54,163 nucleotides of DNA from Octopus sinensis. Its lineage: Eukaryota. The notes beneath the pieces were generated by a model. The model was given only the letters and a program-made list of their open reading frames with translations, did not search any database and was not told where the DNA came from. Positions 1-54,163 of this stretch are shown here, in pieces. Position 1 is the stretch's first letter. Each line of letters begins with the position of its first letter. Position numbers and translations under genes: made by a program. The stretch spans positions 1 through 54,163 of the forward strand of contig NW_021833831.1 of NCBI RefSeq assembly GCF_006345805.1, written 5' to 3'.

Positions 1-171
1 GCATGCTTTGTCAGTCAGTATGATGATGTTGACGATGTTGGTTACTATGCCGAACGTACAAACTACTAAGCTGAGGTAGCCGTGGATGTACCAGTAGCGG
101 AGAGCAAATCGGTTCAGTAAACTTTCTTCTTCGCTGCCACTCTCGTCTTCGGTCAAGGAAATGTTAAGCAT
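1..171 (-). CDS. Class A (rhodopsin-like) peptide GPCR, N-terminus plus TM1; myosuppressin/sex-peptide/FMRFamide-receptor-like; truncated by window edge
   Basis: Minus translation MLNISLTEDESGSEEESLLNRFALRYWYIHGYLSLVVCTFGIVTNIVNIIILTDKAC has an N-glycosylation sequon (NIS) and an HGYLSLVVCxFGIxxNxxNIIIL TM1 motif typical of this receptor group. Below the 60-aa ORF-track cutoff. Confidence 0.85.
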   Translation of the reverse strand, partial: MLNISLTEDESGSEEESLLNRFALRYWYIHGYLSLVVCTFGIVTNIVNIIILTDKAC

Positions 172-190
172 CTTTACAATTTGGCAATAT

Positions 191-230
191 CTGAAAAAGT
201 TAAAGAAACAGAAAAGAAGACAATTAGCAA
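191..230 (-). other. Splice acceptor upstream of the GPCR coding exon
   Basis: Minus strand reads ctaattgtcttcttttctgtttctttaactttttcag|atattgcc: branch-like ctaat, long pyrimidine tract and AG at 192-191, 19 nt before the ATG. Confidence 0.7.
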
Positions 231-818
231 ATTTTGCATAATTAACAATATCCTCTCCTCCAAATTCACGACCTCCCACTTTTCTACTCCTTTTTACTCG
301 GGTTTTATATGCAAACATAGATTCAAACATACTTTTCTCTAAGTATTATTCTCTGGTATGCTTTCCCTTTTTTCTCTTCCCTGCTACCCAACTTTATACA
401 TCCCTCCTCTTCTTTTTGTCACTTTCTCTCTTTATCCTTCCCCCCTTCCCTCTCCCTTTCTCCACTTATTCTTCACCCTAATTTAGCCAACGACTTCTAC
501 TGCTACGAACATATATATTGAACCCTTTCTATCAACTGGTTTATATTTTGAAAAATTTTAACTAAGTTGTTGCATAATAGATGCATTCCCTATCAACACT
601 CGAATCTTATGTATTAAATGGTTTCAAAATATCACTATATGATTTGACGTCAGTTTTACTGTTCAGGGTCAAAACACCCGATGATCGTTGAGTACCGTCT
701 AATGATATCCGTTCCTCCCGGCCAAAGTTCCATCCACTTTGGAGATTGGAAAAAAAGCAATTTCTTCTAGATGTAACAATAGCATAAGAACTGCCTGTCT
801 ATCTGTATATAATATATA

Positions 819-1007
819 TTATATATAGATATATATAGTATGATATATATATATACGATATATGTATATGGCTACGTATGTATGTATGTATGTATGATAT
901 GTATGTATGTATGTATGTATGTGTATATGTATAGATATATATATATATATGTATGTATGTATGTATGCATGTATGTATGATGTATGTATGGTATATATAT
1001 ATATGTA

Positions 1008-1043
<36 letters not shown>

Positions 1044-1308
1044 TGCATGTATGTATGTATGTGTATATAATATATATATGTATATAATATGTATGTTGTA
1101 TGTATGCATGCATGTATGTATGTATGGTATGTATGTATGTATGTATGTATGTATGCATGTATGGTATGTATGTGTATATATATATATGTAGATATATATG
1201 GATGTATGTATGTATGTATGTATGTATGTATGTATGTATGTATGGTATGCATGTATGTATGCATGTATGTATGTATATTATATATATATTATATATATAT
1301 ATATATGA
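819..1308. repeat. Compound (TA)n/(TATG)n microsatellite
   Basis: Directly visible; source of the HTYI/MYVC pseudo-ORFs. Confidence 0.97.
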
Positions 1309-1309
1309 T

Positions 1310-2100
1310 AGTTGTCTACTCTTTATGCAGAGTCTGACCGCCTCTTGTACCTCCATCTTAGATCCATCATGGGGTCTGATGTGGCTTTTAAAACCAGACA
1401 ATGTATTGAAAAGACACCCACATAGCTTGTAGCTTGCATATATCGGATTTGGACCACCAAGGGCTGCAGTTAAGTTCTCATCTTTGTAGATCTTAAAATG
1501 TCTTTTGAGGCCTTCGTTAGATTTGCAGACCTTATAGTATACACAGCATTGAAAGTTGTGCTCAGATATATAGGCAGAAGATTTGGCGGAGATTTGTCTT
1601 TCATGAGTCCGCGAATGAGATTTGAGCCCAGCAAAAGAAAAGCATGGTCTGTCACAAACTGTACACAAAAAGGTTATTGTTATTAACCTTCTCGATCATA
1701 ACATTCTTCTTTAAATCTCTCTCGAGTCTTGCATGCGTTATCCTGGCCTCTTCAAACGCTTTCACTCCACTCCACACTTTTGTTCGCTATCCCTCTCGAT
1801 CCGAAGCAAGGGTTTCTACGTTCTCTAGATCCATTCCAAGTGACTTCATGGTAGTCCTTATGCCGTCCCTTAACCTCTTTCTAGGTTTACACCGATAACA
1901 TTTCCCTTCTGCAAACTCACCACAAAACAGCTTTTTGGGTGCGCGTTCATCCGCCATTCGAACAATATGGCCAGACAATTTCATTTGAATTTTCAGAAAA
2001 ACTGCTTTAATTGAAGTGATGCCTGCAGACGCAAGGACATCTGTGTTTGGAGTAAAAGAACTCCATTTAATGTTTAAAATGCGATGAAGGAGTTTATGTT
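1310..2100 (-). mobile_element. RTE-clade LINE, 5'-truncated 3' end with three C-terminal C2H2-type zinc fingers (decayed)
   Basis: KLSGHIVRMADERAPKKLFCGEFAEGK..KPRKRLRD matches the RTE C-terminus. After a frameshift come CTVCDRPCFSFAGLKSHSRTH, a degenerate finger (..KVCKSNEGLKRHFKIY) and KLCGCLFNTLSGFKSHIRPH. Confidence 0.85.
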
Positions 2101-2140
2101 AACAACAAACAAGATGATGACACATATCCGTCAATTGTAA

Positions 2141-2553
2141 ATACTCTTTTACTCTTTTACTTGTATCAGTCAGTTGACTGCGGCCATGCTGGAGCACCGC
2201 CTTTAGTCGAGCAAATCGACCCCGGGACTTATTCTTTGTAAGCCCAGTACTTATTCTATCGGTCTCTTTTTGCCGAACCGCTAAGTGACGGGGATGTAAA
2301 CACACCAGCATCAGTTGTCAAGCAATGCTAGGGGGACAAACACAGACACACAAACACACACACGCATATACATATATATATATATATATACGACGGGCTT
2401 CTTTCAGTTTCCGTCTACCAAATCCACTCACAAGGCATTGGTCGGCCCGAGGCTATAGTAGAAGACACTTGCCGAAGGTGCCACGCAGTGGGACTGAACC
2501 CGGAATCATGTGGTTGGTTAGCAAGCTACTTACCACACAGCCACTCCTGCACC
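2141..2553 (-). mobile_element. tRNA-derived SINE, family A (internal (TA)/(TG) microsatellite), near full length
   Basis: Head taggtgcaggagtggctgtgtggtaag..gggttcagtcccact (A/B-box like); body ttagcggttcggcaaaaagagaccgatagaataagtac recurs across the window; (AGTAAAA)-like tail. Confidence 0.9.
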
Positions 2554-3152
2554 TATAATAATGTAAAGAATGCAAGAAAGTTCTCCAGAAAAGTTAACAA
2601 GGAATCTTTTAAAAGTCTTTCCCCCGCAGTTAACAAAGAACTTACCACATCAACAAACCTAACTGTAAAACTATATTATTGAAAAATTTTATTTTGATTA
2701 GAACACACGTCAACGCCAAAAAAAGGCTATGACAAAACATCTCATAGCTTTAAACGCTAACATCAGATTTTCGGAACAGTTACAGCAAGATATTACTGTC
2801 CAACAAGCTCTACTGACGCAGATACCTCGCCACCAAGGACGACATCTAGAGCGAAAGGAGGCGGGGAGGGGCTGAAAGCTGTCGACAGCCAAGAAAGCCG
2901 TTTACTACTGTCATTTAGAAAGATTGTTTTGAAGAGAGGGTGAGCAACATGGCTGCTCACACACAGAACGGTCGAAAGAAATGGATCAGTAAATGAGCTC
3001 ATCTGTCTTCTTCAGTTTCATGCCCTTTTTTTTTAATTAAAAGAAAACCTGATGCTTTTCTTTCCTGTCAAGCACATAATTGTTTGAGAGGCCACGGACT
3101 TGGAATGGGTAATGTTTCAGTTACTTAAGAGAGTAAGATATAGACAACGATT

Positions 3153-3174
3153 CACACACACACACACACACACA

Positions 3175-3208
<34 letters not shown>

Positions 3209-3340
3209 ACACACACACACGCAGACACACACACACACACATACACACACACGCAGACACACACACGCAGACACACACACGCAGACACACACACACACGC
3301 GCACACACACGTACAAACACACACATACACACACACGCAG

Positions 3341-3371
<31 letters not shown>

Positions 3372-3641
3372 CACACACACGTACAAACACACACATGCAC
3401 ACACACACGCAGACACACACACACACATATATATGTATATGTATTTATATATGTATGTAAGTATATATATGTGTGTGTGTCTCTATGTATGTATATATAT
3501 ATACATACATACTACATACATACATACATACATGTACACATGTATAAATAATTAGATATACAGATTAATAGATAAATAAATAAACAGATATATATTTATA
3601 GATAGACAGATATACAGACATATAGTATAAGAGGGAGAGTA

Positions 3642-3705
<64 letters not shown>

Positions 3706-3730
3706 GGAGAGAGAGAGAGAGAGTGAGAGA
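3153..3730. repeat. Compound (CA)n/(CACG)/(TA)n/(GATA)n/(GA)n simple repeats
   Basis: Directly visible. Confidence 0.95.
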
Positions 3731-4216
3731 GAGGATATAGGATACAAAGACGAATTGAAAGACTTAGGGAGATGAGATAAATGACGATTGTGAATACAGA
3801 CGTCTGGATGTACATGAAACGTATAAACATGCTGATTAATAGGAAGGCGTCTAAGCAATTTTTGCAATGGCCAACGTTCTGTGAGGCAGGAGAGTCTGCC
3901 AAACTCATCAAATCTATTTATCGTGTCCAAAGCTGGCTTTTAGCACTAAGGTGCCGGCGAACGTGGGCGACAACGCAATTTTCTCAGACACGTTATAACA
4001 TTCCCATTACGGAGCTGTTGCTGCGTTGTCAAATGTTATCCATTTCATTGAATGTTGTGCAGTATGTCAGCAGTTCAATTGAGTCCTACTGATCTCCCTC
4101 ACTTACTTGAGAAGGTTGGATTATTTGAATACATGTATAAATATGTTTGTGTGTGTGCGTGTATGTGAGTGTATGCCAATCTACACACACACACACGCAC
4201 ACACACATACACACAT

Positions 4217-4273
<57 letters not shown>

Positions 4274-4669
4274 GTATATAAACACATATATATGCATTAT
4301 ATCTATATGTATATAATGTATATGTACATGTATCCACACAGTATGTACAGGTATTATATGAATATATACGCACACACACACACACACACATATACACACA
4401 TACTTCCAACCTAAAACCTTTTATGGATATAATATAGCGAATAATTTGGATGTATTTATTAAATATTTTTCAACAAAGTTCAGATTAAACATCGCCCAAA
4501 TACACACACAAATACACATTTACACGCAATCACACATACACACAAATACACGCAATCAGACACACTCATACACACACACACACACACTCACACACACACA
4601 CGAATACACACATGACACACTCGCGCACCCGTGCATACACAAAGACAAAGAATGACTGCGACCCGATTT

Positions 4670-4825
4670 CGCGCATTGCCGCCATTTGGCTGTTTTCTCA
4701 ATCGATAGGTTTGCAGTCCTGCAAAGAAGCACGAGTCTTTTACACAGCTGCGTCAATGATTGGCGTCTCATGTAACAGGTATTCTAGGAGCTTGCTGACT
4801 CTTTCTGACTCGTGCTGACTCATGC
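4670..4825 (-). promoter_or_regulatory. Candidate promoter/enhancer motif cluster
   Basis: CpG-containing non-repeat stretch. On minus: AP-1 TGAGTCA (4816-4822), CCAAT (4759-4763), CRE-like TGACGCA (4749-4755), TATA-like TGTAAAA (4738-4744), YY1-like AAATGGCGGC (4678-4687). Confidence 0.3.
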
Positions 4826-5439
4826 CCTCATTCTTTGAATTTTTCATGGAGAGTGATGCCTCTTACGCTTACATCCAGACATAGGAATGCAACACATATT
4901 AGAGATGCAAAAATTCAAGCGATGCCCGTCCCCGAAGTGTCTTAAACTGAAGAAACACCTTGCACAGGGTCAATTTCACTTTCTAAACATGGGATGCATT
5001 TAACGAAAGAATTAACCGACTGTATTGTGTGCATGCGTATGTGTTTGTATATGCATATATATATATATATATTATATATATATATATATATTATTAATAA
5101 ATATAAGGGTAGCAAAAATCTCTAGAAGAATTCTCCGCTACCAGCGGTCTAGCGAGAAAGAAAAGATAGTCAAAGACTATATAATATACATTCAACAATA
5201 TAAGGAATGGCCATAATAGGCCATTCGACTCCCTAGAAAGAGCAGCCAAACTCAAACAGCTAAATAGTTGTAATTCTGAAATTGAAAGAGAAATAAAAAC
5301 ATTTACCTCTTTCATCTCGGGACTATGCATAGTTTCGACAAACTTTTGTAAACACATTAATTAAATTAAATTAAATTTATTTACAACTGGCGTGTCTCGT
5401 CAGCAGAGAAGCCGAGGACGAGTATATATCCACGAGGCG

Positions 5440-5470
<31 letters not shown>

Positions 5471-5829
5471 CCATTGGTGTCCCATGACTAGTAGGTTCGT
5501 GTTCTCAGTGACGAAGGTGCATGTGACTTCGTAGTCCAAAGTTGGAAGCACGCAGGCGCCTACAGATGTCACAGCAACGATCTGTTGAGTGGATTGAGGC
5601 GGATGCTGCATTGGGTTTCTGGCAGAAGAATGGCAACAGACAGTAGAAGAGGATGGGATATAATCTAATGAATGAACGCTCTTCGTTTGTAATTTGTTTG
5701 CACTTTTAATTAACGCTTCAAATACGAACGCAAAATTTCACTCAACCTGGCATACATATTAACTAATAATTAGATACGTGCAAGTGGATCTGTACACACA
5801 TACAGATACCTACGCACACATACACAACA

Positions 5830-5995
5830 GCGATGTTAGACAGGCCTGCATGGGTGGCCCGACCTCTTCGACTATCATCAATTATCTGATGACTATGGCC
5901 TCTGTGTGAGTTTCTGGCGTTACTTTTAGGAACTACCACAATACCGAACTGAAGTATTTGGATGATATCACTCTATTCAGCAACATGACCAGTGT
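5830..5995 (+). mobile_element. Small decayed non-LTR (RTE-like) reverse transcriptase fragment
   Basis: Translates HNTELKYLDDITLFSNM, resembling the RT YADD motif region. Confidence 0.4.
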
Positions 5996-6090
5996 GCATA
6001 TGTATGTACATTTTCGTATGTATATATGCATATATATATTATTTATATTATTATATGATTGAACGCCACGCATCCTTTTCCAAGTATGTA

Positions 6091-6140
<50 letters not shown>

Positions 6141-6147
6141 ATATATG

Positions 6148-6378
6148 TTTCTTTATTACCCACAAGGGGCTAAAGATAGAGGGGACAAACAGGACAGAAA
6201 AAACGGATTAAGACGATTACATCGACCCCAGTGCTTATCTGGTACTTAATTTATCGACCCCGAAAGGATGAAAGGCAAAGTCGACCTCGGCGGAATTGAA
6301 CTCAGAACGTAACGGCAGACGAAATACGACTACGCATTTCGCCCGGCGTGCTAACGGTTCTGCCAGCTCGCCGCCTTT
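6148..6378 (-). mobile_element. tRNA-derived SINE, family B
   Basis: ggcggcgagctggcagaaccgttagc..gttctgagttcaattcc..gcctttcatcctttcggggtcgat..ccccttgtgggtaataaagaaa on minus. Confidence 0.9.
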
Positions 6379-6405
6379 ATATATATACATATATATTATA
6401 TATAA

Positions 6406-6499
<94 letters not shown>

Positions 6500-6593
6500 T
6501 ATATATATATAATTATATATATATATAATATATATAATATATAATATATATATATCTATAATATATATATATTATATATATATGTATATCTAT

Positions 6594-6822
6594 AAAGGCG
6601 CGAGCTGGCAGAACCGTTAGCACGCCGGCGAAATGCGTAGTCGTATTTCGTCTGCCGTTACGTTCTGAGTTCAAATTCCGCCGAGGTCGACTTTGCCTTT
6701 CATCCTTTCGGGGTCGATATTAAGTACCAGATAAGCACTGGGTTCGATGTAATCGTCTTAATCCGTTTTTTCTGTCCTTGTTTGTCCCCTCTATCTTTAG
6801 CCCTTTGTGGGTAATAAAGAAA
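6594..6822 (+). mobile_element. tRNA-derived SINE, family B (mirror of 6148-6378)
   Basis: Same sequence on plus. Confidence 0.9.
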
Positions 6823-6828
6823 CATATA

Positions 6829-6871
<43 letters not shown>

Positions 6872-7133
6872 TATTATATACATATATACCTACTTGGAAA
6901 AGGATGCGTGGCGTTCAATCATATATAATATAAATAATATATATATGCATATATACATCGAAATGTACATACATATATATATATATATATATAATATATA
7001 TATATACATATATATATATTACATATATATACATATATATATATAATATATATACATACATATATATATATATATAATATATATATACATATATATACAT
7101 ATATATATATATATAATATATATATATATATAC

Positions 7134-7185
<52 letters not shown>

Positions 7186-7204
7186 ATATATAATATATAT
7201 ATAT

Positions 7205-7620
7205 GATTAGCTCAACTCTGGTAAGCAACCACAACCTAATCCGAGGAAAGGGTATAAAGATTCTGTAATGAAAACCTGAAGAAACTATACTTGGACAAAA
7301 GTGATTTGGAAATTGATGTTCTAAATGGGAATAAGTAGAGAGGTGCTGTTGGGCCTGGTTTCCATGCCTGGGAGGAAAAGGTGATTCAGCACTCTGAGTT
7401 TAAAAGGGTCTGTCACAAAGGAACAATCTGGAACTGTGATCAACAGTGAACATTGGATATGTTTTATACGTGATAATATTCTGTGTGTCAAAAGCAGGAT
7501 ACGTGAATCATATGACGTCACATGAAAATCGAAATACCCAGGTAGGTAATAATCATGAACCTCACAACCGCCTCTTACAACCTGTGTCACAAAACTTGTA
7601 AGACAATATCTGGACTTAGA
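7205..7620 (+). mobile_element. Decayed RTE LINE 3' fragment
   Basis: LNSGKQPQPNPRKGYKDSVMKT resembles RTE C-terminal GKRPRGKPRKRYKD; many stops. Confidence 0.45.
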
Positions 7621-8247
7621 GGACAATATGCAAGTTTACAAAAACATTCGTTCAGAATCAGATTAAAAAGGTCAAAAATATGGAAGAAACTGTTATTTGT
7701 GTTTTAAAACCTGTTAGTCAGCAGCTGGTCTTAAATGTTATCTGAGGGCTCATCAACGGAGTGATTGTGCTGGATGAAGCAATGATAATATATATGTATA
7801 TATAAATATACGTATATCTGCATATGTATATACATAAATATATAAAGAATATGAGGGGTTTAGTTCACTGATAATCTAAAGCTATAGGTACGCTGCGGCG
7901 TAAGTGCTATAATTGGTCATCCATTACATTCCAAATTCATAGCTGATGCTGGAGCTAAGGAAATGTAATAGGCTTCCAAGTCAGCGGGTATATATCAAAG
8001 GAAAAGGAAAACAAAAGGCAGGACGAGCATCTCAGGTTATTTAGAATATTTAATTGAAATAAAGGTGCATCAAAAAAGGAGATTCTAATTAAATATGGTA
8101 AATGACCCGAGCTGCTCGTCTGACACTTCTAGACACACATATTTGCAGTAAATATTTTAGTTGGTAGAAAACTATATTTTTCTGCCGAATATATATATAT
8201 ATATATGCTTGTATGTGTGTGTATGTGTGTGTGCGTGTGTGTGTATG

Positions 8248-8282
<35 letters not shown>

Positions 8283-8289
8283 GTATGTA

Positions 8290-8500
8290 TGTGTGTCTGT
8301 GTTTGTATCTGTGTTTGTAGCCCACTGTTTGACAACAAGTGTTGATTTGTTTACTTTCCCGCAACGAAGCGGTTCGGCAAAAGACACCGATAGAGTAAGC
8401 ACAAAACTTTTTAAAATGTGTTATAAAAGCGATTTGTCCGACTAAAGAGTTTCATGGACAGAACTCCAGCATGGTCGCAGTCCAGCGACAGAAACAAAAG
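8290..8500 (+). mobile_element. Family-A SINE 3' half
   Basis: gcggttcggcaaaagacaccgatagagtaagc..ctccagcatggtcgcag. Confidence 0.8.
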
Positions 8501-8529
8501 ACTATATACATACACACATACTTAATACA

Positions 8530-8704
8530 CATGTATGTATGTATGTATGTATGTATGTATGTATGTATGTATGTATGTATGTATGTATGTATGTATGTAT
8601 GTATGTATTTATGTATGTATGTATGTATGTATGTATTATGTATGTATGTATGTATGTATGTATGTATGTAGGTATGTATGTATGTATGTATGTATTTATG
8701 TATG

Positions 8705-8738
<34 letters not shown>

Positions 8739-9292
8739 TTTATGTATGTATGTATGTATGTATGTATGTAGGTATGTATGTATGTATGTATGTATGTATT
8801 TATGTATGTATGTATGTAGGTATGTATGTATGTATGTATGTAGGTAGGTATGTATGTAGGTATGTATGTATGTATGTATGTATTTATGTATATATGTATG
8901 TATGTATGTATTTATGTATGTATGTATGTATGTATGTATGTATGTATGTATGCAAGTATGTATGTATGTATGTATGTATTTATGTATGTATGTATGTATG
9001 TATGTATGTATGTATGTATGCAAGTATGTATATATGTATGTATGTATTTATGTATGTATGTATGTATGTATGTATGTATGTATGTATGTATGTATGCAAG
9101 TATGTATATATGTATGTATGTATTTATGTATGTATGTATGTATGTATTTTGTATGTATGTATGTATGTATTTATGTATGTATGTATGTATGTATGTATGT
9201 ATGTATGTATGTATGCAAGTATGTATGTATGTATGTATGTATTTATGTATGTATGTATGTATGTATGTATGTATGTATGTATGTATGTATGT
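8530..9292. repeat. ~760-bp (TATG)n tetranucleotide array with tagg/ttta/caag variants
   Basis: Directly visible. Confidence 0.98.
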
Positions 9293-9435
9293 AGTCTTAA
9301 TGTCAGTTTTAATTTATTATCCTTCAGACAACGTTTTCTACGACAGAGTTAATTTCAGTAAACAAATGCCAAGAAAACAGTTATAACTTCACAGGAAAAT
9401 CTTATTACTCCCATGCTTGACATCTTTCTTTGTGG

Positions 9436-9467
<32 letters not shown>

Positions 9468-9869
9468 TTGCTTTATTTTCATAGCAAGTCTCTACATATC
9501 TTAAGCACATATAAATGTACTTTAACGATAGAAAATATTAAAATTACTGTCGTGCTGCGATGATGTTTTAATAATTTCTAAACAGTTGTCAACCGAACAA
9601 TTATAATATGCAAATTAGCACACATTACTGTCACTAAAACATGGAGTTTTCTATGAAGCTATTGTGTTGACAGCATGGCGACATTGAATAAATAAACGGG
9701 TATCTGTTGAAACCTAAATTGCAATTACATACACACCACACCAAAAATCCAAGGTAACTTCATCCATTTATCTTTTCCAAAGAAAAATATAAGATTAAAA
9801 CATGCGCATTCATCAGTTATAGTAAGTTCAAACAGAAAATTAAATGCTATGGTGGTCTTTTCTAATATA

Positions 9870-10050
9870 GGTATAACGTCTGGAATTTTTGTGGAGAAGA
9901 GTTAGTCGATTACATAGAGCCCAGTGTGTAACTGGTACTTTATTTTATTGATCCCGAAAAAGTGAAAGGCAAAGTTGGCTTCGGTTGAATTTCGACCGAG
10001 AACCTAAGAAGCTGTAAAAACTGTATGAACGTATCAGCTAATTTTTTCCG
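9870..10050 (-). mobile_element. Diverged family-B-like SINE
   Basis: gtcgattacat..ccagtgtgtaactggtactttatttt..gatcccgaaa..gaaaggcaaagt. Confidence 0.6.
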
Positions 10051-10080
10051 ACAATAATAATAATAATAATAATAATAATA

Positions 10081-10128
<48 letters not shown>

Positions 10129-10149
10129 GTAATAATAATCCAGAACCCA

Positions 10150-11966
10150 GAGCAAATACCTGCCTGGCTATCCGAAGAAATAACATACCATCTACCAAAA
10201 ACTGAAAGTACGAAAAATCCGAAGAGCTATCGACCAATAATATGTCTCAGCACCACCTAGAGATCCTCACATCCATGCTAACTGAAATAATGTACACCAT
10301 CCTGGAACAGAACTCTCTCTATCCTTCCACAAGCTCAAAAAGGTTGTAAAAGGGATTCTTATGGATGCAAAGATCAATTACGCATAAATAAAGATTGAAG
10401 AGAACTGCCGGAGCAACAAGAACAACCTCAGTACAGCATAGAAAGACTACAGGAAAGCATTTGATAGTGTCCCACATAATTGGCTACTCAAGGTCCTTGA
10501 GATATACAAGATCTGTCCTGTCGTCTACAAATTCTGACAAGATAGCATGGCCAAGTGGAATGCACGTCTCCTTCTGAACCAAAGTAATAGGATGAGCCTA
10601 TCTAACAACATCGACATCAAACGAGGCATCTTTCAAGGGGAATCTCTCTCCACATTACTCTTTTGCATGGCACTGATCCCACTCTCAAACGAACCGAGTA
10701 TGGATTTAAAGTGTATAATATAGTAAATCACCTGTTTTATATGGACGATCTGAAGCTGTTTGCTAGAAGTGACCAAGAGCTTGTGGGGCTGTTAACAACT
10801 GTTAAAGAGTTCAGCAATGACATCGGGATGGAGTTTGGGCTTGATAAGTGTGCTAAAATAACTGTTTTAAGGGGAAAGCTGAAGCAAACAGCTTCCATTA
10901 AATTAGGTACTGTCACTATCATCAAGGAGCTTGACCCACAAGGAAGCTGTAAATACCTGGGGATAAACGAAGGAGATGGTATACAACATGCTACCATGAA
11001 GGTAAAATAAGAAACGAGTATTATAGGAGAATAAGACTCATACTAGAAACTGAACTCAACTCCAAAAATAGCCGGAAACCTCTGCATGGACAGTGTATAC
11101 TTCGAAGTCGAAATACTGATGTGGACCAAGCAACAACCCATCAGTGGCTGAGAAGCTCAGGACTGAAAGCAGAGACTGAAGGTTTTATATTAGCGACACA
11201 AGATCAACGCTTGCTTACAAAAAACTACCAGGCTAACGTTCTTCAAAATTACCCTAAATGCAGATTCTTCGATAAATTTGACGAAACAATATACCATCTC
11301 GTCTCGGGATGTCCTGAGATGACACCAAACTAATATAAAAATCGCCACGATAGGGTAGGAAATATTTACATTGGAAAATATGTAAACACTACAAAATCAG
11401 CACTCCTGCTTACTGGTATGAACATCATCCTGAGCCAGTCGCTGAAGGTAAAAATGTCACTATCCTTCAGGGATTTTCCAGTTACCACTGACAGAACGAT
11501 CCAGGTTAATCGACCAGACATAGTCATTAAAGACAGAGAAAACAATACTTGTGGACTAATATATGTGAGTGTTCCCACTGATAAAACTATATCTGTAAAG
11601 GAATTTGACAAATTAGGTAAATATTAAGATCTGGAAATTGAAATACAAAAGATGTGTCATTTTAAAGCGAGAACTGTTCCTATTATTGTAGGTGCCTTAG
11701 GTATGATAAGGGATATAGATAATATCCCAGGAGAACCATTTCTCAGAGAAATCCAAAAGATTGTGCTGACAAGTACTGCCCACATCCTTAAAAGTCCCCT
11801 ATCAATTTAGATGAGTGTTGTATTACATGAAGATATTTCGCTACTGCCCGTCACTTGCTTTCCCCAAGCTTTCTGTCATGCTGTAATATCTTTTATCCTT
11901 CACTCGCCTTAGGACGCTGGTTGTGCCTCGGCGAGTGATTGTAATAAATATTCAGATCAAAAATAA
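10150..11966 (+). mobile_element. R4/Dong-type RT-RLE non-LTR retrotransposon, decayed and internally deleted, followed by (GAA)n
   Basis: RT motifs RGIFQG and LFYMDDLKLFA..GMEFGLDKCA..KYLG; WLRSSGLKAETEGF..QDQ; zinc knuckle C..ETIYHLVSGC; RHDRVGKYLHWKIC; RLE RPDIVIKD..KY*DLEIE; multiple frameshifts. Confidence 0.92.
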
Positions 11967-11995
11967 AGAAGAAGAAGAAGAAGAAGAAGAAGAAG

Positions 11996-12024
<29 letters not shown>
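11967..12024. repeat. (GAA)n microsatellite
   Basis: Directly visible. Confidence 0.97.
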
Positions 12025-12026
<2 letters not shown>

Positions 12027-12049
12027 TTGACCTTTTAAAATGTGCGTTG

Positions 12050-13430
12050 ATAGTGATGTGACGAGGTAAGTTTGTCAGAACAGAAGGCGTACATATATGT
12101 CAACTGGTGAAATGATGAAGGCAATTGAGCCTGAATCTGGATGTAGATACCTTGTAATACTTTTTGAGCAGGTAGAATTAAGCATTATATTGTGAAATAC
12201 AAAACAAAAGAAAAGAAAAAGAAAGATCTGAGAAGAATTCTGAAGTCAAAGTTGAATGCTAGAAACGTAGTTTTGGCAATAAACTCGCGCGCTGCCGCTT
12301 TGCTTCGGTTTGAGGTAGGAATTGTTAGGCGGAGAGATGAGGATGAGCCGAGGCAGTTGGACAGGAAGACAAAAACGTCCCTAACAATAGATAGAGCTTA
12401 TTATTCTCATGCAGGCTCTGATCGCCCATACATTAAGAGAGCAAATAGAGGCAGGAGAGTGATAAGTGTGGAAAACTGCGGGCATATTGAACTTGGGAAC
12501 TTGCTGGAATACCTATCCCAAAGAGAGAAAACCTTGCTAGGGGCAGATAGAGATGCAGGTAGATTGAAAAAAAAAGAATAAAAGAAGAAATACAAGAAGA
12601 ATGTGAAGAACTACGCAACAAGGGACTTAATAATCAATTCCATATAGCCACAACTGAAGTTGCTGGAGAACATGGTTGAGACTGGGTGAAGAAAGGAACA
12701 CCCCAAAAATAGACACCATTCTGGCAGGTAAGACCAAGCTTTGGCCACAAATTGAAGGGTCAGATTAGAAATGAACAAGTGTTTCCACTGTGCTGAATAT
12801 GTAATAGAGATGACGAAAGCATTGTCCATATCGTAAAGGAATGCTCTTAGACTTGCCCAGAATTATTATAAGTTGTGGCGGCGCTATGAGGTAGCGAAAG
12901 TGCTACATTGGAAACTATGAAAAGTGGGGTTTAGAGAGAGAGAGAGGCAAGACATGGTAGGAGCACAAACCGCAGAGAGTGGCGGAGTCAGAGACCTTCA
13001 AAAGATGGTGGGATTTCCCAGTCCAACCAAGTGCTTAAGCACAAGCCGAACTTAATGATGATGGACAAAGTGAGCGTCCTGCGCTCTATCATTGACGCTG
13101 CGTGCTCCTTTGACCCATGAACAGTCAAGGAGAAACGCGAAAAAAAAAAAACGACATACAATCCTCTTAAATACGAGATAGCCCGACTATAGAAAATAAA
13201 GAAGGTAAAGATAGTGCCAATTATTTTTGGGTCCTCGGGGTTAGTATCAGAAGGCATCAAGCGGAATAGAAAGGAAATTGGAATAAAGTACCCAATAGAG
13301 TTGTTACGGAAGCTTTGCCTCCTTGGCACGGCCAGAAAACTGGTTGAAAAGAACAGATACCATGGTACCGTAGGATGCAGGTAGCAAGCCCGCTACCTAT
13401 ACAAGACTCCAAGAGTTCCAACGAAACCTG
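12050..13430 (+). mobile_element. Second, older R4/Dong-like RT-RLE fragment (thumb, RLE, 3' UTR)
   Basis: ILKSKLNARNVVLAINSRA..LDRKTK..GSDRPYIKRANRGRRVISVE, then LKYEIARL*KIKKVKIVPII..LRKLCLLGTAR. Confidence 0.75.
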
Positions 13431-13689
13431 AGTTAAAGAACAATATTATTGATGATGATTATGGAGGGGTAGATGAGTAATGGAACGAGGAAAGCTCCAC
13501 GAAATATGAGAGTACATGGTATGGTGAGGGGAACTGAAATAATTATATAGAACAGCTATTTCAATTCAAACACATCACCGTTTAAACCGATCGGAATATG
13601 ATATATCTCACATGCACTTGAAGGAAAAAGCCGTCTGCGTAGAGATATTAAGTATGTAGTAAACACGCTGTGTCTTGAAAAACTATTTA

Positions 13690-14130
13690 AAAGCAAAGAC
13701 ATGCAGACTGATTGATGCAACAATGCATCAGGAAAAGCTAAAGCCAAAATATATTTTCTCTCGTTGTATAAGGGAACAATATATAAGCAAACTAGGAAGC
13801 TGGTTTATACAAAAGAATGTGGTTTTAGATAAGGAAACAAAGCAAAGAAAAATGTAAAAGCAAAACAAAGGGGAAAAGGATAAAAATCATAGTTGAAAAG
13901 CAAAAGAAAAAAAATCAAGAGAAAGAACAAAACCCCTTCCTCCGCCAGAGTCAGTGTATTCAGGGAGAAAGTGGACTAATATACAATGGAACAATGGTTA
14001 AAAAGCTCGAGAATAAACAGATGAATGCCTAAACACAAGATCAATGCCTGGTCCAAACATTTACTACTTAATGGAGTAACAAGAGGTTAATGACACTACA
14101 CAGACTTCAGCCTATAAAAATCATCTTAAA
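13690..14130 (+). mobile_element. Very decayed R4/Dong-like remnant
   Basis: EQWLKSSRI and TQDQCL at ~13990-14065 match the WLRSSGLK..QDQ block. Confidence 0.35.
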
Positions 14131-14154
14131 GAATAGATCATATCATCATCATCG

Positions 14155-14208
<54 letters not shown>

Positions 14209-14265
14209 TATTATTATTATTATTATTATTATTTATTATTATTATTATTATATTATTATTATTAT

Positions 14266-16995
14266 CCGTAGTTTTATTTTTATAGCGTGCTTTCACTTCA
14301 CTACCGAGCGCAGCTCTGTGTGCCTTGGGTATGTGCTGTGATTTGTTGTGATGCTCTGATGGTTATTGTATGGAAAGTGTTCTGCGTAGGATGTGTGCAG
14401 TGCCTAGTAGTGCAATTTTCTGTATGTTATATGTGTTTGTAAGTCCTGGTGTTTTTGTTATGTATTTGTCTGAATATTTTTTTATCATGCCTATGATAGG
14501 AGTTGTTTCTGTTTTTAGATTCCACATTCTGGTTACCTCTATTTCCAGGTCTTTGTATTTTGAAAGTTTCTCCATTTCTTTTAGAGACAGGTTGTCATCT
14601 GCCGGTATTGATACATCAATTAGAAAGCATGTTTTTTTCTTCATGATCTCTGACAACTATATCTGGTCTGTTGGCCTTAATTTCTCTATCTGTGTGAATC
14701 GGCATATCCCAGAGTATGGTTGCTTTCTCGTTTTCTGTGACCTTTTCTGGTGTGTGCCTATACCATCTTTTTTCTGTTGTTATTCCATAATGTTGGCATA
14801 GTTTCCAGTGTATATAGGTCCCAACTCTGTCATCTCTGTGAATATATTCTTTCTTAGCCAGGACTGGGCAGCCAGAGATAATATGATTTATTGTTTCTTG
14901 TCCATCTCCACATATTCTGCAGTTACTTGTTATATTTCTTTTCATTACATGTTTTTGGTAATTTCTGGTGGGGAGGCTTTGGTCTTGTGCTGCAATTAAA
15001 AATCCTTCTGTCTCTGCTTTGAGTCCTGAGCTTCTCAACCATTGCTCAGATTTTTCTTTGTCTATTTCTTTTGCATTTAGTTTAGTCTAGTATTTACCAT
15101 GAAAGGGCTTTTCTTGCCATCGTTTTATCATGGTTCTTTGCTGTTCTAGTTCTAGTTTGGATTTCATTTGTTTTAAAGCTTTTGTTGTTTCTTCTTCTTC
15201 TTCTTCTTCTTCTTCTTCTTCTTCTTCTTCTTCTTCTCTTCTTCTTCTTCTTCTTCTTTCTTCTTCTTCTTCTCTTCTTCTTCTTCTCTTCTTCTTCTTC
15301 TTCTTATTCTTCTTCTTCATATTTGTTAGGTGGTATGATTTCTTGTTTGTATTTGTCAGCTTCCTTAAATACTGAGAACAGTTTTTTGTTTTGCTCGTGT
15401 ATTGCCGCTATCTGGATCAGTTTTCCTTCCTTCTGTAGTAGATATTTTTGCAGTCCTATGGTGGTTATTTTATAGTAGTTTTCCAGCTGTATAAGGCCTC
15501 TACCACCTTCTATACGTTGTATATATAGTCTTTCTATGTCAGATTTTGGGTGATGCCTCCTAGATCCTGTCATTATTTTTTTGTTTTCCTATCTATTTTG
15601 GTCAGTTCATTTAGTGTCCAGTTAAGGATATTGTAGCTGTAACTTATAACTGGGACAGCTAAAGTGTTAATACCTATTATCTTGTTTATAGCATTGAGCT
15701 CTGTTTTTAGTATTGATCTAACTCGTCTATAATATTCTTTTTTTTATTTTCTCTTTCATTTGTGTGTGTTGTGTCTTATCTAGTTCATGGATTCCTAAGT
15801 ATTTGTAAGTTTGGCTTTGGTCTAATTCTTTTATTTCATTGGTTTTATCTAGTGTGATGTTGCTACTCTTAACTAGTTTTCCTCTTTTCAGGGTTACTTT
15901 GGCGCATTTTCTAATCTAAATTACATATCTATTTCTTTGGTAAACCCATGATTTACCAAAGAAACAGTCTTTAATAGTGTTTCCAGCTGTTTGTCATTTG
16001 CAGCGTATAGTTTTAGGTCATCCATATATAAAAGGTGGCTGATCGTTTTGCCGTAACATTTATATCCGCATCCGGTTCTATTTAGCATAGATAGAGGTGA
16101 CAGTGCCAAGCAGAAAAGGAGTGGAGCGTATCTCCCTGGAATATTCCTCTTCTAATGGGGATGGCTTTGGTTTTCATGAGTCCCTGTTTTGTTTGGAGCT
16201 GTAGCACTGTTTGCCATTTATTCATAGAGTGTCCTATGAATTTTATAATTGTTGGTGCTACTTTGTTAATGGCTTGTGTTTCGAGGATCCATGTGTGGGG
16301 GATGCTATCAAACGCCTTTTTGTAATCGATCCTGGCCATACTGAGGCCTTTCTTCTTTCTGTGGCTGTCTTCAGTTATGGCTGTATTGATCATTAGTTGA
16401 TCTTTACAGCCATATGACCCTTTGCGGCATCTTTTCTTCTCTTCTGGAAACAGGTTGTTTTCGTCCAGAAGCGTGTTCAATCTTTGCGATATTACTGCAG
16501 TAAATGCTTTGTATATTGTAGGGAGACAGGTTATAGGTCTGTAGTTTTCTGGTTTTGCTGTCTCATTGGATTTGGGAATTAAGATGGTTTTCCCCTTCGT
16601 GAGCCATTCAGGCATTGTCTCTGGCTCTGCTAGTATGTTGTTAAAGTTTTCAGCCAGCTTTTTGTGCATTCCTGTTAGATATTCCTGTTGCTTAGTCTTT
16701 GCAGTGCCTGGGTGACTTCTTCAGTTGTTATGGGGGTCCAAAGTTGCTCAGATGCTGAGTTTGTTGTTTTAATACTCCTTTTTTTTGGTTGTTCGTTCGC
16801 CGACCATATTTCTCTCCAGAATTCTTCCACTTCTGCCGTTGGTGCTGCAGTGATTTCTATTTTATTTTTGCCAAGTTCTTGGTAGAAGTTTTTGGGGTTG
16901 GAGTTAAACTTTTTGTTTTGTTCAAAGAAACGGTGGCGTTTCTCGTACCGGCGAATCCTTTGTGCTTTGGCAAGGATATCTTGCTTTAGCTTTTC

Positions 16996-16997
<2 letters not shown>
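14266..16997 (-). mobile_element. R4/Dong-type RT-RLE non-LTR retrotransposon, 5'-truncated, bounded by (TAA)n on both sides
   Basis: PEWLTKGKTILIPK..PENYRPITCL, ARIDYKKAFDSIPHTW, RGIFQGD, LLYMDDLKLYA, HPKSDIERLY..GGRGL, CRICGDGQETINHIISGC, RPDIVVRD, KLSKYKDLEIE, GTAHILRRTL; 3' UTR ends in (TAA)n. Confidence 0.96.
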
Positions 16998-17075
<78 letters not shown>

Positions 17076-17249
17076 CATTCAGTAGTTTTATTTTTATAGC
17101 GTGCTTTCACTTCACTACCGAGCGCAGCTCTGTGTGCCTTGGGTATGTGCTGTGATTTGTTGTGATGCTCTGATGGTTATTGTATGGAAAGTGTTCTGCG
17201 TAGGATGTGTGCAGTGCCTAGTAGTGCAATTTTCTGTATGTTATATGTG

Positions 17250-17252
<3 letters not shown>
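17076..17252 (-). mobile_element. ~175-nt 3'-end copy of the same R4/Dong element, in tandem
   Basis: Essentially identical to 14268-14445; (TAA)n on both sides. Confidence 0.95.
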
Positions 17253-17321
<69 letters not shown>

Positions 17322-17689
17322 CATTATTATTATTATTATTACCTATCATTTCCTTGTTATACAGGTTGAATATAAGTCAATGAGATGGATAGTTGTTAGA
17401 AATATTTGCCACACAAATTCTTTGAGATCTTTAGTGTTATACTTTGGTATACATAAGTATGCCAATGTCGGTATTCCGAGATGGAGACGATCTTACAAAT
17501 CACCCACAACCGTCATCCCCACCATGAAACTAAATATCTATAATTCTAAGATTTCTGATCGATCTATCGATGAATTGCGATGGCTGAAGTATCACATGGA
17601 AGGGGGAAAATCCCAGTCAGTCGTCACTGGCAACCGTGTATAGGATAGTAAGATGTATCACACTTACTGTAATTGTTTTAGAGGTCAAT

Positions 17690-17925
17690 ATAGTTGCAAG
17701 CAGACCCAGGCACCTTTGCGACCCCGTCACCCTTGATCAAGTGGAACATTCAGGATATGCCTGTTGGAGGAGAGAAGCCTGCGCCAACCCCGTAGCGGAT
17801 ACTCATTTACAACTCAGTAGACTGGAACAACGCGAAATAAGTTGCCTTGTCCAAGAATAAAACGCGACAGCCTGTCTAAGAAATGAACCCACGAACTTAT
17901 GATCGTCAACCGGTCACAGTACCTA
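17690..17925 (-). mobile_element. Diverged tRNA-derived (CORE-like) SINE
   Basis: tactcatttacaactcagtagactggaacaacgcgaaataagttgccttgtccaagaa..gaacccacgaac resembles a SINE core on minus. Confidence 0.55.
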
Positions 17926-18289
17926 ATAAGACACTTGCCTCACCTCCACAGAAAGTTAGCCGTACGGTTTCAAACTACAAGCACATAGAAATGGAAATAA
18001 ACAATAAATTATAATATAACCCTTTCTACTATAGGCTCAAGGCCTGAATTTAGATGGGAGTAAAGCAATTGATTAGGTCGATATATATCTTTAGTATCTC
18101 TTTCGCTGTCTTCGGCGCTTTGACATTTTGAGAACCCACTTCTCGTCACCTGTCACTACTATTCGTGAGATGTGACAGCAAAGAAGAGCACACATTCACT
18201 TTCTGCGCGCGATTAACTCGGAAAGTTTGTGAGGAATCCATTGATCCAATTTGCTGACTTTTCCGATGACACGCAGTTGTCGAGGAATA

Positions 18290-18416
18290 GTTGGATGACG
18301 CTTATTGTCCGATCCCCATATATTACATTAATATTCCTTGCACTTTCCGCTGCATTGTTGCCTTTATTGAACTCATAAAGGAAAATAAGCCCAATATACT
18401 CCTATGTGACATCCAT
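18290..18416 (-). mobile_element. Mariner transposase N-terminal HTH fragment
   Basis: MDVT*EYIGLIFLYEFNKGNNAAESARNINVIYGDRTISV. Confidence 0.8.
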
Positions 18417-18543
18417 TATAGCTTTGAAAAATAAGTGTTAAAATCGAACCGCGGTCTTCAAAATTTGTACTAAGAATCAGGCCAAAGCAAAATTACTTCC
18501 CGTTCATGCAACTGAAAAAACTGCATTATTTATGATGTGACAC

Positions 18544-18612
<69 letters not shown>

Positions 18613-19129
18613 CACACACAATATTATATATACACCATACAATCTTCCAAAACTAGAAATCCTTAATCAAATATTGTCTTAGCCATCGTCTGACAACCAG
18701 TGGAAACAATCACGCAACATCAATATTGGTTACACTGCAAACAACTAAACACCACAGATCAATATCCCTTTAACAAGTTCATCCTTACGAGAGTGGAGGA
18801 CAATTCAAAACAAAGAAACCAGAAGATTCACATACAACAAACATTCAAACATATATTTCCATCATTAGTTGCCCAACGAATATCATTGTGATTTCTACAC
18901 CTGCGAAGTCCCGTTCAACTCAGCAGTGTCAGTGGCGTTAAAAACAACTGCTACCTGTGTCAAATCTACAGCCACAAACATAAATAAAAAAAAATAGTGC
19001 CCACAAAACAAATAAATATCTTCAGAAAGGACATTGTTTCCTAAAAACTATGGAACCAAGAAATGTGTGTGTGTGTGTGTGTGTGTGCGTGCGTGTATAT
19101 TTGTGTGCGTGCGTGCATGCTTGTGTGCG

Positions 19130-19330
19130 TGCGTGTGTGTACCACCCCACCCTACTTGACTGCCAGTGCTGGTTTATTTACGTCCCTCTAACTTGAGTTG
19201 TTCGAAAAAAGACTAAAGGATAGAATAAGTACCAAATATGTACTGGGGTCGATTCGATCAACTAAACAATGCAAGATGGAGCCCCCGCATGGCCGCAGTC
19301 GTATAAGTGAAACAAGTCAACGAGTAAAGG
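19130..19330 (+). mobile_element. Family-A SINE 3' half, diverged
   Basis: gatagaataagtacc..tactggggtcgattcg..gcatggccgcag. Confidence 0.7.
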
Positions 19331-19677
19331 AATATAATGACAACATAGAATTGCACGATTTTTAATTCACGTGACATCGTCGATAAAAATGGACTACAAA
19401 TAAAAAATAAAGATTAAATATTGGTTTTATTCTCAATTGAAATATTTGTGAGGAAAGGGAACGGGTTTTTCTTTTAGAAAACATGTTTTTTTTATTTAAT
19501 GGTTTAATTCTGCCATCAAACCAGTTATCTCTAAACACGATGAAATTATGTTGATCTGCAAAACTTGCATTAGTGTTCAGTCGTATCGACACACGAGGCG
19601 GAAATGCCACCATTGTGAATATTCCCTCGTGCCTGTTGTAACTGATGAGGTGAAACGTAGTAACAGTTCGGGATTAT

Positions 19678-19757
<80 letters not shown>

Positions 19758-19997
19758 AGAGAGAGAGAAAGAGAAGCTGGAGGGGGAGAGTAACTAAGAG
19801 TTAGTCTTTCATGCATCACTGGACTCTAGTAAGTTATGAAGTAGTCAGATGAAGAGAAAGAGGGGAGAAAGAGAAAGTGAGAGAAAAAGAGAGAGTATAA
19901 GAGAGAACGAAAGAATGAAAGGCGCGCACACACGCATATATATATCTGTGTGTAACAGATATAGATAAGTATGTATGCAGTAACATATATATGTAAG

Positions 19998-20074
<77 letters not shown>

Positions 20075-20096
20075 TATATAACATGTGTGCGTGTGT

Positions 20097-20310
20097 GGAG
20101 GCGCGTGGTTTAGTAGTAAGATTCATGATCGTACGATTGTGGTTTCGATTCCTGGACCAGGCGATGCGGCGTGTTCTTTCACGTTGCTCATCCCACTCAA
20201 CTGGCAAAAATGAGTAACCCGCAACGGATCAGCGTCTCGTCCTGGTCGGAAATATATACGCCACTGAAACCGGGAAACCCGTCCTTATGAGTCTGGCATG
20301 GCTCGAGAAG
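20097..20310 (+). mobile_element. tRNA-derived SINE (separate family)
   Basis: ggaggcgcgtggtttagtagtaag..ggtttcgattcctggacc head. Confidence 0.7.
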
Positions 20311-20318
20311 GCCCTATG

Positions 20319-20373
<55 letters not shown>

Positions 20374-20389
20374 ATATACATATATATAT

Positions 20390-20885
20390 AGTACGTTTAA
20401 ATATTTGTTGTGCAAGATTTTTTATGTGAAGTCGTGTGTTGAAACAGATATTGTTATATTTCGGAATGGTCATATTGCCAGTTTAGCCAATAAAAACACA
20501 CGCACTATATATTTGGTGTTATTTTGCTTCAGTGATATTATTTTTTACATTAATCTTAATCTTATTTCGGCCAAAGTTCTTTCGTCACACTCCTGTGACC
20601 GCATCAGTGGTCCTTTGTTTTCTTCTCACTTACTTGTGTCTCTCCTTACTAACCGTCAGCCAAAAACAAAATGGCTGACGGTTAGTAAGGAGAGACACAA
20701 GTAAGTGAGAAGAAAACAAAGGACCACTGATGCGGTCACAGGAGTGTGACGAAAGAACTTTGGCCGAAATAAGATTAAGATTAATGTAAAAAATAAATAT
20801 CACTGAAGCAAAATAACACCAATATATAGTGCGTGTGTTTTTATTGGCTAAACTGGCAATATGACCATTCCGAATATAACAATAT
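20390..20885. repeat. Fold-back element (~215-nt arms, 9-nt loop, one-sided ~55-nt extension) in (TA)n; HHR-like motif in both arms
   Basis: Apex ccgtcagcca-aaaacaaaa-tggctgacgg. Homologues at 40390-40675 and 22375-22620. Confidence 0.9.
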
Positions 20886-20895
20886 ATATATATAT

Positions 20896-20939
<44 letters not shown>

Positions 20940-20943
<4 letters not shown>

Positions 20944-22150
20944 GAAATATGTTACAAAAGAAATATAAAATACACGTGGAAATGTAAGGGGAAAATATGA
21001 AAAATCAACGAAAATGCATATTGTAAATAAAAAAAGAAAAGGCTTCTTATGAAAGGTAACGACAGATATATACATTTAGATGGACTGAAGTAATCATAAA
21101 AGTCATTATTATGAGATGATTAAAAAGTCAGAAAGAAAAGCATACCATGGTTTCGTCATAAGCTATTCATTGTTTTGAATAAACACCGGCTAATGAACGG
21201 TGTCAGGTCTAATAGTTCCTGAGTAAAAAGAATATTTGTAAGGGAGGTAAGTAGTTCTGGATTTAGTGCAGTTGGGTTAGATATAGAATTGTAATGTGAA
21301 TGGTGTAGGGAGTGTACAGGGGTTAGTAGTGTTAATTGAAGGGTTAGTGGTGTTCTGTATTAAGTTGTGTGTTCATATTTAGTTGGGGAAGATATTTATT
21401 GATGAAAATTGCCTCTTTATTTAACCTTTGTTGCATTGAGGTGTTCTGTGAACATTGATAGAAGGGGAAGATTTGGAAATAAGGATTAAGATTCCTGACA
21501 CACCTCTCTATGTGTTCACTAACCTGTAACTGTCTGTATTGTGGGTGGCAAATTTGTTCTTTATGGATGGTGGTTCTTCGATGGAGTGATATTCCTGTTT
21601 GTCCAATATAGTGGTTACCACATCCTAAGCATGTCATGGCATAGAGCAGATTTTCCGAGGCGCAGGTGAAATTTGATTTGATCTTAAATATTTCTCCTTG
21701 TTAGAAGTGAAATTCTGAACCCTCCAAAAGGTGGGGGCATGTTACACAGTTAGGACGACCACATTTTTTCACTTTTGGCTCTGTTGTTAGTGGATATAGT
21801 CTTACGCTGGTTAATATTTTTTTCAGTGACTTCGGTTGCTTTTTGATTTTTATAATTTTCTATGAGCTTAAAATTTCGTTCATTGTTTTGTCTACTGTGA
21901 GGCTGGGAAGATTTTGGGCGATAATGTTGAAGGCTTCGTTGTTTCTAGGGTTATGTGTGGAAATGTACGGAAGTATTTTTAAGTCTGGTTTGGTATTTCG
22001 GCTGGCTTGCCTTAATATTTGTATATCTATTTCCTTAGCTCTTTTAATGCCATCATTTATTAATGAGCTTGTGTAATGTCTTTTAGTTAGTGTTGATCTA
22101 AGTTCAAGGAGTCTTTGTTCACGAGTATATGTATCCGAAACTATGGTACA
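20940..22150 (-). mobile_element. Penelope-like element, 5'-truncated: RT thumb, GIY-YIG endonuclease and pLTR/3' region
   Basis: YTREQRLLELRSTLTKRHY..LPYISTHNPRN; CGRPNCVTC; LLYAMTCLGCGNHYIGQTG..RRTTIHKEQ..EH..KEAIFINKYLPQLN. Confidence 0.92.
21138..21175 (-). ncRNA. Minimal type I hammerhead-like motif, A3-U8 variant, in the Penelope 3' region
   Basis: aaaca-ATGAATA-gcttatgac-GAAAC-catg-GTA-tgctt; stem I 4/5 pairs, palindromic stem III, weak stem II. Confidence 0.5.
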
Positions 22151-22161
22151 ATATATATATG

Positions 22162-22241
<80 letters not shown>

Positions 22242-22293
22242 AAATTAAAAAAGGAAAATACGCACACTTACATGGTTTTAATATAATTTTTAA

Positions 22294-22331
22294 TATATCG
22301 ACCAGGTTTCGCTCTCGCTATTCATGATATA
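22294..22331 (-). ncRNA. Minimal type I hammerhead, A3-U8 variant
   Basis: tatatc-ATGAATA-GC gaga GC-GAAAC-ctg-GTC-gatata; 6-bp stem I, GNRA-capped 2-bp stem II. Confidence 0.65.
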
Positions 22332-22374
22332 ATGTTTAATTTTTATATATATATATATATATACATATTCATTG

Positions 22375-22466
22375 ATTTGGTTCTCATTCTGCCTCATTGT
22401 TGTATTTGGGGATGGTCATTTTTGCCAATTAACCACATGCATTATATACTTGGTCTTCACTTCAGC

Positions 22467-22502
<36 letters not shown>

Positions 22503-22620
22503 GTTGTTGTTGTTGTTGTTTTTATTGTGTTCTTTGCCTGAAACCTTTCCTCACACATCCTGTGACCTCTTCAACCACTCTCCATCTTATGTCTCTTCTT
22601 GTTTTGTTTAGACCACTCTG
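22375..22620 (-). repeat. Diverged single-arm relative of the 20390-20885 family
   Basis: aaatgaccatccccaaatacaacaat is similar to atgaccattccgaaatataacaat; TTGAAGA-G-GTCACA-ggatg-TGTGAG-GAAA at 22536-22576. Confidence 0.6.
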
Positions 22621-22703
22621 CCTTGCTGTAGTGTGTATTCTTAGTTGTGATGTATCTGTCTGTATCTCTGTGTGTGTGTCTGAGAGAGAGAGAGAGAGAG
22701 AAG

Positions 22704-22735
<32 letters not shown>

Positions 22736-23774
22736 GAGATAAAGAAATCTATTACAAAACTGGACTAATTCGTTTATTAAAAGTGCTCCGTAAAAATGAA
22801 AGGCAAACTTAACCTGGGCGGGATGTGAACTGAGAACACAGGGAAATACTGCAAAGTATTTTATCCGACGCTTCCTTTCGCCATCCTTTATGTATAAAAC
22901 ATAATTTGCTCGAGGATATACATATCCATTTGCAATACGTTCCCACAAATTCGAATTCGAATTGGTCAATTACTTTTGTTTTCTGCCATTCGAGGTGAAC
23001 TTCTTTCAAGCAAATGTGTGTTCATAACACGCTCGATTAATTATGGTAAGGCGATTTTAGGAGACACCCGGTGTTTTGACGCTATTGTGAGTTCTTAGCC
23101 AAAGCCATCCATTACTAATGAATCTAATACTATCGTCCTAATGTTTGGCACTTTTCTATTAAACGATAAGTTACAAGTGTAATCTCTTCATTAATTACAG
23201 TACGCATTGACTTCATATTATAATTTTAATAAGTGTAAGATAATACAGCGCTGCTGGGCGAAGTTATCCTAACGAAGTGCTGCGAATAAAATGTTTTTCC
23301 ATCCAATACAATGAACTATTACACCCGTCCAAATTTTTTTTAATTAGTATTCTTCAGAAATTTCTTGACTAATTGCGCTTAAAATAATTAATTATTTCGA
23401 TTAATATCTCATCTCACAACGTACACTATTTAAATCAATATACCCACTTGAAACATTAGCTTCAAATAACGATGTCTATAACATAATGTATATATATCGT
23501 TATTTTATATAATTGATTATTTATATAATATATAATTAAACGTAAAACGATACTAGCTGTAATAAGTTTTTCTCAGAGAAACTTCGCAATTTTATGTCCA
23601 CAGAAGTCTCTTTGAGAAGTTTCTAAGACAAAATGTTGAAGTTAAGTCCATTCTACGTTTGCGTATACATTATGAATATACACACACTTTATTATTATAA
23701 TCTAATGCTGATTTAAGTGCGTACACACTCACACACATATACATACACATATATACAAACACACATAAAAGTAC

Positions 23775-23975
23775 ATTTTTGTGTGTTTGTATATTTTTAT
23801 TCCTCTGACCGCTTGACAACCGGTGCTGGTTTGTTTATGCCATAGTAACTTAGTGGTACTGCGAAAGAGACCGATAGAATTAGTACAAGATAAAAAGATG
23901 TAACTACTAGAGTCAGTATATTCATCTCAGTTCCTTAAGGCAGTGCCCCAGTATGGTCACAATTAGGTAAGCATA
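23775..23975 (+). mobile_element. Family-A SINE 3' half
   Basis: gcttgacaaccggtgctgg..gagaccgatagaattagtac. Confidence 0.7.
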
Positions 23976-24175
23976 CAAAAGAATATATCCACGAGACTAA
24001 GACATCTAATATCAATTAGAGATCTGGTTATCAAAACGTAATCTGGTTGTCAGTATTGTTCACTAACATAAACACCAGATCTACAATACGGATGAAGGCT
24101 ACACTCGATTATATGGACTCCATTACTTGACCCCTACTTTATTTTATCGACTGCAGGAGGTGAATGGGAAAGCCT

Positions 24176-24233
<58 letters not shown>

Positions 24234-24319
24234 CATACATACATACATACATACATGCATACATACATACATACACACATTTAACCATGCTTATATATAT
24301 ATACCCGCATACATACAAA

Positions 24320-24970
24320 GGATATAGTGTTGGAGTTTAGTGAGGATAAATGTTGTTATATGGTTGTGAAAAGAGGGAAAACAGTAAACCAGACTAGCAA
24401 CATCTCCATCAATGACTTAACTGTTTCCCCTAGATCTGACGAGGAATGTTATAAGTATCTAGGGGTGGATGAAAACATATCTTACAATGGCATCTGTAAC
24501 AAAACACGTTTCACTAAAGAATATTACAGCCGAATAAAGAAAAGTTGGACCTCGGAACTCTCTGCATTCAATAAAACAGTGGCCCACAATGTGTTTGCAG
24601 TGCCAGTACTCATACCAACATTTTGGGCTGCTTGAGTGGACGCTTGATGAGATCTGAACCATTGATGAGAAAACCCGGAAGATACTAAGAAGCACACATA
24701 ATTTCCACATCAACAGTGACGTAGACCGCCTCTACCTAAAACGGAAACAAGGCGGCAGAGGCTTAACATCGATCCAATCTACCTTTGAATGTCGTATTGT
24801 ATCCCTTCGGCAACATCTTTTAACTACCAAGTGTCGATGTGTATTCCTAGACCAAGTTTGCGTACATGAGGCTGATAACAACATAAGACTTGGAAGGCAG
24901 CTCTTTGAGCAGCATGAGAAGACAAACATAAAACAAACAAAAAAAAATACAAATATACATACATGCAAAA
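24320..24970 (+). mobile_element. R4/Dong-type RT-thumb fragment (third family)
   Basis: EFSEDKC..YKYLGVDE..SELSAFNKTVAHNVFAVPVL..IDEKTRKIL..SDVDRLYLKRKQGGRGL. Confidence 0.85.
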
Positions 24971-25249
24971 ATACTCTGTTGCTGATGTTGAAGCTCCAAG
25001 GAAGGACCCTTGGATCTAGGTTAGAAACCGGCCCTTTCTCTATTGGCAAGGCATCTTGAAATAAAACTGACATACATACATACTACGAAGGAAAATAGGG
25101 ATTTAATAAATCCAGGTTAATACACTCTGTTTAATTAACCCAGTTACTAGGATGCCTAATCAAGTTTATATCAACCCGTTTAGGTTATTAATACCATACG
25201 ACAGTCCAAATCCGAAGTCCATCACTAATTAATAATTTGCCCTGCTAAT

Positions 25250-26800
25250 CACAGTATATCAGTAATAAAATAAAGAATGAATAATTATATTCATACGATC
25301 ATTTATTCACTCGCATACGTTTCAAACGACTCAGTGAGATACATCCATGAAATATTGTAGTTTGCATGATTAATCGATCTAGTAATTATTGATCGATTGT
25401 TCAACCAATTTGTGAAACAGCCACCTAGGGATTCATCCTTCTCGGAACATTTAAAGTCAGATATTTAGGGAAGATATACAGAATCAGATTTGGCGGAATG
25501 TGATAGGGGAAAGTGGTCTTATTGGATTGCCTTTCATTATTTAATACCCTATCGCGGGTTCACACACTTGGTAATAATATTATAAGACGCCAATGAAGTA
25601 AAATCGGCGAGATGTAAGGACTATAGCCTCCTTAATGCTTTAAGTGATTTGTCTATTGGCGAGGAGAATTAATCTAAGAGTGTGAGATTATTAAAGTGAA
25701 CACCAATATTCAGTAGAAAGTAGAATGTAATATCGTTGCCTTTATAGATTATTTGATATGTTTCAAGTTTACAACCGTTAAAAAATCCCATTGAATAATA
25801 TAATATAAACTACGGTCGTTAAATAGAATTTCTTTAAAGGAATATATTAAAAAGGGACGAAGTACATTAGGTTCGATGTGAAAATTATAGACAGGCGGTT
25901 AGAAAGTGGGGTGAATTTCGAAATATGATAGACCAGGCGACAAAATATTCAACTTTATTCTACTTGAGGTTCAGTTAAAGGATGTAGCGTGTTATTGAAG
26001 CTGAATTTGAATTTCGTAGCAGAAGTGCTTACGTAACACTGGACATTTCTAGGTGTTATTACCGAAAAATTAACAGATTATATTTTGTCTTAGATATTGG
26101 TAGTCCAGGAGCAGTTGTTACGTTTACTACACTTATCCCGGGAATTTATTGTACTTGTGATAACGCTATTCACCGCATGAGAGATTATCAAATTAAAACT
26201 CCCTATATTTTGCAGAGATATGAGATATGAACACTCTCTTCTTCCTTGGTAGCTGCATTTCTTTTATCAAAGCTGAGCCCAAATTGTTTTATACGTTCAG
26301 AGTAAGGACTAGTTTGTGTTTTCTTCACTTCGAAGGTTTTCAATATTTTCGTGTCGTGACCTGTTATAATTATCTCCCTTGTTAGATGTGGTAGAATATG
26401 CAAATTATGCATATTATGCAAATTATGTGGTAGAATATGCAAATTATACTAGGACATTGCATGTCCTAGTATACCTATTTCTTTATTACCCACAAGGGGC
26501 TAAACATAGAGGGGACAAACAAGGACAGACAAAGGGATTAAGTCGATTATTTGAACTCAGAACGTAACGGCAGACGAAATACCGCTAAGCATTTCTCCCG
26601 GCGCGCCAACGTTTCTGCCAGCCCGCCGCCTTCTCTGCCAGCTTGCCGCCTTCTAGTATACCTGTTTGAAGAGGAAAATATTCATCCAAGGCTGTAAAAA
26701 AATTCCCGGGATATTTGTGGCTACATGAACTTCAAATCGAGCATTATGCCATGTAATCCTTCTATAATGCGCGCTACTTTTCCTCTGTGCTTTTATAATC
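25250..26800 (-). mobile_element. Decayed Penelope-like element of a second lineage (Naiad-like motifs), interrupted by a SINE
   Basis: RRITWHNARF..ATNIPGIF..LDEYFP (cf. IIWFNPPF..TNIG..LDKHFP), IITGHDTKIL, CSKRNNCSLD..QNII (cf. CNC..CPL..NIIY), TSATKFKFSFNN. Confidence 0.55.
26474..26660 (-). mobile_element. Family-B SINE with internal deletion and 11-bp TSD
   Basis: ctagtatacct on both sides (~26464 and ~26654). Confidence 0.85.
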
Positions 26801-27189
26801 AACATTAGTACAGCTATTGGTTCGCATGTCTATAATGTTGCATAGAGTGATTCATCTAAATCCCAACACTACAGTCTTTAATCTAATGTTTAGTCTTACT
26901 GCTAGAGCCCCCAAACTGTCCTTCCTGAAGAACAACAGGACCAATTCTAAGCTTTTCAGAGGAAGTTACACGACCATTTCAGCTAGGCATTCTTTTAGTT
27001 GGCAGATAGTTATCGTTAATCAATATGGAAATTGTGTCCATTCCCTTCCTCCCACTAATGTTCATATTATCTATGCTGGCTACAAGAATTAACATAGAGT
27101 ACGTATTCTGCCTCCCGTGGGTGTCTTTCCACTAGCACACATGTATGTATGTATGTATGTATGTATGTATGTATGTATGTATGTATGTC

Positions 27190-27730
27190 AGGTCACTTTC
27201 GAGTGCTACTGGTAACATGTAACCCAGTACAACCTGTTGCATGGTCGGGTCGTTGGCAACTAAACCGGCAACCCCACCAAGCTTGCTTGGTGAGGAGGGT
27301 GTTTATTGGACACCCTGTGGGATGAAAAACAAAACCCGTCAAAGGGTGGAGGAACTCTTGAGAGTCAACAGCCATCCAATAAATGTCTTAAGGCTGTATC
27401 ATGTACGGGGACATAGAAATAATCGGACTGAATACCCGATCGCGTTTTTAAACCATTGGGAGTGAAGGACTCCTAGCCTTTGTTAGGGCATCCTTCTAGG
27501 AGAAGGTAACTGGGATATCTCCGACATAAAACCTGCGGCTCAGTGGTTACCGATGATGTTGACTTGTTCTTCTTTTCTGATTATGGCTGCTGTTGCTTAG
27601 TGAGTGGGATTGACTCAGTGCACAGCCTTTCCACACTTTAAAAAAATCTTCTTGCACAGGCATTGCACGATAACAACATTGATTAAGTTTCGTGCAATGG
27701 TCATACTCGATAACGAGGGGGCAGCCACCA
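27190..27730 (+). mobile_element. RTE-type 5' UTR / non-autonomous RTE fragment
   Basis: ttagggcatccttctaggagaaggtaact motif and several hairpins, resembling RTE 5' regions as recalled; not searched. Confidence 0.5.
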
Positions 27731-27774
27731 TGTATGTATGTATGTATGTATGTAGGTATGTATGTATGTATGTA

Positions 27775-27974
27775 TTTGTGTCTGTGTTTGTCCCCCTACA
27801 ATTGCTTGACAATCGATGTTGTGTGTACGTCCCCGTGACTTAGTGGTTCTGCAAAAGAGGCCAACAGAGTAAGTACTAGACTTACAAAGCATAAGTCCTG
27901 GAGTCGACCTGTTCGACTAAAGGCGGCACTCCAGCATGACCACGGTCAACTGACTGAAACAAAATAATAAAAGA

Positions 27975-27975
<1 letters not shown>
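27775..27975 (+). mobile_element. Family-A SINE 3' half
   Basis: tttgtccccctacaattgcttgacaatcg..ggcggcactccagcatgaccacggtc. Confidence 0.85.
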
Positions 27976-28009
<34 letters not shown>

Positions 28010-28695
28010 GGCTCGTAGCTGAAGATGGTTTATACTATAAACTAGAGTTATCATTTACTCTGCTAGTGTGTTTGTTTGTCCTTTAGATGACTTTCAATAT
28101 ATATATATGCATTAGATTATGTATAGGACACCGTCCACATGATAGATGATAGATAGTTATGCAGTGGAAAGCCTTTCATTATCAAAACGATACAAAGCTA
28201 AATTATATTCAGATATGTGCTAAAAGTAAAACGATATTAGTTGATGACTAATATCATTTCCAACGGCAACAACTACAGACGCGCTTCACCTTCTTCCACG
28301 ATGCCGCCATTTGGTTTCCGTGACTTGCTTAAGTATTATTGCGTAAATCGCTATAACTGAGATATTAAAGCGAGCGTCAGCATACTTAATATCAACGTAG
28401 AGTAATAGAAATACCGAGAAAACGAATTCAGCTGACGAATATCTCGCGTGTAAAGTTTGATACACAGAATCTGCGTTTTGTGTGTGTGTATATTTGTGTA
28501 TATGTGTGCATGTGTGTGTATGTGTGCTGCTAGCTTTCGTATTGAGTTTCTTCCCTACCAAGAGATGTTCTATTTTACATTCTTAAACTTGCTTTAAAGT
28601 AATAACGTGAATTCTCCCACCTCACATACACACACATATATATGTATGCAAACACACACACACACATATATATATATATAAACATATATATGTGT

Positions 28696-28744
<49 letters not shown>

Positions 28745-28956
28745 GGGGTAATGGTGTCAGTAAGACCCAAAGGTGTCAGGTAATGCTGAGTAAGTGCTAT
28801 GGATAGGCCATAGCTAAGCTCCAGGTTCGGTGATTATGCGAATAATGAGTCCAACGTAGGTCATATATCAGCATGCGTATATATAACTCGTTTCTTTTCA
28901 GAATGAGATAAAAAAAAACAAGGCTGTGAAGATTTTAGAACATTCATAGATAGAAG

Positions 28957-29004
28957 GTCTTACAGCTGTTTCCAGGATATTTATTATATCCCTTCATCGG
29001 AGAC
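28957..29004 (-). ncRNA. Type I hammerhead-like motif (U4C variant)
   Basis: gtct-CCGATGA-a gggatat aataa atatcct g-GAAAC-agct-GTA-agac. Confidence 0.65.
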
Positions 29005-29284
29005 AGTGTGAGAAAATGGTTAAGCAGTAGTTAGTTAATTTAGATAAGATACGAAATAGAGAGTGAAGTGGAGGAATGAAAATAGATGTGAGATATGTAG
29101 GGATACTGCATTGTAGATCCATTATTTAGGCAGAATTGTATACATATAAGATTCCAATACCTTTTGAGTAAAATCGAATAGTATCTAAAATTAGTCATTC
29201 CAAGTATAAAGTTTGTACATAGTACTATTGAATCAAGGGTTTTATCTAAATTAACTAACTATTCCTTAACCATTTTCTCACACC

Positions 29285-29332
29285 GTCTCCGATGAAGGGA
29301 TATAATAAATATCCTGGAAACAGCTGTAAAAC
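29285..29332 (+). ncRNA. Mirror copy of the U4C hammerhead-like motif, one stem I mismatch
   Basis: gtct-CCGATGA-..-GAAAC-agct-GTA-aaac. Confidence 0.55.
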
Positions 29333-29690
29333 CTTCTATTTATAAATGTTCTAAAATCTTCACAGCCTTGGACTTTTTATCTCATTCTGAAAAAAAAGTT
29401 TTATATATATATATATACAAATTTTGCAATTAAGGACAACCACTTAATAAGGAAAACTTAACAAGAAATTGTCAGGTAGATAGCGTAAAAACCTCATAAG
29501 AGAAAAAATTTCGAAAATAATTATTTCTTATTGAACATATTAATTTATATATAGAGGGCATAATTATACATACATGCCAGGAGGCATTATATATACTTGC
29601 CAACGCTAAGAGGGACAATCAGTCATTTCTACCAAAAATATTACTAATCCCACCGAATGCAACTTTTCAAAGTAAGACATTTAAAAATAT

Positions 29691-29738
29691 AGGCCTGTAT
29701 CACAGTGATTTCATACTTACGTAATCATCAGCAGGCCT
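29691..29738 (-). ncRNA. Type I hammerhead ribozyme, copy 1
   Basis: aggcctg-CTGATGA-t tac GTAA gta t-GAA-Atca ctg tgaT-A-caggcct; 7-bp stem I, 4-bp stem III, predicted cleavage after AUA (29698). Confidence 0.85.
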
Positions 29739-30172
29739 GAATGTATTATAAATAAACAACGACCCTGCCTCGCTTAAGCCGAACAGCTAACTGATCAACA
29801 TCAACGAAGCACATGGGTGAGTTTATATATATACATCCGGGTGAATGGCAAACTTTTACAAAATTGCATTTCGGGAGAGGAAAAAGTTTTTTCGGAATAA
29901 AAATTTTGCAATTAAGGACAACCACTTAATAAGGAAAACTTAACAAGAAATTGTCAGGTAGATAGCGTAAAAACCTCATAAGAGAAAAAATTTCGAAAAT
30001 AATTATTTCTTATTGAACATATTAATTTATATATAGAGGGCATAATTATACATACATGCCAGGAGGCATTATAATACTTGCCAAACGCTAAGAGGGACAA
30101 TCAGTCATTTCTACCAAAAATATTACTAATCCCACCGAATGCAACTTTTCAAAGTAAGACATTTAAAAATAT

Positions 30173-30220
30173 AGGCCTGTATCACAGTGATTTCATACTT
30201 ACGTAATCATCAGCAGGCCT
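30173..30220 (-). ncRNA. Type I hammerhead ribozyme, copy 2
   Basis: Identical motif 482 nt from copy 1. Confidence 0.85.
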
Positions 30221-30758
30221 GAATGTATTATAAATAAACAACGACCCTGCCTCGCTTAAGCCGAACAGCTAACTGATCAACATCAACGAAGCACATGGGT
30301 GAGTTTATATATATTACATCCGGGTGAATGGCAAACTTTTACAAAATTGCATTTCGGGAGAGGAAAAATGTTTTTTCGGAATAAAAATTTTGCAATTAAG
30401 GACAACCACTTAATAAGGAAAACTTAACAAGAAATTGTCAGGTAGATAGCGTAAAAACCTCATAAGAGAAAAAATTTCGAAAATAATTATTTCTTATTGA
30501 ACATATTAATTTATATATAGAGGGCATAATTATACATACATGCCAGGAGGCATTATATATACTTGCCAAACGCTAAGAGGGACAATCAGTCATTTCTACC
30601 AAAAATATTACTAATCCTCTCCCGAAATGCAATTTTGTAAAAGTTTGCCATTCACCCGGATGTAATATATATAAACTCACCCATGTGCTTCGTTGATGTT
30701 GATCAGTTAGCTGTTCGGCTTAAGCGAGGCAGGGTCGTTGTTTATTTATAATACATTC

Positions 30759-30806
30759 AGGCCTGCTGATGATTACGTAAGTATGAAATCACTGTGATAC
30801 AGGCCT
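30759..30806 (+). ncRNA. Type I hammerhead ribozyme, copy 3 (inverted)
   Basis: Identical motif on plus; H17 = 30799. Confidence 0.85.
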
Positions 30807-31064
30807 ATATTTTTAAATGTCTTACTTTGAAAAGTTGCATTCGGTGGGATTAGTAATATTTTTGGTAGAAATGACTGATTGTCCCTCTTAGCGTTTGGCA
30901 AGTATATATAATGCCTCCTGGCATGTATGTATAATTATGCCCTCTATATATAAATATATATATATACATATATATGTATACAGAGAGAGAGAGAAAGAAA
31001 GAGGGAGAGAGACAAAGAGAGAGAAAGAGTGTGTGTTTGAAGTGGTATACTCAATATCGTATAC

Positions 31065-31238
31065 TGAGAAAAAAAGGGGCAGTCAGAATTTTGGATAATC
31101 TTTTATTAGCGGTTTCGTTTGTTTACGAACTCGTCAAGACAAAATCAAAGTTTTGATTTTGATATTGTCTTGAGTTCGTAAACAAACGAAATCGCTAATA
31201 AAAGATTATCCAAAATTCTGACTGCCTCACTTTTCTCA
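31065..31238. repeat. Fold-back element (~80-nt arms) beside (TA)n
   Basis: ggcagtcagaattttggataatcttttattagcg..cgctaataaaagattatccaaaattctgactgcc. Confidence 0.88.
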
Positions 31239-31277
<39 letters not shown>

Positions 31278-31288
31278 ATATAATATAT

Positions 31289-31322
<34 letters not shown>

Positions 31323-31339
31323 CATATTACTGACGTATA

Positions 31340-31610
31340 TGGGCTTAAGATATGAACGTCGGCGTCAAAAAATACTAAAATAAAAAATTTCACCAGAAAA
31401 TTAATACTTCTGAACGAGTTGGAAGAAGAATTCGTGTGCTGGACAAAATCTTTATCACCATTTCCTCTTTTACGCTCACAGTTCAAATTCCGTTCATCTT
31501 TTCTGGGTCGATGAAATTCGGTAGCAGTCAAGTATTGCGCCGATGTAAACGACTCGTCCTGTCCTGTCGCCTCAAAATTGTTGGCTTTGTGCAAAAATTT
31601 AATGCAATTA
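31340..31610 (+). mobile_element. Diverged family-B-like SINE
   Basis: cagttcaaattccg..gggtcgatgaaatt..gccgatgtaaacgact..caaaattgttggctttgtgcaaaa. Confidence 0.5.
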
Positions 31611-31986
31611 TTTGCAGCAAAACAAACAAAACCAAGCTATAAAATACTTTTTGATATGTTGCTAACATAAAAACGATATTAGTTGAATGACAAAGAATAT
31701 TGTCATCTTTCTTTAGTTACTTGTTGAAACCAAGAAGGCGTATCACTTCCGTAATTTGTCGTCTGTACGTGCCAAGAAAAATAATATTAGTGATTAACTA
31801 ATGACATTTTATATTTCACTGAATATTTGATTATATTAAAATATGTTAGGACACTGTTTAAATTGCTCTTAAATTTTTTTTCTTTGTGTAAGTATAAACA
31901 ATAAATAAAAAATATGGTAAGAAAACAGGAGTACGATAATGTAGATGGTAAAGTAAGAAGAAGAAAACAAAGAGGAAGCACATTGA

Positions 31987-32125
31987 CATAGCTGTGTAGC
32001 TATGTGGATTAGAAGTTCGCTTTGCACCACGTGAATTCGGGTTCAGTCCCACTGTGCGACACCTCGGGCAAGTATTTTCTATTGCAACTTCAATGCCTTG
32101 TGAGTGAATTCGGTAGACAAATACT

Positions 32126-32127
<2 letters not shown>
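31987..32127 (+). mobile_element. Family-A SINE 5' half
   Basis: gggttcagtcccactgtgcgacacctcgggcaagt..gccttgtgagtgaattcggtagac. Confidence 0.8.
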
Positions 32128-32182
<55 letters not shown>

Positions 32183-32499
32183 CGTGTGTGTGTGTGGTGT
32201 GTGTATGTGTGTGTATATATGTGTGTATATATGCGTGTGTGTGTGTGTGTGTATGTGTATGTGTGTGTGTATATGTGTATGTGTGTGTGTGTGTGAAACG
32301 TGGATTGATAACAATACCGGAGAACGGAAACGATCCAGTGGTTTGTATGAGAATCCACCAAAACACCCACCAAAGCGGGAAACATTCTTGCAAAAAGAGT
32401 TGTGCTTTCTGTCTCTGGAATTTTAAGGAAATTATTTGCTATCAACTGCTTCCACACAATATACTGTGTCATGTCATCACCTGGAAAGCTTGAATCAGT

Positions 32500-32925
32500 A
32501 AAATTAGGCAGATGATGCAAGAACTAGGAAGAGGTGGTGTTTCCGAAAGACAGCACCAAACATCATGTGTGTCTGGCTATCCGTATGAAATTACTTGAAC
32601 TTGGGCGGAATATTATACTTCAACCACCATACTCATCAGACATTGTGCCATTTGATTTTTAATTGTTTAGGTTCCTGTAAAATTCCTTCAAAATTCCTTG
32701 AACAGAAAATCATGAAATGATTTCAGATGCAGTTAAAAATCATCCAGATAATTTCATGTTCTTCAAGACAGCTCAGTTCTGCGTTGATGGAATTTTGAAG
32801 ATGCTGCATCGATGGATAACAGTTATTGACGGAATGTTTGATGAATAAAAGTATTGTAGTATTGCAATGCAAATATATTCATTTAATTTCTATCCTTCAA
32901 AACTATTTCGGACAACCCAAAAGCG
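32500..32925 (+). mobile_element. Mariner transposase C-terminal fragment with right TIR
   Basis: KLLELGRNIILQPPYSSDIVPFDF (cf. HPPYSPDLAPSD), DGILKMLHRWITVID; TIR-like ..tttcggacaacccaa. Confidence 0.75.
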
Positions 32926-34221
32926 GACAAACCTGCCTCAAATAACACCAAGCTATCTTAGGAACTGAAAACTGAAAGATGTTCCATATTGTGGCATACA
33001 AACAATAAAAATAGGTGACGCTTATTGTATTCCTTTAATCTCGGTGCTTTCAATTGGAGCTGACTTGGGAATAAATAATTACAAGTTACAAGTCCCAGTT
33101 TTCATCCCCTATTAATCATTACTGCTTGACTTAATGTGTTTGCGTATAACGGGTTCATAGGTTATATATGCGTAAAACTTGTGATATGCACTCATTACAC
33201 TCGTTAATGGGTTGCAGTATTTTAGCTCCTTCCCCTCTGAAATTGTACAGAGTGTCTGATTAACTTATCACTGCCCTTAACTCCCACATATCGGTAAGTC
33301 ACTCTGGTCACTGCTATACTTTTAACGCCCTTTTCGCCTGGTCACCTGCTCTTTCTCAACCTCCTCGTGAAATATATTCTATAGACACCAACATCAAAGA
33401 AGCATATTGTTCATTTGAGCTGAATTTGGTGTTTATGTCAATGAAACACATCATTCTAAAAGCATTCTGTCGATGATTTTACCCAGAAGCAGTGAATATG
33501 GAATATTATATTCGTCTGAAGTTCGTGTTATTGACTTTAGATATATCACATATAAATACAATTATCATATTGATTGTAGGTGTATTACATACCATCATTC
33601 AATCATTTTTTTTTGTCATCTAAGCCATACATATATTAGTGGTCGGTTCAAAGAAATATCTAGCTTTATTAATGAAAGTTTGTCTTTGATACTCGTAAAT
33701 GATATGATTACAAAATAAAAAATAAAAACTTTCCATAAAAACATATAGAAAGGTAGTAACACCTGTTTTTAAAGTATAAAAATTGCAATCAGTCCGACAG
33801 ACCGTGTTCTCTCGGGTCGATGAATAAAAACAAGTGAGATGAAAACAAAGTAAAAGTAGATGAGAAATCATCTGATTTGTCCCTCTTTTGATTATTTTTA
33901 GCGTATGGCGCTTAAGCACATTTTAGCCCACGCAGCATTTATAAACTCTCATTCATAAACACTCATTTATTGCAAGGGTCGAGAGTTTCGTTCATGCTAT
34001 TTATCAAAATTCATCAAATAGTCACTTCTTGTCATCTAGACAAAAATTATTGTTCGGTTAAAGAAATATGTTCAGTTTAATTCACGGAATACTTGGTCCT
34101 TGATATTTATAAATGAGATGATTTTAACCACCCGTTCAAACTTCTATTAAAATTATATAAAAACGGATGGTTGTATCTCCCCAAGTATCGTCGTCTACTT
34201 TTATAGCTAGATGGATGGATA

Positions 34222-34268
<47 letters not shown>

Positions 34269-34340
34269 TCCAGGTGAATACTTGATAAGTGTAAGCACCT
34301 GTATATGCCAGCTAGTTAGCAGAGGTGAGAGGGTATATGC

Positions 34341-34514
34341 ATCAAATGAAATGAAAAAACAGAACGCAAAGGATGTCGCGGTACGCGTGTTTCAAGCTTT
34401 ATAAAGAATAGGTTGTTATGTCGATTATACATTGATGTAAGAATAGGTTGTTTTATAAAGCTTGAAACACGTGTACCGCAACATCCTTTGTGTTCTGTTT
34501 TTATTTCATTTGAT
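34341..34514. repeat. Fold-back element (~63-nt arms) beside (TA)n with GAAAC-acgt-GTA half-hammerhead
   Basis: Arms 34341-34405 and 34452-34514. Confidence 0.88.
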
Positions 34515-34517
34515 ATA

Positions 34518-34550
<33 letters not shown>

Positions 34551-34563
34551 ATATATATAATAT

Positions 34564-34615
<52 letters not shown>

Positions 34616-34950
34616 ATATTGTGCTGTTGTAATTGTGTGTATGCTTGCGTTAATGTATATTTTTGTTGGTGTATGTGTCTGTGTGTCTGTGTTGAGTTAT
34701 AACTGTTTCTTGATGGACAAAATAGAAAATAATGTTCTCTTTGCAGAGAGCCGGAAGCCAAGATTTTAATCAAAATCGCATTTCATTTCGCTAACTTTAG
34801 AATGAAAATTGCTGTTTATTTGCAATATAAGCAAATGTACTTACTCCCTGACTACACTTACTCACCACTACCACCACCACCACCAACAATAACACCATCA
34901 TCACCACCAGCATTATCTACCATGACAGTAATCATATATATATATATATA

Positions 34951-35045
<95 letters not shown>

Positions 35046-35047
<2 letters not shown>

Positions 35048-35325
35048 TATTGGTGAATTGAAAAATGGAGCTGAACGCAGATTGAACAGAAATCGTTTTA
35101 TTTCATTCTACACGTGTTTCGAAAGGCACAAATTACCAAAATCCGATTGAATAATGGGACCATATTGTGTCTTTCTCTTCAGGAAGAAAGAAGGAATCCG
35201 TTGGAAAAACAAAAACAGAACAGAGGCGGAGCAAAAATTTGTGCCTTTCGAAACACGTGTAGAATGAAATAAAACGATTTCTGTTCAATCTGCGTTCAGC
35301 TCCATTTCTTCAATTCACCAATAAT
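35046..35325. repeat. Fold-back element (~90-nt arms, ~100-nt spacer) beside (TA)n
   Basis: Arms 35046-35134 and 35236-35325. Confidence 0.9.
35101..35189 (-). ncRNA. Type I hammerhead ribozyme with intact core and long stem II
   Basis: tttcttc-CTGAAGA-GAAAGACACAA..(~31-nt loop)..TTGTGCCTTTC-GAAAC-acgt-GTA-gaatgaaa; stem II 10/11 pairs including G10.1-C11.1; stem I 7 bp with one bulge. Confidence 0.85.
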
Positions 35326-35500
35326 GTTTTAATTTCAATTATCCGCACCAACGCACGGTTGCAACGCCAGATGGTAGTACCTCCAACCGTGCTGTTTACT
35401 GCTGTGATTTTTGCTACTAAGGTATCGGTTAAACTTTTGATTAATCTACTACAAGATTATTCATCTTTCTATTTCACATATATGTATATATATATATATA

Positions 35501-36018
35501 TGTATAACTTATAAACAAGAGCAAAAGAAAAAAAAATTCTAATGCCAAATATGGCGAAAATAGACCCATCATCAATAACCATATAATTCATCACTATAAG
35601 CACGTGTCTCGAAGAAAGCCGACAGGAATTTCTAAAAAATTCCGTTATTACCATATCGGACCCGATTTCAGAGTTAGTTCATAAGAACCTTCCCTTCATC
35701 AGTGATAAATGCGGCAAAGAAATAAATGAAATACTTATACCCATGGAAGAAGCAAACACTAAGTATGACTTAGTGTTTGCTTCTTCCATTTATTTCTTTG
35801 CTGCATTTATCACTGACGAAGAGAAGGTTCTTATGAATTAACTCTGAAATCGGGTCCGATATGGTAATAACGGAATTTTTTAGAAATTTCTGTCGGCTTT
35901 CTTCGAGACGCGTGCTTATAATGATGAATTATATGGTTATGGACGTTGTGTCTAGTTTCGGCATATTTGGCATTAGAATTTTTTTTCTTTTCCCCTTGTT
36001 TAATAAGTTGTTTATACA
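35501..36018. repeat. Fold-back element (~255-nt arms, 3-nt loop) beside (TA)n; degenerate HHR-like motif in arms
   Basis: Apex cactaagt-atg-acttagtg; CTGAYGAAG..CTTC-GAGAC-RCGT-GCT. Confidence 0.9.
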
Positions 36019-36107
36019 TTTAACCTTTAATGGTATTTTTTAATATGCTGGCCATTGATAAAATTTTTATCCTATGTTAGATGTATATATATATATAATA
36101 TATAATA

Positions 36108-36161
<54 letters not shown>

Positions 36162-36169
36162 ATATATAC

Positions 36170-36229
<60 letters not shown>

Positions 36230-36589
36230 GCAACTATCGAACAACGAGAACAAGTGCTCAACGCCAATAACAATTCTTTTTTATTTGTGCATTAAAGCTA
36301 CCATTGCTTTTCTGTGCAGGGAGAGAATGTTTAAAATGTTATCTTTTGGTTGGATGAGTAGCTTTTGATTGAAGAAACATTGTAGAGACTGCACGAATAG
36401 ACAGGGGAGCGAATAGGCGAACACTGGTAGGAACTGAAAGAGAAGACAGGCTCGTCAGTGCTCTACCAGCATCTTCAAGCAGAACATAGTGGCTCGGTTA
36501 AGGTATTATGAAGGCATAGAACTGACACGACACAGAGACAGATTACAAAACCACTCACATAATAATAGACAGGCCGAGCTTCAACAGAA

Positions 36590-36770
36590 ACACACCAAGA
36601 AGGGAGACTAAACCCAGAAGGGAGAAGAAAGGAACAGGTACAAATGTGTTTCCAGCTTCAAGTCCCCATTTCTGGCACAGTTTTCTGTGGAAAACTTTTA
36701 CAACCTGGTCGTACATCCATTTCTTATATTCTTCCTGTGGCAACTTGGGGCATTGTTATATATTGTGAAT
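36590..36770 (-). mobile_element. R4/Dong-type fragment (region after the zinc knuckle)
   Basis: PQEEYKKWMYDQVVKVFHRKLCQKWGLE (cf. EYKKRHDQVA..HWKLC). Confidence 0.6.
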
Positions 36771-37124
36771 TATATTAATGCCATTCTGTAATACATCGAA
36801 TCCCTGTATAGAGATCTGTATCTCTATAATTATACGCTGTTTTGGATTGTTATATCAAAAGTACATGCTATATACTATGTACGTAATGAAAATTAAGTTC
36901 TGTAGCTCAGGTCTAGTTAGACAAAATAATTAGTTCATCGATAAACTCCTCTCTTAGAAGTCAAAGAGAAGTTGGTATCGCTGGTATATAAATATGCAAA
37001 ACTAAGTGGTTCTTTCAAGTTTTAAGAGGCAAAGAATAGTACAAGGTGCATGAAATAGTAGCTTGAAAAACCCTTTGAATCACTACAACGCAAACACACT
37101 TATTCTACATTCTTAGTAAAAACT

Positions 37125-37328
37125 TTTCATGGTTAAGAAGCTCGCTTTGTAACAATGTGGTTTCAGCTGTCGCCCCACGGCACATGTGTCTTGTATTCTA
37201 ACTCTGGAGTCACCAAATATTTGTGAAGGAATTTGGGAACTGAAAACTGTCTAGAAGCCTATCGTATATTTATATATGTGTGTCTGTCTCTGTGTATGTG
37301 CGCATGTTTGTATGTGTGTGTGTGAGAG

Positions 37329-37378
<50 letters not shown>

Positions 37379-37510
37379 GTCCCTGTAACTTAGAGGTTCG
37401 GCAAAAAGACGATGGAATGAATACTAGACTTTAAAAATCGACTTGTTCGACAAAACCCTTGAAGGCTGTGGCATAGCCGAGGTCCAGTGAGTAAAACAAG
37501 TAAAATATAA
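37125..37510 (+). mobile_element. Diverged full-length family-A SINE
   Basis: Degenerate head, internal (TG)n, ggttcggcaaaaagacgatggaatgaatactag. Confidence 0.7.
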
Positions 37511-37724
37511 ACGATAACAAGTAAACTAAATCTATTTCAAAATATTTCTTACTCATAATTTCAGAAATCCGATTGGACGCTTGCTTATAAAATTTTGAAA
37601 CTATTCGCCTATCCCCAAAATATTTTCATTTCTCATGACCGATTTGATAATTATGTAGACGTTCTCCATATTTGTCGAGTCAAAACTCCAGCACTCTTAT
37701 CTATAATATTCTCTTTCTTATAAT

Positions 37725-38107
37725 AGAAGCACTCCGTCGGTTACCACGACGAGGGTTCCGGTTGATCCGATCAACGGAACAGCCTGCTCGTGAAATTAAC
37801 GTGTAAGTGGCTGAGCACTCCACAGACACGTGCACCCTTAACGTAGTTCTCGGGGATATTCAGCGTGACACAGAGAGTGACAAGGCCTGCCCTTTGAAAT
37901 ACAGGTACAACAGAAAGAGGAAGTAAGAGTGAGAGAAAGTTGTGGTGAAAGAGTACAGCAGGGATCACCACCATCCTCTACCGGAGCCCCGTGGAGCTTT
38001 TAGGTGTTTTCGCTCAATAAACACTCACAACGCCCGGTCTGGGAATCGAAACCGCGATCCTACGACTGCGAGTCCGCTGCCCTAACCACTGGGCCATTGC
38101 ACCTCCA
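37725..38107 (-). mobile_element. tRNA-derived SINE, family C, with 14-bp TSD
   Basis: TSD ctctttcttataat at 37711-37724 and 38108-38121; head ggaggtgcaatggcccagtggttagggcagcggactc. Confidence 0.93.
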
Positions 38108-38676
38108 CTCTTTCTTATAATATCTAATTTAATACTCTTACAGTAAAAACAGTTCAAGAAATCAGCATTGCATCTACTACAACCAAAAGGATCGGATCTG
38201 TGTTTTTTTCAGGAAAATTAAAATCCTCTAGAAAGTGTATTTGAACAATCATTAATTCTTAATGAATCAAAAGGAATTAGTTGACATTACAACCAAATTT
38301 TCTTTCACAGCGTCAGTCAACAACAAGAACTTATATCAAGAAAACAACTTAACACTGTATATAGTTTATCAGATGGACAATAATGTGATGTCTCTCACTC
38401 TACAGCAATCTTAAATAAAGGAAGCGATACAACATTGTTCTGCCGACACATGACATAACCTTCCCTCAGTGAATTCATAGAAAACCCTACATTTGATCAA
38501 TAAATGACATTTGGCGTCTACGATCATCAGAATCACCATAAAACACATTGATTATAATCTATCCTCTGTGTGAAAAGTCTGGCCGCGAACACGTTAGCAT
38601 ATGTCAGGTGCATACAATTGACAACACCGTTAATTAAGATTTATTCAGTGAGTTCTATTCAACACATGTTTACACG

Positions 38677-38880
38677 TGGAATCCATTAGATGAAGGCATT
38701 TTCAAAGTTTGGGCTGATAAAGTTGAACTGAAAAACCCTACAACGAGGCATGAATTGCACGAAGCCGTCTTGCAGTCTTGAGAAGAGCTATCTGAGCGGA
38801 AAATTCGTGGATGTATTCAACATCAAACTCGTGTTCGGCGTCAAATAGTTGACTGTCATGGTGGTAACAGATTCGTGTAA
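38677..38880 (+). mobile_element. Tc1-like transposase C-terminal remnant
   Basis: WNPLDEGIF..VELKNPTTRHELHEAVLQS*EEL..RRQIVDCHGG. Confidence 0.55.
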
Positions 38881-40039
38881 TAAATTTGTGTTTATTTTTG
38901 TTTCATAATATATATTTTTTCGGATGCAGCCAGACTTTTCACACCATTAACGATGAAGTCCTTTTAATTTGTTGAAATTCGCAGTCGACCAAGGGGCAAG
39001 CTGAATGGAAAGATGTTTTTTGTGCAGTAATTCTAGTTTAGCAGTAATTCTAGTTCAGATTCTAGACCAAGGTAGTCCCTTTATGTTTTCCTATCAAAAT
39101 TTAAACATACGCATTAATATGCGAAAAACAGTTAATATTGAGTAATTTGATAAAATGAATAAATTCAGATTCTACGTCAATTAAGCGGCTCATATTTATG
39201 TTTATAGCGATATTTAATATCAATGTATATGTGCTCCGGTTATAGTATACACTCACACGCATGCAAGCACACATATAGATATACCCTCATAAACACACAC
39301 ATATATGATACATAGTTATTAATGTATTAAATATTAATATACATTCCGATTATTGATTTAAACCGTATAGCTATACATATGCATACACACACACACATAT
39401 ATATACATGTTTACACACACGTGTATGTGTTTCTGCATGTGTGTGTGAGCGTTTGCGTGCGAGTGAAGAAATATTTTAGACTTTTCCTGACTTTAACTCT
39501 ACTAATATAATTATAATAATATAGCAGTAATTTACAGTTCTTATTTTACATACCGTTTATTAAATTGATCATCTGGCTGAATTAATATTTAAGGTAAATA
39601 ATATTAGATATTCTAAAACAATCAAATAAATAAGTGAAGCTGGAAAAAGATAATTGATAATTGAATCCAATTCGAAAATTAAATTTAATGGCTGCATTAT
39701 TCGAAGTAGTTTTCAATAATTCTAATTTCATACGAGAAAATGTATTCATTATTTCTCGTCATTTTCATGAAACTGTATTTGGTTTCTGTAATTCGAAGCT
39801 TTTTCCACGGAATAATCCCAATTTATTAGAAAAACAGAGATGGCAGTAATTAATGTGCAAACGCCGCAAATATTTTTGAAGAGCGACGTGTATAAACTCC
39901 TAATTGCTTGATTTGCTGTTCCTTTCAAAATGAAATGTTTCATTTATTCCTACACGAAATTCAGTTATTGAAACGCAACCATACTGTGTGTGTGGTATCT
40001 ATTGAAAGTGATTTTAGTCGATCAAATATATGTATATGT

Positions 40040-40310
40040 ATGCCTTCACCTTCGAAACGTAGAGTAGATGAAACCATGGCGACTGAAGAAGGAGTTTTTT
40101 CCTTGTGTTATTTGTCTTGTACTCTATTTTTTGTTGTTGTTTAAGAAAAATGTTCAGTTCCTTGGGTTTGTGTCTATGTTTTCGTTTCTCATTGTGTTCG
40201 ACGTCCTTTTGGTGTCCTGTACTCATATATGCGTGTATATATACATGTAGAGGTAGGTACGTACATATATGTATAGATATATGCATATGTTTTATTTATT
40301 AATATATATT
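40040..40310 (+). repeat. Diverged single arm of the 46860-47432 family
   Basis: ccttcgaaacgtagagtagatgaaa..ctgaagaagg..gtcctgtactcatatatgc. Confidence 0.7.
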
Positions 40311-40321
40311 ATATATATATA

Positions 40322-40378
<57 letters not shown>

Positions 40379-40389
40379 ATATATATTTG

Positions 40390-41301
<912 letters not shown>

Positions 41302-41305
41302 AACA

Positions 41306-41738
<433 letters not shown>

Positions 41739-42493
41739 CATATATATATATATAATAATATATATATATACACATGCCCATGTATTTGTATCTATCTATA
41801 TATATAATATTCTAGTACTTACAGCTAGATGGAATGTATTTCCTTATGACTGTACACAGAATATGCCGACTTGAGAGAGCGAACTTTGCAATGGAGGTAA
41901 TCTCGATAACCCTGCTATGGTGAAGGTGATGTAAATTCGTTTGGTAAGTCCACAATTTCTTGTCGCATCAAATCTGACTCAGCTACGGGGTCCAAAAATC
42001 TGTTTAAAGAAAATGGAAAATATGTTGTCAGGGACTCTTAGCTCAAAATACTAATTACAAAATTAATAAGTTGCGGATAGCTGTTTATATATTCAAAGAC
42101 TTACCTATATATTTAATAAAATATATGAGTGGAATTAGAATGGAGAGGTCTACATGGTTTGTGGCATCGGTAGGAAGGCCGACAGGATAGGTTCTGAAAG
42201 TGGCTGGAATAGATTCAGAGGAAGATATTCGACAAGACCGAGATTTGTCGTTGGAAGCAGAAATCAGCCAGCTATGAAGTACAAGGTGAACCTTCATAAT
42301 CCATCGGGGATCAAGCAATGGTGGGTTTGATTGCTAGATAATAGTTAAGGGTCAATACTGCTACACTGTCACAGCAACCATATAACAATATTTGGTTACG
42401 TACTTATCTATATCTATATATACATACATACATGCATATATATATATATATTATATTATATATATATAATATATATATTATAATATATATATA

Positions 42494-42575
<82 letters not shown>

Positions 42576-42985
42576 TACGGAGATGTACTCGCATAGCAAG
42601 TAATTTGATCTGAGATCGTGTGCTGAAACGAAAACAATTGCAGCGTGGAAGGTGTTTATAAGCCATTTAAGAAACACACAAAAGCCGTTTGATTCACTTC
42701 AACATTTAAGTTTAATTTGTCAAAATATTTTCGTCGCTAAAATCCGCGACCTGTTCACTGACAAAGTCCGTGCTGCATATATATATATTTATCAAAATAA
42801 AAACATGATGCAAAGGATTTAGCGGTACATATGTTTCTAGCTTTCATTAAACGGTTTATATCAATGCATAATTGATGTAATATGTATGTCAATAGCCATC
42901 ATGTTTTTATTTTGATAAAATACTCTATCACCTACACCACTAAATAGCATATACAGGTGCTTACAATTATCAAGTATTGACCCTG

Positions 42986-43057
<72 letters not shown>

Positions 43058-44210
43058 ACAAATTCTCTGTGTGTTGCGTTCAATTGCTTAACAAATGAAA
43101 ACAATTTATGATAAATAAAGAAACGACATGGCGTACACAGACGGACGGGCGACAAACATAGAAGGTGCCCAATTCTTCGTCAGTTATCAACCAATTGGTA
43201 AAGCTCAATTTCGTACCATTAATGATAAGACTGAGGGATTCCTATATTGGCGGCGCCCGCAAGAATTTTTTTGCGGAGAATCCAAAACCTAGAATAAAAA
43301 AAACAAAGCAAACAACAGAGAGAGAGATTTAGGACGGTGGACAAGAACGAACGGACGAGTAAAGCACGGCCTAAGGGTCAAGAAGACACGAATAGTGGGT
43401 AACAGTTAGAAGATATCGGAAAGGGGGGAGACCAGTGGGAGAAAGGGAGAAGGCTGGCCATGGGTCACATGACAGCAGCAAGCAGAGGAAAAGATAGCAA
43501 GAGAGGGAGAGAGGAAGCGACGGAGAGAAGGGATGAAGAGAGAAAAAGAGAAAGGAGAAAGGCTAGAATAGAAGTGAATGGGTGAGAGAGAAAAAAGGGG
43601 AAAGAATGAAGGCAGGAGAGAGAGAATGTGTGTGAGAGAAAGAGAGAGTCACACGCGTATAAAAAAACTTGTTAATACAAATTCGGTGTGTAAGATGAGT
43701 TATACACACCTTAACGGTTGTTACTTAAATAGAGGGAGCCAGGAGATAGGCCTAATGAACATACATACCAACATCCCAGAATTGAGAATCCATTAAACTG
43801 ATATATGAAGACGTGAAGCATGGGAGGCCTTTATAATACACGTCTGACAAACGTATTAAATCTCGCGAGGAAGTTTATCTTATTAACAAAGTCTATAGCT
43901 AGAAGATCGATGGTTTGTAACAGCAGTCAGTCGAAAAATTATCGATATCGTTTAGCTGGGCCCAGGGATCAGTGACAGAACATGTAATTAATGGAGGGGT
44001 GAAGTTCCTAATTTACAGGCATGGAATATGTTACTGTATCGAATTGTTGGAAAAAGGACAGTTGTTGCCTGCAAAACGGAATTTTACGTCTTGAAAATTT
44101 TTGTTGATAGACACTGCGGTGACAGCAGATACTCACTCAGAACCTACAATTTAAACGCCCATCTTTACTGCCAGTCATTTTTTCTCTCTCTCCCTCTACC
44201 TCAGTCTCTC

Positions 44211-44288
<78 letters not shown>

Positions 44289-44879
44289 CACACACACATA
44301 TATATATACATACACATAAATACATACACACATACACATGTATATACACACACGTATATATATGTACACACACGCATATATATATATATAATATATATAT
44401 ACATGTATACAAGGTGTGATCAATAAGCATTTGGACTGTTGCTAAACATCCCTCAAATCATTATCTGCTGTCTTTAAAATGATCAAACTCTCCCGAAAAT
44501 GTCAGTGCTAAATACACTGATTGAATAAAGGACAGAATGGTCACATTAGGACTGCCTTTGATCTGATGGATGCTTGCTGACCTGGATGCTAAATAACAAC
44601 GGCCATCATGAATTACATATTTTACGACAAAAAGACGAATATCAAATTTCTGCCATGCCATTTTTGATCATCCATTGAATTATACATCCGTACAATATAA
44701 AACAGCTTTCAAAGATCAGAGCAGATCCGGCCACATCATGAAACACGCCCCCACACAAGAGCAGACCAGACCCCACAACACATCATCACAACAGCATCAC
44801 AACAGCTCAATACAACAAACACAGCACACAAACAATATCACAAGATGCAAGCATCATATCCTGGTGCACTTAGTCACAT

Positions 44880-44892
44880 CGTACTCACCGAA
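44880..44892 (-). other. Strong minus-strand splice donor (candidate end of a 5' UTR exon)
   Basis: ttcG|GTGAGTAC, exon end at 44889, in non-TE low-complexity sequence. Confidence 0.3.
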
Positions 44893-44976
44893 GTTCCTCA
44901 ACGTAAACCACCATCACCACCACCACTGCCAAAACCACAACCAAGACAGCCACAATTACTACCAGCGCCAATATCA

Positions 44977-45011
<35 letters not shown>

Positions 45012-46059
45012 AGTAGATGCAGAGGCAAGGATTATCGTGCGATCTCACAGGATACATAGATATATTGCTATAACACACCGACCCATTATGAAATAGTAGC
45101 ATCATCCCCACCGCCATCACAACCACCACCACCACCACCACCAACGACACAACCACTACCAGCATCACCACCGCCATCACTGCCACAACACCTCAGCTCA
45201 ACATCAGAGCATTATTAGATATATGTTCACAAAAACAAACAAAATACAGAGATCAAAACTAAAGTTATAAATTCCCAATAATTTCTGTTGGAATCATTCC
45301 AGGAACTTAATGTATTTTTCATTAGAGGACTCCAATTCAGTACAGTTACTGATTTGGCAGAAAACGGCCAACAGCATTTACAATTAGACAGACATATCCT
45401 TCAGTCGGTGTGTGTGCGCGTGCGTTTATAAATAAATACACACACGCGCGCAAACATATACATAAACGATTACGTATATTGAATACTCTTTCTCTCGTGC
45501 GTAAAGCAAAACGCACGCACATATGCGCATATATGCACATGGGAATGCATGTATACAAAAGCACGCACACGCTCGCACATATATTGTATCGAAAATGTGA
45601 CCGTTCTCATTTTGTTATATTCATAAAGGTTTTGGAGGTTTACTAATGTTCCTTGCAGTGTTTAAAGGAAAGGAAAAAGTATTCCCCATCATACTCATAT
45701 TGTATATATGGGTACGCACATACATGCAGGTATATATACATGCTTACATGTGTACGTACAGAAGTATGCATGTACATTTATGCTCACACATGTATACTAC
45801 GGTATACATGCATGTATGTATATCATAGAGGTGTAGTAATAGAAATAGGGAAATATATAGGTATAGAAATACACATATATCTTTATCCTCTTACTAAAGC
45901 TGAAAAATCTTCATACACTTACTCTGTTTCACGTTACCCTTCGTCGGACAGTTGCTATCAGGACAACTGTTCGACGGACGAGAACGTGAAACTCTGAGTA
46001 ACAGTGTGTGAAGATTTTCACCTTTAATAAAAACATTAATCTACGTTCGGTATTTGAAT

Positions 46060-46431
46060 GGAAGCACTCCGTTGGTTACGACGATGAGGGTTCCGGTTGA
46101 TCCGAATCAACGGAACAGCCTGCTCGTGAAATTAACGTGTAAGTGGCTGAGCACTCCACAAACACGTGCACCCTTAACGTAGTTCTCGGGGATATTCAGC
46201 GTGACAAGGCCGGCCCCTTGAAATACAGGTACAACAGAAACAGGAAGTAAGAGTGAGAGAAAGTTGTGGTGAAAGAGTACAGCAGGGATCACCACCATCC
46301 CCTGTCGGAGCCTCGTGGAGCTTTTAGATGTTTTCGCTCAATAAACACTCACAACGCCCGGTTTGGGAATCGAAACCGCGATCCTATGACCGCGAGTCTG
46401 CTGCCCTAACCACTGGGCCATTGCGCCTCCA
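46060..46431 (-). mobile_element. Family-C SINE with 12-bp TSD
   Basis: TSD cggtatttgaat at 46048-46059 and 46432-46443. Confidence 0.93.
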
Positions 46432-46478
46432 CGGTATTTGAATACTGTTTTTTTCCACCTTGTTTTGCATTTGTGTAG

Positions 46479-46840
46479 GGCGGCGAGCTAGCAGAATCGT
46501 TAGCACGCTGGGCAAAATGATCACAGGCATTTCGTCCGTCCTTACGTTCTGATTTCAAATTCCGTCAAGGTCGACTTGCCTTTCATTTCGGTTTCGATTT
46601 CCAGACCGGGCGTTGTGAGTGTTTATTGAGCGAAAACACCAAAAGCTCCACGAGGCAGAGGGTGGTGGCGGTCCCTGCTGTACTCTTTCGCCACAACTTT
46701 CTCTCACTCTTTCTTTTGTGGGCTTGCTCTCTTAGCCAGCGGGGTGGCGTCATTGGAAGGCTAAAACAATGCGAAGCGCATTGTGACCAGCGATGTGTAG
46801 CAACATCTGATAGTCTGGTCGGTCACAGTGATCACGGTGA
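46479..46840 (+). mobile_element. Chimeric SINE: family-B 5' part joined to a headless family-D copy
   Basis: Junction ..gcctttcatttcg|gtttcgatttccagaccggg at ~46590. Confidence 0.8.
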
Positions 46841-46859
46841 TATATATATATATAATATA

Positions 46860-47432
46860 AATATATGCATATATATGTTCATACCTACATATATATGTAT
46901 ATATACATGCATATATGGTACAGGACATAAAAAAATGTAGACAACATGAGAAACGAGAACATAAAAAGCAAAAGCATAGAAAGCGAACTTTATTTCGAAC
47001 AACGAAAGAAACAAACAAATAGAGAAATGAGACAGGCAACATGAAGAATATTCCCTTCATCAGTTGTCCCCTGTTTTATCTACTCCGCGTTTCGAGTCCC
47101 TACCTTCGAAACGCTGAGTAGATAAAACAGGGGACAACTGATGAAGGGAATGTTCTTCATGTTGCCTGTCTCGTTTCTCTATTTGTTTGTTTCTTTCGTT
47201 GTTCGAAATAAAGTTCGCTTTCTATGCTTTTGCTTTTTATGTTCTCGTTTCTCATGTTGTCTACATTTTTTTGATGTCCTGTACCCATATATGCATGTAT
47301 ATATATACATATATATGTAGGTATATACATATATGTATATATATATATATATATATGCATATATTTATATTTTATTTATATTTTATTTATATTATTATAT
47401 GATCGAACGCCACGCATACATTTCCAAGTAAG
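46860..47432. repeat. Fold-back element (~240-nt arms, apex ~47087-47114, one-sided ~70-nt extension) in (TA)n
   Basis: Apex gcgtttcga-gtccctacct-tcgaaacgc. Confidence 0.9.
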
Positions 47433-47499
47433 TATGTGTATATATATATACATTATACACACACACACACGCACACACATATATATATATCCTTAAAAT

Positions 47500-47845
47500 G
47501 TTTTAAAATGTTTTAGCCCGAAGGCCGCGGCCATGCTGGGGCACCACCGCTGAATGAGCTACACTAATATGTGAATCCACCTCTGATACGTGGCACTTGA
47601 TCAACAAGGGAGTTCGATGCTGCTGCCCGCATCTGCGTCTCCTGTCGTGAGGTAGGTTCATCTGGGACTCCCGACAAGAAGAGATCCAGTTTAGTTTTAA
47701 AGAAACCCACATCCACACGATGTAAGTCTCTCAGGCATTTAGGGAGGATGTTAAAGAGCTGTGGTCCTCTGAAACCCAAGCTGTTGCAGTATCTGGACCT
47801 GTATTTTGATGGTGATGTTGGAATCTTTGGCACCATGCAGTGGCG
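47500..47845 (-). mobile_element. CR1-clade LINE 3' end
   Basis: YCNSLGFRGPQLFNILPKCLRDL..FFKTKLDLFLSGVPDEP. Confidence 0.85.
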
Positions 47846-47980
47846 CCCCGTTCATACACACATACATACATACATACACACACATACATACATACATACA
47901 TACATACATACATACATACATACATTCACACATACATACACACATACATACACACATACATACATACATACATACATACA

Positions 47981-48014
<34 letters not shown>

Positions 48015-48279
48015 CATACATACATACATACATACATACAGTTATGTGTGTGCATATATCTCTGTAACGTTTGTATCAATTTGTGCATACAGAAATAAGA
48101 AGAGAAAATCATGTATTCTCACATCATATTAAATCTGTTCCTCTCCGAGACCCAGTTTTCTCTTGTTTTCTTTCATTTATATATTTAATTGATTTTTTAT
48201 TTATTCACCCAAATTTTCATTTTTTCGCAGAATTTTTCGACACTATGATAATGGGAAGTTTGCCAATTAATAATTCTCT

Positions 48280-48770
48280 CTAATTTAGGCACAAGGGCAG
48301 CAGTTTTGTGAGGAAGGGGTGGGTCGGTATCATCGATTGACTGGTTCTTTACTTTATCAATGCGTAAAGAAAAGTATATTTGATGTCGGCAGGATTTGAA
48401 CTCACAACGTAATAAGCTGAGACCGAAATATTTCTTATTTAGGCACAAGATCAGCGAATTTGAAGGGAGTGGGAAATCGGTATCATCGACCTTAGTACTT
48501 GATTGGTACTTTATTTTATCAACACTGAAAGGATAAAAAGCAAAAATGACCGCAATGGAGTTTGAATTCGAAATTTAAGGAGTCAGGACAAATATAGCAA
48601 GCCGCTGTTTTGTGTCTTAACAATGATTACAATAATAATTGTTAATAATTTTGGCACAAGACCAGTAATTTTAGTGGGAGAAAGTAAGTCGATTAGATCG
48701 ACTTCAATCAGTACTTGACTGGTACTTATTTTATCGACTGCGAAAGGATGAAGGACAGTCATATCTTTCT
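48280..48770 (-). mobile_element. Three adjacent diverged family-B-like SINE remnants
   Basis: ggcacaag..tcgatt..ctggtact..ttttatc..aaaggat block recurs three times. Confidence 0.65.
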
Positions 48771-49263
48771 AAAAATGCGGCCGTCACATATCTTTGTTTC
48801 TATGTCTAGTGTACCCTCGACAGAAATAGCCAATGTCTGTTTTTTTTTTTAAAGAAGGGACAGTTACCTTCTTAGAAAAAAAAAAGAACCCAGATCAAAT
48901 TAGATATTATTGTTCTGAGTACACTATGAATAAAAAGAAAAATTGGTGATGGTCACGGTTAGAACAATTGTGATCATAAAACACTTCAATCGAGACCATA
49001 TTTGATTTGAACCACGACGAAAAGATCCGACTAGAACCCTATAAGTATCATTCATTGCCACCTACGTGATGAAGTACCTGATATTCTATGTCCTTCGTTT
49101 TGTGATTCTACTCTGTATCACCTTCATAGGGCATGAATGTGTGTTTGTATGTATGTATATACATATATCTGCATATAAAAATTGTTGTAGTCAGCTAAAC
49201 ACAGAAACCTATACCAACACACATATTTCCTATTTACCTAGACGACAACCTGTTGCAAGTGAC

Positions 49264-49826
49264 ACACCAGGGACCAGTCTAAACACCAGGGACCAGGCTA
49301 AACACCAGGGACCAGTCTAAACACCAGGGACCAGTCTAAACACCAGGGACCAGTCTAAACACCAGGGACCAGTCTAAACACCAGGGACCAGTCTAAACAT
49401 CAGGGACCAGGCTAAACACCAGGGACCAGGCTAAACACCAGGGACCAGTCTAAACACCAGGGACCAGTCTAAACACCAGGGACCAGTCTAAACACCAGGG
49501 ACCAGGCTAAACACCAGGGACCAGGCTAAACACCAGGGACCAGGCTAAACACCAGGGACCAGGCTAAACACCAGGGACCAGGCTAAACATCAGGGACCAG
49601 GCTAAACACCAGGGACCAGGCTAAACATCAGGGACCAGGCTAAACACCAGGGACCAGTCTAAACACCAGGGACCAGGCTAAACACCAGGGACCAGGCTAA
49701 ACACCAGGGACCAGGCTAAACATCAGGGACCAGGCTAAACACCAGGGACCAGGCTAAACACCAGGGACCAGGCTAAACACCAGGGACCAGGCTAAACACC
49801 AGGGACCAGTCTAAACACCAGGGACC
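49264..49826. repeat. 19-bp minisatellite ACACCAGGGACCAG(T/G)CTAA, ~29.6 copies
   Basis: Directly visible; no spacers. Confidence 0.98.
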
Positions 49827-50227
49827 TTCGTCCCTTCTATTCCAGCTATATTGATCTTTATGTGATTCTATTTTTGTAAAATTTATATCAAATTTTATCA
49901 GCCTCGTTGGTTGCAGGTTTCTTTAGTGTAATACAGTTACCATGGTAACAGGGAAGCTGCTGACGACTTGGGCGGAATCAGAAATATAAGCAATATATAT
50001 TTTTTTCGAAAGTAATGATTTATCGATTTTTCTCGTATATGTTTACTTCTTTGGGTGATAAACACTCATGCATATGAACAAAGAGACTTCTCATTCAAAT
50101 GAAGATATATATATTATAATATGCATATCTATCTATTTATATACATACATACATACATACATACATACACATATACATGCGTATATTATATAAGTATATA
50201 TATATAAGTATATATATAGGTGTTTAA

Positions 50228-50265
<38 letters not shown>

Positions 50266-50359
50266 TATATAGTATATATTATATGTGTGTGTGTGTGTGT
50301 GTGACATAACAATTCTTTTTCTTTTTTATTTACATATCCATTGAAACAGTTTCAACTTT

Positions 50360-50870
50360 TGCCCCTGGTTCAAATATAATTGACCAATTGTAGAGATCGA
50401 TAGACTTCGGTCTATCTCATTGCGGACAAGAGGTGGTGTTCTCTGTAATATTCCAGTAAGTACACTATCATAAAAACCCTACGGCATTGTTTTGGATAAA
50501 TATCAGTCAGAGAATTTTACGAAAACATAGGTACTGCTCTTTTTATAGACATGTCAGCAATTTTCGTGTATTTTTTTTTTTTTTGCTATCTTCTTTTCAC
50601 AACTTTCAAAACATCCTGGTTCCCCTTTTATATGGAAACAATCAGAAAAAAATCCTTTCTCAAGACCATTGCTTGATTCTTCTTCTGCCTACCGACTTCG
50701 AAGCCCTATGATGGTAGGTTGTATGATTTTAATATATTAGGCCTCCAGGCTTCTTCTCTAGGCCATGCTTTCTTTCCTATTCCCTCTTCCGTTTGCTTAT
50801 TTTTTGGACACTTTTGCATTCACTCTGATGAAGCTCCATCTGCTAGTTCGAATATCCTATGAAGATGAAG
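50360..50870 (+). mobile_element. Possible very decayed Penelope GIY-YIG/pLTR remnant
   Basis: FKYN*..RGGVLCNIP..KPYG and ISQRILRKHRY; CTGATGAAG..TTCGAAT at ~50825-50853. Confidence 0.35.
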
Positions 50871-51021
50871 AATATTCTTTCCGTAATTCTTTCGTAGGCA
50901 CTGACTGATATCGGAAGCGGGGAAAGAATTGCTATGTCACATAAATGTTATGTTTTGTATTAAATAATTAGCTACACATGTAGTCCGATTGATTTGTTAA
51001 TCTAAAGTTTTCTCCATTTCC

Positions 51022-51075
<54 letters not shown>

Positions 51076-51287
51076 TGTATGTATGTATGTATATAAGAAT
51101 CTTTACGTCGTATGACTCAGGTCCACACGACTTAAAGATTTCTAGGTGCAAAGGAAATGTCCATCTCATCAGATGCCACTAGCATCTGACAAGACGGGCT
51201 TGAGTCAAAATTTTTATTTATATGTGTGCATAATTATTATATATAATATAGATATATATATATATAGATTTATCGCATATATGCACA

Positions 51288-51337
<50 letters not shown>

Positions 51338-51501
51338 GTATGTATATATATATACAAGCCTGCTTAGCAATCTCATGGTTCAGGGTTCAGTTCCACTGCC
51401 ACACACATAGGGCCTGTGTTTCTACTGTAGTCCTGGTCCGATTAATGCCTGGCAATTTGGTATACTGAAACAGTGTGGAAACCTGATGTATATTATATTT
51501 G

Positions 51502-51544
<43 letters not shown>

Positions 51545-52844
51545 CAGTGTTAGTTGCTCCCTGTCGCTCTTGACCTTCTGTTCAATGCAGTTCGATCTTG
51601 GAACAGTAGTAATATTCACTGAAGCACAACGGAGGACAGTTGTACAGTTTCAGGACGATCCATGTCTGTGTGGGCTAGCACTCTATAAAATTGATCATTA
51701 TATCTTAAAAAGAGTAGAGCCAGATTTTTTTAATTACCATACGCTTTTATACAAATTCGTAATTAACTTCTTGGAATATTTGATAGAATGCCCGTGTAAA
51801 TTTCATTTTGAAGCTGTTTTAGGAAGGACCAATATCAGTTTTTTTTCTATGGAGAGGTTTTATGAGTCTTTATCCAATATGCAACTCCTTTTATCAGATA
51901 ATTACCATCCGGGGTCTTTGAAATTGCATTAAGATCCGTAATCCTATTGAGATACGTAATCCTAAGTTGGGCTTTTAGTAACCTCATTTTATTTTCTGCG
52001 ATAATTTTTTATTTCTTGCTTCCACTTTAATTCTACAGTAATAATTTGCAACGCCTTATTTTTGATAAAATCTTTCTTACTGTTTCTGATATCAAATTTT
52101 CGATATCCTTATTTTTGATTTGATTCAGCTTAGTGTTTATATGTTTTTCCATAACTATTTATCACTTTTACCCAACAGAAACCCGTTATTTTGAAAAGTA
52201 GTTGACCAGTCAACCATAAATATTTATTCCAAGTGTTTGTGATCATGAATACTTACGAATACTTATAAACTATTGTGTTCTTCCGTATACACAAGGCTGT
52301 CTGAGGAATAAGTCTTTTCAGCTTCAATAAAATAATATTTTACTCTACTTTTGGTATTCGAATACTATTTCTTCCACTTTGCTTGGCACCTATGTACTCA
52401 TTGTAACAGTGTACAATATAGGTAACGCATACCATTACTAAAACACCTATAAAATATGTAGAAATAGTTACTTCTTTCATTTTTCCATCTAGCCTGAACA
52501 CTGTGCTTATAATTACGGAACTTGAAACTACAAAGCTCGTAAAATAGCTTTAATCACACCAAAATTAATTTTTTTAAATAGTTATGCCGCAGCTTAATAA
52601 CAATTACATTTAATGAACCAAATCTTTATCTGTAGTGTCATACGCCACAACAATTCAGATAGATTTGGGAGAATATTGCCGCGAGAATATGCCACGAAGG
52701 AAATGCATTTAATTTCTAAACAGACACTTTTGGATCTGTTGGGAAACTGCGTCTTCGTGAGGATTTTATTTGTTAACTATAATTGAAACTATTTTTCGGT
52801 CATGTAGTCTTGAGCAGTTCTCCAAAAGACAGAGGCACATATCG

Positions 52845-53316
52845 TTTTCAGGGTTCTTAGAATGGTAAACGGAAATGAACTGTTTACTCTCAAAGCCACC
52901 CAAGGACCAAGTGATGCTTATTTGGTGATATATTACTATCGAAATGCATTCACTGCCTTCGTTTCATTTGAAAAAAATATGGAGAATTTACAGAAATAAC
53001 TATTATTAAACTAGTAGTTGGAATCTAAATTAACATGGAATTCTGATGGATGGTTTTAATTCAGATCACCTTAAGACATAGATACCATAGGTGGTCTCAG
53101 ATAGGTTGGTATAAAATGTGTCAAGTTGGCCATGATGAATATAAAACCTTCATGGCACTCTGTCCAACGCTCTACCAATTATGCTAGACTGTCGCCTACA
53201 GACTTGTACTTACTTAGTACAACTCGAAAATATAAAAGGCAAATTTTCAGGGTTCTTAGAATGGTAAACAGGAATGAACTGTTTACTCCCAAAGCCACCC
53301 AAGGACCAAGTGATGC
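52845..53316. repeat. 73-bp direct repeat (52845-52917 and 53244-53316) in a possible mariner remnant
   Basis: ttttcagggttcttagaatggtaaac..aaagccacccaaggaccaagtgatgc occurs twice; LSPTDLYLL weakly resembles LAPSDYHLF. Confidence 0.8.
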
Positions 53317-54163
53317 CTATCTAGACGATATATATCTGTCGATTTGAACTCGGGACATTGGAAACTAACGTAAATTCTGCAAGATATTTCATCCTATAAT
53401 CTCACGATTCTGCCAGTTCTCCCCACTGCTGACATACAGATTAAATTTCTTTTCTACTCGAGGCACATGGTCCGACACACAGAATATATTTGTTTGCCAA
53501 ATGTCTAATTTGTAATACATATGACTGACAATGTGCATAGTTTGCAAAACAAATGGCTCACGATATATAAGAGTATGACACATAATTTATGATATGTTTC
53601 TAAAACAAATGACATACCATACATATATAAGTGTATAAAACATATGACTGACATCTTTGTAAAACAAACGGTAGACGATACTTAAGTTTGCAACATAAAT
53701 CATGCAATGATTTTTTAAAAATATTTTCTATAAATAAAAAAACAAGATTAAGAAATAATCATTCTCAGTGTAGCTTATTGCTGGTGCTTCTGCGTGTGGT
53801 ATCCACGATTTTTACATTGTCAAATTTCCCCTTGCCTTAAATATCAATCTTGTTAAAGAAACTTCGTTGCAGTAGAGACGGCATACGACATTTACATAAA
53901 TCTCCGATATGGTTTCCTAATGTTTCTTGGTTCCACTGTAAACTCTGGCATTAACTTTTGTGCGGAGAACGATTATTACATATCAAATGTAAAATGTTAG
54001 ATTTGATTGATACAGGTTTCATTATTCTTACAAAACTCGACATTAGGAAATTAATTTTGGCAGTTTCGGACATGACTAAATCTTTCAGGATCAATAACGA
54101 TGGGTTTCATGTAATGGAAATTGAATATATATGGTTTGGGAATACTATTGTTGACTTAATCTC

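What the first reader, a model, noticed from the sequence alone, without database searches (positions are those of the whole stretch)
29419..30955. ORF-less 483-bp tandem array with a complete hammerhead in every full unit: retrozyme-like element, predicted 482-nt monomer RNA
Seen: 2.5 near-identical tandem units plus an inverted partial unit between (TA)n tracts, no ORF of 60 aa or more, and the type I motif aggcctg-CUGAUGA-u uac GUAA gua u-GAA-Auca cug ugaU-A-caggccu at 29691-29738 (-), 30173-30220 (-) and 30759-30806 (+). Established: tandem type I hammerhead repeats are the hallmark of non-LTR retrozymes and Penelope pLTRs, and retrozymes give monomeric or circular RNAs. Inference: a minus-strand transcript self-cleaves at 30180/30179 and 29698/29697, releasing a 482-nt monomer that could circularise and be mobilised by Penelope RT. 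Oddities: U10.1.U11.1 instead of G-C, an AUA cleavage triplet, and palindromic stem I (caggcctg) and stem III strands that would allow dimeric folding. I do not know of such a family described in octopus, but I could not search.
Basis: partly seen in the sequence, partly recalled or inferred. Interest (0 to 1): 0.92.

Follow-up and report, generated by a model that had tools for sequence, protein, structure and literature searches.

The report
Hammerhead-ribozyme tandem repeat (retrozyme-type insertion)
A non-coding 482-bp repeat that carries a hammerhead self-cleaving RNA motif in every unit sits in a (TA)n microsatellite, and it looks like one more example of the already described animal "retrozymes" copied by Penelope-like retrotransposons; whether its unusual ribozyme cuts has not been tested.

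Summary
There are two full units (482 and 484 bp), a 234-bp partial unit and a 347-bp inverted partial copy, lying between (TA)n tracts. No ORF inside the array reaches 60 aa. An identical 48-nt type I hammerhead (HHR) motif sits at exactly the stated coordinates. Chance is very unlikely: 0 of 300 shuffled windows gave a comparable motif, and a second, unrelated HHR family lies 5 kb away.

The element fits the known metazoan non-LTR retrozymes and HHR satellites. GC is 33%. The 482-nt monomer RNA is strongly self-paired (z = -5.7). A Penelope-like element (PLE) fragment in the window is also bounded by (TA)n. The head-to-head copies with their 3' ends at (TA)n match the reported cutting and priming of both target strands by a PLE enzyme.

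Four caveats apply:
- Rfam does not call the motif (17.4 bits against a gathering score of 52).
- Helix II has only 3 bp, with U.U in place of the conserved G10.1-C11.1, so cleavage is unproven.
- All copies are near-identical, so there is no signal of selection.
- No eukaryotic genome database was available, so copy number, species ("octopus") and linkage to a PLE pLTR could not be tested.

Verdict: a new member of a known kind, of moderate interest.

The parts
29402..29416 (.). Left (TA)n tract. It abuts the 3' end (in sense orientation) of the tandem array.
29415..29896 (-). Tandem unit 1 (482 bp). The sense strand, which carries the HHR, is the minus strand.
29897..30380 (-). Tandem unit 2 (484 bp).
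30381..30614 (-). Partial third unit (234 bp), with no HHR. It ends at the inversion junction.
30615..30961 (+). Inverted, 5'-truncated partial copy (unit positions 468 to 123). It joins the direct part head-to-head with a TCC microhomology at the base of an internal hairpin of the unit. Its 3' end lies in the unit's own TA-rich tract and merges with the right (TA)n.
29691..29738 (-). Type I hammerhead motif, copy 1. A17 is at 29698, with predicted cleavage at 29698/29697.
30173..30220 (-). Type I hammerhead motif, copy 2. A17 is at 30180, with predicted cleavage at 30180/30179. It aligns to Rfam Hammerhead_HH9 at 17.4 bits.
30759..30806 (+). Type I hammerhead motif, copy 3, in the inverted copy. 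It is perfectly complementary to copy 2 in any read-through transcript.
29698..30179 (-). Predicted 482-nt monomer RNA between the two tandem cleavage sites. GC is 33%. MFE is -125.4 kcal/mol (z = -5.7 against shuffles). As a circle, MFE is -118.7 kcal/mol with 60% of bases paired.
30945..30980 (.). Right (TA)n tract.
35493..36022 (.). Second, unrelated HHR family. Two head-to-head arms (35493-35731 minus, 35784-36022 plus, about 90% identical) lie between (TA)n tracts. The HHRs are at 35648-35708 (-) and 35807-35867 (+). The three differences inside the HHR are all compatible with the structure.
28911..29378 (.). Third head-to-head foldback. The arms are 28911-29047 (-) and 29242-29378 (+), 93% identical. 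An HHR-like motif lies at 28957-29004 (-) and 29285-29332 (+), with CCGAUGA in place of CUGAUGA.
20945..22130 (-). 5'-truncated Penelope-like element. It comprises the C-terminal linker, Zn-finger and GIY-YIG coding region (22130-21344, two in-frame stops) plus the 3' UTR. (TA)n tracts lie at both ends.

Best explanation
The array is a retro-inserted, non-autonomous hammerhead repeat of the metazoan non-LTR retrozyme / HHR-satellite kind.

Shown:
- Two and a half ORF-less units of about 483 bp, each full unit carrying a type I hammerhead core.
- Low GC and a strongly self-paired monomer RNA.
- Insertion into a (TA)n microsatellite, with a 5'-truncated inverted copy head-to-head at the 5' end.
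- A Penelope-like element fragment in the same window with the same (TA)n boundaries.

Inferred mechanism:
1. A master copy elsewhere in the genome is transcribed as an oligomer.
2. The hammerheads, acting singly or as a double hammerhead through the self-complementary helix III strands, cut after A17. [quoted passage not shown]
3. A host RNA ligase may circularise these RNAs.
4. The RT and GIY-YIG endonuclease of a PLE that targets (TA)n copy the circular or oligomeric RNA by target-primed reverse transcription. Copying such a template explains the array of more than one unit.
5. Priming from both cleaved target strands, or snap-back of the cDNA at the unit's internal hairpin, explains the head-to-head inverted copy with both 3' ends in (TA)n.

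This locus is probably an insertion product rather than an efficient source of monomers. It can release at most one monomer per transcript. Its perfect inverted repeat would also compete with folding of one of its two tandem hammerheads.
For: Anatomy and identity of the units.

Core and topology: C3-A9, G12-A14, A15.1-U16.1 and H17 are all present, with helix I of 7 bp, helix II of 3 bp plus a GUAA loop, and helix III of 4 bp. The Rfam HH9 alignment places every core block correctly. The HHR fold lies 2 kcal/mol above the MFE.

Not chance: 0 of 300 shuffles matched. A second family with no other sequence similarity has the same architecture, and its two 90%-identical arms differ inside the HHR only at N7, G-U to A-U and G-C to G-U.

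Retrozyme features: no ORF of 60 aa or more; GC 33% and z = -5.7 for linear and circular folds. Published criteria are low GC, tandem type I HHR, highly self-paired circRNAs and co-occurrence with PLEs (PMC7229834). Published consensus lengths are 51-972 bp, and most families have at most 7 units (bioRxiv 10.64898/2026.07.22.740005).

PLE link: the window fragment matches the C-terminal 250 aa of 720-820-aa RVT_1 + GIY-YIG proteins. It is bounded by (TA)n. Its closest relative has a min-HHR 54 nt after the stop codon, and its contig ends in (TA)n. Literature support: PLE insertions often have an inverted 5'-truncated copy upstream and a microsatellite bias; a PLE enzyme cleaves and extends both strands in vitro (PMC11167929); dual HHRs on opposite strands 100-700 bp apart have been reported (PMC4209133).
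Against: - Rfam gives no hammerhead hit at gathering thresholds, nor at E<=10 on the 1.8-kb region. Only 17.4 bits against 52 appears on a 96-nt slice.
- G10.1-C11.1, described as highly conserved in canonical and PLE hammerheads, is U.U here, and helix II has only 3 bp. G10.1 is a metal ligand (my knowledge), so activity may be low.
- All three copies are identical, so nothing shows selection on the motif.
- Only one locus of this family is in the window. No external homologue could be retrieved, so mobility and copy number are not shown.
- The unit shows no sequence similarity to the window's PLE 3' UTR.
- The 291-bp perfect inverted repeat would sequester HHR copy 2.
- The few 1-nt indels between units could be assembly noise, and the copy number could be an assembly artefact.
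Confidence: 0.72

Rival explanations
1. The hammerhead is a relic. The repeat descends from an HHR-bearing element (a retrozyme or PLE pLTR), but this family's hammerhead is catalytically dead or nearly so. The array is then simply a decaying retro-insertion or a local tandem duplication, and no monomeric or circular RNA is produced.
For: - U10.1.U11.1 replaces the highly conserved G10.1-C11.1, and helix II has 3 bp.
- The Rfam score is far below threshold.
- PLE-type hammerheads show very low activity in vitro (PMC4209133), and HHR cleavage was not needed for PLE insertion in vitro (PMC11167929).
- A neighbouring HHR-like element carries C4 in both arms, which would be expected to inactivate it.
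Against: - Every strictly invariant core position is intact in all three copies, and helices I and III are perfect.
- The units are almost identical, so the insertion is young.
- The monomer is far more self-paired than expected (z = -5.7), as in expressed retrozyme circRNAs.
Confidence: 0.2
2. The array is a fragment of an autonomous PLE. The units would be tandem pLTRs of a Penelope-like element whose ORF has been deleted, or lies outside the array, rather than a separate non-autonomous family.
For: - PLEs form tandem or partial-tandem copies, with HHRs in their pLTRs and an inverted 5'-truncated copy upstream.
- Xenopus retrozymes are homologous to PLE pLTRs.
- A PLE fragment lies 7 kb away.
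Against: - No RT or EN coding sequence lies within or next to the array.
- The unit repeats directly, head to tail, with nothing between copies.
- It has no similarity to the 3' UTR of the window's PLE or of its closest relative.
Confidence: 0.06
3. Chance motif or assembly artefact. The hammerhead-like string would be coincidental inside an ordinary tandem duplication, or the tandem and inverted arrangement would be a misassembly of a single copy.
For: - There is only one independent copy of the motif.
- The arms are 100% identical, and the differences between units are 1-nt indels in low-complexity tracts, which are typical of sequencing error.
Against: - 0 of 300 shuffles produced a comparable motif, and the fixed pattern is expected 0.04 times per window.
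- Two further HHR or HHR-like head-to-head elements lie in adjacent (TA)n tracts.
- The inversion junction has a defined microhomology at an internal hairpin, which points to a real template switch.
Confidence: 0.02

Closest known systems
Metazoan non-LTR retrozymes (Cervera & de la Pena 2020, PMC7229834; Li, Clavereau & Pollet 2026 preprint, 10.64898/2026.07.22.740005)
   Same: Both are ORF-less tandem repeats with one type I hammerhead per unit. Both have low GC and a strongly self-paired monomer RNA, and both co-occur with PLEs. The small copy number and the 482-bp unit fall within the published 51-972 bp range.
   Different: This unit is larger than the 170-400 nt originally reported for invertebrates. 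The hammerhead has U.U at 10.1/11.1 and a 3-bp helix II with a GUAA loop. Expression, circularity and dispersal across the genome are unknown here. The head-to-head inverted copy and the (TA)n target are documented here for the individual locus.
pDo500 satellite DNA of Dolichopoda cave crickets (Rojas et al. 2000; PMC2837043)
   Same: It is a repeat of about 500 bp (463-505 bp) with an embedded hammerhead of about 49 nt. That hammerhead processes multimeric transcripts to monomers, and both single and double hammerhead modes have been proposed for it.
   Different: pDo500 is a high-copy satellite that is conserved across species, with proven cleavage and documented compensatory changes. Here there is one short array with identical copies and no functional data.
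Minimal hammerheads in the pLTRs of Penelope-like elements (Cervera & De la Pena 2014, PMC4209133)
   Same: Both have type I topology. Both occur as pairs on opposite strands 100-700 bp apart, have palindromic helix III sequences that suggest dimeric action, and are associated with PLE-type insertion architecture.
   Different: PLE min-HHRs have helix III of 0-2 bp, helix II of 7-8 bp, a conserved G10.1-C11.1 pair and an extra nucleotide after A9, and they flank an RT-EN ORF. The array's HHR has a 4-bp helix III and a 3-bp helix II, lacks the G-C pair and flanks no ORF.
Newt/axolotl satellite 2 and Schistosoma Sm-alpha hammerhead repeats
   Same: They are tandem, transcribed repeats of about 330 bp with type I hammerheads, some of which need a dimeric conformation to cleave.
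   Different: They are very high copy, belong to different lineages and have canonical G10.1-C11.1. Their activity and their RNAs have been shown experimentally.

Membership tests
Hammerhead ribozyme, type I (Rfam clan CL00010) | Invariant core: C3 U4 G5 A6 N7 G8 A9, G12 A13 A14, A15.1-U16.1, and H17 that is not G | tested here: met
   CUGAUGA ... GAA ... A..U-A is present in all three copies and is aligned block for block by the HH9 model.
Hammerhead ribozyme, type I (Rfam clan CL00010) | Three helices around the core, with helix I open and helices II and III closed by loops | tested here: met
   Helix I has 7 bp, helix II has 3 bp plus a GUAA loop, and helix III has 4 bp plus a CUG loop. The fold energy is -11.0 against an MFE of -13.0 kcal/mol.
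Hammerhead ribozyme, type I (Rfam clan CL00010) | Conserved G10.1-C11.1 closing pair of helix II | tested here: not met
   U10.1.U11.1, flagged as non-canonical in the cmscan alignment. Its conservation is stated in PMC4209133.
Hammerhead ribozyme, type I (Rfam clan CL00010) | Score at or above the gathering threshold of an Rfam hammerhead model | tested here: not met
   No hit at gathering thresholds or at E<=10 on 1.8 kb. Hammerhead_HH9 gives 17.4 bits against 52, E = 0.031, on a 96-nt slice.
Hammerhead ribozyme, type I (Rfam clan CL00010) | Site-specific self-cleavage after H17 | not testable with these tools
   This needs in vitro transcription or mapping of RNA ends.
Metazoan non-LTR retrozyme | [quoted passage not shown] | tested here: met
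   Units of 482 and 484 bp plus partial units, with an HHR in each full unit.
Metazoan non-LTR retrozyme | No protein-coding capacity and no LTRs | tested here: met
   The longest internal ORF is 59 aa, and the units abut directly. PBS and PPT motifs were not searched for specifically.
Metazoan non-LTR retrozyme | Low GC (<45-50%) and a highly self-paired monomer RNA | tested here: met
   GC is 33%. The linear MFE z-score is -5.73 and the circular z-score is -5.73, with 60% of bases paired.
Metazoan non-LTR retrozyme | Co-occurrence with autonomous PLEs in the same genome | tested here: met
   A PLE C-terminal fragment lies at 22130-21344 (-). It has two in-frame stops, so an intact PLE is not shown.
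Metazoan non-LTR retrozyme | Multiple dispersed genomic copies (mobility) | not testable with these tools
   The window holds only this locus. No eukaryotic genome collection was available. The metagenome and viral scans and the ORF look-ups found nothing relevant.
Metazoan non-LTR retrozyme | Expression as linear and circular monomer RNAs | not testable with these tools
   No transcriptome data were available.
PLE pseudo-LTR | The repeat flanks an RT + GIY-YIG ORF | tested here: not met
   No such ORF lies in or next to the array. The unit is unrelated to the 3' UTR of the window's PLE.

The most novel reading that the evidence does not exclude
This would be a natural hammerhead that cleaves efficiently without the G10.1-C11.1 pair, and so without the G10.1 N7 metal ligand. 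It would belong to a lineage in which all the HHR families seen here deviate at 10.1/11.1: U.U in the array, A-U in family 2, and A.G in the third element and in the PLE relative on L002. These families would be mobilised by a (TA)n-targeting PLE that primes on both strands. The resulting loci would be long perfect hairpins that could also feed dsRNA pathways such as siRNA or ADAR editing.
Probability: 0.15. Interest if true: 0.55.

Novelty: new member of a known kind. Interest (0 to 1): 0.35.

Why it matters
If the family proves active and dispersed, it would add another invertebrate lineage to the list of animals carrying circRNA-forming retrozymes.

The locus also gives unusually clear structural evidence for the proposed but unproven idea that Penelope-like elements mobilise retrozymes. 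The array and the PLE fragment share the same (TA)n target. The head-to-head copies have their 3' ends at the target, as expected if both strands prime reverse transcription.

The U.U at 10.1/11.1 would be a useful natural test of how far helix II and the G10.1 metal site can be degraded in a full-length hammerhead.

Otherwise this is an ordinary repeat annotation.

Tried and rejected
1. Rfam. At gathering thresholds on the whole window there was nothing. At E<=10 on 1.8 kb there was only miRNA-like noise from TA tracts and hairpins. The motif aligned to Hammerhead_HH9 only on a 96-nt slice, and weakly. Family 2 and the C4 element gave no hammerhead hit at all.

2. External homologues.
   - Exact look-ups of four ORFs from the unit found nothing.
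   - A degenerate HHR pattern scan of the metagenome contigs gave one hit, inside a bacterial coding sequence, which I judged to be chance.
   - The same scan of viral contigs gave none.
   - Literal sequence strings were not found in the paper library.

3. Species identification.
   - The word-indexed protein search with the PLE endonuclease piece found nothing.
   - The same search with a Zn-finger ORF found nothing.
   - The LINE RT ORF gave only unnamed hits of at most 53% identity.
   - 'Octopus' therefore remains unverified.

4. Similarity between the unit and family 2, the third element, the PLE 3' UTR or the L002 3' UTR: none. Derivation from this PLE's pLTR is therefore not supported.

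5. A possible hammerhead remnant in the PLE 3' UTR (UGACGAAACCAUGGUA, 21158-21143, minus strand) could not be completed into a full motif. I left it as a remark.

6. A relaxed-descriptor hit at 11600-11663 (U3-A8 core) is at the level expected by chance, 0.185 per shuffle.

7. TRF missed the 483-bp period.
Full report

Yes. Reading the sequence, the repeat finder, blastn of one unit against the window and a MAFFT alignment of the units all give the same anatomy:
- unit 1 at 29415-29896 (482 bp);
- unit 2 at 29897-30380 (484 bp);
- a partial direct unit at 30381-30614;
- an inverted partial copy at 30615-30961, corresponding to unit positions 468 down to 123.

The units differ only by four single-base indels in TA or A runs, plus one base at the left edge. 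(TA)n tracts flank the array at 29402-29416 and 30945-30980. TRF did not list the 483-bp period, but the other tools did. The longest ORF wholly inside the array is 59 aa.

The 48-nt string AGGCCUG-CUGAUGA-UUACGUAAGUAU-GAA-AUCACUGUGAU-A-CAGGCCU occurs, identical, at 29691-29738 (-), 30173-30220 (-) and 30759-30806 (+).

**2. Is the motif more than chance?**

The fixed pattern is expected 0.04 times per window. I wrote an RNAmotif-style descriptor: CUGANGA, a helix II hairpin, GAAA, helix III, U-H, and helix I.
- It found five sites in the window, belonging to two unrelated sequence families.
- In 300 dinucleotide-preserving shuffles of the window, hits with helix I of at least 6 bp averaged 0.017.
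- Hits that also had helix III of at least 3 bp were never seen.

Because the three array copies are identical, they count as one observation. The second family is independent.

**3. How good a hammerhead is it?**

All strictly conserved positions are present: C3-A9, G12-A14, A15.1-U16.1 and H17 = A. The topology is type I: helix I is open (7 perfect bp), helix II is closed by GUAA, and helix III has 4 bp and is closed by CUG.

The hammerhead fold costs -11.0 kcal/mol against an MFE of -13.0, so it is accessible but not dominant. The helix III strands of two copies can pair with each other (-12.1 kcal/mol), so a double hammerhead is possible in an oligomeric transcript.

Three points weigh against it:
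- Rfam gives no hammerhead hit at gathering thresholds, or even at E<=10 on the 1.8-kb region.
- Only on a 96-nt slice does Hammerhead_HH9 align, at 17.4 bits (gathering score 52, E = 0.031). Every core block is placed correctly, and only the 10.1/11.1 pair is flagged.
- That pair is U.U instead of the G10.1-C11.1 that Cervera and De la Pena call highly conserved, and helix II has only 3 bp. From my own knowledge, G10.1 N7 helps bind a catalytic-site metal, so weaker activity is a real possibility.

I rate 'derived from and shaped like a hammerhead' as very likely. I rate 'cleaves efficiently' at about even odds.

**4. What surrounds it?**

The window contains more of the same kind of element.

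(a) Second HHR family. At 35493-36022, two arms of about 240 nt lie head-to-head between (TA)n tracts. Each carries a 61-nt hammerhead, at 35648-35708 (-) and 35807-35867 (+), with a 6-bp helix I, an interrupted helix II and a 4-bp helix III. The arms are about 90% identical. The three differences inside the hammerhead fall at N7 (U/C), at a G-U that becomes A-U, and at a G-C that becomes G-U, so all are compatible with the structure. This family shares no other sequence with the array unit. Rfam does not recognise it.

(b) Third, HHR-like element. At 28911-29378 a third head-to-head foldback abuts the array's left (TA)n. Both arms carry GUCU-CCGAUGA-A-[7-bp hairpin]-G-GAA-AC-AGCU-GU-A-AGAC. 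This has the long helix II, short helix I and palindromic loop 3 of PLE-type minimal hammerheads. However, it has C instead of U at position 4, so it may be inactive or may not be a hammerhead at all.

(c) PLE fragment. At 22130-21344 (-) there is a reading frame with two in-frame stops that encodes a CX2C...GIY-YIG-like C-terminus.
- Pfam GIY-YIG is only weak (15.8 bits).
- An exhaustive phmmer search found 3471 relatives. The query aligns to the last 250 or so residues of 720-820-aa proteins that carry RVT_1 and GIY-YIG, which is the canonical EN+ Penelope-like architecture.
- The fragment is cut off at a (TA)n tract on its 5' side, and its 3' UTR ends in (TA)n.
- Its closest relative (59% identity) lies on locus L002. 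That locus has a minimal hammerhead 54 nt after the stop codon, and the contig ends in (TA)n.

**5. How the locus was probably made.**

In sense orientation (minus strand), the inverted, 5'-truncated copy lies upstream of the tandem units. The two pieces meet head-to-head, and both 3' ends abut (TA)n.
- The junction (30614/30615) has a TCC microhomology. It sits at the base of an internal hairpin of the unit, where positions about 236-260 pair with positions about 445-468.
- The 3' end of the inverted copy falls inside the unit's own TA-rich tract. This is what priming by a (TA)n DNA end would give.

Published descriptions match this:
- PLE insertions are tandem or partial-tandem, often carry an inverted 5'-truncated copy upstream, and have a microsatellite bias (Craig et al. 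2021).
- A purified PLE protein cleaves and extends both target strands in vitro, unlike R2 or L1 (Frangieh et al. 2024).
- Dual hammerheads on opposite strands 100-700 bp apart have been noted in Schistosoma.

An array longer than one unit is what reverse transcription of a circular or oligomeric template gives. I therefore infer target-primed reverse transcription by a (TA)n-targeting PLE, with either second-strand priming or cDNA snap-back producing the inversion. None of these steps is demonstrated here.

**6. The RNA.**

The 482-nt monomer has 33% GC. It folds at -125.4 kcal/mol against -94.9 +/- 5.3 for shuffles (z = -5.73). As a circle it folds at -118.7 kcal/mol (z = -5.73, 60% paired), while the antisense strand gives z = -3.96. 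Helix I closes the whole molecule. This matches the 'highly self-paired' circRNAs of animal retrozymes.

There is a caveat for this locus. The arms 30074-30364 and 30615-30905 are 100% complementary. A transcript that includes the inverted copy would therefore form a dsRNA of at least 291 bp that buries hammerhead copy 2. Only transcripts starting inside the array could release the single possible monomer. The locus looks like an insertion product, not a master copy.

**7. Comparison with what is known.**

Tandem type I hammerhead repeats are long established:
- They have been known since newt satellite 2, Schistosoma Sm-alpha and the cave-cricket pDo500 satellite, a 463-505-bp repeat with a 49-nt hammerhead.
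- They were re-interpreted as non-LTR retrozymes in 2020. Experimental circRNAs were shown in a coral, a mussel and the axolotl, and bioinformatic evidence came from many invertebrate phyla.
- A 2026 preprint reports consensus lengths of 51-972 bp, a maximum of seven or fewer units in 75% of families, and homology of Xenopus retrozymes to PLE pLTRs.
- Penelope elements are abundant in coleoid cephalopods.
- I found no paper that describes retrozymes in cephalopods. I also could not confirm that the window comes from an octopus.

The array meets every sequence-level criterion of a non-LTR retrozyme that I could test. It fails the G10.1-C11.1 criterion and the Rfam threshold for a canonical hammerhead. 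It does not meet the defining feature of a pLTR, which is to flank an RT-EN ORF.

**8. Verdict.**

The element is a new member of a known kind. Points of modest extra interest are the non-canonical 10.1/11.1 position, which is shared in different forms by all the HHR or HHR-like motifs seen here, and the locus-level evidence that ties these repeats to a (TA)n-targeting PLE. Interest is 0.35.

Noticed in passing
window 35493-36022: A second hammerhead family, unrelated in sequence to the array. Two head-to-head arms, about 90% identical, lie between (TA)n tracts, with a near-perfect central palindrome at about 35738-35790. The HHRs are at 35648-35708 (-) and 35807-35867 (+). The differences between the arms inside the HHR preserve the structure. 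Rfam does not detect it.
   Followed up: yes
window 28911-29378: A third head-to-head foldback (137-nt arms, 93% identical, 194-nt loop) next to the array's left (TA)n. Both arms carry an HHR-like motif with CCGAUGA (C4 instead of U4), a 7-bp helix II, and a 2-bp helix III with a palindromic AGCU loop.
   Followed up: partly
window 20945-22130 (-): A 5'-truncated Penelope-like element (Zn-finger plus GIY-YIG C-terminus, two in-frame stops) bounded by (TA)n at both ends. Its 3' UTR contains UGACGAAACCAUGGUA (21158-21143), which may be a remnant of a minimal hammerhead.
   Followed up: partly
L002 1231-1269 (+) and the contig end: The closest relative of the window's PLE endonuclease (59% identity, from an ENA metagenome scaffold) has a minimal hammerhead, CGCUAA-CUGACGA-...-GAAACCGGU-U-UUAGCG, 54 nt after its stop codon. 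The contig ends in (TA)n, which suggests that this PLE lineage targets TA microsatellites.
   Followed up: partly
window 30074-30364 / 30615-30905: A 291-nt, 100% complementary inverted repeat; the inverted copy as a whole spans 347 nt, almost all of it complementary. Any read-through transcript would form a long perfect dsRNA hairpin, a potential siRNA or ADAR substrate that would also mask one hammerhead.
   Followed up: no
window 31070-31234 and 35046-35318: Two further short palindromic or foldback elements (arms of about 63-90 nt) sit directly beside (TA)n tracts. No hammerhead motif was found in them. They could be MITE-like elements or other snap-back insertions.
   Followed up: partly
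window 10663-16669: Fragments of LINE-type reverse transcriptase on both strands (RVT_1 at 10663-11010 + and 16082-16669 -; zf-RVT at 14616-15038 -). Their best database relatives are only about 53% identical and are unnamed.
   Followed up: partly
window 11600-11663 (+): A relaxed hammerhead descriptor (U3-A8 core variant) gives a hit here. This is at the rate expected by chance (0.185 per shuffled window) and is probably spurious.
   Followed up: no
whole window: The window is extremely rich in (TA)n, (CA)n, (GA)n and TATG/TACA-type microsatellites, which generate many spurious long ORFs and miRNA-like Rfam hits. GC is 35.5%.
   Followed up: no
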